Below the pieces are notes generated by a model. That model did no database searches and was not told the origin of the DNA. It was given only the letters and a program-made list of their open reading frames with translations. The position numbers and the translations under genes were made by a program. DNA of 63,979 nucleotides, the filler included, from Dimorphilus gyrociliatus (taxonomy: Eukaryota > Animalia > Annelida): the NCBI GenBank assembly GCA_904063045.1. It is 4 parts of 4 records of this genome, joined end to end, with 100 filler letters (N's around TTAATTAATTAA, not from the genome) between each part and the next. Parts side by side here need not be neighbours in the genome. Positions count along the whole stretch, not along the records: positions 1 to 18,908 come from CAJFCJ010000200.1; 3 more parts are not named here. The stretch is one strand, 5' to 3'. Shown in pieces: positions 1 through 63,979 of the stretch (positions within the stretch are counted from its first letter, which is position 1; the number at the start of each line of letters is the position of its first letter).

Positions 1-857
1 AATGTTATGCTTTTTTGATTGTTTTTATGTGCTACAAGCGATGCAAGCGCTCCGCCAAGCGAATGTCCAGTCAGAATTACTGGTTTTTTATATTTATCTT
101 TAACTCTCTTAAATATTTTTTCTGCATGCTTAAAATAGCCGACATCTTTATCTACTAATTTCATACAACTAAATGAACAACCAACGCTAGTTAAACAAGA
201 CTCAAGAAAAGAATATTTATTGTTACAACAAGAAAACATTAAAATCACGTTGAGTTTATCATTTTCGGTTGTTGCACCACCCAATTCTATATTAGTTCCT
301 TTAAAGGAAATCACAACAGAATTTTGGAAATTATAAACTAATGTTCTCAATCCAGGTAAATTATACCCTATTTTCTCAATTAAACTAGGTTCATCTCTAC
401 CAGAGTAGTTATTTTGTGCCATCAACAATAACTTTAACATTTCATTTTTTTGTTTAGATTCCATATTATTCCATTCTAAGTCTTCTGTTTTACTAACTTT
501 CTTCTTTTGATTAAAAAACACTGAATAGTCAAAAATTCCAGGTACATTTATAGTATTATAAGAATCTTCACTTATAAAATTTTCTAAACTCTGGAATTCT
601 AATGGATTATTATTAGACTTAAAAAGATTACCTCCAAGTTTTGATGTATCCATTGGAGTTTTACTGTCGTTTGAAACACTTTTATCTTTCTTAGTTATAT
701 CATAAGATTTTTTTAAAGTATTTTTGGTTTGTTTCTCTAAAAAATTGTCAATTTTAGCACCTTTAGAAGACATGTCAAATGTGTCAAAAACAGGCTTAAT
801 AATAACAAATTCTTGTATTTTATAAGTAAAAAATAATTCCAAGAATAGAACCAACAT
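1..857 (-). CDS. ATG15: ATG15-like lipase (class 3 lipase fold), 3'-partial, runs off the window start
   Basis: Manual translation, absent from the ORF track because no stop lies in the window. Hydrophobic N-terminus MLVLFLELFFTY from the ATG at 857, then ISFKGTNIELGGATTENDKLNVILMFSCC and the lipase motif VILTGHSLGGALASL (GHSLGG at 51-68). Confidence 0.8.
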   Translation of the reverse strand, partial: MLVLFLELFFTYKIQEFVIIKPVFDTFDMSSKGAKIDNFLEKQTKNTLKKSYDITKKDKSVSNDSKTPMDTSKLGGNLFKSNNNPLEFQSLENFISEDSYNTINVPGIFDYSVFFNQKKKVSKTEDLEWNNMESKQKNEMLKLLLMAQNNYSGRDEPSLIEKIGYNLPGLRTLVYNFQNSVVISFKGTNIELGGATTENDKLNVILMFSCCNNKYSFLESCLTSVGCSFSCMKLVDKDVGYFKHAEKIFKRVKDKYKKPVILTGHSLGGALASLVAHKNNQKSIT

Positions 858-910
858 ATACCATTTAATAAAAACTTCGTCTTATAAAAGTTGTTTTAAA
901 AATAAAACCT

Positions 911-1393
911 TTAATTATCAATCACTTTGTACTGATCTTCCTTGTCCTGTTGTTTTTTCTTAAAATCAACAACTACACTATGAACTGTCTTAGAAATTCT
1001 TCTTGTTGTTTCACAAACTGTAACACTATCACCTGGCTGAACAAGACCAAAGAAACATGGTGAAAGATGGACACTAACCTTTTTTATTCTTCTCTCATAT
1101 CTTTTATATTTAGAGTTGTAGTGAAGTCTTTTTTTTATAACAACAATGGTACGTGGTTGTTTCATCTTTAGCACTTCAGCTTGAAATAGTCTATTTTTTA
1201 AATTAATTTCTCCTGTAAATGGACATTTTTTATCAATGTATGTTCCATTCATAGCAGCATCTGGTATTTTGATATTATGACCAATGTCTCTAAAAAATCT
1301 TTTCTTCTTTTTCAAATCATCTTTTTCATAAGGATTTATGAATACTTTTTTCTGTTGTGGATATGTTTTATACCTTTCTAAATGTTCTGCCAT
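911..1393 (-). CDS. RPS11: 40S ribosomal protein S11 (uS17)
   Basis: YIDKKCPFTG, KMKQPRTIVV, YNSKYKRYERR and VHLSPCF are eukaryotic S11 motifs; intronless. Confidence 0.97.
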   Translation of the reverse strand: MAEHLERYKTYPQQKKVFINPYEKDDLKKKKRFFRDIGHNIKIPDAAMNGTYIDKKCPFTGEINLKNRLFQAEVLKMKQPRTIVVIKKRLHYNSKYKRYERRIKKVSVHLSPCFFGLVQPGDSVTVCETTRRISKTVHSVVVDFKKKQQDKEDQYKVIDN

Positions 1394-1394
1394 T

Positions 1395-1398
1395 GGGG
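1395..1398 (-). promoter_or_regulatory. Microsporidian-type CCC motif upstream of the RPS11 ATG
   Basis: Minus strand reads TTTTTACCCC-A-ATG. Confidence 0.7.
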
Positions 1399-1554
1399 TA
1401 AAAATTTTTAGAATAATTTTAAAAAGAAAATAATTTTCAAAATTTAGGTTAAAAGTACTATTGGTCTAGTAAAAAGCTATATAATATAAATTCATATTAT
1501 GTTAGGTTTAAATTAAATGGAATTGATATGTTTTTATAAGGTTTTTAATGTTGA

Positions 1555-1736
1555 TAATTATAACAAAGTTTTAACTTGAATTTTCATATCTAAAACACAA
1601 ATTTTATGTTTTAATAGACTTCTATAATAATATTTAAATATTATCTAATTATAACAAAGTTTTAACTTGAATTTTCATATCTAAAACACAAATTTTATGT
1701 TTTAATAGACTTCTATAATAATATTTAAATATTATC
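1555..1736. repeat. Perfect tandem duplication, 2 x 91 bp
   Basis: 1555-1645 and 1646-1736 are identical (taattataacaaagttttaac...aaatattatc). Confidence 0.9.
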
Positions 1737-2257
1737 AATTGATAAATTTCATTAAAAATTTGATAAATTTCTAATTATTTGAACTATAAAATAAGTGATA
1801 TCTCTTTGTAATTTACTTATTATAGTTAAATCTATCATTTATACAAAATAGGTTAGGTTTTTTTTCTAACTTTCTAGCTATTCAAATATGACAAATAACT
1901 TATTTATTTATAAAAAGTAGATAAAATAAAATATTTAATCTCTGTGATTAAGAAAAATATTTTTATTTTTATCAAATATAAAATTTATATATTTTACACC
2001 GTCAAATATAACATTGAAAGCAATTAATTAAAAAACTTTTAACTTCTATAAAAAAGTATATAAATAAATATTATAAACAGATGTTTAGGTGATATAATTT
2101 AATATGACTATAGAATTGTTCTTAAAAAACATTTTATGAATTAAATCATATTTTTAAAACCAAAAAATTTTGTGAAGACTGTCAAAATAATTAAGTATGA
2201 AAATTGTTTTTAATTTTAAATATAAAGTCGTATCAAAAGTACAAGAGATTAAGAAAA

Positions 2258-2710
2258 ATGTTCTTCTATCCTATAATTTCAATTTCGCATACTATTAAAA
2301 AAGGAAACTTGTTCAATATGATGTCAGAAGGAAGTGGTATAGTTTGTATAAAAAACAATATTTTAAATATACTAAATAAAAAAGACGTAACTGAACATAA
2401 AAATTGTGAGATTAGTTTAATTGAAACTACAGATGGATTTTTATTCAAGGTAAATAGATATTTTATATGCTCGGGTGCACGTTCTGAATATATTTACCCA
2501 TGTGTAGATTATCATGATAAGATGTTCTGGGATGTTGAGATAGAGAAAAAAAATCTTATAATAAAACAAAACAGTAAATGTTTAACATTTGATGAGAGCT
2601 TTAACAGAGCCATTAGTAGAAAAGAAATTAGTTTAGTCTTAAAAAAATGTGAAATAGATAATAATAACAATAAATGGAGAGGATTAGGTGATATTTTTAA
2701 TTTAATTTAA
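2258..2710 (+). CDS. Small microsporidian protein, possibly ricin-B-lectin-like (beta-trefoil)
   Basis: The ORF-track start is non-ATG; the first ATG is at 2258 (MFFYPIISIS, hydrophobic). Cys/Trp spacing FIC..YPC..FW and KCLT..LKKC..NNKW resembles ricin-B repeats. Confidence 0.45.
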   Translation: MFFYPIISISHTIKKGNLFNMMSEGSGIVCIKNNILNILNKKDVTEHKNCEISLIETTDGFLFKVNRYFICSGARSEYIYPCVDYHDKMFWDVEIEKKNLIIKQNSKCLTFDESFNRAISRKEISLVLKKCEIDNNNNKWRGLGDIFNLI

Positions 2711-2806
2711 AAAAGGTATTATTTAAAGGATAAGACTATTTATTTTTAGTAAATTTAATATATGATATAAATTATGAATAATTAGATTAAAATGTATGTT
2801 TTTTAT

Positions 2807-3733
2807 TTAAGAAGTAGGAAGGTTGTTGAAATAAGATACTGAAAGTATAGGAATTACTAAGTTATCATTCATATTTGTACTATACTCTAAAATACTAACA
2901 ATTAGATAAAATAAAACTTCTGAGAAATCTTTAAAAATTAAATAATGTACACAAACTCCCACAATGAACCCCACAATGAACCCCACAAAAGCCCCATAAA
3001 TGGTTTTTGTATTTGATTTGAGATAAACTCCAGTAAAAGAAGCAAAGCTATCCAAAAAGCAAACAGCTATCAAATTGCTTATTTGATGTTTTTTAACTAA
3101 ATAAATCTGTGGAATTAATAATGAATATAATAAAATAACATGAGAAAACACATGATTTGTATTTTCTTTTTTATTCCTAAGAAGATTCTCTAATTCTGAA
3201 ATATCAAGGTTTAAAGTACAGCAATTGAAAAATAGTGCTACGAAAAACATAGTATTTTCTACTCTATTTTCTATTATGAGAAATACAAAAAATAAAAAAA
3301 AATGAATTATTTTTCTGCGTAAATTTTTTTCTAATATTTTAAAATAGATTAATAAAATAATAATAATAAACAAATATAAACACAAAAATAGTATTCTTAT
3401 GTTTGAAATCACTTCATTAAAAATAGTAATCAAGCTATTTAAACTGTTATTCCATAAAAAAAACTGATTACCTAAATATAATAAAAAATCACTAAAATGT
3501 CTTTTTTTGTAATTAAAATGGTATATAGAACTTATAAAAACACCCTTATTTTTGACTTTATGAATTAATCTTTCCATAATTAAAGATAATAAAATTGCTT
3601 CATTATATGTAAATGATGATATATTATAAGTAAAATATAAAAGGTTTGCTAGAAAAAAGACTATTCTTATAATTTTTGTATTCTTTAAGCTTTCTAAAAT
3701 TAGACATAAAATTATTGTATCATCTGAATTCAT
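2807..3733 (-). CDS. Dolichol kinase (SEC59) / CTP-dependent polyprenol kinase-like membrane protein
   Basis: Polytopic; C-terminal DSFASFTG..KTIYG..ILE..DNLVIP matches the CTP_transf_1 kinase pattern. The ATG at 3733 is preferred because CCC lies 5 nt upstream. Confidence 0.75.
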   Translation of the reverse strand: MNSDDTIILCLILESLKNTKIIRIVFFLANLLYFTYNISSFTYNEAILLSLIMERLIHKVKNKGVFISSIYHFNYKKRHFSDFLLYLGNQFFLWNNSLNSLITIFNEVISNIRILFLCLYLFIIIILLIYFKILEKNLRRKIIHFFLFFVFLIIENRVENTMFFVALFFNCCTLNLDISELENLLRNKKENTNHVFSHVILLYSLLIPQIYLVKKHQISNLIAVCFLDSFASFTGVYLKSNTKTIYGAFVGFIVGFIVGVCVHYLIFKDFSEVLFYLIVSILEYSTNMNDNLVIPILSVSYFNNLPTS

Positions 3734-3738
3734 TACAA

Positions 3739-3741
3739 GGG
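3739..3741 (-). promoter_or_regulatory. CCC motif upstream of the dolichol-kinase-like ATG
   Basis: Minus strand reads AAAAATACCC-TTGTA-ATG. Confidence 0.55.
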
Positions 3742-4438
3742 TATTTTTATAGGTATATTTGTATATAGACAATAAATCTATTAATGGTAAAAGATTATTC
3801 AATTGATATAAGCTTATTTTTATAGAACACTAGTCAATGTAATTTTTATTTGTATGAGTTTATTTTATTGTATTGTTTTTTAAAGTATTTTGTAATTTTG
3901 AATATTTTTATTTATAAATATAAATTTTGTAAATAGTTTATCAATGTTAGGGTCAGTATAACCATCTTAATTAGAAACCTATACAGTTTTATATAAATGA
4001 AATATTCATAATATTCTATTTTAAATTTTGCCAAAAATAGAAGTTTATATTTACATATACAATATTATATTACTTAAATCAAAATAGGCAAAAAAAATAC
4101 TTTTTTATAATATACTATAATGCTTATTCAATATTTTCTTAAACTTTTATACATTAAATTATAATATTTGGTAAAATAATAAATATCAAAGTCTATGCTA
4201 ATGTAATATTCAATTAATTTCTTATTATTTGTATTTAAAAATATCTACTATTTAAGCTATAAAATATCTAGTATCGTTTAATAAGACTAAAAATCTAATC
4301 TGAATATAAAAAATTAAATTTTACAATTCAAAGTTCTATTCTAATAATGGTAAAAGTTATTTCCAAAAAAATTAATTTTAATATATTAAATTAAAACAAA
4401 AATTTTACTGTAATTTTTATTATTAGTTGTAAAAATCA

Positions 4439-4441
4439 CCC
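4439..4441 (+). promoter_or_regulatory. CCC motif upstream of the Swi5-like ATG
   Basis: AAAAATCACCC-TTTG-ATG. Confidence 0.55.
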
Positions 4442-4445
4442 TTTG

Positions 4446-4799
4446 ATGATTTTTAATAATTGGGATAAAGAAAAAATAATTTTTAAAAAAAATATTAAAA
4501 GCTTTGAATATTTAGAAAACAATGGTTTAATAGAAGAATTAAAAGACAACTATTATTACCTTAAAATATCAAATTTTGAACTAGATGAAATCTGGTATAA
4601 AGAAAAGTGTAAAGAGATTTTGGATGATCTAAAAATAGAAGATGTTGATAAGAAAATAAACAATTATATAAATGATATTAACCAATATAACCTTTTAAAA
4701 GACATATCTCAAGAACTAATGGGGAAAATAGCTGAAATGAGAGGTGTTACAAATAAAAAAATACATGAAGAATTAGATGTACTAAGTGATAGTGAATGA
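4446..4799 (+). CDS. SWI5: Swi5/Sae3-like DNA recombination mediator
   Basis: C-terminal YINDINQYNLLKDISQELMGKIAEMRGVT matches the Swi5 pattern YN-x-x-KD-x-x-Q-x-L-x-G-x-IA-x-x-RG. Confidence 0.7.
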   Translation: MIFNNWDKEKIIFKKNIKSFEYLENNGLIEELKDNYYYLKISNFELDEIWYKEKCKEILDDLKIEDVDKKINNYINDINQYNLLKDISQELMGKIAEMRGVTNKKIHEELDVLSDSE

Positions 4800-5179
4800 A
4801 ATTATTGTATTATACTTCAGTTTAAACTATAAACTAATCTATACTTAATAAAATTTTAATTAAATTATAACATAGAATTAATCTGTATTATTTATTATAG
4901 AATATATTAATTAATTAAACGAATTGCTGTATTTTGAATTAAAATATTCTTTTTATATATAAATTTAATATTATAATTAATTAGCATATTTTATAATACT
5001 CCAAAAAATAAGGTACAGGAGTCAATTTAAATACAACTGAATTTAAAAAAAGTTAAAACTACAGAATTTTGTAAATAATACTAGTAAGCATAGCACATGC
5101 TTTAAAAACAGGCGGTAATATTGAATAAATAAACTATTGAAGATAAATATTAAAAAAAAACAAAGTACATGCTTTACAG

Positions 5180-6300
5180 AGGCGCTAAGTCGTATTTTTA
5201 AAGATTTAAGATTTTGATTTCTAATCTAATTTTGTATTTTATATTAAATTATAAAGGACTACTAAATAAATCTATATAAATATTTTTTTAAATAAACAAA
5301 TAACTCTAATTTTAAATTATAAAAATTAAATTACTTTAAAAAAAATAATAATTCAATAAAGAATTTTTAATATAAAACATTAACTTTTTTTATATAAATT
5401 CGATAGAAGGTCGTATTAAAGGTTCCAAGAAAGTACCACTTATGAAGTTAGTAATGAATAACGTAGAGAAATAGTCTTTGAACTGATGAGGAATCCCACG
5501 ATTGTTTACGTTTTATAATAGAAAGATGGGGGGTTTTATTTGAAAAAAGTTGTGGGAGGTATAAAAAATCTACAGATTTAATAAGAAAGCCTGATTTATA
5601 GAAGTAAGCTTGCGTTGTAAAAGCCATAGCTGTCTTAAAAGGAGTTCTATTAAAAGAAATCACTCTTTTTATGTATAAAATTATATTTAGTGAAAATTAT
5701 AAAAACAATTTATAAAATAACAAAAAAAATTAAACTGATAAGCATATGTGATGAAATACAAGTGAATAAAGCAACTTTTATCGATATAAAATACTTATCA
5801 TTGTCTATATTGAAAAAAATAGCTAAGTTTTCGTATAGGTAGTATCAAAATAGAAAGTGATGAATGTTTACTCTCAAAACGCAAATACCAGAAGGGTAGA
5901 ATAACAAAAACGTATCTGTTGTGGGAGTTGCTTTTAGAACTACGAAAAGCCCCCTTTTTTACTTTAACAAAGATGGGAATTGCTGATAGATTAAAAAAAA
6001 GTCATAAAATTAGAGTAAAACGAAAATAATGACTTATATATAAAAAGGTCATAATTGCATTTAATCACTTAACATGAAACGTTTGAAAATAAATCATAAA
6101 AATTAACGACAATTAGTAGAAAACAAACAGAAACATTTAGAATATTTCATTAAAGACAGAGAGTCTATTATTAAAAAAATTGTATCCCTGAGAATTATTT
6201 TATGGATATAGCTATATATTCATCAATAAAAGGACACTTTTCCAACTATTTGAATTTTTTTCACATTTTTTTGGATTTCTTAACATGACTATTTAGCATA
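5180..6300 (+). mobile_element. Degenerate Merlin / ISXO2(IS1595)-like DNA transposon
   Basis: 5835-5903 translates IGSIKIESDECLLSKRKYQKGRI (compare VEIDES..KRKYNRGR). After a frameshift VSVVGVAFRTTKSPLF follows, later INHKN; many stops. Boundaries are approximate. Confidence 0.55.
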
Positions 6301-7051
6301 AATTCTATTTCAAACTGCTCAAAATAGATTTCTGAAGAATATTGTTTTTGAAAATTGCAGAAATAGTATTAATGTTACTAATTATATTTTACTGTTTGAA
6401 ATATTTACTTTTTTGTATAATCATATAAGCTTAAAAGTTTTATCATTAGGTTAAAACTGATATTTATTTAGCCATTTATATTCAATTAAAATATATTTGT
6501 AGATTTATATATTATTTAACTATTGATATGATATATTTAAAGTTTCTTTTTGTATTAAATAATAATAATAATAATAATAATAGAAATAATTAAAATCTAT
6601 TTTTGATGGATAAAGTATACTTTTTATTAATATTTGTATTTGATAGAATGTAATTGTTTAAATGTTTAATTAATTTATTTATATTATGTTGATTATAAGT
6701 AAATTTTATATTTGTCTAAAAAAATATAATATATATTATAAACTTGATGAATAAATAAGGATTTATATAAATTCTTAACATTGCTTGAATTTGATATATT
6801 AATTCTAAATGTTAATATTTCTAATTTTTTAAATTGAGATAAAGTTTTTTTTTAAACTTAACGATTCTTTTTTTAAAAGAGTACCTTAGGTTAAGGTATT
6901 AGTTTACACTTTTAAATTAAAATATTAAAACTTGTAAAATATTATTGAAAAATAGCCAAATTGTTGTTGTTATGTAAGGGGAAAAGACTATCAGTGTTTA
7001 TTTAATCGGGAAAACACCACCTGATGGAGGAGTTTTTTACTATTAAACATA

Positions 7052-8563
7052 CACTATCCCCCCCCAAAAAAAAGTGGTCGATTAAAAAAATCACGTTTTT
7101 CGATGTATAAATAACCTTATAAAAATAAACAAATATTAACAAATGCATCTTTCTTCATCTACTATTTATCACCAAAATAGTTGGTTCTATAAAACAATAT
7201 TAAGCATTAAATCATACTTTTATTTAATAAAAAAAAATTTATGCCAAAAAAAAAGTGGTCGAATTTATTTGATCCCTTGTTAGTCTCTCTTTAGCTCGGT
7301 ATAATGTTTTAGATCTTCTTGGCATAGACTCCACAAGCTTTTTACACAGCTTAGTAGGTGTGTTATCCAATATATCATTCAGTTTAATCTATAACTTATT
7401 TTTGTTTTTAATTGTTGTTCCTTGAAATTTACGCTTTATATAAGCCCAGAGATGTTCTACAGGGTTCATATAAGGTGATATGGATGGCCAAGGCAATACA
7501 TTTATTTTATTTTCTTTAAAGAATTCGGTTGCTAACCTTGATGTATGCTTAGGATCATTGTCCTGCTGGAAGATAAAACTATTAGAAAGACCCAAAATAT
7601 CCTTTGAAGTAGTCAATACTTTGGCCAATATACAAGTATATCTAATAGCATTCTTCTTTCCATCTAATAATATGAGTTTCCCAATACCTTCATATGACAT
7701 TGCACCCCAAACCATTATACTGCCTCATCCATGCTTGAAAGTTGGTATGCAATTCTTTAATTCACTATACGCCGAACAACTATGCCATACTATTACTCTA
7801 CCATCTCTTGTAAATAGGTCAAATTTACATTCATCTGTAAACATAACCTGTTTCCAAAAGCTCATTGGGTACTTAATTCACTCTCCTGCTTTATTGAATC
7901 TGTTGATATGTTTTTTTTCGTTAGGAGTAGTATTTTTTTGGTTTAATGCCCGTGTACACCTGCATCATATAAACTGTTTCTTATTGTCTGTAAACATACT
8001 TGTTTATCTGTCTTTATTTCTAACTTGTTTGCCAACTTTGCCGCTGATAACCTAGATGATTTAACAACTTCTGAAATAATAAAATCTCTATCTGTATCAT
8101 TAAGAGACCTTTGTCTTCCAGAGCCCATTTTTCTTTTTATTTCACCTGCATCCCTATATATTTTTAAAATTTTGGTGACTGTTAACTTTCCTATTCCTGT
8201 TTTTTCTGAAATTTTTGACATGGAACCCCCTTGCTTAAAAAGGGAAATAATCTCTCCTGACATTAAAGAAGTAATTTTGTTATAGATAAGGGGAATTTGA
8301 GATAATAATTTATATATATACCAATAATTTTCCCTTCAAATTGTCTGATTTTTTAAACTGACCACTTTCTTTTTGGCATAATTTTTTTTTATTAAGTAAA
8401 AGTATGATTTAATGCTTAATATTGTTTTATAGAACCAACTATTTTGGTAATAAATAGTAGATGAAGAAAGAAGCATTTGTTAATATTTGTTTATTTTTAT
8501 AAGGTTATTTATATATCGAAAAACGTGATTTTTTAATCGACCACTTTTTTTTGGGGGATAGTG
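7052..8563 (-). mobile_element. Tc1-family (DD34E) transposon, full length, transposase disrupted
   Basis: TA flanks at 7050-51 and 8564-65; about 210-bp TIRs starting CACTATCCCC with an internal AAAAAAAGTGGTC repeat. HTH ORF at 7943-8263; catalytic ORF at 7389-7715 with FQQDNDPKH...WPSISPYMNPVE (34-residue spacing). Confidence 0.95.
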
Positions 8564-9036
8564 TATTTATTTAACTGCTAAAACAGGTTATGTCACTGAA
8601 AAAATTAGATAAAATAAAAGAAAATAGGATATAAAAACATTCTCTATATTCTATTAAAAAGGTGTCAAAATTAACAAAATATAATCATGTGATAAGTTTA
8701 ATAGAATTTAACCACTTTATTCTTATCATGTGAGGCCAATAACTAAAAGAAAATATATACAGGGGATAAAGTTTCTTATAATAGCTTGTCTAGTAATTTA
8801 CTTATAATTATTTTTAGTAGTCGAAATTTGTCCTATTATAATGATTGAATTAGGTTGTGTATTTTAAGCTGGTTATATATCTTCTAAATAAAAAAATTAC
8901 CTTCCTTTTTAAGTATTTTTGGACCACAAAATACTTGATCTTTTAAGAGAATATGTCTTAAATAGTAGTGCAATTTTTTTAGAGTTATTTTTAAAAATTT
9001 TATAAAATTTATGAGATTTTTATCTAATAAAATTTA

Positions 9037-9039
9037 CCC
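9037..9039 (+). promoter_or_regulatory. CCC motif upstream of the chromodomain-gene ATG
   Basis: AATTTACCC-TTCA-ATG; supports a start at 9044 rather than 9011. Confidence 0.55.
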
Positions 9040-9043
9040 TTCA

Positions 9044-10690
9044 ATGTTAATATCAAAAATAAAAAGGATCACTGGTTTAAAGAAAATAAATGAAAATATA
9101 TTTGCATTGGTTTATTGGGAAGATAGAAATTGCTCTTGGGAAGACATTAAAGATATCAACTGCCCACTACTTCTACATAATTTTTTTACTAAATGTCAAA
9201 GAATACAAGAACAATTTAAAGAAAGGGATGAAATGAAAAAAAAAAGAGAACAAAGAAATTCGATGTTTCTGGATTTAAAGAAAACTCAAAAAAAGGTAGA
9301 AAACACATCAGTCGAGTCTATACAAGAATTAAAAGAAGCAAGGTCTTTCATTTCACATAGTACCATTCAAGTAAATAAATCACGTATCGAACAGAAAGAA
9401 AGCTCTATTCGTGATAAAAGAAGAAAAATAAATGAGAAATTTTTAAATGACAGACGATATTTCGAAGGAGCTCCAATTAATAAGCCGATACTTGATACAT
9501 TACCTAGACCAATTTATAAAAAAGAGTATAGACCAGAATTTGAAGAAAACGTTATGATCTATGAATATAAAGGCAGACCTATTACTAGATTTCAATGTAG
9601 TTCTGTTTTTTCATCTGGTATTACTACCCCCAAAAAATTCAAACATAGGCAGACATTGAATATTGAAATCGTTAAAAATTTGTTCTTTAGTTTAAGACAA
9701 AGTCGTGACTTTGATCAAGTTGGAATATTTAAATTAAAAAAGATTGATGGGGATATTGGTCATGAAAGAATATTCGAGTCTGTGTTAAGTGCTAAATATG
9801 CTATTATTGATCATTCTTACAAAGGTACCTCATTGATTTGTACTGCAATTGAAGAATTTGAGCCATATTATATCAATGGTATTTATAACTATGTCTTCAT
9901 TCCTATAGAATGTATAGATCTACGTTTTTTATGTAAAGAATCTCTTGATTTAGATAAATATCATGCTAGTTCATGGAAGACATACTTGCCTAGTTACCAA
10001 ACGTTTATTGAACAACAGGCTCTATTTTTTAGCAATCTTTCTGTGAATACTAAAGCAAGGTTTTCAATAGTTTCGGGGTCTTGTGATTTAATTTCTAACT
10101 ACCTACAAAAACATTTAATGGTCTTGGATTGTATACAGGTATCATTATCTACAACAGATGTTGACTATGTTTTCATTTGTGAAAAGCAGTTAAAATTTTT
10201 CACGAAAACAGAGATTTTTGAAAGTTTGATTACCACCAAATGTCGTTTTTTTATTTATAATATGCATAGAATTTTAAAAAAAGAAAATGTTTTTTATGAG
10301 GTTTATCAAGAAGGCGGCATATTTGTTCCATCGCAGTCGCTTTTAGAAAATCCGGATATTCCTTATGCTTTTGATTTAATCCAATATTGTAGTAATAATG
10401 ATAAAAAATGGAAAGTTATGGTACCAAAAGAAGTTATTATTTTTTTAAGAAATAAAATAAACTCGTTTAAGGGGTCTATTATACAGCAAGGTTATATACA
10501 TTTAACTAATATTTTAAACAAACATATTATTGATTTTTCACAAGATAAAATAGATGACTATCTCAAAGAAATTATCAATAAAAATTTAATTACTCATCGA
10601 TTTTTCTATATTATCGATGATATTAAAGAACCAACTCAACATAGAATATCTCCAAGTGACGCCTTGAATCTTTATATAAAAAAATTTTAA
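9044..10690 (+). CDS. Chromodomain-like protein with a large uncharacterised C-terminal region
   Basis: Long intact ORF. N-terminal IKRITG..ALVYWEDRNCSWEDIKDINCPLLLHNF resembles the chromodomain LVKW..TWE pattern, followed by a charged coiled region. Confidence 0.6.
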   Translation: MLISKIKRITGLKKINENIFALVYWEDRNCSWEDIKDINCPLLLHNFFTKCQRIQEQFKERDEMKKKREQRNSMFLDLKKTQKKVENTSVESIQELKEARSFISHSTIQVNKSRIEQKESSIRDKRRKINEKFLNDRRYFEGAPINKPILDTLPRPIYKKEYRPEFEENVMIYEYKGRPITRFQCSSVFSSGITTPKKFKHRQTLNIEIVKNLFFSLRQSRDFDQVGIFKLKKIDGDIGHERIFESVLSAKYAIIDHSYKGTSLICTAIEEFEPYYINGIYNYVFIPIECIDLRFLCKESLDLDKYHASSWKTYLPSYQTFIEQQALFFSNLSVNTKARFSIVSGSCDLISNYLQKHLMVLDCIQVSLSTTDVDYVFICEKQLKFFTKTEIFESLITTKCRFFIYNMHRILKKENVFYEVYQEGGIFVPSQSLLENPDIPYAFDLIQYCSNNDKKWKVMVPKEVIIFLRNKINSFKGSIIQQGYIHLTNILNKHIIDFSQDKIDDYLKEIINKNLITHRFFYIIDDIKEPTQHRISPSDALNLYIKKF

Positions 10691-11855
10691 ATATCTATAA
10701 ATAAAGAATAAAATATAATAACATCTATTTTTATATAAATATATATACGCTGTACCTTAAAAAATATGGTCTTCCATATTTTTGTAACTTGTATACAATT
10801 TCGTTTGTTTTATCAAAATTGAATATATACCAAAATTTTTATAATTATCTACTGAACCTTCTATGCGGGGGTCTAGTCTATTTCAATACCATTTTTAAAT
10901 ATTTTTATCTAAAAACTTTAAAAAGAGTAATTTTCATTATATATTTAATAGTATAACCATTCTTTTTACCGATGAAATAAAAACGCTTTTTTTAAATATA
11001 AATGCTGACTTTTAGCAGATTCGTAGCTTTAAATATCTCTATTTCGCGCTCTAGCAGCTATTAATTTATCCCTTTTTAAAAGTTTTAATTTTTTATTTTG
11101 ACCTTGATTATTGAACAGAAATTCTCGATAAGACTAAATTCTAGAATTAGTTTTAGGATAGCATTATTATTATTATATAAGTTTACTTGTATGTTAAGGA
11201 ATATTATCTTATAAGAAATAAAAGTGACTTCTAACTTTAGAAGCTGATATTAATAAACTAAAATTTAGTATATTAAAGTAATACGTTCTATACATTTTTA
11301 AATTTCTAATTACATTCTTACAGAAATATGATATCAAAATCCCCGCATACTAATACTGCCCTACCTAAACTTTAATGTATTCCAAAATTTTCGAATTTAT
11401 CTGATTTCCTGAAAACGATTAATTGGTAAAATTTGCATTGCCCCTTTAAAACCAAGTTATATTGAACTGTAATGGTCTTAACACACAAAGAGCGCAATGA
11501 GAAAACAATGTTTAGTAAAAGTTTTCTGTCATATTTGATGGATTTAAACATACTAAAAAACAAAAATGTAAAATACAGCCGTATTTTAAACGAACCAAAA
11601 TACTAGAGAAGGTTTTATTTGGTCTTTTAAATCAAAAAAATGTAATGAAGGTTAATTCTTTATTCGTGCTCAGTCTATTTTCCTAGAATCAAGGTCCTGT
11701 TTATAAAATCGTTTTTATTATTTATAAATGGCGTTTCAAGACCAACTCTTAAACTCTTTAAGAAAATCCACCCCCAATCATAAATAATTTATTACAGTTT
11801 TAGGTTTAATAAGACGATCCTATAATTAAAAAACTAATAAAATCGATTGGTCGAT

Positions 11856-13660
11856 GGAAAAGTGATTGAAATAGACGAAAATTTACCCAGCAAGTAAAGA
11901 GATGATTAAAATAATTATAGGGTGGAGGTATATACACTAGTGGTCAAAAAAAACTGAAATTTTCAAAAATCCGATTTAGGTGGTTAATTGAGATGATGGA
12001 AGTTAAAAACATAAACATCATATAATAGTAATAAATTTCATACTTTTAAATCAAAACTTTATACAATTTTTTTACATTTTTTTCATAAAATTATAATTTT
12101 TTTTAGAAACCTTGACAAAAAAAACTGGAATTTTTATTTTATAAGTAAATAGAAATTTTCCCCTCCACATCAATATATAAACCACCTTATTATATCCCTT
12201 ATTATGGGAAGACACCTATCTGACTCTGAAAAAGGTAAGATTTTGGGCTTAAGAGAAGCTGGATTATCGTGAAGAAAATAGGAGAAAATCTCAACAGACC
12301 GACTTCAACGATATCCTTATTCATCAAAATTATTTTGAAAGGAATAGTATTGAGAGGAAGCTAGGTTCTGGCCGGAGAAGGTTTTTAAATAAAGGTTCGA
12401 TCACTAAAATCAAAAACTTGGTGATGTCAAATCCAAAAATCTCCTCAAAAGATATAGTTAAAAAATCCAGTAGATGTTTCACCAGGACAGTTAGAAGAAG
12501 CCTAAATGCAGTTGAATTTTTGGACGAGTGGCTGCAAAAAGCCCTTTTTGACAAAAAAAATAAGGTTCTTAGATTAAACTGGGCATACAAGTATATTAAT
12601 TACAATGAAGAAGACTGGAATAAGGTAATTTGGAGCGATGAAAGTAGATTTAAGCTCTTTGGATCCTATGGAAGACAATATGTATGGAGAACAGTTAATT
12701 AAAGGCTAGAAAAAAGAAATTTACGACCTACTTTTAAGTTTGGAGGTGGAAGTATTATGGCGTGGGGGTGTTTTTACGGTAAAACCCTTGGGAAACTTGT
12801 TTTTATAGATGGGAAACTAAATTCCATAGACTATATAGATCTTATTAGTAAAAATCTGTATGATTCCATGTCAGATAAAAGTGTTTCAGGGTACATTTTC
12901 CAACAGGATAATGCACCATGTCATGTTTCTAAAAAAAGTATGGACTATTTTAGAGAAAATAAGGTTGAATTAATGAACTGGCCACCACAATCACCGGATT
13001 TATATCCGATAGAGAATGTATGGGCATTTATCAAAAAAGAAATAGTAAAATCTCCACCAAAAAATATGAAAGAACTAAAGAGGCTAATAGAAAAAATTTG
13101 GCAAGAAATCCCTCAAAATTTTTTAAAAAAACTAATAGATGGTATGCATAATAGATGTTTAGAAGTTATTAGGGCGAATGGCGGTCATATAAGATATTAA
13201 CCAAAGAGTAAAATCGAATTCCAGTTTTTTTTGACCATTTTTTTTACTTTTATTTTTTTTTCATCAAAATAACATAAAAAACCTTTAAATACTATTGTAA
13301 AAAATATTTATTTGTATTTATATAAACTTAAACCATTTTAATTTGTCTTTGGTTTTTTGTATTTACATCAAAAAACAATATAAAAAAAATTCCAGTTTTT
13401 TTTGACCACTAGTGTATAGAATAAAAAGAGTGTGTTTTCCCAAAATTTTCAAGAAAAAAATAGACAATCTCTTGATAAAATCATCATAGATAATTTTAAA
13501 GAATATTCAATAATTATATAAGATGAATGGAAAGGCTATTGTAATATAAAATAATAATAAGTATGCTATTTTACATTAAAACATAAAACTGAGTTTTTTA
13601 GGTAAAGAAACAAAGGAAGTTCATACTCAAAATATTGAAAACCAATAAAAATGGCTTACA
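11856..13660 (+). mobile_element. Degenerate Merlin/ISXO2-like transposase interrupted by a Tc1 insertion
   Basis: GKVIEIDENL at 11856-11885 precedes the Tc1. After it come KIIIDNFKEYSIII*DEWKGYCNI and ETKEVHTQNIE (about 13480-13640), collinear with Merlin motifs VEIDE / ISDxWKAY / HTQxIE. Confidence 0.65.
11935..13414 (+). mobile_element. Tc1-family (DD34E) transposon, full length, transposase disrupted
   Basis: TA flanks at 11933-34 and 13415-16; termini CACTAGTGGTCAAAAAAAACTG and its reverse complement, with inner repeats near 12112 and 13220. Transposase starts at ATG 12204 (MGRHLSDSEKG) and includes IWSDESRF and FQQDNAPCH..WPPQSPDLYPIE; frameshift near 12270, TAA at 12700-12702. Confidence 0.95.
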
Positions 13661-15698
13661 ATATGCCTTAAATCACGAGGATGATATAAATGTAATCTTA
13701 AAGATCATATCAATGATTATTTTTTTCTAAAAAAAGAGAATCCTTTTTTGGAAATTATTAACTGGATGAAAGTTCTCGTAATAAAAAATGGTTATAAAAT
13801 CTCGTCAGTTTATTTTTTACGTGATTTTAAGGGCTAAAATAAAAACTTTGCTGCTATTGAGCAACCCCCCTTTTAAAGCAGTTGGAATAAAATTGGATGA
13901 CAGAAGAACTTCAATGGAAAATTATATAAAATTTTATACTAACTAAGTTTCGCAAAAAAACTTAAATTTATGAGAATTAATAAAAATAGATAATATATCT
14001 AGAGATAAATCTGTGTAAATATTTATAGGCAAAATCACATGTTTATCTCAAAAAATACTGTTGTCTGTTCTTTAAACTTTAATATCTTAATAGACCATAT
14101 ATTTATTCTATATTAAAACAATAAAATGATTATTATTTGAACTTCCAACTGTATTTTTACATTTTTAAACAAAAATTAAAGATTCTAAAATACTGCCATA
14201 TATATATTTCCTGGGAAAACATTAGTAATTCTTTTTCTATTGAAATATATTAATTAGTTTAAACTCATTAATTCCTATATAATTAGATAAATAATTATAC
14301 TATTTGATAAAATAATGTGTCAAAGTTTTATAAACATAAATTAAGATAAGAACTACTGCTACAGTGTCTTTACATAAATATAATGGCTAATATTAGGTTT
14401 TTATAAAGTATAAATAAATTTGAAATATTAATGCTCAATTGTAAAGTTTAAAAATAAATCCAGAGTATATGATATGATTTGCTATAAAATATATACTCAT
14501 AATATTCTAAGGTATAATTAAAACATACCCCTACAATACAAATCATTGAATTTATTGTTTTACCAATAAATAATTTTATAATTCTCTAAAATTTAAACTC
14601 AACTTTCTGCTAAAAATTATTATAAAACTCATTTTTTAGATTCAAAACTCAACTTTGTAATAATTTTTAATAAATAGTTTAAAAATCATCATAAACTATG
14701 GTTTTCCCTCCATTTCCTATTTTATACATTAAAACATGATTGAGTAATTTAAAATTTCCATAAAAGCTTAAACTATTTTTGTAGTATTGTAAACTTTTAT
14801 TTTGTATTTTTTTGGATCAATTTTATTGGTTGATAATTACAACTATTATTAGATAGATGAAAATGTTTATTCTATTATAAACTTGAAAAGTTATTGTTAA
14901 GAAATACTAAACAATAACGTTAGGTTTAAGTTTGGTTAGTAAACTGAAATAACAGCTACAAATATATATTTTGATATGAAAATGATCTAAAAGGTTACAG
15001 AAAAAGACTTACTTGTTAATTTTTTAAATATTATAATAAGAAAAGAATTTATTCAAAAAATACAATTACTTAATCAAGAAAGTTAATAAAAAAATTAAAA
15101 AATAAAAAATTTATATTCAATAAATAAATAAATACTTAAAAAAATACAATTACTTAATCAATAATATTTAACAATAAAATCTGTATAAATAGATTATATA
15201 ATAACTAGAGTGTGTTTTATTAATTTAATATTTGAGTATAAAATGAAATATTAAAATATAATTGGATTTATCTTTATTGAAGAATAGATTTTATACTCTT
15301 TTTTTATATCTATAATTGAATTTAAAGGATTACAAAATTTAAAATATAAAATTCAAATAAATAGAATTTATTTAAGCATTTGTTTTAATAAATAATATAA
15401 ATTTTTATTAAAATATATATCTCTAAGGTGTTTACCATAAATAATAAAAAAAGCTATTTTTTTTTAAATTAAACCATTTTAATTTTAATGACGTGTTAAA
15501 ACTCCTAAAATGATTCGAAATTCAATTTAAAGAATAATTTTATTTAATTAAATTTAACAAATTATTTCCATACTTTGCTGATTATATTTTACCAATTAAG
15601 TAAGTTGAAGTTTCCATTTTAATTAGTGAAAAATCAGTAATAGAGAAAAACCAAATGAGTTCTTGAGAATAAAAAAAGTTCAACATCACTTTTAATGA

Positions 15699-16136
15699 TT
15701 ATCGACTGAGCTCAGGTGTTGCTCTTGCATCCCTTGATCTGAGTTTTTTAACAAGAAGAATGTCTTTTTCCATAACTGTAACTCTTTTGGCATGGTTGGC
15801 AGCTAAATTAGCATCCTCGAATAGACCAACAAGATATGACTCTAGGGATTCGTGCAATGCATTCAAAGCATGAGACTGGAAACGTGCATCGGATTTTAAG
15901 TCATTAGTTAAATTTCTACACATTCTTTGGAAAGGTAATTTTCTGATCAAAAGTTCTGTAGATTTTTGGTACCTTCGGATTTCTTTAAGAGCAACAATCC
16001 CTGGTCTGAATCTTGGTTTCTTTGCTCCAGTAGATTGAGATGGTACTGCAGACTTTCTTGCTGCTTTGGTTGCTAGTTGTTTACGTGGTGCTTTTCCTCC
16101 TGTAGATTTTCTTGCTGTTTGTTTTGTTCGAGCCAT
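15699..16136 (-). CDS. H3: Histone H3, divergent microsporidian type
   Basis: [28 protein letters not shown] tail and intact histone fold; divergent [17 protein letters not shown] segment and a C-terminal LRSR extension. Confidence 0.98.
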
Positions 16137-16140
16137 ATGA

Positions 16141-16144
16141 GGGG
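16141..16144 (-). promoter_or_regulatory. CCC motif upstream of the histone H3 ATG
   Basis: Minus strand reads CACTTACCCC-TCAT-ATG. Confidence 0.7.
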
Positions 16145-17873
16145 TAAGTGTAAAGATTTTTTTATATTTGCAACAGGAGGTGAAACACAGTGATTCTAAT
16201 TGGTGTTTTTTTTGGAATTTTCTTTTAGAAAGAACTTCAAAAAGTTTTTCAAAAAAAAAGTATTTTTAGTTTTTTAATTATCCAAAATTTTAATTTTCCA
16301 TTATAAATCTTTACTTCCAGAAACGGAAGTTTTAAATTTATTCAAAGACCTACATTTTTAGTTATTATATTATTCAAATCATGTTTTAATCTGTTTTATA
16401 ATAAATATTTTATATAAAACAATTGATAACTAATAATAATCTATGCAATAAATAAACTATTTAATTTTAACTTTACTTAGAATATTTAAATAAACTTATT
16501 CTCTTTTAGTCAACTTTACTTAGAATATTCAAATAAACTATTTAGTGTCTTATTAATATTTTATATTTAAACAAAAAATTAAAAAATAGATAAATTTTAT
16601 TTTTGTAAGAAACTACTGGTAATTGTTTAATTAATATAAAAATATGTATTATTCTGTTAAAAAATAAACTTTATATAAAGAATCGATTGATACTTTGAAA
16701 CTACTAAATAATAAAAAAATATAAATCAAAGTACTTGAAAATACATAAGTTATAACTTTAGGAAAATCTTATAAATTAGACTAAAAGTAATAAACAAATA
16801 ACTGAGAATATCTAATAAGAATTCTTATTATTTAACTCAAGAAAAACTACTTTTAGAGATTTTTAATAGAAATAAAAATTACTCATAATAGAGAGTGTTT
16901 GACTAAAATATCAAATTTAGTTTAATTAAATAAAATAGTAAATTATTATTTTCTAGAATTCCAATCTACGTTTTTTTTAAATACTACCTTTTTTATTATC
17001 ATTAAAAAAAGATATATTAATATATAATTAATGTTGTGACTAAAAGCCCCTTTTTTTGGTATTTTTGTTAAAGAGGTGTTTATATCAAATCTAGTTATAT
17101 AAGATAATAAAACACTTTTATTCTTTCGAATTATTTGATTATATTGTTTAAAAACTGAGTACTAAATAAGAATGTCACAGAAGTAGTCATTTATCAAAAC
17201 CTAAACCTTTTATTTTGGTATATGATAAATAAAATATTGGCATATTAAACATGCATACATTAATCTAATTATCAGAGAGGTTAAATATTAAGAACTAAAA
17301 AATAGTAACTTAACAAGTGGGAAATTTGGCTATATAAATAAATTTAATATTTTTTAAAGAAAGTAATTAAACTTAAATAGTCAACTTATTAAAAATTGTG
17401 TAATACTAACTTATTATTAATACTTTATATTTGTATATAGAGAGAAATCTGGAATGTTGACATAATTATTGATTTTAAAAGGAAAATCGTATTATAATGT
17501 TCGTTAAAATATGAAAAAATAAACTGTCAAGTAATTTATATATAATAATTACATATTGATTAAAAAGATTCTCGTTAAATTAGAAAAATTCATTTATAGC
17601 TCAAATGGGACTAAAATACATATAAAAGAATCCAATAATATTTATTTTAAATACAACATAAATTTTAATATATGCAATTTAAGTAAGAAAAACTTATAAA
17701 TACAAAAAATATTTTTGAAGTTTAGAGTAGTTTATATTGAGGCTTGATGCAGTTTTATGTATAAGCAAATAGAGAACTACGGTTATAAATTTCAAAATGA
17801 TGTTGTACATCATTACAAAGTACCATTTTTTTGTTTTTTTTTTACTTCTGAAAGCAATTTTTACCAATCTGTT

Positions 17874-17900
17874 TTTGTACAAGATAACGATCCTAAGCAT
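17874..17900 (+). mobile_element. Highly degenerate Tc1 transposase fragment
   Basis: FVQDNDPKH motif in an otherwise stop-rich frame; no TIRs found. Confidence 0.35.
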
Positions 17901-18908
17901 ATTATTAAATTAAAGAAGAATTTCTAACAGTCAATAGCATTTAAATTGAGAGTTAGCTTTTTTAATTTTTTATTTTAATTGAATCGAAAGTAAAAAGTGA
18001 ATCTATCGAATATAGAAAGATTGCTATACACTTAGAATAGAATAGTTTCTTTTAGTGAGCTTTCTAAAAACCTAATTTATTTATAAAAAACAAATCTTCT
18101 TACCTAACAGACCAAATTAGATTCTATAAATAAATAATCTGAATATTCTTAATTTTTTACTTAAAAAATTAAAAACTAATTAATTTAATATAATGAATAT
18201 AATAATAGGTTTAATATAACATTAAAAAAACGATAAATAATTCTTTAGTTACTTTTTAATGTGCTTATTAAATTATACAATTAATCGTATTCACGTTGTC
18301 TAATATACTTTTTAAGTCTATATAAATATTTCAACTGAGCGTCTATGGTGTTTGTAACACAATTTTGTGTCTCTAATAAAATATTTGCTTTTAATAGCTA
18401 TCTAGATTTTTATATATAAATCAATATCAACTTTTAAAGTGTTAATAAACCTAAAAGATACAAAAATAATTCAAAAAAGGAAAATTTAATATTCAATTCA
18501 CATAATAAAGGAAAAGCTTTCATTAAAACTTAAAGGATTTATAAAATATAGGTGCATCCTCTGCTTGTTCTCGGCCTTAACTTCTAAGTTTATTTTTTGC
18601 ATCTATACAATTTAAAATAAAACTTCCATTTAAAAAAAAATATATGTTCTCCATTTTTAGTATTATCTTATACTGTTGTAAATAAATCGCTATTTTCATA
18701 CAGAAGAAGATTTTAGCAGAATAGCAATTTATTTAAGATTTTCTATAACATTAGTGTTTAGGTCGATGGCTCTCAGTGAAATATGACCTAAAAGGATTTT
18801 TTACAAAGAGATAGTGATTCCTTTCTAGTAGCAAATTTTTCATATTAAGTTAACATTTAGTGTAAACTTGTCTAAGTATATTAACTCGATATAATAAAAA
18901 AGTAAATT

Positions 18909-19008
18909 NNNNNNNNNNNNNNNNNNNNNNNNNNNNNNNNNNNNNNNNNNNNTTAATTAATTAANNNNNNNNNNNNNNNNNNNNNNNNNNNNNNNNNNNN
19001 NNNNNNNN
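18909..19008. other. Artificial contig spacer
   Basis: N44 + TTAATTAATTAA (stops in all six frames) + N44. Confidence 0.98.
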
Positions 19009-19160
19009 TTTTTTTCAGATCAAATTTTATTGAAACAATAAGAAATGATATTTTAGAAAATTGTAAATCTTTTTCTTTGAATTTCAACAATTCAAAAAAT
19101 AATTAAAATTTTAAAAAAATGTAATTTCTTTCTCTCTTTTTTTAAATAGTTTTAAATTTA

Positions 19161-21390
19161 TTGAATGAGCTTGAAAATACTGAAAATATTGACTTTATGA
19201 TTCAAACTCATAACAATGAAAATTATACGGAATTATTCATTCATCCTTGTCAACTAGATTCTGATTGTAGTTGTCACAGACTTTTATTGTATTGTTTATG
19301 TATTTTTAAAACATTACACAAATTCCATCAACTTCATATTGTTATTGATGAAATTTCATTTAAACACATTTTTTACAAGGTAAAGAAAAAGTTGGAAGCA
19401 AATGTTTGATTCCATTTAGAGAAATTAAAAAAAAATTCTTTTTAAAAACAGAAATCTGACAATAAATTAGTTTTTCATGTAAAAAAGCTATGTTATGGTG
19501 ATGAAAAAGAGAAAATGAAAGATATCTTCCAAGGAGGGACTATTTTAAGACAGCTATTATACGAAAACTGTTTGTTTTGCCTTTAATCTTTCTTTCTTTT
19601 GAAATTTGTCAACTATCAACTGTTGAAAGGGTATTTTAAGACATTGAATTCAGTAGTTAATAGTTTAATTTATCTTATAAAGAATAAACAATCTTCTCGT
19701 CTGAGTATTTCTTACATTTATCTTATCTTCTACTCTTTATCTAACAACTGCTGGAAGAGAATATAAACCCGTCCAAATCTTGGTAAGTCATTCAAATGGA
19801 TGAACAAAACCAAATGTAGGTTGATCGCCATAAGAGTACCGACAACAACAGAATGTGAGGCTAGGTCCCTAATGAGCTAATCACTATATGCAAAAGAAAG
19901 CCAGTAGAAACACTAGATGAGAGAGAAGAAGAAATTAATTGAGCTATCACAGAGATGCAACAAGAGATCGACCCTACAGACTCACAAAATAAACAATAAT
20001 ACAAGTCAATCTCAAAGAGTCCAGCTTAGGAGAGTTAAGAAGGATAAGAATCTGAAACAAACATGTCCGCTTCTCATAGATGGGAAGTTACTGATCTGAG
20101 TTTTATTAATTCGAAAAATACATGAAGACAACTGCCTTGCAGGACTGGGACACATGAGGAGGACGGTGAGGGAAGAATACTGAGTGTTCAACAAGGTGGC
20201 CATGATCCGGAAGGTCATTGATAAGTATCGTTTGTGTATCCCTTTCTGTAGCAAGAAAAAATAAGCTAAGAATGATCACATGCCTTTTGACTTTCAATTC
20301 AATGACAGTGATTTGGCAATCTTTGAAAAATGTTGCAATAGACTAGACCCCTTCTCGCTGGTAGATGGTAAAAGACTTTTGTCCTACTGGCAAAATCATG
20401 GCTTGGAAATCACGGAGGGCATGGATGCAACCTTCACGTAGCTGGCATTAGAAAAAATAGGATGTGCTACAAAAAAGCTAGAAATCTATGGTTTTATCCT
20501 AACTCTTAGATTGAATCCTCCTAAGTACATTTCAATAGCTATCTTATTCCTCCCAACCATTTCCCAACCAAAATCTAACCTTCAATTATTTCATTTATTT
20601 CGCGAATGGTTCTTTTTAGCCCCAAGACACCCTATTAGGGTGGAGTACAGAAAGTCTCAGTTAAGACGGCCCGATAAAATACTTAACTTTAAGAAATGTT
20701 TGGATATTCAGTGAAATATTACAAAATATTTGTCTGAATGATGTTGAAGAGTTGAAATTTGATTATTCAAAAATAGGTTTTCATATTTGCAATTCAGAAA
20801 AATTCAACAGTTTAAAACAACTTAAAAAGATATGTCTGAAGAATATTTCTTTTAGTGAGAAAGCTTCAAGAATTGTTGTCAATTTTTTTAAAACTCAAAC
20901 ATATAAGTTTTGCACTGGATAATGATTCCAATACTGATACCTTTGCTCAAAGAATGGAGGATGAATTAAATTTAAACTCAAGATGCCAAGATACATGTCA
21001 ATGTTCATAATTGTATCAAGTACTTCAATTTACAATGATGAATAAAAATTTGGAATTTTTTGGAGCTAATTTGCTGAATATTGACATAACTGCAACATCA
21101 TTTCTTATGGAGTTATTTAGAGAAAATACTATGAATTTGAAAAAGGTTGATATCAATCTAAAAACAATTGATTGTTATTTGAAATTGGCAGATGTTTTAA
21201 TCACTCAGAAAAGTTTAGAGAATTTACACTTACATGCCAGTCATATGGACAACTTCGGTGTTTTTTTTTGCAAAAAATATCTTGTATAATATATTTAAAA
21301 AATCTGAAGAAACATGAAAACAATTCTGATCTGAATAAGAAAACAGAAGAACATTTAACCGAGTTATATTGGAAATTAGTGTCATTCTAA
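19161..21390 (+). pseudogene. Disrupted RNI-like leucine-rich-repeat gene
   Basis: Fragments PIKYLTLRNV..VEELKFDY..LKQLKKICLKN (from 20671) and LKKVDINL..LENLHLH show LxxLxL periodicity; stops, frameshifts and an internal insertion. Confidence 0.45.
20100..20250 (+). mobile_element. BEL/Pao LTR-retrotransposon integrase (zinc-binding region) remnant
   Basis: LLIRKIHEDNCLAGLGHMRRTVREEY*VFNKVAMIRKVIDKYRLC aligns with the Pao pattern LII..H....H.G......R..YW....VRK.I..C..C; lies in a GC-richer insert (about 19740-20660). Confidence 0.55.
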
Positions 21391-21646
21391 ATATGTTATT
21401 ACATGTTTAAGTGTCTGATTTCGAATAAACTATTAAAATAAAATATCTGTTTAAAGATTCCAGTAGAAGTAGTACAATATACTGTATATATCTATTGTCT
21501 TATCTTATTGATAGGCAAATGTTATCTTTTCCAACTGTTTTCCTATCAATTGTTGGAAGAGAATATGATGATAAACGACTTCTTTTGTATTTTAAATGAA
21601 CACATTTATATTTAGAGTAGTATTGTATTATCGTTCAGATATTTTC

Positions 21647-22342
21647 TTACTTTTTTCCGTTCCATTCGTCATTGAATTGTTGTAAAAATTGAAGCATATA
21701 TTGATGTCTACCTTCAGCAATATCTTTACCAGGTTTCGTATTCATTTTATCCTTTAATAGTAACAGTTTCTCGTAGAAATGATTAATGCTCGGAGCGTTA
21801 TTATTCTTATAAGCTTCGGCTGTTGCGTATTTAACGGGTTGAATATCTGGATGATAGATAAGGCGATTGCGATGTCCACCGTATGCAAACGTTCTAGCAA
21901 TACCAACAGCTCCAATGGCGTCCAATCTATCAGCATCTTGTACAATTTGACATTCTAAACTAAGATTATCCTTATCATTTTGATTAAATCCACCTCTAAA
22001 TGATATTTTAGAAACAATATTTTCAATCTCATTTGCATATTCATCGTTTAGTCCGAAATCTTTTAAACAATTAATTAAATATTGTTTACCCTCTTCTTCG
22101 TTACCTTTGAATAGCTTATAATCATTAATTTCGTGTACTAAACACGCAATTTCAATACTATTTTTATTGATTTCATCATCTTTGTAATAGCTTGATAATA
22201 ATTTTCCATTGTTTACAACGCGAACAATATGAAACCAATCGTGTCCACTACTGTCGCCAGTCAACTCATTTTTAACCCATTCCTCTATTCTTCCGATTAT
22301 TAATTTTATCTCTTCTGCATCTATTCTTCCTTTGTCGGCCAT
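21647..22342 (-). CDS. Bacterial-type HD-superfamily hydrolase (YpgQ / COG1418-like), intronless
   Basis: GHDWFHIVRV, HEIND (HD changed to HE), VQDADRLDAIGAVGIARTFAYGG and HFYEKLLLLKDKMNT..G...A..RH..M..FL.QF..EW span the whole family domain; intact ORF. Confidence 0.92.
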   Translation of the reverse strand: MADKGRIDAEEIKLIIGRIEEWVKNELTGDSSGHDWFHIVRVVNNGKLLSSYYKDDEINKNSIEIACLVHEINDYKLFKGNEEEGKQYLINCLKDFGLNDEYANEIENIVSKISFRGGFNQNDKDNLSLECQIVQDADRLDAIGAVGIARTFAYGGHRNRLIYHPDIQPVKYATAEAYKNNNAPSINHFYEKLLLLKDKMNTKPGKDIAEGRHQYMLQFLQQFNDEWNGKK

Positions 22343-25300
22343 TTTCTATGTCAGCGAAAAGCATGCACACTTTTTAAGAAGTGAGGGAGGCATGTTTGGG
22401 TAAGTATGTGTGTAAACTACAAATAATAGTAGTCTCAATGTGCAACCTTTTTATGTTTGTATGTATGAGCGATGATAGAAAGGATTGATTGATTTAGTTA
22501 CTACTTTTTAATCATTATTAACACTATTGAAGACTAGTTTTAAAATAATATATCAATAAACGCCCTCTAGTTTAATATTAATGCAATGAATTGATACTGT
22601 TACATAACGTGATGTAATAGTCTTTCATGTTGATTAGCATGTTAATAACTTATGAAACATGAACTTGTTACATTCTATCTTTGCAGACCATCAACCAGGT
22701 GAAATAAAGCTTTGGTAAATGTATAAAAGGAGATGCATATCCAAAGCTCTGTAGTCCCTAATCTCTAGCTGCAAGAAATTTAAGATAAGATTTTGGAGTG
22801 TTTCCAGGGTTGGAAAAATTCAAATTATACTTTCTCCAAGCTGTTTGGGCTGAACTTTGAGGATTGGAAAGGACATAAAGAAAAGAATTAAATTAATTGT
22901 ATGGGTTAGGGTTATTGCCAAAATTCTAATAAATAGGAGAAAAACATTTTGATAAGATGAATGTTACATCTGTTGTCTTTCATGTTTGATGTTCTTATTT
23001 CTAGACTATAATTAAGATATCAGCAAAAATTGTTCAGTTATAAGATTTTTATGATATTTTAAGAAAATAGACTTAATAAGAAGAGAGCTTTTATCATATT
23101 TCTTCATTTTTTTATTGCAGAGGCTTGCATTATGCTACGTAAAGTTGAAATTTTCCTATTAATCTATTCTTTCAATTATTAATAATAGCGAACAGTTATT
23201 CTATATTTCTTCTTTGTATTTACATTGTTTTCATTAAAAGACTCCTCTTATTTTTCTTCTTCTTTTCATTGGAATGTCACTGACTCATAGGTCAGCTTTT
23301 TTAAATTATTAGATATCATCGTATCTTTGTTTTCACTTTGATATTTTACGTCAAGAAATTCAGCTGTTCAGTACATTTTGAGTTAGGCACTGCTGCCATC
23401 TTGCGGCGATTTATAACCATATTTGTATGATAAAAAAATTATTGTGTTTTTGTGTCTAAAATGTTGATGGAACCTCAAAGTAAGTTGTAACAGATAAATA
23501 ATCATATCTAATTTGCTTATTACCAATTTATTGTAACACAGGGAATTCAGAGGATTCCACAAAAGGGTTGCAATACTTTTCCATTAAATAAACAGATTAC
23601 AATTAGACAGTCAGCTTCTTTTATAAGATGTAATGATTTTTGTAACATTCAGTTGAATTAATCAATTTAAATGTTTATAATCACCTTTACAATAAATTCA
23701 ATGTGTTCTGGATAGGAACACTACGAACACTAAACATACTCAGATCCTCCACTCTGTAAAGGATTTGATTAAGATTTATTTATTCAAATTGCAAACAGAA
23801 CTGCCAGCTATTCATTAGAAGTCAGTCTATGCAACTGCGAACTGTTGATACTTTCTCCTTTTCTCAGCATTTTTAAATTTTTAATATGGAACTCAATGAA
23901 AAACCTACTTTTATTTATGAATTTCACTGAAGCATTGGTACATATAGAACATCAACTATGTCTTTAAGCAGGTAGGGTTATCTTTAGCTGTATTGCTAAT
24001 ATCTACTTGTATTACAAGTGAGGGTTGGAGAGAACATAAAAAGCAGAATCACATCACATAGGTAGGATATAGTTATAAATAAAATACTAAAAAATAGGAC
24101 ATTTTCTTGGAAACTTATTTTATTTATTGTAGTACTTTGATATGCATATGCCAAATCCAAGTAAGATCTGCTGATATCAAGCAATCTTGCAGGAGTTAAT
24201 TCTCCTTCAGTTCACTAAACTATACTTAGGTAAATTTTGATTGAAGTCGCCATTTGGTAATGATATCAAAAGATTTTCTGAAATTGATTTCCAATTGAAA
24301 ACAATGGCAGCATGGATAAAAAGCAATTTTGCAATGAATTTACTCCAAGAAGCACTAATGAAAGTATGTACTACATTATTATTATTTTTCCTATAATGCT
24401 CAGTTTTCATTGTTTGTTTTATTTCCAGAGAGGACGTCTCATTGGAAATTACTATTTCAAGTGTGGCGCATGCGCTCTAGCTCCAAGATCCAAGAAATGC
24501 CAAAGAATCATTAGATTGTGCATGTTGAAATTTGCAATTGCAATTTCAAAATTGTAATGGAAAGTCAATATAAAGAATTTAAGAGATTTTAGTTTTTTAA
24601 ATAGCCATCTTCATTCAAAGAATGGAATGTTATTTTATATAATAAATATTCTGATTCCTTCAAATCCTAAATCTTTCTGTACTGTGTTTTTTATCCTTTT
24701 TTTAGTAATCATAGGAACTTCTTTTATTTGACAAGATATAACTTTCTCTTCATTCATTTACTATTCACCCAAGCATTTTCTTTTTAGTAAACTTAGAGGA
24801 GTAAATGATTACCATAACCAAGAATAGCTACATATTCATATTGGTTTTGGGCAATAAAGAATGCCTTGTCTTGTTGTAACAATTTTATGCATAAGAGAAT
24901 TCTATTGGTGTGTAGGTCTTATGAGTAGACAGATTAGTTGGCGAGGATTAATTACCCTGTTTCATATCTGTATCTTGGTGCCTTTATTGGCAGAGTAGAG
25001 TCATATCTCACTTACATGTTACCCATTATGGTACTTTTATTTTTGTTTTTAAATTATCCAGTCTCGTTTAAAAAGAATTCTGCTCTTTGGAATTTTCCTA
25101 ATAAACATTCCAAAAGCGTAAACATTACATTTCTCATTCTCAAAAGTCTTTACTCTGACCTTATTAATTGTAAAGTAAAACTATCTATTTTTTCTTCATA
25201 AAAATAAACCCTTCCTGTTCATTAGTTCATTATCTTTATCTTCACCATTCCGACAATCAATCTTTCCATCTTTTTTGTAGAATTCTGTCCTCACAACTAA

Positions 25301-25828
25301 ACTGTATTTTGGAATTGAAGTCTATTTTTTTTTAAATAATAAAGAAAGTTTGAATTTTCAAATTTTAAAACACTATCTTCTACATAAGTATTTGAAATAC
25401 TTTCCACTATAAAACAGTTATGATTCCAGCTGTCATAACAATTTCTTTCATTGTTACAAATTTCCTTATCTGTATATGCCATATTAATAAAAACACCATT
25501 GTTTTCAGATGTAAATTTTCAACAGAAATTTGTGAATTTTGTAAAAAAAAGTAATTTCAAATCAGGAATAATCTTTGTAAAAAAGACAAACAAAAAGACA
25601 AACATTTTTTTTTCAATATAAAAATTTACTTTGCAATTTTTGACAAATGAACAAATGAGAAAGCGTTTGAGAGCAACTCACAAAATTATAGTCCATATGA
25701 TATCAGATAGATTAGATCTATGATTTGACAATTGATTGTTGTATAGTATTTTTCCGCTGGATTTCAACAATTTACAGTCTGAAAATATTCAAAAATGGAG
25801 GAAGAGAATGTCTTTGATTGTCTTTTTT

Positions 25829-26034
25829 GGGATCGACAGAAAACGTCTACAAATAAGAAATTTCGAGACTAGATTTTGGATTGAGAAATGGTTAGGGAGA
25901 GGAAGACAGCAACTGATTTGTACTTAGAAGGGTCTCCTCTAACGGTTAGGGGTATTGGAAAAGATTAGGAACTGTCAAAGGCTGGATTAGGTTAGGGTAA
26001 AACCACTGATCTGTGGACGTTTTCTGTCGCGTCC
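25829..26034. mobile_element. MITE, about 206 bp, with telomere-like internal motifs (copy 1)
   Basis: TIRs GGGATCGACAGAAAACGTC and GACGTTTTCTGTCGCGTCC; internal TTAGGG/TTAGG motifs. Confidence 0.75.
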
Positions 26035-27314
26035 GTCTTTTTTGTTTACTCGACTCTGTAACCTCGTTAATGTATTTTGCATTTAAAACACAAGCGCTAT
26101 TTAAAGCATCAGGAATAAATCTTTTTAGAATAGAAGAAACGTTTCAGTGATGGATGGCCACTTAAATTTGACAAATCTATTGTAGATTATTTCTATTGTT
26201 TTATAAAAGATACTTTTAGTAGAATATCAACTTTTTCTATTTTGTTTAATTTGTTACCTGTTAATTCAAAAAATGTACAATTGAAACTGTATTTATCCAT
26301 TTTTGTTTTAATAATCTCAATTTTCATGTTTGATGTTTTATTAAACCATACAAAACTTGAAAGTTTGAAATTGCAGTTAGGGTTAGAAGATTGAAAAATT
26401 AGTTGAACCGCAAATTTTTTCCTCTCATTTTCAAAGCCAATAACTTGATAAATATTTTCATTGTTCCTTAAAAGTAATTTGTGTTAAACTTAATCTAAAA
26501 TCCTTTTCTCCGAGTTTGCTGCAGCTATTTCTCGTCCTACTGCAAAATTATTTCCCTACTATACATATTGTTGATTTTTTTCAAAAAGAATTACTGTTGC
26601 TGCCAGTTTATTTTTCTTTAATTTAAAATGAGAGTATACTGAGTCGTATCCCAAATTTTTGCAAAGATTTTTTCTCTGTTTCAGTGAAAGGCTCCTGTGC
26701 GAAAAAAATGGAAAGATTCTGGTTTATTTGATTTTACTTTTGAAAATCCTTGAATAAATATTTTTCTGTTGAAATCTTTTAAAAGTGATAGAGAAACATT
26801 TCCAAGCATATTTGCATTTGAAAATTGCAATAAAAAGATTAAAAATTAATGGGACATTGAAGAATTTTAAGCAAAAATTCTCTGACATTTATAATTAACA
26901 AAAGGTTTGAATTAATAAACCCTCAAGTGTCCATTGTAACTTTATTTATCATTTTATTTTCATTTTATTGAGTTGTTGTAATTCTATACCATCTAGAAAA
27001 TAATGAATATAAATATGTAAAAGCCTATGAAAAGGAAATTTCACTATTAAAGTAGAATTGATCTCTAGAAAATGTGTTGAAAAATTTAAATTTAAAGAAA
27101 AGAATTTTTGAAGAGAAAAAGATAAAATATTTATTTACTAATAGAAATTATTTCAATTAAACATTGTTGAACATTTTATAAAACATTACATTTGGTAATT
27201 TGTTATTGTCATTGGTAAATGTTGACTGTTCAAAAATTATATATACTTTTCGTAATGAATTGCAAAAAATTCTATATTTTTTTCACAATTCTATCATTTC
27301 ATTCAAGTTTTACA

Positions 27315-30300
27315 GGCAAAGTATTTCAACTATTTAATTATAATATTTTAGTTTTTTAAATTAACAGTATGTTGTAAATTCGACAAAGATTGTTTATATT
27401 CCTATGGAAAATGTATTAATGGAGTTTGTCAATGTGATTATTCTTATGATAAAGAGATTTGTAGTTTAGGTAGATATTTTGTAACTTAATGTTTAATAAA
27501 GATTTTTATCACATTTTTATCTTCATTTTTACAAGGTGTTGATTATGTATCTACTAGATCCGATTGTTATGGAAATGATATAAAATCGACAGCATTACAA
27601 AACCATGTGCCTATTTCAACACAACTTTCACAATGTTTCAAGCTGTGTCAAAACACAATTGGCTGTAATAGTTTGACAATGACAGTTAAATTTTCTGCGA
27701 AGAAGAATAAATGTTATTTGAAGAAAAAATGCAATTATAGAATATATAAAGGAGGTTATTTCGACATGCTTTTAACAATGATCCATGTAGGTAAGATAAT
27801 GTTTGCTCTAAAAAGAGAACATTTTAACAAATATCATATTTCTTCCTGTAGATGAATTTGAAAGTCAATTGTGTCATGATGATTCAATAAAAGAGGTGAT
27901 CGTTGAGCAGTGTCTCTACATTCTTTGGAGAAAATACTCAAATTGTTCTTCTGGAAGATATTGGTATGATAAAAATTATAATAAATGGCATGAGAAATAT
28001 TTAAATGATGTCAATTCAATTTATGAAATAAAAAATGATATTCAAGAATATGGAAATGTAAATAATAATTTTGAAATTTTAAATATTTCAAATTCTTCTA
28101 GAGAATCTTTGCGAAATAATTTTTGTCACGGCATTCCATCTAGTGGAAAATACAATATTGCTTATAAAAAAGAAATAGAACATAATGGCAGAATTTCGAA
28201 TCCAGAAGAGATCTATCATATAAATCATATAGTAGATGGTATAAAAAATTCAAATGAACAGCTGGGTGGTTGTTCAAAACTATTAAAATTGAATACTATA
28301 GACGATAGTTCTCTTCCAATTTGGTTAATTATTGATCTAATTACGGATTATACAATAAGAGATATAGATATCTATTTGCCAAATAGGAGATTAGAAATTG
28401 GAATTCTTGAAATATCTGTTCAAAAATTCAAAAATATTCTCTTTACAAACAATTCTTGTATTACAAATATTTTTGTAAATATAACAAAAGAGATAAATAG
28501 ATTTACGTGTCAAAATTCTACCGTACCTGGTCAATATATCAACATTTCATTTATAGATACAAAACCGGAAGTGGTAATATGCGAAATTGAAATTTATACA
28601 AGTAAGAAAAATTTATAATTAGTCATTTTTGAAATGTTATTAACAACAATAAAACCAATCAATAAATAGATAATTTAGCGTTAAACGCTGATGTATTTGT
28701 TCTATCTGTTCAAAATTCAAAAAGTTATGGAGAATATTCACTAGAAGAGAAACATCTTTCACAAATGTATATTTCTAAAAAGCAAAAAGATCATTATTTC
28801 TCAATTGATCTATATGGAAAATTTCTTATATATGAAATATTTGTCTTTGAAATCTTTACAAAACGATTAAAAGTGTTTATATTCAATAAACATTTCTTAT
28901 TGAATAAAACTTTAAGCGCCGACGAAAAATGCTCACAAGTTCTTAATGAATTAAAAGGGGAAACTACTTCGATTGTGTGCAATAGGCCTATTATTGGACA
29001 ATTTGTTATGCTAAATGCCTACAGTAATAAAAACACTCAAATGAAATTGAGAAGAATTGAAATTATAGGCCTTTACATTGACAAACCTGGTAATAAAAGA
29101 TTTTTAGTAAACAATTCAAACATTATAGCAAAATTTAACTGTTTTATTTTATTATTAGATTTTATAAATATTGCAAGAGGGAAACCATGTTGGCAATCTT
29201 CCAACTATATAAATGTTAATCATACTGAATATCCATTTTATGCAACATTTGCTACTGATGGTTTTAGCAGACAACATTGCTGTATTACTAACTATGAAAA
29301 ATTTAAATGGTTTTATGTAGACCTTCTTAACCAATATAGAATATTTTACATTGGAATAAAAATGAGACATGTTAGTTATGGTATGTAAAAACATATGCAA
29401 GAAAAAATAATCAACCATTTTGATGGGGATTCGACAGAAAACGGCTCCGAAAGCATGGTTTTACCCTATCCCTAAACCATCCCCTATGTATCTCCAATCT
29501 TTTTCATTACCCCTAACCCTTGAGTGGGACCCCCCTAACTATAAATCAATCAATGCTTTTTTTCTCCTAACCATTTCTAAACCCAAAAAGCTGCCTTCAA
29601 CTATCCTACTTGAGGCCGTTTTCTGTCGATTCCTTTTGATGGTAGTCTTTTATAATTGTATTTTGTAGGAATTTCAAATATTTACAGTTTTTCTATTGAA
29701 TATTTTTAAATCTAGTTCACAGATATAAAAATATGATATATAACATTTTGGCTAAAAGAAACAATTCCATTAATTCTGGAATGGTAAATACTTCAGCTTG
29801 CTTATCAAATGACCTTGACAATTTAAAATCACGAATTGGTAGTACACTAATATGGAATTGTTTTCCGCCAAATGTTGGTCGTTTCTTAAATATAAAAGAA
29901 ACTACTGCAAATTATTTGAACTTATATGAACTTTATATTTATGGTGAATTATTTGAAGAATACCAACAACATCAAAATTATCAATTAGAAATTCCACTTG
30001 TTGAAGCAACTACAAATTTAAATTCATCTTGGGATAAAAATAATTCTCCTCTAAAATTAATTGATAACAATTTCTACAATGTTGAAACTATTCCAAAATA
30101 TTCTTCTTGTTCAGAAATAACATCAACAGAAGATATTTTTTTAACAATTAAATTTGATGATAAATATTTTGTGGAACAAATTATCTTTCAACCAATTATT
30201 GATGTTGAAAGCTCTTTAGACTATATTTTCTTTTATGTTTCAACATCAAATATTAATCACAAAATATTTTGTGAAAGTATCAAAAGCGATAACATAAAAC

Positions 30301-30763
30301 CATCAAATAAACAACTTTTGGAAATTAATTGTGAAACATCAGTTGTTGGAAATCAATTGTTGACTATTAAAAAGAAATCAGCTTTCAATCATTTTTTAAG
30401 TTTTTGTGAACTTAAAGTATTTGGAAGGAAACAAAGTAAAAAAAAAATTTTTTCAGATACATTAAATTTTTTACTTTTTTTTATCAAGGCAATGAAGACT
30501 ATCAACTTGAGTTAAGTGTTGTTAAAGAAGCAAAGCTAATTTTAAAAAGTGTTGACGGATTATTTGTAAAGACTGAGAAAAGAAAACATTTCTTCTCTTG
30601 TATTTCCTACTGCCAATCAACAAATTGCTCAGCATTTTCTTATCACTTCATAGAAAAAACTTGTATGGTTACTACTTTAAATGTAACAAAAGGAACTGAA
30701 AGTTTGCAACATTCAGTTGTAGTGTACTCTTTGTTTAGAGACAGTGATAATATTTATTGTTGA
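27315..30763 (+). CDS. Multi-exon secreted lectin-like gene: Cys-rich EB/EGF module, PAN/apple domains and several fucolectin (F-type)/FA58C-like domains; possibly partly disrupted
   Basis: CCKFDKDCLYSYGKCINGVCQC; DCYGNDIK..CFKLCQNTIGCNS..CYLKKKC (PAN); NIARGKPCWQSS..FATDG..WFYVDL (fucolectin); repeated ..CEIEI / FCELKVFG domain ends; final PAN-like exon ends TGA at 30761-63; short GT-AG introns. Could be more than one gene. Confidence 0.7.
29427..29633. mobile_element. MITE, about 207 bp (copy 2, opposite orientation), intronic
   Basis: TIRs GGATTCGACAGAAAACGG and CCGTTTTCTGTCGATTCC; internal CCCTAA motifs; collinear with the reverse complement of copy 1. Confidence 0.8.
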
Positions 30764-30872
30764 GCATAGATTGATCATTAAAAGGGAAACAATGTGTAAT
30801 ACCACATTTTCTTTCTCTTATGATAAGAATATCATTTTTGTCCATTGTCTCTTATAAATGTATTTAAAAGTT

Positions 30873-31835
30873 TTAAAGATTTGGCAATGATGAACCACCA
30901 CTTATATTCAACTTTGAACCAGTAATGTTATGACCTGTTTCATCATTTGCAATGAAAAATGCAAATTCTGCAATTTCTTCAGGACACGGAATTCTTTTTA
31001 AAAGTAACTCTGTCACTTTCTTTTCCTTTTGCTTTATTTCATTGCTTTATCGCTCTCTTCTTTTGATAAATAACCATCGGTGACGAATATATCAGTTTTT
31101 ACGGGTCATGGAAGGAGAGCATTTACTCTAACAGATCCATCCTTTCTAACAGCTGTTAAAATAGATGTTTTTGAAAATGTCCATTAAAGTTGTAGTATTT
31201 TCTTACATTTTGCAGCCAATAGTGTTGCAGTATTCATTCCAGATTTCCTAAAACGTCTGGAGATAGATAAGATATCTAAAAAGTGTAAGAATGACGTAAG
31301 TAAATGACTATAAATTGCAAAAAGAGAGAACATTAAAAATTTTACAGGAAGAATATCAGATGCTACACTACTAATCTTGACAATATTTCCTTTCGTCTCT
31401 TTTAAGAATGGATATCCTAATTTCATAAAAAAGAATTGGTGCCCTGGTGTGTAATTTCTACATGAAATCAAAATCATCTATATTTGCATCAAGAAAATCT
31501 TTATGAATTCCGTATCCAGCGTTATTAATCAAAACATATAATCTTTGAAATTTTTGTCAAAGACATTTTGAATTTATTCATCAATTAAAATATCACAACT
31601 CAATGCCAAAATCTGTTGGGAAATTAGAAAAAAACTTTTTAAAATATTCTATTTTTTATTCCTTTTTCTTTTTACAAACATCTTTTTCTGTTAAACCTTC
31701 TTTGATACACAATTCAGCAGTTTCTTCAAGTTTTTTCAATGTTCTTCCAATGATTGTCAATCTGTAATCATTCTTCTTTAATATATCAATCATAAAGAGG
31801 TCAAGATAGATATTTTATGGCAAAAGCTATTGGAG
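30873..31835 (-). pseudogene. Short-chain dehydrogenase/reductase (FabG-like) pseudogene
   Basis: IIGRTLKKLEETAELC, LINNAG, PFLKETKGNIVKISSV, VRVNALLP*PVKTDIF (TGA at 31106-08 where Gly is expected), PEEIAEFAFFIA..ITGSKLNISGG; several frameshifts. 5' boundary is approximate. Confidence 0.75.
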
Positions 31836-32148
31836 AGTGAGTATGTGTGTGTGTGTGTGATTTGGCGCGTTGTACTTTAGAGCATATCTTCAGAATTTGA
31901 GGTTATGTCTTGTTTCTTTTATAGTGTTACTTCAATACTCTGAAATGAAAAGCACAAGAATCAATTATGGATTTTGGATAAATCTTTGTTACAGCTCTTG
32001 CACAGATCAGTCTCATAATCTGTTGTTACAATAAACAAAAAAAATTAATGTTTAGTATGGTTTATTTTGACTTAGCTATCAATAATTCAACATATTCATT
32101 TACATCATTTATAGCATTCTATTTCAAGGTAAAGGTTAATAATAATAT

Positions 32149-34603
32149 TCACTGACTTGGTCCAACTGATGTGAGTTTTTTATCACTTTGCGCTGTTCTT
32201 AATGTTTCTGCATTGACAAAGAATAACGCATATACTTAAGGTAAAAATAGACAGAGTAGTGTAAGAAATCCATTGGTTATTAAACAAATACCCAAGACAA
32301 TTACTTTATAATAAGCATAAAACATTGTGAAATAGGTTGGCAATAATACAATCCACAAAAACATTGTTGTTGCCACAGAAACAAATATATACCAAGATTC
32401 ATTAAAATTTTCAGGTAATTTCCTACCAAGGTAACCAAGGGTTACGCATAATGCTAGCAAGAATAGATTAAATCCCAGTGGAATAGCTAAAGCTATTGGT
32501 GGATTTGAACACGTTAATTCAACTCTCTTTTCGATTTCTATTGGTTGTATTTTTTCCGATGTTGGTTTCCATAAAATCAAACTCGTGATTATCAATCTCA
32601 TTTCAATTGTTAAAAAAAACAAATGTTAATATCATAAGGGCTTTATTACTGGACATTCTAAGCTGTTGTTTACCTTTTCCACCAGCCGCAAAGATTCTGT
32701 AAACCCGCTGCGTTTTCATCAATAGAGGAGTGTAGATGAGAGACGCTCCGGCATGAAATCCTATTCGATTTAACAAACAAGTAAGAAATGATGGTTTTGC
32801 AATTGGAATTAAAACTGTTGAATATTCTACTGTACTTCCGCAAAGAATTACAACGGATAGTTGATGAGATGACGCTTTAATAATTTTCTCATTTCTATAA
32901 ATAATATATATAATAATAATAATAATGTTACATAATAATCCAACTATTGATAAAATCAATAAAAGAATTCCAAGCGGATCATCCTATCTTACAAATTCAT
33001 CATCAATTTTAAGACAATTCAAAGCTTTTTCAGAATCTGGAAAAATCAAAAAAAATTTTTATGCTTTTAAAATCTTTAAATTTTCAAAAATCATTCCAAA
33101 CCTGGCCAGTAAAATTTTGGGCACTTTTCACAATCAGTTTGGTTATTTATTAGAATTTCATTCTCTCTACAATTTTTACAAAGCCAACAGCATTTAAGTT
33201 CCTGTTGTACTTTGATTTGTTTGTCTTTACACGGAAAACAACAAACTGAAGTTGTATTGAAACTTTTAAATATATTCAATGTTTCAGTGAGTTTTAAATA
33301 CGTTCCAACAGTTTCTTTATTCCATACATTGTTATCCCAAGTGCAACGATAAATCTCGAATAAACCGTACATATCGCCTTTATCATTGAATATATAACGA
33401 ACACCGCTCAGAGCAGATATTTGAGCTTTTCTTAAGTAATGCAGGACACTTTCTCCAGTTATGCATCCGTTCTAAAGATATTTTGAAAGTTATGTATATA
33501 AATTTATATATATGTATGTAATGAGGTTGGGTGCTAAAGTTCCCATTAATTAGGGTTAGGGTTAGGGTATTTGTTGAACACCCCTTACCAATTTAAATTT
33601 TATTAAATAATAAAATAAAACTGTTTTAAATAGCGTTTTTCATACTACAACTTTCAAAATTGATTTATCTCGAAAGGCTTCTGGACATTCGACTGATATG
33701 AGATCTTTTAACGCTTTTACGTAAACGTCTATACCGTCGGCTATTTTACTTTCGGCTGTTTCGTAATTAGGTTTTAGTTCGAACATTTTGTTGTATTTTT
33801 TGCATGTTGTATTAAAATCACAATTTCCGTAGTGTTCCCATTGTCTTTTTGTCCAAGGAATAACTGGTTCTGTTGGTGTTAGTTCATTAAAATATTTTTC
33901 AAATTCTATATCTCTAACAGCCGGATATACAAACATAAAACTTCCGTGTTGTATATAGCCCGGATGACGCCCGAAAGCGTCTGCCCCAAAAAAAAATGAA
34001 TTTTTCGTTGGGTGCCATCCTATTCATTGTTGAAAGTAGCATATTTCTCATAATTGGATGTAGAAAGAATACAATTATTCTTGCATTTTTAGTATCGAGC
34101 ATCTTTGCAACAATTTCATCGTAATCGTCAGAGCAATCTTGACTAAATCTTTTCGAATAACCATATTCCATATTTTTTAGTGTTCTTTTCCACATTTTTT
34201 GCTGCATTTTCCTCATAGGATCCTTCCATGTAAAGTAATTGAATATATATGTCCATCCAAAAGTTTTCATAACATCTGCCATAGCCTCTGTTGCGAATGT
34301 GTCTGATGGTACAAGTCGGGAGAAATACCTAAAACGGGCCTTATTTGACAATTCTACAGATGTTGAATAAACTCCAAGTGTAGGTAATTTTAATGCCGAT
34401 GTTAATCCAGCCATTGAGATGGATTGATCATCAGATGATGGAAATTCAGCTAATGGATAAACTGAATTTGAATATGATATAAAAAGTAGCCAAACTAAAT
34501 ATTTAAGCATTATCAAATCAAAATCGTAAAATATCAATTGCTCTGCCCAGTCTGGGAAGAAGTAAGGATAACTAATGCAATGTATATTTATAGTAAACAT
34601 CAT
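32149..34603 (-). pseudogene. Metabotropic glutamate receptor-like class C GPCR, disrupted
   Basis: Venus-flytrap motifs YSTSVELSNKARFRYFSRLVPSD..FGWTY, Cys-rich CCWLCKNC..C and 7TM_3 motifs LLMKTQRVYRIF and RKLPENFNES. Multiple frameshifts and an in-frame TAA at 32236-38 (LFLP*VY). Confidence 0.85.
33550..33567 (+). repeat. Interstitial (TTAGGG)3
   Basis: Three perfect units inside an intron of the mGluR-like locus. Confidence 0.85.
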
Positions 34604-35061
34604 CCATTAAAAAATTTGTAAAGATATTAAAAGAAAACACTATTCAATGATTGAAATAGAGAGTATCCCGACCCTGTGAGTGAAAACAGTTACCTTTTAG
34701 GTAAAAAAAGAAAATTAGTTTCTAAAATACTCTCAGAATAATTAATTTATAACTAACAAACACAATTTGCTAAAGAGGCGTGTAAACAATACAAACATTA
34801 AGAAAAAATAAAAACATTGTTATTTGGCGTAATAAAAGGGTGTTTTCCATAATTATACTAATTTTAATGTAAAAAGGAAAGAGATTTCTCTATAAGAAGA
34901 TTGAAGAGAGGGGGAGGAGACTTTAACCCATAAATCAGAACCATTTTGGTGTTTCAATGTTATTGTTTAATATTTATTCTAAATAACATTAAAGCTAAAA
35001 TATAAGAAGAGATAAAATTCAAAATTTATTCTTTGAAGAAAACAAACAAACGTTTACAACT

Positions 35062-35700
35062 TTATTTTATCAATTGTGACAAACTTTCAATACTTAGTAT
35101 ATCTTTGATGTTCACAAGAAAACATTGTTGATTTTGTCGTGTTTGATATTGTCCCCATATTGTTTTATCTTTATTGATTCTTAAACCAACATTGTTTTCA
35201 TTTCCTTGAACTTGTTGAAAAATTTCAAAATTCATATTTCCAACTTCTCCTATCAGTCCTCCGATATTTAAATACTACCTGTTCATTGGTCTATCAATAT
35301 TGATGTTTAGATATTCTCTTTCAAATGTATTCTGAAATTTTTCAATAACAAGAGAAAATAACTGTTGATGGGAAATAACGAATTTATCTCCAAAGCATTG
35401 TAGAACATATATTCCAATTTTATGTTCAGTAGAATGAGAATTCCAACTAAATGAGCACAATTTATTCCAAAATATATTTAATTGTTACTTTTTCCTTGTA
35501 AAAAGGAGAATCCATATTAGTTACAAGATATATACCAGAGAAACTTTTATTTACTAAATAAACAATACAAAAATGAATTGTATGTTAGACATTTATTTGA
35601 AATGGAAACTGGTAAAAAAAAATAAATCAAACCGCTGTTATCGCATCTGTGAAGATATACTTTCTGTTTGAATATGTCTTCAGAATCAACATATTTTCAT
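35062..35700 (-). pseudogene. ITIH-C-terminal-domain gene remnant, paralog of 54529-55440
   Basis: REYLNINIDRPMNR*YLNIGGLIGEVGNMNFEIF..CFLVNIKDIL aligns with KHLNINLK..NGLIGDIGKKEYTFY..CWLMNVNDIL; in-frame TAG at 35275-77. Upstream fragments to about 37713 may belong to the same gene. Confidence 0.55.
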
Positions 35701-38439
35701 TCCAAATAAGCTTCAAATTTTGTATCAGTAGGAACTTTACCAGGGAATAAAGGTACTACATATTTGATACCTTTTCCAAAAACTGTAACATTATTTCCCC
35801 AAATATCTGGATTACCAAAGCTTTTATTTATGAAGTATAATAATCTATTTATTTAAGAATTCATAGCATGTTTATATTTCACTTACTTGCAGATAAAATT
35901 TTGGGCTTTATTGTCAAATTCATTCAGAGATTTTAAGCTATACAAAATAACTTCTTTGAATTAGTAATAACAATGATTAATATGTAGAAACTAATATCTT
36001 TTACCAAAAATTATCAAAAACTGGTTTTTCTTTTATAAAATCCAGTTTTAGTAATTATACCTCGAAAAAAGGGGTTAGTTAAAAATGAGTCACCATCTAT
36101 TTAATTAAATATTTTACATTAAATCTACCTTAGGACACTGTTTTACAATTTGTATACATGAATTATTATAATATTTTATGAAAATATAGTAATAATACTT
36201 TTAAACCTTTTCAATACTTGGTATGAAGATGAGCTCCTTTCAGATTGCAATCTGATAATTTTGTATGATTTCTTGAGCATAAAATTTCCATAAAAATATC
36301 TCTAACTCTTTTATCATGATGATAATTATTAACTATTTCTCCACTTTTAACACCAAATTCCTTACAAAACAACTGAGAAAAAGAATATTTTTTAGTAAAA
36401 CAAGTCTTTGGAGGTTTGGTCATTTTTCATCAAAAAATTGGCTATATAGTTGAATATTACTGAGTTCCACAAATCTAATTCCAACTCTCACTCTTTTCAC
36501 TTTAAAGTGATAACCAAGTTTAGATGAACCATGACAAAATCTCCTATAATAGGTAAAACACATTTATTTCTTTTCAGTTACATTGGCTGTTAATTTTCCA
36601 AAATTTTTATTTAAAACCAAAAACCATTCTCCTCTATTAAAAACTTCTAGAACACCAGAAACAATTTTACTGTTTATTGTATTATTATTTTTGGCATAAA
36701 ATCTCATTATTATTGTTTTGTTTTAGAATATTGAAATAAAAGAAAGATAATGGTAATAATTTATATAAATTTTTCATATACATAGGCTTATAGCAAATTA
36801 TTGTACATTTCATCCAATTTTCTTTTTTCCTAATTTCAATTTGTTTTAAATTTGTTAAAAATGCAATATATTCTTTATTGTATGTAAATGAATTATGCCC
36901 AAAATATTCAGTTGATGTTAAAGTATAAACATTTAAACATATATAGTCAAAATTCTCCAAATCTTTGGTACAGACTTGATAAGATTCATTCTGAACTCTT
37001 GTAAAAATATAATATATCCATTTTCTGTGTTGAATGTTGTAGAAATCTAAAATTTTTTAATTTTGTTGTTTTGTTTTAAGGAAACAAACATCAATAAAGA
37101 AAATACAAGGAAAATATAAGCCTATGCAAAGCAGATTTATTGTCTTATATAGCTAAGTTTTTGCTATAATTATCTTTTATCATATTTACATGTTCTATTC
37201 TTTGCCATACAAGAAACAGCCATTAAAAGATCCCTTCTTACAGAATTGATAAGGGTACATTTCTTTTTACAGCGGAATGAAAGATCGCATTTAAATTTCC
37301 CCTTCATTGATGCTGTGGAGAATAGAAAGTGTTGGGCTTTTAACCTTTTTTTTTATAATTTATAAACTAGTTAAAAACATGGAGAAGAATGATTCATAAC
37401 CCATTAGATTACACAATTCTCTGCTATGCATATTTATTTTTGGATGAGATACAATTTCATTGTCAAAACAAAGATTGTAATGAGAAACTTGAATAAATCC
37501 AAAACAGTATTCATGTGAACATTTATGATTTTCTGGATGAAATGAAATGCTGGTATTACTTGAAAAGTTGAAAATGATTCTGTTATCCTTTGTACCAGTT
37601 GTTCTTGTGTCTCTTTTCACTATTTTATATTTCCCTAACTTCCCAACGGTTTCCATTATTTCAAATTTTTTGAATATTATTGAAATACAACAGATATATG
37701 AATAATAAAACATTTTAAAAAAAATACATTCTTTTTACTTTTATCTCTCTTTTTTGTTTAGAAAATAAAAGCAATTAAATTGATTCAAGCAAAATCAAGC
37801 ATTTCTGGATAACAAAAGAAAAGTATAAAATGTCAATCATTATTACATAAGGTAATCCTTAATTATTTATGTTATTATCTCTTACAATTGGCAAAAAAAA
37901 CACACAAGCAATTCTAGAAAGTTCTAGACTATCAATCTAAATGAAAGTCTAAAACAACCTTAAAGGTAAAACTAAATAGAAGATATTTTTTCTTTACCAT
38001 ATACACAACTTACAGTTTCCATAGCATAACTCATTGCTTACTTTTCTTTGTCATTCATAGAAAGATATTAAAATTTATTACTTTTACAATATAATGTTGA
38101 ATTATTCTTTTTTTACATGTATCAGTCATAAAGTCTTTTAAAAAACTCATTAACTATGGAAAAGATTTCATATATTAATTTTCTACCTGTAGATAAGTAA
38201 ATGCATATACATATATCTTGTTAATCTCTTAAATGAATTACAGATACAAACAACATGATTTTGTACTGTCAAATGATAATTGTTAGCATGCAATTATTTA
38301 GAGTTTTTGGACTTTTTGAAAGTGAAATTGACGAGTGTAATATTGCAATCAGTCAGAGGATTCGAGTTGGAGGGAAATATTCATATGTTGAGAGATATTG
38401 TTTAGTCCAGAAATAGAAAGCATTCAATTGTTATCAAGC

Positions 38440-39313
38440 TGGTTATGGATGCTATAGATCAAAAAATCATATTCAAGGATTTAACTACAAACACGGCTAC
38501 ATTGAAGGAAAAGATGATGATATGCCATTTATACACAATGTAACTGATGCTAAGGTCTGCGCAGTGGAATGTCTAAGGTTTTGCCGCTTGCAAATCATTT
38601 GTTATGGTTAAGGAAACAGTCAATGGAACTCATTGTTTTCTCAAAAATAATGGATTTATTACACCTGATGCCAATTCTAGTACCACTGCGGTAGTTTATG
38701 ACCGACTTGCTTACAAGACACTAACCTGCCAACCTGCGCTTTGTAAAGAGGCTGGTTATGCATCGGGATTTAGAACATATTTAGGTTGTACAGCTAGATG
38801 TACAGGAGCTTGTGACAGTTTTGTCATATTTACAACTTACTGTGTGAGATATAAAGCCTGTACACCAAAAAATTTGCTTTTGAATGATAGGTTTATGTGT
38901 TCAAAATCACTCCCTGACATCCTACTTAATTCAAATGTTGGAAAAAGCAGTTTAAAAGTGATGACTGATTTAAATATGTTGACTTGCTATCAGCCAAATT
39001 ACATTCCTTTATAATTAGATATCCGTATCCAGGTGTTGATAAAAACCTCAGTGCAATTCTAGTAGCAGTTAAGGGAAAGGATTTATCGTGTTTAAGCGAC
39101 AATACTGATATGAACTTGATTGTTTTTATTCCACCAACAGATGAATATTTCATAAAATACTCTGGATTGTATAAGAGTTGCAGTATTTTAAATGCAAACA
39201 AGACTGTTTGTAATTACAGTTGCTCGTGTATGAATAGATATTGTGAAGGTATTTATATAAAAACATTTTCAGAAGTAAATAATCCAACAATATGTGAAAT
39301 TTCTTTTATATAA
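38440..39313 (+). pseudogene. PAN/apple-domain protein with Cys-rich C-terminal domain, frameshifted
   Basis: CYQAGYGCY..GF, CAVECLRFCRCKSF..CFLK (PAN); C-terminal VKGKDLSC..CNYSCSC..YC..IY..ICEI; frame change near 38980. Confidence 0.6.
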
Positions 39314-39441
39314 ATAAAATAAATCTAGATAAATAAAGATCCTTCAAATACAGATGCTTTTTAGAAAAGATAAACATAAAATAGACAATTCTCCGATTGC
39401 AAAGTGATATAATGAATGTTAGAGGCCAACTTAAGAATATA

Positions 39442-40429
39442 TTAGGTTCACCCTGAAAGTTTTACCCATTTCCCTGTAATTTTAAAACGGTACATTGTAG
39501 GCCTATGTTATCATTATTAATAGAAAGTGAATTCATTAATGCACTATCACTAAAAAACTTTCACAAATTGTGATCCCTGAATGAAAAGTTATTGAGACTT
39601 CAGTGGTGGCACAGTATGGATGATTGTATAAAGCAGAGAGTAATTATTCAATTTCTTGCATCACAGCAAGTTACTGCAATCAATATTCACAAGCAATTGA
39701 AAGCTTTTTTTTGGTAAAACAACACTTGATGAAAGTTCAGTAAGAAGGTGGGTTAGAGAATTTAAAGGAGGAAGAACAAATATACTTGATGATGATAGGA
39801 AGGGACGCCCAAGAACAGCCAATAACGATGAAAATAAGGAGAGAGTTATTGCTATAATCAAAGATAATAGGAGAATAAGCCAGGCTGAGATATCTCAAAC
39901 ATTGAACATAGGTCATGCTGCTGTTGAAGATTTGATTTCCAGTCTTGGGATGAGAAAGATTGTCTCAAGATGGATTCCCTACTGACTTGATTGGTATCAG
40001 AAAGACAAAAGGGTAGAGATGTCTACAGAACTCCTAGAAAAATATGATGAAGAAGGAGAGGATTTTTTGTCAAAAATTGTCACAGGAGATGAAACATGGA
40101 TATTCTATCATGAACCATTGACTAAATGGGCTTCTTTAGAGTATCATACAAAGTTTTCTCCACCACCAAAAAAGGTTAAAACAGGCAAGTCTGCAGACAA
40201 ATGGATGGCATGTGTGTTTTGGGACAGGGAAGAGCTTATTCACCTAGAATTTTTAAATTCGCAAGTCAGAATAAATTCAGAGCTTTACATCAGCATTTTA
40301 AAGAGATTAAAGCAAAGAATCAATAGAATCAGGCCAGGTAAAGAGGTGATTTTATTACAAGATAATGCCAGATCTCATACAAGCTTACAAACTACTCAAT
40401 ATCTTAGAACAACTGGATGGGTACTATAA
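39442..40429 (+). mobile_element. Mariner transposon, 3'-truncated
   Basis: TA then TTAGGTTCACCCTGAAAGTT (left-TIR-like); SVRRWVREFKGG..GRP, SRWIP, IVTGDETW, LLQDNARSH. Ends before the third catalytic Asp; no right TIR found. Confidence 0.9.
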
Positions 40430-43016
40430 TACAAGATAATGACATTACGCAATAAGCCATTTGTCTTATGTAATTGATAAGGAAGAGAGAATGGATGCTC
40501 AGGATTCAGGTGTCAATTAAAACAAAACTCCTACAAGCCAAAAAGAAATCAAAAACATTTTATGTTAGAAAATACATTTGGAATTTTTAAATTTTTTATA
40601 ATCTTATACTGAAATGTACGTTAAATTGAAATCACGTGATGCGTACATTATCAATAAAATTAAAATTGATAGTATCATATCATTATTTTTTATTGATTGT
40701 TTGATTAATTGGTTACTGTTTGGCATTTTCTTTAAATAAGAAACTTGACGCTATATCAGAAAGACAATGAGACTGTTTCTCATGAATGTTTGCTTTTGCC
40801 ATATTTAAAATATGTATTTCATCTATTTTACTCTATTTATACAATTTTTTATAACAGTTGAACGTTCAAAACCAGTTTAGGTCAATAATGAAGATTATCT
40901 TCTTTCTGGTAAACTATCAGTTTTCTCTAAAAGACTACCACTAGTTCGAATCACATACGGCGATTTAAATGATGCTCATAAATGGGCTAAACCTATAAAG
41001 TGCATAAATAAAATAGATAAAAAGATAAGAGTATTATCAAAGAGTAACTGCAATCCAAATGTAAATGTTCTTATTGACAAAGATAGAGAAACTTGCATTG
41101 AAATTGCCTACAAATCATATATACTTATTCAATTTCCTTACTTCGGAATATTAATATAATATCATCTTTTAACAATACTTTATCAGTAACAATATATTCA
41201 AAACTATTCAGTCAACATAGAAAACTTATATTATGTAAGAAAGGGAATTATTTAAATTTTTATTGCCAACAGAGATATTTATTTTACAATAATCTCTTGA
41301 ATAGCTCGGTAAAACTTTGCGAAATTGAAACATATTTATTACACAACTGATAAGAGAGAAAAGTTTTATGCTGTCTTTATTGATATAGCTATTGCTATCT
41401 GTCTAGGGGAAATAAATACATACAATTCGTTTACTCTTTGAAGATATCTTTGTTAAAACTTATACCTAACAATTGGCCTATAGCTTGTTCTACAAATTAA
41501 ATTGATTATGATGAAAATTATAGGCCTAATTCTCCATTGTGTTTAAATTGTAACACTATTATATATAATATCGATTGTTGAAATTAATCAATAGTAATTT
41601 TTAACAATAGTCAAATAACTGTCAAGTGTTCAAAAGTAACTTGTGCTGAATGGTGAATTTTAAACAAATACCAGTTTAGATTCTTTCATCTTGAATATTG
41701 AAAATGACATGCCCCGCCATTATGACGCTGGATCGTTGTTCAATGAAAATTTGATCTCTAAACTTACCGCAACCATAAAATTCAAGAGCTACAGCTGGAA
41801 AATGTCCAGACCATGGTATTATTCTAATGATATCAGTATCAATTCTTTAATTCAAATCAATATGTATAGTTTTATTCCAAGTGTTGTAAGTGTTTCCATG
41901 AAACATCTAACAGGAAAATCCTCAATCTCTAATAATTGTTCAATTCTATAATCAATTTGAAAAACAAACTCTATCGGCATTTTCAAGTGTTTTATACATC
42001 ATCATTGTTGATGAGAAAACTTGATTATGGGCCAACTTGAAAGTTTCTGCATAATAGGGGGTATGTTTAGTGTTGATTAAAATATCAGGCCAATTATCAT
42101 TTAGACAGAGATTTATGGCTTAGATTAAACAGTTGTTTTGTAATCTCCATATTTGCTATAAAGTACTTATAGGAATATCTTTTAAATCCCAAAGTATATA
42201 TATTGTTGAATAAGCTTGGAAAATGCTCTTCTTTACATATATTTACCAAATCTTTATTAGGATGAAATGTAGGAATTTTGTATTTTACAGGAAACGAATA
42301 TTCTTTCAAACATGAAGAACCATTACATCATATTATTTAACATGTAACACTTTAAAGTTAAGACATGTGTACCAATAAATGTATATCGCAGTATACAGTT
42401 ACGATAATAAGTAATTATTACAAGGATAAAAGGTTTTATAATGTGTCTATTTGGTATTATATACTTGTCAGTTGCCTTTTCATCCTATTAAATCTCTATC
42501 TGAAGTTTTGGTTCCAAAACTATAATATTTATTTAATTTGCTTACTCTTTAGAGCTGGTTTTTAGTAGGTCCTATATTTCAGCTCTTCCAGTTCCTCTGA
42601 AACTATTTTTTGTTCCTTTGTTTGAATAAAATATATCATTCATTTCACTCTGTTTGGGAATGTTTTCTGTCATCCTCATTCAATGTAACTTAGATGTGCT
42701 GTACATGGAAAGCTATCATGCTAGACTTTAGAGACTATGTATATAGGGCTTTCATTGGTGTGAGTAAAGCAATTAACAAATGTCAATAGATTTTACTTAA
42801 TGACCTCGTAGTGTAAACTAATCTAAGCCAGATGGTTTTACTAAAATAATATGATAAAAAATATATTAAAATTCAAATTGATTTTTATTTACTAAAGATA
42901 TGTTCATCAGTACCATTCTTGTAAATTTTCCAATTTTCAATATATCAATCTTTTCATTATATTCACTTTTTAAATCAAATCTTTCATAGAGTATGAAGAA
43001 TTGAAAAGTTTGAGCC

Positions 43017-43343
43017 TTAAATTAAAACTACGTTTAAATGGAGATGATTTTTATAAAATTTTATTTTTTTTACATCTTCATAAATACAATCTTTAAAATA
43101 TTCTATAGAATATTCTTTAGATAAATTTCTACAAAAATCTTCCTTAAGCTCATCAAATTTTTCAATCAGATGACTGTCATAAAACAATTTTTTATGGAGT
43201 TTACCATCAAACAAATCAGAAATAGAATATTTATTAAAAATATCAGTTTTATTGATTAATTGAAAAATTAAATTATTAAATCTCTTTGTTGAGTATGTGT
43301 CTCTATAAAATAGTATAAGAGTAGTAAAAATGTTAAAATACAT
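43017..43343 (-). pseudogene. Possible Asteroid/XPG-like protein C-terminal fragment
   Basis: FNNLIFQLIN..ISDLFDGKLHKKLF loosely resembles the Asteroid C-terminal LN.LL..LF.G motif; weak. Confidence 0.3.
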
Positions 43344-44335
43344 AGGTTTTGCTTAAGTGATTAATTAGTTTATACTTTCTTTTTGTATTTTATAGTGATT
43401 TTGTTGGTTTGTTTTGCATTTTGAAGTAGTGTTTTATTACTTTTGCAATGTTTCATATTATGTTTTAATGCATAAAGAGAAGTGTGGAGATGGCAAATTA
43501 ATGGATATTCTATTTACTAAATTATCGTCTTGCAAATCCATTAACTTCCTCAACCTGTTTCTACTCATGACTTTACTATATTCGTGTTTTTTTTACACTC
43601 CTATACTCAGTGGAATTAAAGCATTGGATTATCTACTTAATGAAATGTTGGGTTGCAAAAATTTGTGTCATCAGCTAGAACTGATGATTAGGATGCACAA
43701 AATAATAAAAAATAGATTAAACATCAAATTTTTCAAATATATTAAAACATCTTTAAAAAATTGATTTTTATTTCAATGGGTTTCAATTTAGTATCAACGA
43801 CAATAATGTAAAGCTAATTTCTAACTTTGGAAGACATTTCTAATCTTGAGCATAAACTCATATAATTCATTGACAAAGTCAATAATCCAAAAACTTTCAG
43901 ATGGGTTATATATTCCCTATTATATTGAGCGATAATATGTGAGAAAAGTTCAAATAAGCTGGCTTTAGCACTACAAATGTATTGATGTTTTCTACAGGCT
44001 GAAAATGGCTTTTAGAAGAATGTTTTGAAATTCTTACAACACAAGAGGATAAAAATAGTTCCATCAAATGTATTATATGCTAAAATTCAACAGTATTATA
44101 GATTTTGCATTTTGGTGTATATTTCCTTTATTGATTGTAAATAGAATCATAAGATTTTCCCCATTGGCCTAAGTAGTATTGATTACGAAACTGCTTTTGC
44201 GGTATTACGTGTGTGCAAACATTATTTTATCACTACAATAAAGACAACTGAACAAGCGTACAGCAAAGTTAATTTTGCAGCACCAGTTCTGGAATTAACA
44301 TTGAAACAATAAACGATTGTTAATTTCTATTCCAA

Positions 44336-45304
44336 ATGGAAGAAGACAATTTGAAGAATACAACACTTTTTCATGATGATAAAGAAGATTTTGGATTTTT
44401 CAAATCATTCTTTATTTACATGGGAATTATTATTGCAGTTGGTGTGCCTACAAATTTTCTTATATTATTCTTTTACAATTTCAAAAAGACATTTTCACCT
44501 AGCGATATTTTTATAAAAAGTATGGCAGGTATTGATATTATAACCTGCGGAATTTGTACACCTTATAGTATTATATTGGAAATTGGGGTGATAAACAACG
44601 GTATCATTTGTAGAATAACAAAATTTATATATCATTACATTCTAGTCTTTTCGTCCTTCACATTCATATTTGTTGCTATTGAAAGATGGTTCTGTATTTG
44701 TAGACCTCTTATAAAGCTTACAAAGAAACACACCAAACTGATGTTTCTAACTATTAATTCATTTGCCCTTACAGCAGCAATATTCAATAGTCTTATTCAC
44801 AATGTGATTACAGACAAAAGATTTGATGGCCGTGTCTTGAAGACATGTTTCCCAGTAGATGGATTAATATTCAAAATTCATACCTACGTTCTTAATTTCT
44901 TATTTATATCGGCTATATTTACTCTGTATTTCGTCTACGGTCTTATCTATAAAGTTATCATAAAAAGAAGTTTGAAATTCAGAAACAATAATGTTGACAA
45001 TAATGGAAAAGTGTTAAAAGATCGTAGAATTTTCCTTAAGAATGTTAGAACTGTAACTATGCTTTTTGGTGTAACAACCATATATTTTATTAGTTGGTTT
45101 CCATATTCATTTACAACTGCTGGCATTTTGCCAAAAAACATATTTTTATATTATTGCTACCTTATTAATAATATTTCAAATTTCTTTGTTTATATTCTAT
45201 TTCAAAAACCATTTAGACAAAATTTAAAAAGCTTTTTTTTACGTAAATGTCAATCCTCTGTTGGTATCCAATCAATGAATAGCAATCATACATCAAATGG
45301 TTAG
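44336..45304 (+). CDS. Intronless rhodopsin-like (class A) GPCR, peptide-receptor-like orphan
   Basis: Seven hydrophobic segments; GVPTN (TM1), DIITC (TM2), AIERWFCICRP (DRY-like), ISWFP (TM6), NNISNFFVY (TM7), F.K.FR helix 8. Confidence 0.9.
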   Translation: MEEDNLKNTTLFHDDKEDFGFFKSFFIYMGIIIAVGVPTNFLILFFYNFKKTFSPSDIFIKSMAGIDIITCGICTPYSIILEIGVINNGIICRITKFIYHYILVFSSFTFIFVAIERWFCICRPLIKLTKKHTKLMFLTINSFALTAAIFNSLIHNVITDKRFDGRVLKTCFPVDGLIFKIHTYVLNFLFISAIFTLYFVYGLIYKVIIKRSLKFRNNNVDNNGKVLKDRRIFLKNVRTVTMLFGVTTIYFISWFPYSFTTAGILPKNIFLYYCYLINNISNFFVYILFQKPFRQNLKSFFLRKCQSSVGIQSMNSNHTSNG

Positions 45305-46585
45305 ATAACTTAATTAAAAAAATTGTTTGTTTGTTATTATTTTTCGTTGGTTACAAATGAAAGATGTAAGTTTCCTTTTTTTATAATAAACATTGATTGC
45401 GTCACGTGACTTTCACTACTTTCTTTCAAGCTTTTAGCTTTTAGTTTTTAGAAATTTATCTTCTCATTAGACACTAAACAAAGATTTTGATTCAGTGTCT
45501 GTACTAAGATTCAGCTCTGATTAAACCATTTTACACTGAATTTAGGTTAGGGTTTTTGGTTGAAAGTCTTAGACAGAGCAATTTTATTAATAAAAAATCT
45601 CTCTCTTATATTATCACTCTTATATTATCACTTGTTATTTGTCTATATACAGTACAGATATCCTTTTTTGCAACTATGCTCTATTTTCTATTATAATTAA
45701 GATAAAATTAAGATTTTTTTCTTGAACATTAACTTTACTATCCAATAAAATGACATGGCTATTGTTAGTCTGTAATCAACATTTCAATTAGTTAAATCTT
45801 TGTATTTCACTCTTTTGATAACAAAATATTTTATATTATGAAAAAAGCAAGAAAAACGCTTAAGAAAAAGGTTAGGGATACACAAGGAATGGCTTAGGGT
45901 TAGGGTAAAACATTGTTTGCATTTGGGGCCGTCAGAGTTAGGGTTGAAACAGCAACTCCATCTGTCGGAATATTTTTTAAAGCAACATCTTGTAAGCAAA
46001 CTTCAATGGAAAATGTTGATCTTTCTTATTAATGAAAGATCTACAAGATGTCAAATTGTATCTTAAGAACAATATGTTCACAGCAGATTTGATCAAATAT
46101 GCCAGATAAATCTCTATCACTGTCTGCTCTTTCTGCAACTCTGTTTATAGTAGCTGAAAACCAAGTTTTTTTTGTTATTGTTTGTCTTAGCTTGCGTAGC
46201 CTCATGAATAATTATAAATGATAGTAATTTGGAGATTTCAATCTTTGTCTTCTTCATCTTCGCACAATGCACTAAAAAAGAGAAATTATCTAGAGAGAGA
46301 ATATTGGAAAAAATTCAATCTTGAATAAAATATACTAAGAGTGTCTGAAATTTCTCTTTTTCTCTTTCTAATTAAGAGTTTATTAGCATTTAAGAAGCTT
46401 CCATAACACTATATTTTATTATAGAGCAGCGATATCATTGAGTGATAATTGGTGATCGACTGAGATCTCTGATGCAGTTGAACGAACCATTCAAAACCCA
46501 TATATTTTCTTTTAAATCAATTTGTTTCGGTTCAAAGGCCATTAAAAATGGCTATCAAAAAAAATTTTAATTTAGATTAACATTT

Positions 46586-47685
46586 TTGAAATATGGAAAA
46601 GCTTTTATAGGAAAAGATTGTTTAACAAATCAACTGGTTATATCAAATGAAATGACTAATAATTGTAAGAAATACAAGAATAAAAATTATTTCTACAAAA
46701 TTCAAAAATTCAACAATATCTCACTTACATATATAAATAACGAATCAATGGAAAAAAAGAAAAAAGAAGACATTACTCAACAAATCAACTCTATAATGAT
46801 ACAATAAATAATGATTTATATATTGCATTTGTAACTGATGGATCGTCTACAAAGAGCGGTTTTTCACTGCAGTTAAATTTAAACGCTACGCCATCAAAAG
46901 TTGTCAATGATGAACAAAATTCTATTTTATCAATTACAATGAAAAATTCAATAAAAAAACTATTGAAATTGCCATGCAAAGATAATAAAATATTAATTAA
47001 ATCTAATGGTTTATATAATAATTTTGAAAATTCAAATGTTTCTTTCATCTATCCAAATAAATGTCGAATGGTAAATTTTTTTTACAACAAAGTTTATTAC
47101 AATTAATAATTCATTCCTTTTACAAAAAAATAGAGAATGTTTGTAAAATTTATTGATTTTCAATTGGAGAAAAGTTTTAATTGTCAAATGGATTATTTTC
47201 AAATTGAACAATTAGATATTAAAGGAAAATTTTGCGGAGGAGATGATAAATCATCAATTTCATCAATTTTCAATGCATTTGGTAAAAAACAAAATTTGAA
47301 ATTAAACGTTTTCGAATTTCATTTTGAATTTTTTTTTACCAGGTTGGCGTAAAGCTCATTCTCCTTTTTCTAAAAAGATCATCAAATTACTTTTACAGAA
47401 TTCCTTATAAACAAAATGTTCAAATGATATTTAAAACTAATGGACAAATACAAAAGAAAGGGTTTAATATTGAATTTAAAACAAAACCAATTAAGCCTAC
47501 TGTTGAATTAACTAAGGAGAGAAATAATTTAAATTCAACTTTAATGATAGAATTGAAAGATTTCAAAAATTATTTATATCGATTAGAATGTAGAAATGAA
47601 AAAATTACTATTAAATAATCTAATCCATATGATAAAACAGAATACAGAACTTTTCGTTTAATTAAACCTACAAAAAACTGGTAAT
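46586..47685 (+). CDS. Multi-exon CUB-domain protein (partial or disrupted)
   Basis: NDLYIAFVTDGSSTKSGF, FIDFQLEKSFNCQMDYFQI..GKFCG and FKTNG..QKKGFNIEF are CUB motifs; short GT-AG introns. Confidence 0.6.
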
Positions 47686-49058
47686 AAATTTTTATCTTTT
47701 AAAACTTTTTATTTTTTTCTTTCTTTTTCATTTAGAATATGACAATAAAATTTTTAAATTTTCAAATGGAATATGAAGAGAAATGTCTAAAAGACAACTT
47801 ATCATTTTATCAATATCCAATTATCGCTAACTATGTGGAGATTCATTTATAGTTAATTCATATGGTAAGGAAGAAATATTCCTCTTTTTCTTTTTTTTTC
47901 TATATTCATTTCGTTATCAGGTTCGAATATGTCAGAGAATTTTTTGAAAAGGAAAAACTACTCATTAAATCAACTTTATCATCATCCAATTAATGAAAAT
48001 TTCAAAATTACATTTAACACTGATGGATTATATGAAAAGGAAGAATTTACTATAGAAATCAATACAAAATTTGTATAGTTTATCTATTTTTGTCATTTAA
48101 GGATTAAAAAGTAATTTTTTATAAAAAAATGGATTGGTGAATTGCCAATTCAGCTACTTCTTTTCTCTTCATTATATCCAATTAATTATGATTAATTAAT
48201 TTATTGACAATTCTCCCCAATGAAAATATATCTTTTTCAACATTTTCATTTGTTTTCATTTTTAAATTTTTCATATTGAAAAAGTAATCTTTTGTTAAAT
48301 TCTACAAAACGAAAAAAAACAAAAATGTAAAAATCAAAATACAAAAATAAACAAACAAAACTTCATAGAAAATATTTTCCAATAGAATATTTCCATTCAT
48401 TGAAAATTCATTTATATGAATAAAATTGAAAGCTTTAAAAATATGTTTTGAAATTTTTAGACACTCAACTCTTGTGAAAATGTTTTGTTTTGAACAATTC
48501 AATTTTTGATAGACAAGGGATTTTTCTATAAAACAAATGTGATTGTCTCTATCTCTTTTCAGAAATTTCAAAACTGGTAAAATGATGGAATAATTTATTA
48601 ATTTTTCAATTAATAATATGATCTGTTATCATACATTTTTCATAAACTTCTGTACGAGCTTTGTTTAATAGATGGACGCTAAAATAAACTGGTAATATAG
48701 TTATATATAAAAATTAATATGTATAGTGTAAGTCTGTAAAAATTGATAGGCCAATTTTTAAAACACCAAAAATGTTTTCATTGTTTTAAGTTTGTTTTTT
48801 TTTGTTGAAATTTACGTGAAAAAAGAGCTATATTTAAGAATACTGAAAAAAATTAGAGAAAATGGTCATATTTGCGAATATTATTAGGAAAAAATTTTAC
48901 GATGATGCACAATTTGAGTCTGAGGATGAACTTTGGAAAAATGTTCTTACTAACTTGTCAATAAAAATCCTGACTTGTTGTCTTTTTTGATAATGAAAAA
49001 GATTTTTAATGTATGGCCTATCAAAATTCACAGTGTCTGGGTTTTTATGACCATGACT

Positions 49059-49268
49059 TTATATATATTTGTATGGTTTGTATCGTTTTTCAATTTGTCT
49101 CTTCTTCCAAAGTTTAAATGCTGTAATTAATTCTCCAAGTGAAAATATGATTGGATTTGATATAGAATTTAATGGTAGAATTACTGAGACAATTAGACCA
49201 TAAACATCATTTTTAATAACAATATCATTTGTTAAAGACAAGATACCTGGAGAGATAAATAGATACAC
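49059..49268 (-). pseudogene. GRL101/LGR-like GPCR TM6-TM7 fragment
   Basis: VSVILPLNSISNPIIFS is the LGR-type TM7 signature; upstream coding sequence is cut off near the Tc1 insertion. Confidence 0.55.
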
Positions 49269-49455
49269 AGATAGATAGATAGATAGTATTTTTTTAAAAA
49301 CCTAATATTGATAATGGAGACCAAACAATTACATTTGTAATTACAATAATAAAAATATTCAATGTAAGTTTTTCAGTTGTTTTCTTTAATTTAACATTTG
49401 ATGATGTAATCAATTTGAATGATGAATTTTTAATAAAACAGAATAATTCAATATA

Positions 49456-50972
49456 CAGTCCCGATAAAAAGTCTCGGCCAGGGTTGTTCTCAGAGTGGAA
49501 AAAGTGAATTATTTAACTAACAGGACTTGCTTAATTATCTTTTTTTGTTTAGAATGAAGGATAAGACATTTATACAACCGAATTTATAAATAGAATTCAT
49601 TAAAAAATTTTTCCTGCTTTACAGTATTTTTTATTTAAAAATTTTCAAAAACAAGGAGGAGAAAAAATTTCGGCCATGCTTCCAAAAAACTTATCAAATG
49701 TCAATTTTAAACTAATAGTTTATTGCATAACCTTTTTTTGGATAACTAGTCGACACCTTTTTTTGATTGATCTGTATAGATTTTTTATGTAGTCCCCAGA
49801 AATGGAAAAAAATTCATCTTTTATAAGTATCTTCAAATCATTCAAATTTTTGGGTAATTTTTCATAGACCCTCTTTTTAAGCACTGCCCAAAGGTTTTCT
49901 ATTATATTGATATCAGGACTTTGGGCAGGCCAATCTTTTATAAATTTTATTTTATTTTTTCTGAGGAATGTTTTAGAAATTTTCGAGGTATGGCATCTTG
50001 CCCCATCCTGCTGAAATGTGTTTTGTCTAGTGTATATAGGCAATAGATGATCTTTTAGAATCTCTATGTATTGCTGTGAATCCATGGATTCGTCACAAAA
50101 TGCAAGAGCTCTGGAACCATCACATTTTATAGCTCCCCAAATCATTACCTTGCAGTTCTTTGCTTTAAAGCTCTTTCTGCAATATTGTGGTAGATGTTTA
50201 TCTCCTGTTTTGCATCTGACTCTTGTCTTTTGCTTTGGGTACAGCTCCAAAGTTGATTCATCCGAAAATATGTAGCTTTCTATCTCCTCCTCAGTTTTTT
50301 TTAAGAATTTTTTTGGCAAAGAGAATTCTCTTCTTTCGGTTACCTGAGTTAGTCAATGGTTTCACCTTTGCCACATAGCTCTTTAGCCCATAATTATAAA
50401 GGATCTTCTTAGCAGAAGATAAACTTACCTTACCTGCCATACTCCACTCATTGTATGCCTGTCTGGCAGAAAAAAATGGGTTTTTTTTTGAATTATAATA
50501 AGATTCCTCTTATCTGATTTGCATATCTTTCTTGGACGACCAGATCTTGGTTTGTCTTCCATTGAAGAACATTCTTTTGCCTTTTTTAGGTTGTATCTCA
50601 CACTTGTACGAGGAATATTTAGCTCTTTCGATATTTTGACCTGGCTTAGCCCTCTTTTATTTAATTGTACAATTTTCTGTCTCATTTCAAGACTTATCTT
50701 GCCCATTTTTTAATTTTTTATTGTTCTGTTGTTCTCTGATTGTGTAACACTACTCAGGAAATGTCATAGAAAAATATTAATGGGGTTTTTGTCTGATAAT
50801 TATCTATTTTTTGGGCAGGAACAGGGAACATGGCCGAAATTTTTTCTCCTCCTTGTTTTTGAAAATTTTTAAATAAAAAATACTGTAAAGCAGGAAAAAT
50901 TTTTAATGAATTCTATTTATAAATTCGGTTGTATATATGTCTTATCCTTCATTCTAAACAAAAAAAGATAAT
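49456..50972 (-). mobile_element. Tc1-like transposon with DD35E triad and long IR/DR-type TIRs; right TIR cut by the contig end
   Basis: TA at 49454-55, terminus CAGTCCCGATAAAAAGTCTCGGCC; about 225-bp left TIR nearly identical to 50826-50972. Transposase 50706 to about 49710 with IFSDES, FQQDGARCH..WPAQSPDINIIE (35 residues between D and E). Confidence 0.95.
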
Positions 50973-51072
50973 NNNNNNNNNNNNNNNNNNNNNNNNNNNN
51001 NNNNNNNNNNNNNNNNTTAATTAATTAANNNNNNNNNNNNNNNNNNNNNNNNNNNNNNNNNNNNNNNNNNNN
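50973..51072. other. Artificial contig spacer
   Basis: N44 + TTAATTAATTAA + N44. Confidence 0.98.
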
Positions 51073-51080
51073 ATTGCTCA

Positions 51081-52456
51081 ATGATCCTTATTGTAATGAA
51101 TCTATGTTTTATTCAATTCCTTTTGAAATCGTCATCAACAAAATCAACTAGTTTTAAAGTTTACAACGGTTCTTCAATTGTCAATTTAAAGAATATTTCA
51201 AGTATGGAAAATATATCATTAAATAATTATATCTGCGTTGAAATTGAAATTTCAAGGTAAGTGGAGAGAGAGAGAGAGAATATCTCTACTATTCAATCTT
51301 TACATTCATTCATTCAAAATATTATCCTTTCTTACAGCAAAATCATGGAAATTGTACTAATTATTGTAAATTTTACTTTAATGACGTCATTTACAATATA
51401 TGAAATCTTTAATCATAAAAAGAATATAGGACTAGGGAAGAAAGAATTTGAAGGAATCAATGAGTCATCAATTTGCTACGCAGTCAATTCATTCTGTTAT
51501 TTTGTTCTCGCTTTAGCGTTGATATTTAACGGAAATGGATTATATCAAACAATAGATTTACATAATATATGCAAATCCAATAATCTTACAACAATGTCAA
51601 GTTCGGCTATACTAGCCTATTTCTACTTTCGAATTCATGTCTTTCTGACCAGTAAATCCAAGAGTTTAGGCCTATCCGTTTCTTTTATGAATATCTTATA
51701 TATCCTAATGTTTACAACAACAACAATCTACCTGCTAGACCCGATGTTGGATTATGTTAAATATGTAAATAATTCGACTAATGAGGAAATAAACTCATTC
51801 CAAGCGTCAAACTTATTGGCTTCCGGTAGGAAACAGGAAGTTTGTATTGATAGATTTCGGTTTGTATTTTTTAAATTTTTGAATTTTTAAAAATGTTTAA
51901 ACAAAAAACACAGATACTACGATAATATTTTCAATATCTGGACTACCGGTTTTCACTTGTTCAAGAATATAATTGGAGCTGTTGCTTTGATTTATATGTC
52001 CCTTGCGCAATCATATCATCACGTGACATTTGCAATTGAAAACATTCAAATTATGGCATTAATACCATTTAAATTTTTACTGGATATCTTATTCTATAAT
52101 GGTAAGATTGACTTTTGCGAAAATACGGCAAAGATGATAAGAGAATGCGATTATTCTTATCTAATATCGATGACAGTGCCGTGTTTCATTGCTGCCTTGA
52201 TCATCATTATAAAAGGTTAGTTTTCAGGCAACAAATGAACGCAAAAAATGTATTTTTACCATAAATTTTAGGATGGAAAATGAAGAATCAAATCTTCAAG
52301 AAAACTATAAAAGAACCGGAAGTCTATTCGCTGGTTGAAATGTTACATCAGAATACTCCAGATAAGAATGATCTACTACTAAAGAAATCTTCCAACTGTT
52401 ATCTACCTAAAGAGAGATTCACTACTCAATCGTACAAGTCGGATTGTTTGAAGTAA
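51081..52456 (+). CDS. Four-exon signal-peptide plus multipass membrane protein of unknown family
   Basis: ATG 51081 (MILIVMNLCFIQFLL); GT-AG introns 51257-51337, 51860-51913 and 52216-52271 join the ORF-track pieces in frame to TAA 52454-56. Confidence 0.7.
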
Positions 52457-53287
52457 CATTTGAAATATTTTTATATCACGTGACCCTTCATTCACTTGAA
52501 AATATTATCCTTTCAAAGATGAATAATAAATTTTCTGCTTTTGTATTAATTCAAAAATATTTAATATAGAATATGAATTATTGAAATTTGAATTCAAATA
52601 TTTCAATAATTGTTGAAAATTCTCAGGAAAGACAATTGCACTTTCAAATATCAACTAGGAACTGCCAGTAATTTTCAAGAAAAAGTAATTCACGATGACA
52701 GCGACACCTAGCGCTTTTAGATGGTAGTATACTAAAAATATTATATAATATATTGTAGATATACTATTTATATTGTCCCCCTTTTTGTCATGTTCTCTAT
52801 TTTCAATCAATCCATTTATTCAAAGAAATAGGGAATGTTGAAAAGTTATCCATACACCTTTATCAATGAATGCCTAATTTTGCCACCCACTCCGCCCATC
52901 TTATAATATAGAATAAGCCTTTAAGGAATACAGAAAACCTATCAAATTGAGATATTTGAAAGCAACAGAAGTAAAACATAAGGTATACTATGAATCTTAA
53001 AAGAAGAGCTTGAAAGCCATCTCCACGGTTAAGTTACAATATCCACCAGGTGTCACCACAGAATTTAAAAATATTCTGTTTTATGTCAATTACGGATAAC
53101 ATTGCTAGCGGAATTGTTTATCTTGTGAGAAAAATGACTCCCAAAAAATCCTCTAGTTTCTACTAGACGTTTTGAATATTTGTCAAACCAAGACCTTGAT
53201 TGAAAATAGAAATCTTGGAATGCTATTGAAATCGCCTCACAGTACTAAAATTTCATACATTGATAGAATTGTTGATAAATGAATTAG

Positions 53288-53291
<4 letters not shown>

Positions 53292-53327
<36 letters not shown>
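53292..53327 (+). repeat. (AG)18 microsatellite
   Basis: Perfect dinucleotide run. Confidence 0.95.
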
Positions 53328-53331
<4 letters not shown>

Positions 53332-53929
53332 GTAAGATTGAAAATAAAAAAAAATATATTGTTCTAGTTATAAAAAGGTCTTTTCTAATCATGGAATATT
53401 TTCATTTTGTTTTTCTCCATTAAATTGTATTGTTTTACAAAAGCAAATTGTTCTTTTTGAGTTTTCTTCCATGGTTAGTCTTAGTCTTGAATGTAAGAAT
53501 AAAAATTTAAATATTCAAATATATTCAAAAAAAGAATCAGATGAGTTTTTTCTATTGTAGTGTATTGGTTTTGGGAAGGGTGGACGGTAAAAGGGGAAGA
53601 ACATAAGCAATAAACTATTTTCTTTATAACTATTCTACTTAACCTATAGAGTCCCAGGCAGTTAAATTTTAAATTGGAAATGTTTGAATAATTCTCTATT
53701 CAATTTGAAATATTTAGTGCTTGAGCTTTTATTCTCTTTGCAATTTTAAAATGGTTGACACCCATTTCTGTTAGTGATATAAGTGCATTGAAATTACAAT
53801 CTGGTTAAATCAAAATGTTGTCTATACTGGGCTACTTTCTCTCTTTTTCCATCTTCCTATCATCCAGTAAGTTTTAAGTATTTGAAATTCTTAATCTACT
53901 ATTTCTTTCTCATACTTGTTCTTTTTAGC

Positions 53930-55440
53930 TATTCAAGCTACTTCAAATGATTTAGAAGTTCAGGCTATAGTTAAAATTGCAACTGAAGAGGGAACTGGAT
54001 TTCATCTTGCAATTGTTAAAATTCAAGGCACTCCAACCTGCAAGTTTGTCTTTTTACTTTTGAATTGCAAAAAGAATTAGAATTAGTTGTTAATATTTTT
54101 TACCTTTAGTTTTACAGTTACAAAACCAGATATGACTGAAATACATCAAGGTGTTATAGAAGTTACTCAACAATGGAATAGCTACGATCTGCCAGATAGT
54201 ATATTTACAAATATCACTGAAGATTTTGTAGCAACTCATAACATTGAATGTAAAGATGGAATTAGCTCTCTCTCCTTTAAACTTAAAACTTATGTCTATG
54301 CTAAAGAAAGTATGATGTCACTTTTTTATTAATCTAACAAAAAAACAAAATGGCGACTATTCAATACTTATTATTATTTTTAAAGGTTTATCATTTAATT
54401 CTGATTTCCCTATAAACTTAAAAGTTGAAAATAAAATTTCAAACATGGAACAATCGCAGAAAGATATAAATATTATAAGTGAAAATAAAGAAGTTGTCTG
54501 CAAGTAGGCCTAATATATATTTAAAATTTTGATAAATTATCTCGTTGTATTTCTATTACTTTTCAGCTTTTCTTTGACTCATCCAAGTAAAGCTACCATT
54601 GATAAAAATAGAAAAGTTTTCACACCATTTGACGACTTGCCTATTGTAGTTACTAGAATTGGTTCGAGTAAGTCAGCAGTAATAAGAGCTTCTTGTCTCG
54701 AAATTGAGCATTCCTTGCCACTAATCATTGATATTCCTGTCTATTTTACTCCTAATGCTGATCCCTGGGCTTCGGCAATAGGCGATCCTCACTTTAAACA
54801 ATATATCCTTGATATATCAAGCTCAAAGATTATCCCTATATGTTATGACGTCACGGGCTCCCCAAACGATTATCTACATATAGCTGGCTTTTCTGAAGGT
54901 GAAATTAAAATCTATGGACAGTTGAAGGATGATTATTACTTTCATGAACTAATCATCAAATCTTGTGTTGATAGTATAACGATAACAACTCATGACATTT
55001 TTTTCCAAAATGGCAGCACATTGGAATGGAAAGACAAATTAACAAATTCCGTTTTCAAGTCTAAAATTTTTGAATTTCAAATTGTTGAGAATGAAATATT
55101 GATATCATTTTTAAAATATTCTTTGGTAGCGATTCATGTTGAAAAATCTGTTCATTCTCTATCTGAAAAGCATTTAAATATAAATTTGAAAGTATCACCG
55201 AATGATTATGAGAGAATGAATGGACTGATTGGAGATATTGGGAAAAAGGAGTATACTTTTTATCCAGAAGTTCAACCAGATCAAGGCAGCAGTTCAAAAC
55301 TTGGATCAATTCTCATTGGCAAAAATTTAGTAACCGGAACTAAGAGTGATAGAGATGAAGTTGGTTGTTGGTTAATGAATGTTAATGATATTCTAAAACC
55401 ATTCAAGATATTCAATTATCTACAAAAATCTATAAATTAA
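53930..55440 (+). CDS. Multi-exon gene ending in an inter-alpha-trypsin-inhibitor heavy-chain C-terminal (ITI_HC_C)-like domain
   Basis: GDPHF..ICYDVTG..YGQL..GLIGDIG matches the ITIH C-terminal pattern; upstream exons at about 53930-54040 and 54110-54310 with GT-AG introns. 5' end is not defined. Confidence 0.7.
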
Positions 55441-56702
55441 CTTTTATAGTCTAAATTTTCCAAAATATCTTACAATTCAAATCAAATTATTATAATTCAT
55501 TCAATTTTTTTCTTTAAATGATGAATATATATCTTACATTAGATATTTCTACACTAATGCCACCTACAATGCTTTTCCACTGTGAAATAAAAAGTTAAGA
55601 TTTATTGAATTTTGTATTATTCTATGTTCAAAGAAATTTATATAGAAATTATCTTATGCTCTTTTATGATAAGAGTATCTTTGTGATTAGTTTGTAGAAC
55701 ATTACTTTTACTCAATTTCTAATAACTGGTATTAACATTTTTGGCCTAGGGGGAAAAGAAAAAAAATTAACTTTCGTAATAACATTCAGAGGTCAACTGT
55801 CCGGATCCCATTGATTTTTTTTATGATATCATATTTTTGTTCTCTCTTCTTGCACCTTAGAAAATCCTAATTCCTGAAAAAAAGCACATCAATTATTTCT
55901 ACAGCTTAATTACCTTATTCAATTATTACTTGGATCTTCTGTAATTTACCTGTGTCCAGTGTAAAGCACATCTTTCAATGATTGACTCAGAATAGGTGGA
56001 TGATAGTACTTTTGAAAGACCCTTTTCAAAGTGATATTTTTTAGTTTGCATATTGAATTCTTTTGAGAGTTACACTAAATTTTTATAATAGAAAAGTATT
56101 ATTTTTTTTTTGTAGATCGAGACTAATAATGAAACATAAAAAATGCAAAATTGTGATATATGGGAGACAAGAAGGGAAACGTTGTGTTCTAAGGAATGAA
56201 ACTGTTTTCTCTGTGACATCATTAACCTATTAACTAAAAGATATTTAGTTTTTTGACAAATGATAAACATATAAATTATATTTTACAGGTCTTCCTCAGG
56301 TTAGTAATATACTTGATATTAGTGTGCAATTGGTATCTGGAAAAAAAGCTATCCAGGTGTCCCTCACCTTGATCAGAGTACACAAAGTGTACTGTAGTAA
56401 AGGAAGAAAGTGCATGTAAAATACCATTTGAAGGTAACAGAAACTCTTTGAGTGAGTAAGCATAAAACATATATGTATCAAAACTTTGCATTTTACTCTC
56501 TCTGTGTTCATTCTAACAAGTTTTATCCTTAATATTTTTAATGTAACTTTTATGTGGTTTATAGATCTAAACTTTGCACTTTAGTTGTTTTAGTCTTTAA
56601 ATGAAATTTATCTTCTAAAACTTTTTCTCTTTGACATACTTTTCATGTAAAAATATTTTCAAATTTCAATGTGTCTTTCTATGATATTTTTTTCAAATTT
56701 TA

Positions 56703-56783
56703 GGATATTCTTTCCATGGGACATTCTTTCCAATTTGGGATGTTCATTCCAAGAGATGTTCTTTCCATGGGATGTTCTTTCCA
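56703..56783 (+). repeat. Imperfect minisatellite, about 16 bp x 5 (GGATGTTCTTTCCAT)
   Basis: Five degenerate units visible. Confidence 0.75.
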
Positions 56784-57099
56784 GGTCCCAATCAGATTCT
56801 ATTTATACTACATCTGTATTAAGGATAATGCTCTACAAATTTACAAACCTTTTACCAAGTTTTTATCTTCTCATCAATTATTTTTAAATCCATTAAACCC
56901 AAATTCAGTTTGTAAATCTTGGATTCATTCTTATCTAGAGTTGATGATAATTTCAATTTAATAAGGGGTCAATTTAATTTCATTTATGATTTGAAGTAGA
57001 GAGAAACTTTATTGAGTTCATATTTTGATTTAGATTTCATTTTTGAGATTTTATTTTACTAATTCTGGAGTGGAAAGAAAAAATTATGAAAAAAATATT

Positions 57100-57173
57100 T
57101 GCTCCAACTGGAAGGTCGAACCCAAGACTTTTGTCTTATTAGCAAAATGCTCTAACCAAGTGAGCTATGGAAA
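57100..57173 (-). tRNA. tRNA-Ile(AAT)-derived pseudogene
   Basis: Minus strand TAGCTCACTTGGTTAGAGC (A box / D arm), CT-AAT-AA anticodon loop, GGTTCGACC (B box), T-run just downstream; acceptor and T stems mispair. Confidence 0.6.
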
Positions 57174-57638
57174 TTAATACACTTGGCTGTTGAATAGATA
57201 ACCAAGTAACTCAGATTATCCTTCTGTGTTATTTTAAGAACAATGAGTTGGTGAAGGGTATTTTTTTTTTCAACAAAGTATCGTAGGATTTTTTTAAATA
57301 TAAAATTACTAAAGAAAGGTATATATTTCATTTAAAGACAAGATTAACCTATATTCAAACTCTTTTGGTAGCTCAGGTCTAAAGGAGAGTATTATGAGCA
57401 AATATCAGAACCTTGGTAGTTGTTAGCCATGTGTAAACTGCAGGAAAATGATTGATTCCACTGTTTCTTTTAATCCTATAACTAAGTCAACAATTCTGCT
57501 CTTCTTGTTTCCAAAGGAGTAGTTTTAAAAGTTTTTTATCTTCTGAAATAGTGAAACCTCTATTAACAAGAGTTTTATCTGGTGGTACACAAGCTGGAAA
57601 ATATCTTCTCCCATTCCGAGCTACAAATAAATAGGTTC

Positions 57639-57708
57639 GGCCCACTTTTGGACATTTTGGCCCAGTTTGGACATTTCGGGCCATTTTAGGACATATTCAG
57701 CCCATTCT
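57639..57708 (+). repeat. Imperfect minisatellite, about 19-20 bp x 3.5 (GGCCCANTTTGGACATTT)
   Basis: Three full units and one partial unit. Confidence 0.7.
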
Positions 57709-57897
57709 AAGGCAATCACACCAAAGGCATTGTGTCTCACTTGAAGATAGGTTTAGTGTACTTTAATTGATAAATATGACAATTATAACTTTTAATTTTG
57801 TGAACAGTTATGTTTACTTCTTTAGTATAAAAAAAACAATTTGTAAATAATAAGAAGTGGTAAGTTTGAGGAATGTACATACTTTTTAATAACTGAA

Positions 57898-57997
57898 NNN
57901 NNNNNNNNNNNNNNNNNNNNNNNNNNNNNNNNNNNNNNNNNTTAATTAATTAANNNNNNNNNNNNNNNNNNNNNNNNNNNNNNNNNNNNNNNNNNNN
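57898..57997. other. Artificial contig spacer
   Basis: N44 + TTAATTAATTAA + N44. Confidence 0.98.
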
Positions 57998-58172
57998 AGG
58001 AAAACCGATTAAAACATAAATAATTATTTCTAATGACAATATCGATTAGAAAAGTATGTTTTAGGTTGTTCGCTTAACTATTAAAGCATTTTCAAGAGTA
58101 TCTCTGGTTTGAAGAGATATGGAGTGGACTATTGATTCAGTTGAATAATAAAGATCTGTTTACATTTCTCAT

Positions 58173-59202
58173 TTATATTATCGTTTCTATTTCGCAGACT
58201 TTCATCACGCCTCTTTCATCGTATATATTACTGTAGAATGCTTGACAAAAATCATCTCCACAACTACAATTATATTGGCATTCAACTAAAGAGGTAAGAA
58301 TGGGATTACACCCAATAAAATTTCCATTGAATGAGGAATTTATTTGATGATCTAAAGGTAGATAAACAACTATCCCATTCATCTCTTTTGAATGAAACCC
58401 AGAATAGCAAATTAAATTTTCTCCTTTAATAACAACTTTAAATTCACTTGGACTATCGTTCACTGTCGGCCAAGGAAATCTAACAGTTATTGGTATCTTT
58501 TCAACTGTTTCACAAGTCATTTCATCATTATCAAAAAATTTATGATCTTTAGAAACTGTTTTCGATCCATCTTTTTCGTCAAAGATAAAATTCCCATAAA
58601 AGCAAATATTTTTATCATAATCTTTAGTAATTTCATTCAAGTTCATTGTCTAAAAAGGCAAAATTCTTAAAATTATCTTTTTCTTAAATAGGAAAAGTAA
58701 CCTTCAAGTATAGGCCTGTTGGAGTGAAAGCAATTGCTTTATTTTGAGTTTTTGCATCAGTAATTACTGTCTCTTTCTGAGTGTAGCCGGATGCTGTGCC
58801 AGCTGATCCTTCATATCCACCAATAAAGCACGTTAATCTTTTATCAGCAATACGGTGAAACGATGTATGTGGAACATTGTAATTTTTACATTCTCTTTTC
58901 AAATAGCAAGTGGTTGGCATTGCCATAAGAATTGCAGCACATTCACTCTCCGCTAGACAAAGCCTGGAACATTCCTTCAATGTAGAGCCAAGCTGATATC
59001 GAATGTCTGAACCACTGCAATCTTGTCCATCGATATATTTTTTAAAACCAATCATTTCACTGGTTCTAAAGTAGCAGCCATAGCCCACCTCATGACACAG
59101 TTCTCCAACATCACATATAGCCTTTCCATCGTCGGTATCTTGAAGAAAAATGTGTTTAAAACAGACATTATTAATTTCTACAGTAAAGAAAATATCGAAC
59201 AA
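58173..59202 (-). CDS. PAN/apple-domain protein with Cys-rich C-terminal domain (paralog of 38440-39313); 5' exons not defined
   Basis: CHEVGYGCY..GF, DCSGSDI..ECSRLCLAESECAA..CYLKREC (PAN); the 52-nt intron 58650-58701 joins the two ORFs in frame; C-terminal VIKGENLIC..CQYNCSCG..FC..VCEI. Confidence 0.75.
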
Positions 59203-60031
59203 TTGTGTAATTAATTGGCTGTTTACCTCCTATTTTTACCCGGGAATCAACTGGAATATCACAAGAACCTATGGAAAGGGCACATTTGAAAAAATAGTTT
59301 AATCCACCAAAAAAAAGGGCACAAATTGATAGTCTTGAACAATCCATTGAAACTGTTCAGAGAGTGTACCTTGTGTCCTCTATGAAACTTTTATTGACAT
59401 TGAAAATTCAAATGAATCACTTGATTAATGCATATCATTAATATTTATATATGAATTTAGCCAATGATTACTGATTAAAATAGAAAACAAGCGTTACAAT
59501 GAGCAATAACTTCCCTCGCAGATAGACGCTAAGCATTAAAACTTTTAATCAGAAACGCTACCTTTTCTACCAAAGGTGGCTATCATACAGCTTTAGCAGT
59601 TTTCACACCGGAAAGAAATCATTTAGTAATGACTGTATTGGCTTTTTCCCTTTATAACAAAAAGATAGTCATAAAAATTCAATAAGTAATAAATATTTTT
59701 CATTTCATTTCTTTTGCCTCCTGCAACTGTAATAGTTAATATTTTACAATAAAACTGCTAATAGTTAAATTATATGAGTTAGCAATTCATTCTTCAAGCA
59801 GATAATGGCTCGCTTTTATCAATACACTCTAAATTCACAAATGCGCAATGCGTATATAAGGATAAGCTGCAATAGCTATCCGTCTTTATTTGTTTTTTGT
59901 CCTTGTTCACGCACAATGATTTCTTAGAGTGTCTGTAGGCGTTCTTATACAAGTCCGTCGGACACTGCTCGATGCTCCTTTGAGCAATCGCCCGTCGCAC
60001 TTCGCCCCTTATCGAGATATAAACAATTATA

Positions 60032-61249
60032 ATGGTGTCTCTTTCATTAATAGAAATTGTCAAAAAGCTAGATATTAATAATAGAATAGTAAAAATTATT
60101 GCAAAACCTTTAAAATATTTATTAAATTATAAATTTCATGCTATTCTTCCCAGGATAAATTCGCATATAAACCAAGTTGATTGTATTCAATTTAAGATGA
60201 TTAGCGAGAAAAGGACAGTTAAAGATATAACTATAGATAATATGTATTGTAAAAAATTATTTTTTCATTACGTCATCTGGCAAAAAATGCCATTTTTTAT
60301 ACTAAGAAAAAGTCTGAATTTCTACTATTTCAACAATACTAAAAACTTTAAATGTAAAGAGAATTCATTCCATTCTAAAGAGGATAATATAGGCATAAGT
60401 TATATTTATATTTGTGACGGAATTAACGATTGTCCATTAAAGGAAGATGAAGAAAATTGCTATAAACTAAACTACGAGTATAATAAATTTATTTGTCATG
60501 ATTTCAAAACAAATATTATCTTCCTTTTTCATCATTATTGTACAACTTTGGTTACATTTTGTGCTTGAACTATATTACTAATATGTAACTTATACATGCA
60601 CCTCTTAAAACCTACACAAGAAAATGCTACAACATTGGCCAATCACAGGTCTGATTAGTTAGTTTGAAGGCTCATCTTTAATTATCAGTTAAAGTTTGTA
60701 CAAGTTATAATTCAATTAACTTTCCTAAATGTTGAACCTTGTAACATCCTGTTACTAAAGACAAATATGAACTACACAGTTCGGCAACTGTAAAGTGATG
60801 ATTGGATATCAGAGGCAAACCTCAAAGTATATAAATCTTCACTATTTTCATTCTAAGCGTTTCTATCTGGACCCAGGGACCTGGAAAATATCCTGGAAAC
60901 AACCTCCAAACCTCCACTGGAGGTCATAACTCCGTACTTTATGGAATGTTCTGTTGAATGTAAAAAATAATTGAATGTAATCAGTTTTAATGATAGTTAT
61001 GCTATAAAAAAGATACATTTTAATGGTCTATTCAACTTTGAGCAAAAAGAGAAAATGTATAACATATTGGATTTGAAAATTCAAAACTACGAAGGAACTT
61101 ATAAGGAGAATTTAAATTATTTTCCAAATCTTGTCTATTTATCATTAATTAAAACCAATTTCTGCAAAAGTAAATTTTATCAAGAAAATTTATTTAGAAA
61201 ACTACAATTTTTAAATATTTCACAGCATAAATTTTACAGAAAATTTTAA
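60032..61249 (+). pseudogene. LDLa + LRR receptor ectodomain fragments (GRL101-like)
   Basis: ICDGINDCPLKEDEENC (LDLa) and FPNLVYLSLIKTNF..LQFLNIS (LRR), broken by stops and non-coding inserts. Confidence 0.5.
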
Positions 61250-63318
61250 AAATTCAATACTAATAATGTTAGATTTATGTTACAATACAATTAATTGTAT
61301 TCAAGGGTGAAACATTTGAAATTATTAATAATGGTATAAAATAGTCCGCATAAAAATTGAAACACCATAAATTTTGATAAGCCAAACATTAAAAAGACTT
61401 TTTTTTTAATTTTTTTTGTCTTAAATATTAGATTAAACCTAGACATATAAATGAATATCTTCTAAATAGAATTTAGGTAAGTTTTTATATAATTTTTTTG
61501 GTTTTATATTATGTATTGTTTTATTGGTCTATTCAACTTTTATTGGATTCATCTGATAGGCTCTTTTAGTTGTCCTAGCAGTATGGCACCCAGCATTGTC
61601 TTCCTGGAAGATGTATCCCTCCCCATTTTAGCTGATATATCTTTTATTACAGGCAGAACATCTTTCACTAAAAAACTGCTATAGTTTTTTCTTTATGCTC
61701 CATATCTCAAATTTACTTTAGACCAGTCTAGATTATCACTGATCATTTTAAGAAAATACGTTTTTCTTCTGTCATAATTGCTGGATGTGAGGTCAGATCT
61801 TTGTCTCACTCGTTTTTCTTGAAATTTTGTCTTTCAGCTCGCTTATTATTCTTTTCAACTAACTAATTAGCTAATATAATTAAAATTGACAAAAATTGAT
61901 AAACTTAACTTGGAGAATAGAATAGGTCAAAAAAATTTTAGTTCACAATGTTTCTTTTAATACCAAACCAGATATCCAGTGTCTGTTCCAATAATTATGA
62001 AATGAGGCCAAATAAAGAAAAAATTAATGAAAGCTATGAAAAATACTTTGCTAATAATATTCCCAAATATCATCAATTTCTCAAATATTTTTTCAATATT
62101 ATCTTTTTAATATAAACAAAAAAAACTATTTTCGTGAGAAAAAACATTTTTGACTGTTATTTTAAATTTAACCAAAGTTTAGGGTGTTTCAAAATATTTG
62201 CGGTCTACTGTATTTTAGATTTAAAAATGTTTTTTGGTTAGATAATTTGCACACTTCATTACATATACAACACATTCTTCTTGAATGTCGAACACTAAGT
62301 TTTTTCAAACCTGTCAAGCAATAACTGTGTTGCCATGGTATCATTCTCGTTCCTTTTCAATCCAAGATTCCAAACATATTGCACAGAGAAAGCCATTTTT
62401 ATCAGTCACATATCTTTGGGCGGTCAAATGTAATTTTTACAGTTTGCAAATAACAATATCGAAACTTCAAACTTTTCAACACTGATACATCACATTATAC
62501 TTTAGCATTGTTATTTTTATGTTATCAATGAGATAGCAAATCAGTTATCTAAACTATACAAAATTGAGGCTAAAACTAAATCTAATGGTTGATAAAGAAC
62601 ACTTTGCACTTTTTCAATTGTCTTCTGTTGTATTACTAATGTTGATTACTGTTTGTTTAGCCTAAATAAAAGCCAATGTATTGAAGATCGGTTCTGCTAT
62701 GGCCACAAAACTATATAATTTACTGTTAGTAACTGTATCAAAATGGTTTCTGTATTCTAATAAAAAAGGCAATAGCTCATATAATGGCTTGTGGCTACAC
62801 ATTATTACATGACTCTGAGATGTAATAAATAACATAGAAATTGAGATTCCACTAGGGATTAGCAAACTTTTACATGAACTATAGAAATTATCCAAAATTA
62901 ATAAACATTTATTTCCCTAACTCTTAGTGTTCACTCACACTTTTTAATAATTCATAAAAGGAAAAAAGTATGTATATTTCTGCAAAATAACTTTTTACAG
63001 AATGATTGATTCTACAGAGTAGTATGAAAAATTTTCAGAGATGAACAACATGGTGATCTATTTATACTTTCTATATGCAATTCTAATTTACTAAATTGCA
63101 TAAACATATATTAATTTCAGAAGTCTTTAAGGCTTGAGCACTGAATGCAAACAATCAAGATAACAATTTAGATTCGAAACACCATTTCTTCAAACTTTAC
63201 ACATCTTAGATCTGTAAAGAGCTTGTATTCATGGTGTGTCATAAAAACAAATATATATATAGACACATCAAATTATGAGTATTGGGGAATAGTGATAATA
63301 TACATCTTTTTTATACTT

Positions 63319-63979
63319 CTATGCAGTTGTTTCATTGTAGTACTTGGCATTTCCAGTTGTATTAGCACAACTATTTGCTCTATTGTGTAAAACTTTCCTT
63401 GGTGGTTCTCTGGAACTTCGCCATTTATAAATTACACCACCAAATGTTCCAATGAGAATGCAAACACCAATGGCTATACCTATACCAAGTCCTACCTTTG
63501 CACCAATTGTCATACCAGAAGAATCTGCTTTTAAAAGTGAATATGAAAAGAATTGTTTTTGTTTCAATCAAAATAAATAAAGAGGACATGGATATATACC
63601 TTTTATCACATCTGCTTGGCATACAAAGGGAAGGTAATTTCTATAGCAACTATGACTTGTCCAGTGGCCATGTAGAGAAGTATTTAATGAAACACAATTT
63701 CCTTTCTTATCATCCAAATCATACCAATATTCAAATTCTGGTTTATTTCCATTTTGCCAAATGTAATTACTAGTATTTGTTTTACTTAAACCAATCCATA
63801 AGCCTTTCATAAAATAAGGGAAATATTCTTTGGCATATCTTTCAATAAAGGTATTTTCTTCAAATGTTCTGATCTCTGCTAAGGATCCGTTTACTTCTCT
63901 GCAAAATTGTGCTGCTTTTTGATGATCTACATATTTGCCACTTCGAAAAAGAAAACATTTATTGCCATATAATTCCCAA
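63319..63979 (-). CDS. C-type lectin domain type-I membrane protein, 5'-partial
   Basis: WELYGNKCFLF..AAQFC..GSLAEI..LWIGL..W..CV..W....C..LPFVC; the 72-nt intron 63528-63599 joins in frame to the TM segment VGLGIGIAIGVCILIGTFGGVIY. Confidence 0.85.

Follow-up and report, generated by a model that had tools for sequence, protein, structure and literature searches.

An AT-rich 18.9-kb contig of microsporidian character, with decayed Tc1 transposons and a Chp1-like chromodomain gene

Genes and transposons of the contig

The window (the whole stretch of DNA that was analysed, 63,979 nucleotides, four parts joined with filler) opens with an AT-rich contig of 18.9 kb (positions 1–18908), with a GC content of 23% over its full length. 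Seven intronless genes, one of them doubtful, and two decayed Tc1 (DD34E) transposons were located on this contig; coordinates, strand, and feature are listed below, with supporting evidence in parentheses.

3–773, minus strand: class-3 lipase, N-terminal part (257 codons, ATG at 773) (Pfam Lipase_3, E 3.8e-7)
911–1393, minus strand: RPS11/uS17, 160 aa, intronless (Pfam Ribosomal_S17_N and Ribosomal_S17)
1394–1407, minus strand: RPS11 start signal, with CCCC (-5 to -2) and AAATTT (-14 to -9) ahead of the ATG (sequence)
1555–1745, no strand: 91-bp unit in near-exact tandem duplication (2.1 copies)
2315–2710, plus strand: doubtful ORF, ~131 aa, lacking a CCC motif (Pfam Ricin_B_lectin, E 0.003, below cut-off)
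2807–3733, minus strand: dolichol-kinase-like multi-pass membrane protein, 308 aa, CCC at -10 to -8 (Atlas feature search, BLASTP)
4446–4799, plus strand: Swi5 recombination mediator, 117 aa, CCC at -9 to -7 (Pfam Swi5, E 3e-14)
7052–8563, minus strand: Tc1-family (DD34E) DNA transposon, 1512 bp (inverted repeats, HTH_Tnp_Tc3_2 and DDE_3, DD34E spacing)
9044–10690, plus strand: Chp1-like chromodomain protein, 548 aa, AAATTT and CCC just 5' of the ATG at 9044 (HMMER, profile, structure model)
11935–13414, plus strand: second Tc1-family (DD34E) transposon, 1480 bp (inverted repeats, HTH_Tnp_Tc3_2 and DDE_3, DD34E spacing)
15699–16136, minus strand: histone H3, 145 aa, with C-terminal extension, CCCC at -10 to -7 (Pfam Histone, E 5.8e-37)

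The lipase was taken from an open frame at 3–881 on the minus strand; its Lipase_3 score passes the curated cut-off, and the left edge of the contig truncates the frame right after the GHSLGG nucleophile motif. The dolichol-kinase-like protein, for which no match at a useful E-value was found in Pfam or NCBIfam, has an Atlas feature score of 0.94 to a 'Dolichol kinase' cluster, the commonest phylum of which is Microsporidia, and a BLASTP match (7e-23) to a 336-aa gene of Antonospora (Paranosema) locustae adjoining the chromodomain gene of that species; Swi5 matches the Swi5 of A. locustae (BLASTP, 2e-20). The ORF at 2315–2710 may not be a gene: its AlphaFold model is uninformative (pLDDT 34), and no match was found between it and the ORF at the equivalent position in A. 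locustae. The tandem duplication lies between this ORF and RPS11.

Coding sequence makes up ~24% of the 18.9 kb, transposons 16%, and non-coding DNA 60%, the latter with ~20% GC; long AT-rich spacers hold the genes alongside the two dead Tc1 copies. Of the 'intronless compact genes' reported in a preliminary description made from the sequence, the absence of introns was borne out (RPS11, Swi5, and H3 are single ORFs with full-length Pfam matches), and compactness applies to the genes but not to the contig, with its ~24% coding share. Encephalitozoon-type microsporidian genomes carry one gene per kilobase; the architecture here is that of the expanded genome type rather than the Encephalitozoon type. 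Large-genome, transposon-rich microsporidia (Hamiltosporidium, Edhazardia, Dictyocoela, Anncaliia) have low GC, low coding density, and DNA transposons of the Tc1/mariner superfamily. The contig shares all three with them (~24% coding, two Tc1 elements), as the preliminary description had proposed in fitting its low gene density and Tc1 elements to this group, and its organism resembles these microsporidia; at 50–54% identity, however, the RPS11 proteins of the four genera are distant from that of the contig.

Both transposons have CACTA ends and TA flanks, with terminal inverted repeats of ~195 nt in the element at 7052–8563 and ~30 nt in that at 11935–13414, and in both 34 residues separate the second D from the E of the transposase, which places them in the Tc1 family. 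Neither transposase frame is intact; the first carries one frameshift and three or more in-frame stops, the second one frameshift and one in-frame stop. The Tc1 elements announced earlier are thus present, two in number, with inverted repeats, flanking TA, DDE_3, and DD34E. Merlin elements, announced with them, were not recovered: no Merlin/IS1016-type DDE transposase was found in the 10+10+73 open frames scanned in the contig, and the 73 further open frames matched no transposase family. Scans with Rfam, tRNA, and Pfam models detected no SSU rRNA, polar-tube, spore-wall, or tRNA genes within the 18.9 kb; the absence of diagnostic organelle genes counts against the microsporidian assignment made below.

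Microsporidian affinity

A CCC-like (or GGG-like) signal directly 5' of start codons is microsporidian, and an AAATTT-like box accompanies it at ribosomal protein genes [according to PMC2803860]. CCC was found no more than 15 nt ahead of the ATG in five of six confident gene starts, the exception being the lipase, compared with 2.6% of the background of all 533 ATGs in the contig (binomial P = 7e-8); the CCC-ATG motifs of the preliminary description are therefore well above background and agree with the published signal. AAATTT stands just upstream of CCC at two genes, RPS11 and the chromodomain gene.

Histone H3 had been described as divergent with an LRSR tail, and is so: its 145 residues are ~72% identical to canonical H3, and the C-terminus reads ...LRSR plus nine residues in place of ...RGERA. 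Loss of His in KKPHR, the changes ALKEIRR, ALHE, and FEDAN, and the C-terminal extension are derived characters common to the contig and Hamiltosporidium. H3 is, by itself, without discriminating power, being ~72% identical to the H3 of every kingdom.

A maximum-likelihood tree of RPS11 (LG+C20, 41 rows, 159 columns) places the contig inside a 27-row microsporidian clade with support of 100/100, its branch measuring 1.26 substitutions per site; animals, other fungi, zoopagomycetes, and the metchnikovellid Amphiamblys fall outside. The phylogenetic check proposed for RPS11 thus came out on the microsporidian side. Every named match among the best 26 in a word search with RPS11 is likewise microsporidian. 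When 1.84 billion representatives were scanned exhaustively with HMMER, the 548-aa chromodomain protein gave 14 matches, ten of which were looked up: seven carry organism names, all seven microsporidian (Vavraia, Antonospora, Hamiltosporidium, Spraguea, Dictyocoela, and Tubulinosema), and the other three are Logan or JGI entries. The tree of this protein left the position of the contig without resolution.

Four orthologous genes, those for RPS11, Swi5, the chromodomain protein, and the dolichol-kinase-like protein, are neighbours both here and in A. locustae, and are intronless in both. In the A. locustae block (Logan contig L001) the order is RPS11, Swi5, RPL10, chromodomain protein, dolichol-kinase-like gene; on the present contig gene order and orientation are rearranged, RPL10 is missing, and the block spans 9.8 kb against 5.2 kb, an inserted Tc1 element separating Swi5 from the chromodomain gene. 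Pairwise E-values within the shared block are 2e-20, 1e-28, and 7e-23, at identities of only 22–37%.

Because of the RPS11 tree, the family restricted to Microsporidia, the A. locustae neighbourhood, the start motif, and the Hamiltosporidium-like H3, the contig is assigned, with a probability of about 0.95, to the nuclear genome of a classical (long-branch) microsporidian, and not to an animal, another fungus, or a protist; the same five lines uphold the microsporidian identity put forward in the preliminary description. Another AT-rich eukaryote (a rozellid, a metchnikovellid, another fungus, or a protist) with convergent microsporidian features was considered as source and is very improbable. 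AT-richness and intron poverty do occur elsewhere, and H3 would fit any kingdom, but Amphiamblys, the zoopagomycetes, other fungi, and animals stand outside the 100/100 RPS11 clade, and convergence fails to explain a protein family confined to Microsporidia together with a common gene neighbourhood. This source is already contradicted by the tree, the restricted family, and the A. locustae block.

Closest relatives and occurrence in other data sets

Within the RPS11 tree the contig joins Cucumispora dikerogammari and two sequences without species name in a clade supported at 96/94, based on one 159-column protein with long branches. Cucumispora, whose draft genome is GCA_014805705.1 [announced in PMC7849709], is thus the closest named lineage and, on this single marker, the putative sister of the contig's organism. 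Genes are also well spaced on the Cucumispora contig (L003) that was compared. Its RPS11, however, is only 60% identical to that of the contig, and is flanked by genes for diphthamide synthase, UQ_con, and TYW2, as against lipase, dolichol kinase, and Swi5 here. C. dikerogammari is a parasite of amphipods, freshwater or Ponto-Caspian, in contrast to the marine data sets in which the contig's sequence occurs.

The best named RPS11 in a collection of 15 billion proteins has 60% identity; neither RPS11 nor H3 of the contig is recorded as a called gene in the NCBI, ENA, JGI, or Logan assemblies; and no close match to the contig was found in the metagenome contig collection. An undescribed parasite, suggested earlier, accords with this lack of a close sequenced relative. 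The only near-identical RPS11 comes from a marine metatranscriptome catalogue (98% over 133 columns; MERC accession ERR1711890_58570). Near-identical 31-mers were found in 16 runs of nine studies, comprising runs under four organism labels, marine metatranscriptomes, and a marine sediment metagenome; 5–13% of the contig's words are present in RNA runs. Run occurrence and RNA signal are k-mer shares throughout, and shares below 0.2 may represent short parts or close relatives.

The recurrence of near-identical words across several runs under the same organism labels is what one would also expect of microsporidian DNA transferred into the nuclear genome of an animal host, an integrated fragment and not a living parasite, although nothing speaks for such a transfer directly. 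According to the preliminary description, the contig sits among animal contigs, perhaps in one assembly that mixes a microsporidian with a host such as a meiofaunal annelid. Six to seven open genes have kept microsporidian start signals, a microsporidian gene neighbourhood is retained over 10 kb, GC stays at 23% along the contig, and neither end of positions 1–18908 shows host-like sequence. The 98% identical RPS11 is a product of mRNA, RNA runs carry the words, and the sequence is found under four organism labels. Host integration is accordingly held to be highly improbable.

An intended target of the assembly, the source itself being microsporidian or a mixed parasite sample with nothing 'unrecognised' about it, is an unlikely explanation, to which somewhat more weight is given. 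In its favour, the run with the best match is small, at 60 million letters. Against this stand the absence of any named microsporidian RPS11 above the 60% just given, the absence of RPS11 and H3 from the record of called genes, and a Chp1-like protein whose best relative among the 1.84 billion representatives does not exceed 26% identity; therefore, no public annotated genome of the species exists in the sources searched.

For the microsporidian of the contig, the marine occurrences suggest life as a parasite or cobiont in marine animals, probably planktonic ones; in that case, its DNA would be an unlabelled passenger when other organisms are sequenced, and its mRNAs would be found in marine metatranscriptomes. 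More tentatively, and at somewhat worse than even odds, the contig may offer a first view into the genome of a marine lineage, undescribed and related as sister to the Cucumispora group, that widely infects planktonic animals (Tara-type metatranscriptomes; hidden in runs under at least four organism labels) and has an expanded, transposon-bearing genome keeping a compact Chp1-type protein. If true, RNAi and chromatin silencing would still be connected in a RITS-like manner in some Microsporidia.

The Chp1-like chromodomain protein

The 548-aa protein comprises a chromodomain (residues 1–62), a helix and disordered linker, a SPOC domain (~167–294), and a PIN-like domain (~420–547); the AF2 model has a pLDDT of 74.7. 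The family profile matches Chp1 of PDB 3tix_B (E 3.7e-5), and also SUV39H1, CBX5, and Rhino; the Pfam Chromo match of the protein itself is sub-threshold only. The Foldseek comparison of the model with 3tix gave an E-value of 3.9e-14, and VIA-align against 3tix_B a Z of 18.1 over 357 residues (model 164–547, Chp1 515–956). Domain by domain, the model matches with Z 11.4 for SPOC and Z 9.0 for PIN; its residues 1–62 match the chromodomains of Rhino and SUV39H1 with Z 8.0–8.2 and rmsd 1.0–1.2.

The family is homologous to fission-yeast Chp1, in compact form. The Chp1 of S. pombe associates with Tas3 and Argonaute and acts in siRNA-directed heterochromatin, its C-terminal SPOC and PIN-like module being the core that binds Tas3; no gene for such a partner was seen on the 18.9-kb contig. 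Chp1 of S. pombe, the chromodomain subunit of RITS (PDB 3TIX, Chp1-Tas3 core), has the same order of chromodomain, linker, SPOC, and PIN-like domain, but measures 960 aa against ~550 aa here, its long middle part being replaced by the helix and disordered linker. The two also differ in the aromatic cage of methyl-lysine-reading chromodomains, only one third of which is conserved in the microsporidian family. The three-residue cage for reading H3K9me is absent as such, with cage positions assigned according to the arrangement in HP1-type chromodomains: the one position of three that is kept in the family is the Trp of the V-x-W strand. For the first cage aromatic, the N-terminus of the family lies too near strand 1; position Trp+3 is occupied by R, K, M, or S.

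Gene content, start signals and transposons

The analysis covered positions 1-18908, the microsporidian-type contig; counts were made over all of it, and repeats were searched from 1447 onwards. Genes were found by mechanical listing of open frames combined with Pfam. The 308-aa membrane protein is called dolichol-kinase-like on an Atlas feature search, where it scored 0.94 against a 'Dolichol kinase' cluster in which Microsporidia is the most frequent phylum.

Features of the contig (coordinates along the joined stretch, strand in brackets)
3-881 (-): open frame of a class-3 lipase, ATG at 773, truncated at the left contig edge just past the GHSLGG motif
911-1393 (-): RPS11/uS17, S17_N and S17 domains (Pfam)
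2315-2710 (+): ORF168, a doubtful small ORF with a sub-threshold ricin-B match
2807-3733 (-): dolichol-kinase-like membrane protein, 308 aa (Atlas feature search)
4446-4799 (+): Swi5 (Pfam)
7052-8563 (-): element 1, Tc1-type transposon; terminal inverted repeats of about 195 nt, 94-100% complementary
9044-10690 (+): chromodomain protein, 548 aa, the largest gene; no Pfam family above threshold
11935-13414 (+): element 2, Tc1-type transposon; terminal inverted repeats of about 30 nt, part of the terminus repeated internally
15699-16136 (-): histone H3 (Pfam)

Overall GC is 23%, ranging from 17 to 31% across 1-kb windows; about 24% of the contig is coding, 16% is transposon, and the other 60% is spacer of about 20% GC. 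Each gene is a single uninterrupted frame, in line with the intronless, compact genes of the preliminary description; compactness holds for the genes, which are short, but not for the contig, which is not gene-dense. ORF168 is doubtful as a real gene: its single-sequence structure model is unusable (pLDDT 34), and it has no similarity to the Antonospora locustae ORF at a comparable position. No suitably sized open frame for an H4 partner adjoins H3. No tRNA genes or Rfam families were found in the contig, which hence offers no rRNA for barcoding.

The CCC-ATG motifs claimed from inspection alone are confirmed. Of the six gene starts, those of RPS11, Swi5, H3, the dolichol-kinase-like gene and the 548-aa gene have a CCC in the 15 nt before the ATG, and that of the lipase has none; among all 533 ATGs on both strands, 14 have one (2.6%; binomial P = 7e-8 for five out of six). 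At RPS11 and the 548-aa gene, AAATTT stands directly upstream of the CCC. Because of the CCC position, the start of the 548-aa gene was placed at 9044 and not at 9011.

The Tc1 elements of the preliminary description were recovered as two copies, both with CACTA ends, TA flanks, HTH_Tnp_Tc3_2 and DDE_3 domains, and 34 residues between the second Asp and the Glu, the signature of Tc1 (DD34E). Both transposase genes are broken by a frameshift and in-frame stops, and the elements are therefore dead copies. The Merlin element suggested alongside them did not materialize: neither Merlin nor any other transposon family was found in 73 further open frames of at least 38 codons.

The transposase ATG of element 2 (12204) has a CCC at -10 to -8, as in the host's own genes (site 12191-12206); in element 1, a CCCC (8294-8297) lies about 31-34 nt upstream of the transposase ATG. 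CCC at transposase starts could be an adaptation of the transposons to microsporidian start signals, or chance.

Three further features of the spacers and genes were recorded. Between RPS11 and ORF168, the spacer carries a tandem repeat (1555-1745; 91-bp unit, 2.1 copies, 98% matches) that looks like a very recent duplication, an assembly artefact being the possible alternative. In the dolichol-kinase-like gene, an exact 12-nt unit is present 2.6 times (2958-2988, minus strand) and encodes a repeated G-F-I-V in a predicted membrane helix. In the stretches 4800-7050, 13415-15698 and 16137-18908 (2.2-2.8 kb each, 17-21% GC), none of the open frames matches a family; decayed repeats and plain spacer are the candidate origins.

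Microsporidian markers and gene neighbourhood

In a word search with RPS11, every named entry in the top 26 is microsporidian, at 50-60% identity; non-microsporidian matches come after, at 45% identity or less. A maximum-likelihood tree of 41 RPS11 sequences, the kind of check that had been proposed for this marker, places the contig inside the microsporidian clade (support 100/100, branch 1.26), where it groups with Cucumispora dikerogammari and two unnamed sequences (support 96/94). The closest neighbour (98% identity over 133 columns) is ERR1711890_58570, an unnamed entry in a catalogue of transcripts from marine eukaryotes; its accession range is presumably that of the Tara Oceans metatranscriptomes. 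On these sequence comparisons, Cucumispora appears to be nearest to the contig lineage, yet distant.

The H3 of the contig has about 72% identity with canonical H3 from all kingdoms. A word search with it was swamped by canonical H3 and was uninformative as phylogenetic evidence; a small alignment was used instead. As derived characters, the H3 proteins of the contig and of Hamiltosporidium have in common a KKPHR motif without its His, the altered motifs ALKEIRR, ALHE and FEDAN, and an extended C-terminus; the last is the LRSR tail that had been noticed from the sequence, and it is indeed present.

When the 548-aa protein was searched exhaustively against 1.84 billion representatives, only 14 proteins came back, mostly full-length matches of 528-678 aa. 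Of the ten that were looked up, three are Logan or JGI entries without a name; the seven assigned to an organism are all microsporidian (Vavraia culicis, Antonospora locustae, Hamiltosporidium, Spraguea lophii, Dictyocoela roeselum, Tubulinosema ratisbonensis). A word search with the same protein gave no match, the family being recovered by the exhaustive search only; long branches keep the family tree from placing the contig member.

The A. locustae contig carrying RPS11 (L001) holds RPS11, Swi5, RPL10 and two further proteins, one of 576 aa with a chromodomain and one of 336 aa, within 5.2 kb. Three proteins of the contig match it: the dolichol-kinase-like protein (E 7e-23), Swi5 (E 2e-20; this gene, too, had been singled out for comparison) and the chromodomain protein (E 1e-28). 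With RPS11, this makes four orthologues that lie close together in the two genomes. Within the shared block, order and orientation are rearranged, and a transposon is inserted in the contig. On the other side of RPS11, A. locustae (L001 2277-3476) and C. dikerogammari (L003 10001-14205) have UQ_con and a TYW2 methyltransferase in common, whereas the contig lacks both beside RPS11 and has the lipase gene at that place; this points to a probable rearrangement breakpoint at RPS11 in the contig lineage.

A Chp1-like chromodomain family

Searched against PDB sequences, a profile of the 548-aa family (alignment A2, 15 members) matches the C-terminal half of Schizosaccharomyces pombe Chp1 (3tix_B, E 3.7e-5), and its N-terminus matches the chromodomains of SUV39H1, CBX5 and Rhino. 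An AlphaFold model on A2 (md2e035f0d244; pLDDT 74.7) is folded at 1-85 and 168-548; Foldseek matches it to 3TIX with E 3.9e-14. By VIA-align, residues 164-547 of the model superpose on Chp1 515-956 with Z 18.1 over 357 residues; SPOC domains give Z 11.4 (residues 167-294), PIN domains Z 9.0 (residues 420-547), and chromodomains Z 8.2 with rmsd 1.0 (residues 1-62). The order chromodomain, SPOC, PIN-like is common to the family and to Chp1, which serves the RITS complex as its chromatin-binding subunit. Profile and predicted structure together indicate that the members of the family (about 550-576 aa) are compact homologues of the fission-yeast protein.

The family is currently annotated as 'Chromo domain-containing protein' only and, by its named members, has been found so far in Microsporidia alone. 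No link between Microsporidia and Chp1 was found in a search of the literature that included the structure-based annotation of Vairimorpha necatrix. Since the aromatic cage is degenerate, one of three positions being conserved, it is doubtful that the family reads H3K9me in the canonical way. The named members come from species that probably keep Dicer and Argonaute. Homology to Chp1 gives a testable handle on whether RNAi-bearing microsporidia hold their transposons in check by heterochromatin guided by small RNAs.

Origin of the contig and occurrence in other datasets

The RPS11 tree, the restricted 548-aa family, the neighbourhood common to A. locustae, the CCC signal and the H3 characters all bear out the microsporidian origin first proposed from the sequence: the contig is a genuine nuclear genome fragment of a microsporidian, of the expanded, transposon-bearing type. 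That it is instead a fragment integrated in a host genome is very unlikely, given its intact genes, the retained start signals and gene neighbourhood, its uniform GC and the presence of transcripts in environmental RNA. For the microsporidian contig, a source assembly labelled as animal is plausible; if so labelled, the record holds parasite DNA, which should be binned out, since left in place it risks false 'animal' genes and false claims of horizontal transfer.

Among 435 RPS11 relatives in the metagenome contig collection (best 45-51% identical), none is of the same species, and no genes on record were found with exactly the RPS11 and H3 products of the contig. From this, with the ceilings of about 50% for metagenomes and 60% for named proteins, there is no public annotated genome of the species in the sources searched. 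Interest in the parasite comes from its having no close sequenced relative, its recurrence across studies and its seemingly marine habitat; for the same reasons, a draft genome, an SSU barcode and the host range of a neglected plankton parasite could be recovered from existing public data, at no sequencing cost. The lead worth pursuing is to recover the complete genome of the parasite from those data.

Occurrence was taken from 31-mer index shares for places 1-6000, which were found in 16 runs of nine studies. Half of the words are present in one run of coded organism A (A-D denoting four different organism labels on the runs); several runs of coded organism B have 20-34%; and shares of 5-19%, small shares possibly reflecting short parts or close relatives, occur in coded organisms B, C and D, five marine metatranscriptome runs and one marine sediment metagenome.

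Follow-up and report, generated by a model that had tools for sequence, protein, structure and literature searches.

The window analysed here, a stretch of 63,979 nucleotides joined from four parts, opens with an 18.9-kb microsporidian piece (positions 1 to 18,908, CAJFCJ010000200.1, from an assembly deposited for the annelid Dimorphilus gyrociliatus; roughly 17–31% GC), whose longest open reading frame runs uninterrupted along the plus strand from 9011 to 10690 and encodes 559 aa (the next in the ORF listing encodes 331 aa). Residues are numbered throughout from the ATG at 9011. Position 9044 is Met12 of this frame, giving a protein of 548 aa, and is the likelier start because homologue N-termini line up at Met12 in the family alignment and residues 1–12 have a pLDDT of 32 in the AlphaFold model. 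The Antonospora orthologue matches the locus in one unbroken tblastn HSP across 9056–10624 (E = 5e-27). As the longest frame in the piece, in DNA of this composition and with 14 full-length collinear homologues, the ORF is beyond chance; the locus holds an intact, conserved microsporidian gene. The layout described in the original prediction holds in the translation, with a chromo-like box at residues 13–73, a charged linker at 74–176 that is mostly helical or disordered, and some 380 aa of globular C-terminus at 177–559, and the two peptides it quoted are found near residues 430 (EVYQEGG...) and 465 (KKWKVMVP...). The features of the gene are as follows:

9044..10690, plus strand: coding sequence of the Chp1-like protein (ORF, homologue N-termini at Met12, tblastn)
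9047..9229, plus strand: chromodomain with degenerate aromatic cage, residues 13–73 (pLDDT 86–91, structure search, profile)
9230..9538, plus strand: linker rich in Lys, Arg and Glu, residues 74–176 (model, family alignment)
9539..9928, plus strand: SPOC beta-barrel, residues 177–306 (structure search)
9929..10039, plus strand: linker from SPOC to domain II, residues 307–343, candidate partner-binding segment (conservation)
10040..10306, plus strand: domain II, alpha/beta, residues 344–432 (aligned within 3TIX_D)
10307..10687, plus strand: PIN-like domain, residues 433–559 (structure search, profile, conservation)

An exhaustive phmmer search with the single sequence as query returned 14 relatives, all collinear and full-length at about 530–680 aa (E = 1.6e-25 to 2e-4). 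Those that carry a species name are all microsporidian and come from at least six genera (Vavraia, Antonospora, Hamiltosporidium, Spraguea, Tubulinosema and Dictyocoela), with identities of 15–22% in the family alignment and 21–26% across the phmmer-matched stretches. The proteins of Vavraia (VCUG_01207), Spraguea (SLOPH_885), Tubulinosema (TUBRATIS_003490) and Hamiltosporidium (CWI37_0055p0010) are orthologues, collinear over their full length; they were deposited as hypothetical proteins, the UniRef name goes no further than “Chromo domain-containing”, and no source name or paper in the literature searched ties them to Chp1, SPOC or PIN. Gene order is conserved across three genera, uS17, Swi5 and the Chp1-like gene occurring together in Antonospora, in Hamiltosporidium and at the present locus. 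The Vavraia locus has no neighbours in common with our 18.9-kb piece, and a six-frame hmmsearch of the 20 kb around uS17 in Edhazardia returned no family member within that interval. A word-index protein search returned no relatives with either the single protein or the family alignment as query, because at an identity of about 20% too few 5-mers are held in common and the candidate list is saturated by the low-complexity linker. A scan of a prokaryote-only contig collection gave no relative, and exact look-up of the proteins from the 18.9-kb piece found none of them in the protein collection.

The C-terminal 383 residues resolve into three domains. Residues 177–306 form a SPOC beta-barrel that matches the SPOC domains of FPA, SPOCD1 and PHF3 (VIA Z 11.4–11.8, rmsd 3.0–3.5, 116–121 residues) and aligns with the Chp1 SPOC domain in 3TIX from Chp1 residue 516/517 onwards. 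Domain II, taken alone, gives generic BRCT/CheY-like matches only (Z 6.3–6.7), and its near-invariant residues are L369, F413 and F414. The PIN-like domain matches the PIN domains of SMG6 and SMG5 (Z 8.1–9.2) and contains the most conserved motifs in the family (G435-G436, K466-W467, R530 and F532). Between SPOC and domain II, residues 308–323 are modelled with pLDDT below 50, and several aromatics are kept (W322 in 13/15 members, Y329 and F339 in 10/15 each). The inter-domain linker of Chp1 is crucial to Tas3 binding (PMC4981400); the conserved aromatics match the segment that Chp1 needs for this contact, making residues 307–343 a candidate partner-binding segment in the microsporidian protein.

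The three domains together point to Schizosaccharomyces pombe Chp1. Across the two AlphaFold models that we searched, one full-length and one C-terminal, the Chp1–Tas3 core (3TIX) ranks first in every structure search. Foldseek, which had been proposed as a check, places it first at E = 4.8e-14 (full model) and 1.5e-14 (C-terminal model), the following matches trailing by some ten orders of magnitude. With VIA, residues 177–559 of the full model align with Chp1 517–957 (3TIX_D, Z 16.0, 361 residues aligned), and an exhaustive comparison against 48,161 chains aligns residues 1–383 of the C-terminal model with Chp1 516–957 (Z 16.6, 341 residues), scores that neither SPOC domains on their own (Z about 11.6) nor PIN domains (Z about 8–9) attain. 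Superposed as a whole on 3TIX, the models fit poorly (rmsd 11–13 Å, TM about 0.4), since their domains are oriented differently from those in the Tas3-bound Chp1 crystal, and identity to Chp1 in the structural alignments is about 13–15%. Sequence profiles lead to the same protein: the full-family profile matches 3tix_B at E = 3.4e-4, and for the C-terminal profile 3tix_B is the only significant match in the PDB (E = 6.6e-5; next 0.23). The profile alignment to the PIN region of Chp1 covers chain residues 243–433, and the columns aligned to Chp1 (GG, then W, then RF) are the most conserved in the family and exactly those of the motif pattern that the original prediction had linked to fungal Chp1-like C-termini.

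The N-terminus models as a chromodomain, as had been proposed, superposing on Rhino over 60 residues (VIA Z 7.0, rmsd 1.0 Å) and on SUV39H1 (Z 6.8), with rmsd values of 1.0–1.4 Å for the N-terminal 60 residues across HP1/Swi6, SUV39H1 and Rhino. The central Trp, TWE motif and C-terminal helix of these chromodomains are all kept. Searched against the PDB, the family profile matches chromodomains (SUV39H1 at E = 3.7e-5, with a range including HP1 and Rhino to 6e-4), and the solved Chp1 chromodomain structures are absent from its sequence matches; the domain looks generically HP1/SUV39-like. Unlike HP1/Swi6 and SUV39H1, the protein carries no chromoshadow or SET domain; an HP1-type protein was considered and rejected, since profile and structure searches gave no chromoshadow match and the C-terminus is occupied by SPOC, domain II and PIN. 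The aromatic cage is degenerate, in agreement with the original suspicion that it was incomplete. While the cage Trp (W36) is invariant in all 14 members that have the chromodomain, the first cage position is S15 here and aromatic in 0/13 members with a residue there, and the W+3 position, which lies where three residues of SUV39H1, HP1 and Rhino are deleted, is never aromatic in the family. At the level of sequence, therefore, two of the three aromatics that form the cage for H3K9me2/3 are lost and W36 is the sole one left, so that the H3K9me tether defining the role of Chp1 in RITS is probably absent.

Chp1 has an RRM between its chromodomain and SPOC domain. In the corresponding region of the microsporidian protein (residues 74–176) no beta-alpha-beta fold is predicted and there is no RRM Pfam match, in a low-confidence model that leaves room for a small fold. 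Here, a long helix (residues 52–111) runs on from the chromodomain into the linker and is followed by a low-confidence region (pLDDT below 50 at residues 97–134 and 147–178), and the linker is poorly aligned and variable in length across the family. An RNA-binding domain is listed among the domains of RITS proteins (PMC12863538, S12 Fig). The microsporidian protein thus shares with Chp1 the order of chromodomain, SPOC, domain II and C-terminal PIN-like domain, and differs from it in length (about 550 aa versus 960 aa), in having no detected RRM and in keeping one of three cage aromatics. On the combined evidence of chromodomain fold, SPOC/domain II/PIN fold, the top rank of 3TIX and the C-terminal profile match, we assign homology and architecture to the Chp1 family with high confidence, upholding the original identification.

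TASOR carries a pseudo-PARP (DUF3715) at its N-terminus and lacks a chromodomain, which in the HUSH complex resides on MPP8. The microsporidian protein, unlike TASOR, has its chromodomain in cis, and its N-terminus gives no PARP-like Pfam or structural match. Its architecture is Chp1-type and not TASOR-type because of this N-terminal chromodomain and the lack of a pseudo-PARP. The SPOC and DomII/PIN modules of TASOR are homologous to those of Chp1 (PMC7532188), and the likeness of our protein to TASOR is a fold-level match through this homology with Chp1, no solved TASOR SPOC/PIN structure being among the structure-search matches.

S. pombe Chp1 anchors the RNAi-guided silencing complex RITS to chromatin, and its chromodomain also binds the nucleosome core and nucleic acid. 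Chp1 holds the N-terminus of Tas3 between SPOC and domain II/PIN, and Tas3 in turn links it to Ago1. Taking all lines of evidence together, the best explanation of the locus is that its product is a compact microsporidian counterpart of fission-yeast Chp1, acting as a proposed non-enzymatic scaffold, and we consider this likely. The SPOC/linker/domain II/PIN platform would form a docking surface as in Chp1, the PIN-like domain being taken as non-enzymatic because it lacks a conserved acidic tetrad, and would clamp a Tas3-like adaptor through which small RNAs on Argonaute, or a different sensor of nascent transcripts, are connected with chromatin at transposons and repeats. Contact with chromatin or nucleic acid would come from the chromodomain and the long basic helix; since every family member lacks two of the cage aromatics, canonical H3K9me2/3 reading is probably not this contact, and the protein may bind the nucleosome core or nucleic acid instead. 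That the complex so formed is a RITS-like one, coupled to RNAi, is a mechanistic step we propose tentatively, at slightly less than even chances. The setting of the gene, with a Tc1/mariner element about 500 bp upstream, counts in favour of the overall explanation. No paper in the literature searched joins microsporidia to Chp1 or RITS, and Mucor reportedly lacks both Chp1 and Tas3 (PMC12863538).

The strongest competitor to this RNAi-coupled role is a Chp1/TASOR-fold scaffold that operates without RNAi, for instance in transcription-coupled repression of the HUSH kind or in some other assembly concerned with chromatin or RNA processing, with a different partner on the platform. TASOR, which has SPOC, DomII and PIN modules, works without small RNAs or Argonaute (PMC7532188, PMC7619638), and the degenerate cage and missing RRM mark a divergence from the RITS prototype. 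Moreover, co-distribution of the family with RNAi is not established, because the single-sequence search reported no homologues from several RNAi-positive microsporidia, Nosema, Edhazardia and Anncaliia among them. Set against this are the N-terminal chromodomain in place of a pseudo-PARP, as in Chp1, and the standing of Chp1 as the only sequence-level PDB match of the C-terminus. Dicer and Argonaute are retained in microsporidia with large, transposon-rich genomes. Among the named lineages with family members, Vavraia, Hamiltosporidium and Spraguea are tabulated and all three carry both proteins (PMC7313128, supplement 6), which further argues against a scaffold free of RNAi, and we regard it as possible but on the unlikely side.

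Less probable still is a canonical Chp1 orthologue that continues to read H3K9me2/3 by means of a pocket that is rearranged or makes up for the loss, tethering RITS to heterochromatin as in S. pombe. Such a reader would be consistent with the closeness of the fold to H3K9me3-bound Rhino and SUV39H1 (rmsd 1.0–1.3 Å) and with the invariance of the central Trp, whose Chp1 equivalent, W44, is essential to H3K9me binding (PMC4849473). Clr4-like and Swi6-like proteins have been reported in Encephalitozoon (PMC10158259), and the H3 gene in the 18.9-kb piece retains K9, as the original prediction had observed, in its ARKS context. It is the uniform absence of an aromatic at position 15 and at W+3 that weighs against this explanation, to which we give a low probability.

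A third candidate, an RNase or RNA-decay factor of the SMG6/Nmd4 kind with an active PIN domain and incidental SPOC and chromo-like modules, draws on the matches of the region to the PIN domains of SMG6, SMG5, Nmd4, Rrp44 and VapC (Z 7–9). However, the acidic catalytic tetrad of PIN nucleases is not conserved in residues 433–559, where D449 is the only acidic column to be conserved (11/15 members), Chp1 scores above every isolated PIN domain and spans all three C-terminal domains, and the C-terminal profile matches Chp1 and no nuclease; on these grounds the candidate was rejected as very improbable. The chance is negligible that the gene is a spurious ORF, given 559 open codons in AT-rich DNA and 14 full-length homologues, or a chromovirus-type protein borne by a transposon, a candidate also rejected since, despite flanking transposon remnants and the occurrence of chromodomains in Ty3/gypsy integrases (an ESM Atlas match), the gene lies outside the inverted repeats (7085–8534) of the Tc1/mariner element situated about 500 bp upstream, sits in a housekeeping neighbourhood conserved in three genera and encodes no integrase or RT domain detectable with Pfam.

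A conserved, syntenic scaffold of Chp1 type offers a concrete handle on co-transcriptional silencing in microsporidian parasites, would extend the range in which the Chp1/TASOR scaffold is known to a deep-branching lineage related to fungi, and allows proteins listed as “hypothetical” or “chromo domain-containing” in at least six genera to be re-annotated. With two cage aromatics lost throughout the family, the protein is a natural variant that can be used to ask which functions the scaffold performs when H3K9me is not read in the canonical way. More speculatively, and with the odds clearly against it, RNAi-keeping microsporidia might possess a minimal RITS-like machine in which a Chp1 anchor of half size, devoid of H3K9 methyl reading, relies for its tether on the nucleosome core, on nucleic acid or on a partner. 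Were this so, these parasites would provide a natural experiment in which the scaffold function of Chp1/TASOR is split from the reading of methyl-lysine, and would give evidence that the scaffold arose early in the fungal lineage or before.

The C-terminus would have escaped identification by Pfam alone. Neither the Chp1-like protein nor any family member gives a Pfam match at threshold (best Chromo E = 0.0057), and sub-threshold single matches within the family include SPOC at E = 0.15 and, in one member, TASOR_alpha-beta at E = 0.14. The nearest protein language-model clusters in the ESM Atlas, which serve as leads only, are fungal chromodomain proteins of 1000–1400 aa, with further leads to a Basidiomycota cluster of 714 aa and to SPOC clusters.

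The piece at positions 1-18908, which has a GC content of 17-31% in 1-kb windows, carries the following features:

911-1393 (-), ribosomal protein uS17
2807-3802 (-), multi-pass membrane ORF of 331 aa, no Pfam family
4443-4799 (+), Swi5
7085-8534, Tc1/mariner element no. 1, with a decayed transposase at 7389-8263 (-) and 169-nt terminal inverted repeats at 7085-7253 and 8366-8534 (94% complementary)
9011-10690 (+), Chp1-like ORF of 559 codons, the longest in the piece (runner-up, 331)
12418-13200 (+), Tc1/mariner transposase remnant no. 2, in two ORFs (HTH_Tnp_Tc3_2, 12418-12702; DDE_3, 12757-13200)
15699-16136 (-), histone H3

The probable start of the Chp1-like gene is 9044, the start chosen in the original prediction and Met12 of this frame, because the N-termini of homologues line up with it and residues 1-12 are modelled at a pLDDT of only 32 (residue numbers count from 9011); both peptides quoted in that prediction occur in the translation. 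The uS17 shares 50-60% identity with its counterparts in Dictyocoela, Cucumispora, Spraguea, Paranosema/Antonospora, Hamiltosporidium, Edhazardia and Anncaliia, with a single closer database entry at 85%, and on the strength of these identities we assign the piece to a microsporidian with no close named relative in the collection. This, together with the two Tc1/mariner transposases, bears out the transposon-rich microsporidian context originally proposed. The first transposase is in two or more ORF fragments (HTH part, 7943-8263; DDE part, 7389-7715, both on the minus strand), so its element is probably inactive; about 500 bp separate the end of this element from the Chp1-like gene downstream. 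The remnant at 12418-13200 showed no long flanking inverted repeats.

Pfam alone returned Chromo matches for the Chp1-like protein, all of them sub-threshold. In a search of every PDB sequence, the family profile matched the chromodomains of SUV39H1 (E = 3.7e-5), HP1alpha (2.5e-4) and Rhino (3.4e-4) and, separately, 3TIX chain B, which is the C-terminal half of Schizosaccharomyces pombe Chp1 in the Chp1-Tas3 core structure (E = 3.4e-4). When the profile was restricted to the C-terminal 380 residues, this chain was the sole significant match (E = 6.6e-5; second-best, 0.23). The aligned stretch covers the PIN-like domain and takes in exactly the family's most conserved columns: F413/F414, G435-G436, K466-W467, the invariant R530, and F532, all aligned to Chp1. 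Among them is the "GG ... W" pattern that the original prediction had named for Chp1-like C-termini.

Two structural models were built, both from shallow alignments of 15-16 sequences. From the family alignment, AlphaFold2 modelled the chromodomain with confidence (pLDDT 86-91), then a long helix and a linker of low confidence, and the C-terminal half again with confidence; this half modelled by itself reached a mean pLDDT of 82.8 and a pTM of 0.68. With either model as query, 3TIX headed the Foldseek matches in the PDB (E = 4.8e-14 and 1.5e-14), with isolated SPOC or Med25 ACID domains as runners-up (about 4e-4 to 6e-4), and VIA-align superposed model residues 177-559 on Chp1 517-957 (Z 16.0, 361 residues). 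An exhaustive scan of 48,161 chains, independent of Foldseek, again ranked 3TIX first (Z 16.6 over 341 residues), above SPOC domains (Z 9.8-11.6) and PIN domains (Z 7-8). The C-terminus thus models with the SPOC/PIN-like fold that had been predicted, and the N-terminus models as a chromodomain, residues 13-73 fitting the Rhino chromodomain in its H3K9me3-bound form at 1.0 A (Z 7.0). The C-terminal domains are as follows:

residues 177-306, SPOC, by per-domain structure comparison
residues 344-432, the small alpha/beta domain II of Chp1, with generic BRCT/CheY-like matches
residues 433-559, PIN-like, by per-domain structure comparison

The whole-model fit to 3TIX has an rmsd of 11-13 A and a TM of about 0.4, and the modelled domain orientation is therefore unlike that of the Tas3-bound crystal; the likeness we claim for the models is a per-domain and collinear match only.

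Chp1 and TASOR, whose relationship is already established, have SPOC, DomII and PIN in common; Chp1 carries its chromodomain in cis, and in the HUSH complex this domain belongs to MPP8 (PMC7532188). Since the microsporidian protein has a chromodomain and lacks the pseudo-PARP of TASOR, it is of the Chp1 type and not of the TASOR type. It is nevertheless shorter than Chp1 (about 550 aa versus 960 aa) and, unlike Chp1, shows no RRM-like fold between chromodomain and SPOC in the model, where this region is of low confidence. Aligning the family to SUV39H1, HP1 and Rhino, by HMM and by structure, set the aromatic-cage positions (Y24/W45/Y or F48 in HP1 and Rhino). Position 1 (residue 15) is occupied by S, L, M, Q, E, I, V, K or N in the different members and never by an aromatic residue; position 2 (W36) is invariant; and position 3 (W+3) falls inside a three-residue deletion common to all members, W+3 now being R, K, M, S, H or L. 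As two cage residues are lost, and W44A by itself abolishes H3K9me binding by Chp1 (PMC4849473), canonical methyl-lysine reading by this chromodomain is unlikely. The solved Chp1 chromodomain structures are not among the PDB sequence matches of the family profile, and the domain therefore looks generically HP1/SUV39-like. The family alignment shows no nuclease signature in the PIN-like domain, where an acidic tetrad is lacking and the sole conserved acidic column is D449 (11/15 members), and no conserved basic column in the SPOC barrel, which suggests a scaffold rather than an enzyme or phosphopeptide reader. We rate the protein a divergent relative of Chp1: the homology is clear, the architecture is reduced, and the aromatic cage, a functional hallmark, is no longer intact.

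A word-index protein search found no relatives, and exhaustive phmmer over 1.84 billion representatives found 14 (E = 1.6e-25 to 2.2e-4), aligning end to end and 528-678 aa long apart from one 370-aa partial. Named members are microsporidian without exception: Vavraia culicis (VCUG_01207), Antonospora locustae, Hamiltosporidium magnivora, H. tvaerminnensis, Spraguea lophii (SLOPH_885), Tubulinosema ratisbonensis and Dictyocoela roeselum. They are labelled hypothetical proteins, or in UniRef just "Chromo domain-containing protein", and in the family alignment their identity to the window protein is 15-22%. The gene lies in a common neighbourhood with uS17 and Swi5, with local inversions:

window, 911-4799 and 9011-10690
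A. locustae locus, 2994-8213
H. tvaerminnensis locus, 5561-11665

In A. locustae the Chp1-like gene is no more than about 2.3 kb away from uS17 and Swi5, and a 336-aa homologue of the window membrane ORF (tblastn E = 3e-19) directly follows it; the order in H. tvaerminnensis is uS17, lipase, Swi5, Chp1-like gene. For the A. locustae uL16, between Swi5 and the Chp1-like gene there, tblastn found no counterpart in the window, and the Vavraia locus has no neighbours in common with the window. The common neighbourhood supports positional orthology of the Chp1-like genes and rules out a mobile-element gene. Between genera the Chp1-like proteins are about 15-26% identical, and uS17 of those genera 50-60% identical to the window's. 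The family is evolving very fast while fold and synteny are kept, reminiscent of rapidly evolving genome-defence chromatin proteins.

Three carriers of the family, Vavraia, Hamiltosporidium and Spraguea, all have Dicer and Argonaute, and Encephalitozoon, Ordospora and Nematocida have neither (PMC7313128 supplement 6). The latter three are missing from the phmmer homologues, as are several RNAi-positive genera. With identities of about 20%, failure to appear in a single-sequence search does not prove absence, and across microsporidia the family shows no more than a suggestive correlation with RNAi. Full-text literature search returned no paper tying microsporidia to Chp1 or RITS, the fission-yeast RNAi-guided silencing complex; the sole paper with both terms mentions microsporidia just for RNAi loss. 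Chp1 and Tas3 are reported absent from Mucor (PMC12863538).

In S. pombe, the Chp1 barrel and second domain clamp Tas3 between them, with a crucial inter-domain linker (PMC4981400); Tas3 also forms the bridge to Ago1, and RITS is anchored on H3K9me chromatin by the chromodomain (PMC7619638; PMC12863538). Modelled in isolation, the corresponding SPOC-to-domain II linker of the microsporidian protein is of low confidence (pLDDT <50 for 308-323), yet it keeps conserved aromatics (W322 in 13/15 members, Y329, F339), the pattern, we infer, expected of a segment that orders upon a partner. Because this poorly modelled linker keeps its aromatics, and that of Chp1 is crucial for Tas3, the SPOC/linker/domain II/PIN part may be a docking platform for a Tas3-like adaptor. 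Contact with chromatin or nucleic acid could then come from the cage-less chromodomain and the long basic helix; the Chp1 chromodomain has further nucleosome-core and nucleic-acid binding activities (PMC4849473).

The histone H3 tail keeps the ARKS context at K9 and K27, and also K4, so a substrate for H3K9 methylation is present, though the chromodomain nearby lacks a full cage. Beside uS17, a 91-nt unit forms a perfect intergenic tandem duplication (1555-1736; two copies, 100% identical), and a 168-aa ORF at 2204-2710 (+), a putative gene, has a weak ricin-B-lectin Pfam match (E = 0.0054) that at 17 bits falls short of the cut-off of 29.

Follow-up and report, generated by a model that had tools for sequence, protein, structure and literature searches.

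A bacterial-type HD phosphohydrolase gene, probably acquired by horizontal transfer, in the genome of the annelid Dimorphilus gyrociliatus

An intact, intronless gene for an HD phosphohydrolase of the YpgQ/YedJ family was found in the genome of the annelid Dimorphilus gyrociliatus, and it is highly probable that this is now a host gene that began as a transfer from a bacterium to an animal. The gene lies in a stretch of 63,979 nucleotides, referred to here as the window, which joins 4 parts of the assembly GCA_904063045.1 end to end with filler between them. The part that carries the gene (positions 19,009 to 50,972, from CAJFCJ010000130.1) is referred to as the gene's piece. A preliminary description, made from the sequence alone, had proposed a domesticated bacterial gene acquired by horizontal transfer. 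This proposal is now supported by host linkage, host-like composition, paralogues, transcript-like contigs, purifying selection, and a bacterial sister sequence. What was transferred is an already known enzyme family. The positions of the features are given in Table 1.

Table 1. Features of the HD phosphohydrolase gene and its surroundings, in window positions
Feature	Position	Strand	Basis
YpgQ/YedJ-family HD phosphohydrolase CDS, intronless	21647..22342	-	ORF list, Pfam, PDB matches, model
H70-E71 codons, Asp to Glu in the HD dyad	22130..22135	-	read from sequence
Short 5' UTR (inferred), contains CATAG	22343..22369	-	contig starts 22366, 22369
3' UTR (inferred)	21304..21646	-	contig ends 21402, 21358, 21304
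Promoter-proximal flank similar to the L086 flank; 18/19 block around AAAAGGTTGCA	22343..22475	-	pairwise alignment
Segment common to truncated paralogue L001 (CAJFCJ010000046.1, 10212-10810), 83% nt identity	21406..22010	-	blastn, tblastn
Segment common to decayed paralogue L086 (CAJFCJ010000048.1, 10060-10425, P0122), 83% nt identity	21864..22244	-	blastn
Run X2 (different study, other organism label, 2017), whole contig, 977 nt	21358-22334
Run X3 (source's study), whole contig, 1066 nt	21304-22369
Run X4 (source's study), whole contig, 965 nt	21402-22366

The reading frame runs uninterrupted from ATG to TAA over 231 codons plus the stop, as had been claimed, and no other frame within about 5 kb to the left or right comes near it in length. 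The public protein collection held no called gene with exactly the product of this frame, and the two broken copies of the gene discussed below are both called genes. The HD domain of Pfam (PF01966) matched residues 38-142 of the 231-aa product and scored 27.4 bits (gathering cut-off 22). Among known structures, 3djb was matched over residues 21-229 (E 1.4e-53), with further end-to-end matches to 3dto (E 6.4e-51), 2qgs, and 5dqv, which is YpgQ of B. subtilis (E 7.7e-35). The domain and structure matches confirm the original assignment to the YpgQ/COG1418-like HD hydrolases. The E. coli YedJ structure, 3gw7, is a more distant match in the same family (E 8.2e-16). The YedJ model of NCBIfam, PRK10119/NF007515, matched the product at full length with 80.9 bits. 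Since this score is far below the equivalog cut-off of 286, the product is not a YedJ orthologue. An AlphaFold2 model with an input of 16 sequences was all-helical (pLDDT 83.7, pTM 0.83). Foldseek with this model gave 16 matches at E <0.001, all of them chains of the YpgQ/YedJ family (TM by target 0.64-0.84), and the top matches were 3djb, 3dto, and 5dqv. On these sequence and model comparisons, the 231-aa protein is an evolutionary member, that is a homologue, of the YpgQ/YedJ HD family.

The proteins YpgQ (5dqv/5dqw), 3djb (B. thuringiensis), and 3dto (B. halodurans) are all single-domain HD proteins of about 210-230 aa, like the window protein. The modelled fold is the same all-helical one, with a Foldseek probability of 1.0 and TM scores of 0.67-0.69 by query and 0.81-0.84 by target. 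The first His, the dyad His, the QDADRLDA block, R150, and H188 are shared between this group and the window protein. In contrast, identity to the group is only 31-41%, and the dyad Asp is a Glu in the window protein. The window protein also differs from the group in that its gene lies in an animal genome and has putative UTRs of eukaryotic style, and in carrying an N-terminal extension of 11 residues and two small loop insertions. The N-terminal extension is mostly acidic, and no obvious signal or targeting sequence was seen in it by eye.

The gene is physically integrated in the D. gyrociliatus genome and is not a contaminant. Both borders of the gene are crossed by contigs assembled from the probable source run, one of 3755 nt (20000-21703) and one of 2386 nt (22070-24455). 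The depth over the gene borders in this run was 119-126x, equal to that of the flanks, and the assembly graph was broken only at the bubble made by a paralogue. The source run is not independent evidence because it is possibly the assembly's own source. Animal-type sequence had been claimed on both flanks, and two GPCR genes do lie on the gene's piece, one of class C with several exons (7tm_3 and ANF_receptor, 32236-34603) and one of the rhodopsin type (44336-45304), along with remnants of mariner and Tc1 transposases. When the whole 32-kb piece was compared by tblastx with 82 bacterial loci, only 21600-22432 matched. No co-transferred bacterial neighbours were found around the three worm copies of the gene or around P0001, a relative in a metazoan context that is described below. 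The GC content is 28% for the piece, 32.5% for the gene, and 28-30% for the flanks of the gene, and GC3 is 0.24 for the gene vs 0.22-0.30 for the exons of the host GPCRs. An argument for amelioration from this host-like composition was dropped because the bacterial relatives are AT-rich too (GC3 0.23 in P0002, the closest bacterial relative).

The alternative to integration is that the ORF of a worm-associated bacterium was mis-joined to animal DNA. We consider this extremely unlikely, even though the closest named relatives are bacterial and the gene is intronless and of the same size as its bacterial homologues. The equal depth over the gene and both flanks, together with the contigs that bridge both junctions, effectively refutes a chimeric join of the kind that the preliminary description had allowed for. 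Three copies are present on three host contigs with common non-coding flanks, and one of them has a host repeat insertion. Nothing else bacterial-like was found in the 32 kb, the GC3 of the gene equals that of host genes, and the top bacterial identity is only about 54%, all of which argues against contamination.

Contigs from three further runs cover the gene (Table 1), and from the shape of their coverage they look like unspliced mRNA. They had 0 mismatches and a depth of 38-81, and the depth of the flanks was about zero apart from short repeats. The library type of these runs is given as 'DNA?' or '?'. Since the contigs are colinear with the genome, there is no intron in the gene. A possible splice acceptor, CATAG, had been noted 3 nt before the ATG. 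The string is present, but the contigs read through it to 22366-22369, so that CATAG does not serve as an acceptor in what was assembled. The ATG is in a good context (gaaaATGg), and judged by the ends of two contigs the 5' UTR would be about 25-27 nt long. In the putative 3' UTR, a canonical AATAAA was not noticed. The variant bases of the paralogue were not seen in the contigs of X2, X3, and X4, which show presence and not absence. Stage-specific RNA-seq was produced for the D. gyrociliatus genome paper (PMC7854359), and a transcriptome exists under the old name Dinophilus gyrociliatus (PMC5006589).

There are three copies of the gene in D. gyrociliatus and only the window copy is intact. 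The other two sit on host contigs of 305 kb and 86 kb. The best non-bacterial match of the window protein is DgyrCDS14544, a D. gyrociliatus model of 149 aa with 88% identity to the C-terminal half. When public runs were compared with the window over 20000-24999, a second variant was seen over 21681-22010 in the source run at a depth similar to that of the window sequence. Because this variant matches CAJFCJ010000046.1 at 29/29 variant sites, the truncated copy, L001, and the window copy are paralogues within one genome. L001 retains codons 111-231 and about 240 nt past the stop. The decayed copy, L086 (P0122), was found by an exhaustive search of representatives. It retains codons 1-171, from which two in-frame deletions have taken GHDWFH and DRLDA, and it is split by a MITE-like insertion of about 205 bp and truncated at its 3' end. 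The inserted repeat is also present in the window at 20498-20598, 25823-26046, and 29426-29629. The worm copies have two small loop insertions in common.

The upstream similarity between the window copy and L086 reaches about 130 nt before the ATG and, since these flanks are alike, the duplication took in 5' flanking DNA. Retroposition was considered as the source of the 5'-truncated L001 and was rejected because no poly(A) tract is found where the homology ends and L086 shares the 5' flank. A duplication of the gene at the DNA level is preferred over retroposition.

The dyad of the window protein is H70-E71, with the codons CAC GAA (local V-H-E, GTA CAC GAA), which bears out the earlier remark that the eponymous HD is HE. 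No alternative base was found in these two codons in four public runs. Of 459 aligned homologues, 451 have D at position 71 and 8 have E; these eight are the window protein, the paralogue P0122, and six further full-length family members. Where the motif positions were tabulated (n=17), the window protein differs from the majority residue of the family only at 71. The majority residue is kept at H34, D35, H38, H70, D74, K76, D136, D138, D141, R150, H188, R212, and H213. The canonical H...HD...D set of metal ligands is, therefore, represented by H34, H70, and D136 with E at 71, and since this position is E and not D, the protein is filed as a homologue and only as a possible catalytic equivalent. 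In the family, activity as a Mn-dependent (d)NTP pyrophosphohydrolase is known only for YpgQ of B. subtilis, which has the ligands H29, H58, D59, and D124, and the Asp of the dyad is a direct metal ligand in it (PMC8177086). HE need not abolish activity because it recurs in the six other family members. The likely effect of the change from Asp to Glu at 71 is an adjustment of the metal site and not its loss.

A comparison of dN/dS had been proposed as a check on the gene, and Nei-Gojobori estimates were made between the host paralogues. The window copy vs L001 gave a dN of 0.060, a dS of 0.357, and a dN/dS of 0.17 over 121 codons; the window copy vs L086 gave a dN of 0.104, a dS of 0.565, and a dN/dS of 0.185 over 141 codons. 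These values indicate purifying selection and average over some period of relaxed constraint, since the comparison copies are now broken. With derived changes polarised by five outgroups, the window copy had 2 vs 15 in L086 and 4 vs 6 in L001. Judged by these counts, the window copy is the conserved one of the three. The divergence of the paralogues arose inside the animal genome since the copies share host flanks, the derived HE, and the loop insertions, and it appears to have accrued mostly under constraint. Because P0122 also has E71, the dN/dS of 0.17-0.19 accrued after the fixation of E71.

The same data bear on whether the transferred and apparently transcribed gene still makes a working enzyme. 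D71E could have disabled metal binding and left a pseudoenzyme or a slowly decaying relic. This would fit with the role of the Asp as a metal ligand in YpgQ (PMC8177086) and its presence in nearly all homologues, with the decay of two of the three copies in the genome, and with the terminal branch of the window protein, which is 0.69 in the maximum-likelihood (ML) tree described below vs 0.38 for P0001 and 0.47 for P0002. We judge the loss of activity to be unlikely. The low dN/dS was built up with E71 already in place, and the six other full-length members with HE argue that the residue is tolerated. Furthermore, Glu is a competent carboxylate ligand. The window protein is argued to work because E71 is older than the host duplications, because the other motif residues were kept under low dN/dS, and because HE recurs in the family.

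The origin of the gene was examined with protein searches that covered 5.8 billion proteins, in which unannotated genomes were reached only through Logan gene calls. All the named matches except the worm's own were bacterial. They were chiefly Bacteroidota, aligned over 94% of the length at 46-54% identity. The three closest proteins were also combined into a profile, which was searched against the 5.8 billion proteins. Among its best 120 matches, P0001 scored 435 bits, P0002 scored 416 bits, and the next scores were 285 bits or less. The named matches in this lower range were all bacterial and included Pontibacter, Draconibacterium, Balneolaceae, Nitrospinaceae, and others. No further close relatives beyond P0001 and P0002 were seen among these 120, and P0001 was the one additional relative in a metazoan context. 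P0001 is 57% identical to the window protein, and P0002 is 54-58% identical to the window protein or P0001.

An ML phylogeny had also been proposed as a check, and a careful tree of 81 rows was calculated with LG+C20+F+G4 PMSF. The window protein is nested among bacterial sequences in this tree. It pairs with P0001 at 100/88, and P0002, which has a bacterial context, is the sister group of the pair at 100/98. The trio is nested in a 40-row set at 98/90, in which most rows are unnamed metagenome proteins and the named members are all bacterial (Pontibacter, Limibacter, Draconibacterium, Balneolaceae, Nitrospinaceae, Clostridiaceae, and candidate-phyla lineages). The trio falls outside the Flavobacteriia-Sphingobacteriia-Chitinophagia block, which was the source of the highest-scoring matches. 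A 46-row group around the window protein in a quick tree was dissolved by the careful ML tree.

The gene for P0002 is followed by a GC-rich hairpin and T-run terminator and then by a convergent DUF3276 gene (Pfam 1.3e-31), whose best named relatives are Crocinitomicaceae and Flavobacteriales at 66-72%. The pair of HD and DUF3276 genes recurs on a contig of 65 kb, next to a gene whose product has a Por_Secre_tail domain (type IX secretion sorting). P0002 and the HD proteins of Bacteroidota such as Lutibacter, Pontibacter, and Draconibacterium are 46-54% identical to the window protein, and P0002 shares the VVNN and KxFKGxEEEGK signatures with it. The bacterial relatives have a compact operon-like context with the intrinsic terminator and convergent DUF3276 and carry HD, whereas the window protein carries HE. 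The closest bacterial relative points to a Bacteroidota donor that was probably Flavobacteriales-like. The donor had been described as not settled. It is narrowed here, most likely to Bacteroidota, but it is not placed in a named clade because 29/78 forks in the ML tree are open.

The contig that encodes P0001 comes from Logan, is 12.5 kb long with a GC content of 22%, and is identical in three runs (the runs for P0001 are SRR23372216, SRR23372228, SRR23372231, and SRR31984834). There is no other long ORF on this contig. A sub-threshold match to LDL-receptor class A was found on it, along with MAM-like, LRRNT-like, and ERY-motif (GPCR) pieces seen by eye. From these pieces, we read the contig as belonging to a second animal carrier of the gene. 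Reading the contig in a ciliate code was considered and rejected, as the ORF ends on TAA at the normal C-terminus of the family and the TGA-only ORFs are not gene-like.

The family is present in at least one other eukaryote transcriptome, since transcript P0128 of the ciliate Litonotus pictus belongs to it, and one ESM Atlas cluster is half eukaryotic (Streptophyta). This raises the alternative of vertical inheritance, in which an ancient eukaryotic gene was kept in the annelid, another metazoan, and the ciliate, and was lost nearly everywhere else. When the window protein, P0001, and the Litonotus sequence were forced together, the AU test did not reject the clade (p 0.124, lnL difference 32.6). 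In the free trees, however, the Litonotus sequence is found elsewhere, nearest to Bacteroidota rows by path length, and a sequence from a bacterial context groups, with high support, as the sister of the metazoan pair. Vertical inheritance would also require very many independent losses in Metazoa, and the search of 5.8 billion proteins gave no further close relative among its best 120 matches. We, therefore, regard vertical inheritance as very unlikely, and the transfer from a bacterium is the preferred explanation.

A transfer could have happened once or more than once. Two independent transfers from related bacteria, one into D. gyrociliatus and one into the host of P0001, are a realistic possibility that we rate as slightly less probable than its opposite. 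The identity between the window protein and P0001 is about the same as the distance of either to the bacterial P0002. No flank similarity or synteny was found between the window and the P0001 locus (L002), and P0001 retains HD and has neither of the two small insertions seen in the worm copies. The grouping of the window protein and P0001 as sisters to the exclusion of P0002 argues against two transfers. A more elaborate account is one old Flavobacteriales-like transfer into a shared metazoan ancestor, with the gene long kept and the HD-to-HE switch in Dimorphilus changing metal or substrate preference to give a neofunctionalised animal enzyme and not simply a nucleotide house-cleaner. This account seems improbable to us.

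In the preferred explanation, the donor would most likely be a low-GC Bacteroidota of the Flavobacteriales type. The gene would have arrived with a short promoter and UTRs or gained them after integration. At least two duplications at the DNA level would have occurred within the host, and the change from Asp to Glu would have been fixed before them. The window copy would have been held under purifying selection while the two other copies decayed. Its transcript would be an unspliced mRNA of about 1.0-1.1 kb, and its predicted product would be a cytosolic, single-domain, all-helical, metal-dependent phosphohydrolase of the YpgQ/YedJ family. H34, H70, E71, and D136 would form a mononuclear divalent-metal site, in which E71 would give the carboxylate that D gives elsewhere. 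By homology, the substrates would be nucleoside triphosphates or related phosphorylated nucleotides, and nucleotide hydrolysis is the most likely activity of the window protein. The role in nucleotide sanitation and the altered metal coordination that the preliminary description had put forward are both putative.

To our knowledge, there are few well-supported cases of bacterial genes turned into working animal genes outside rotifers, nematodes, and arthropods. In the literature searched, neither a transfer of this HD family nor the window gene in D. gyrociliatus was reported. Horizontal gene transfer comes up a single time in the D. gyrociliatus genome paper (PMC7854359). The transfer of msp130 (PMC11878542) is a similar case, in which an intronless bacterial-type gene stands among host genes with host-like composition. 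Transcription and a patchy distribution in animals would be further points in common; the enzyme family differs from that of the window gene. The internal controls are unusually complete for the case described here. There is an intact and apparently transcribed copy, a bacterial sister gene in its native neighbourhood, and two decayed paralogues that give a date for the gene's stay in the host, and the putative second metazoan carrier adds a further control. The finding adds one gene to the catalogue of D. gyrociliatus, and its natural HD-to-HE variant provides a test case for the tolerance of the dyad in HD hydrolases.

The intact HD hydrolase ORF of the window has no gene with exactly its product in the public collection. 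Both decayed D. gyrociliatus copies are annotated there, the truncated paralogue of L001 (contig CAJFCJ010000046.1) as DgyrCDS14544, with 149 aa, and the pseudogene of L086 (contig CAJFCJ010000048.1) as P0122, with 173 aa. The L086 pseudogene is interrupted by one copy of a MITE-like repeat, and in P0122 as annotated the last 30 residues come from this insert. The repeat family, about 205 bp long with 73-85% identity among copies, is dispersed over D. gyrociliatus loci, as seen in the table, and one window ORF was found to be a protein reading of the element.

Features at the HD loci (all coordinates are those of the named sequence)
Feature	Sequence	Position	Strand	Match
Intact HD ORF	window	21647-22342	-	
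Decayed HD copy	L001	10001-10575		DgyrCDS14544
Decayed HD copy	L086	10001-10522		P0122
Second intact HD gene	L002	8040-8690		P0001
MITE-like repeat copies	window	25823-26046, 20498-20598, 29426-29629		
MITE-like repeat copies	L001	5517-5734, 12385-12549		
MITE-like repeat copies	L086	10426-10631, 16968-17174		
ORF reading the MITE-like element	window	25736-25927		
Short repeat	window	22672-22838 (core 22707-22742)		
Three long ORFs	window	27869-30515	+	one, F5/8 type C/NedA-like galactose-binding (weak, E 0.002)
Gene upstream of HD pseudogene	L086	3234-6312	+	F5_F8_type_C (faint, precomputed) only
Class C GPCR, multi-exon	window	32236-34603	-	7tm_3 and ANF_receptor exons
Rhodopsin-family GPCR, single-exon	window	44336-45304	+	7tm_1, E 3e-15
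Rhodopsin-family GPCR paralogue	L086	10983-11726	-	
Mariner-type transposase remnant, broken	window	40019-40429	+	Transposase_1, E 6e-15
Tc1-like element remnant, broken	window	49720-50319, 50425-50706	-	DDE_3, E 2e-17

The window also holds two transposon remnants, and the Tc1-like one has a separate HTH-like ORF upstream. The short repeat is of very high copy number; depth over it was approximately 5000 in the public run probably behind the assembly, compared to approximately 120 around it, and it was found in the three transcript-like runs too.

F5/8 type C-like ORFs, with weak or faint hits, occur in both the window and L086, possibly as parts of a larger duplicated block. A rhodopsin-family GPCR is also present in each; the two share 70% nucleotide identity, and on L086 some 0.4 kb separates the paralogue from the pseudogene of the HD hydrolase. 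Since orientation differs between the two loci, these genes probably reflect a large GPCR family rather than conserved synteny. The class C GPCR has two 7tm_3 exons (E 1e-22 and 5e-22) and a ligand-binding ANF_receptor exon (E 8e-21). Additional cysteine-rich, exon-like ORFs were seen within its span at 33091-33936.

A second intact, intron-less HD gene, P0001, was found on the Logan contig L002 and is present in Logan contigs of SRR23372228, SRR23372231, SRR23372216, and SRR31984834. The contig is metazoan-looking, with 22% GC, and the gene is flanked by MAM-like exon fragments on one side and by LDLa-like, LRRNT-like, and ERY-motif fragments on the other; its stop is overlapped by AATAAA. 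Two more family members are P0128, an MMETSP transcript of the ciliate Litonotus pictus that carries a low-complexity insert, and P0160, which comes from a MAG of the archaeal Woesearchaeota. P0128 was placed apart from the worm clade and P0160 likewise fell outside it in a quick tree. These two could be additional transfers or contamination.

P0001 keeps the HD dyad, which in the window protein is H70-E71. The HE variant seems not to have been studied so far. It also replaces HD in six unnamed family representatives (P0134, P0139, P0164, P0181, P0204, and P0208), usually within the motif LLHE[IMV]GD[WY]K. HE is a natural variant of the dyad that recurs in the family.
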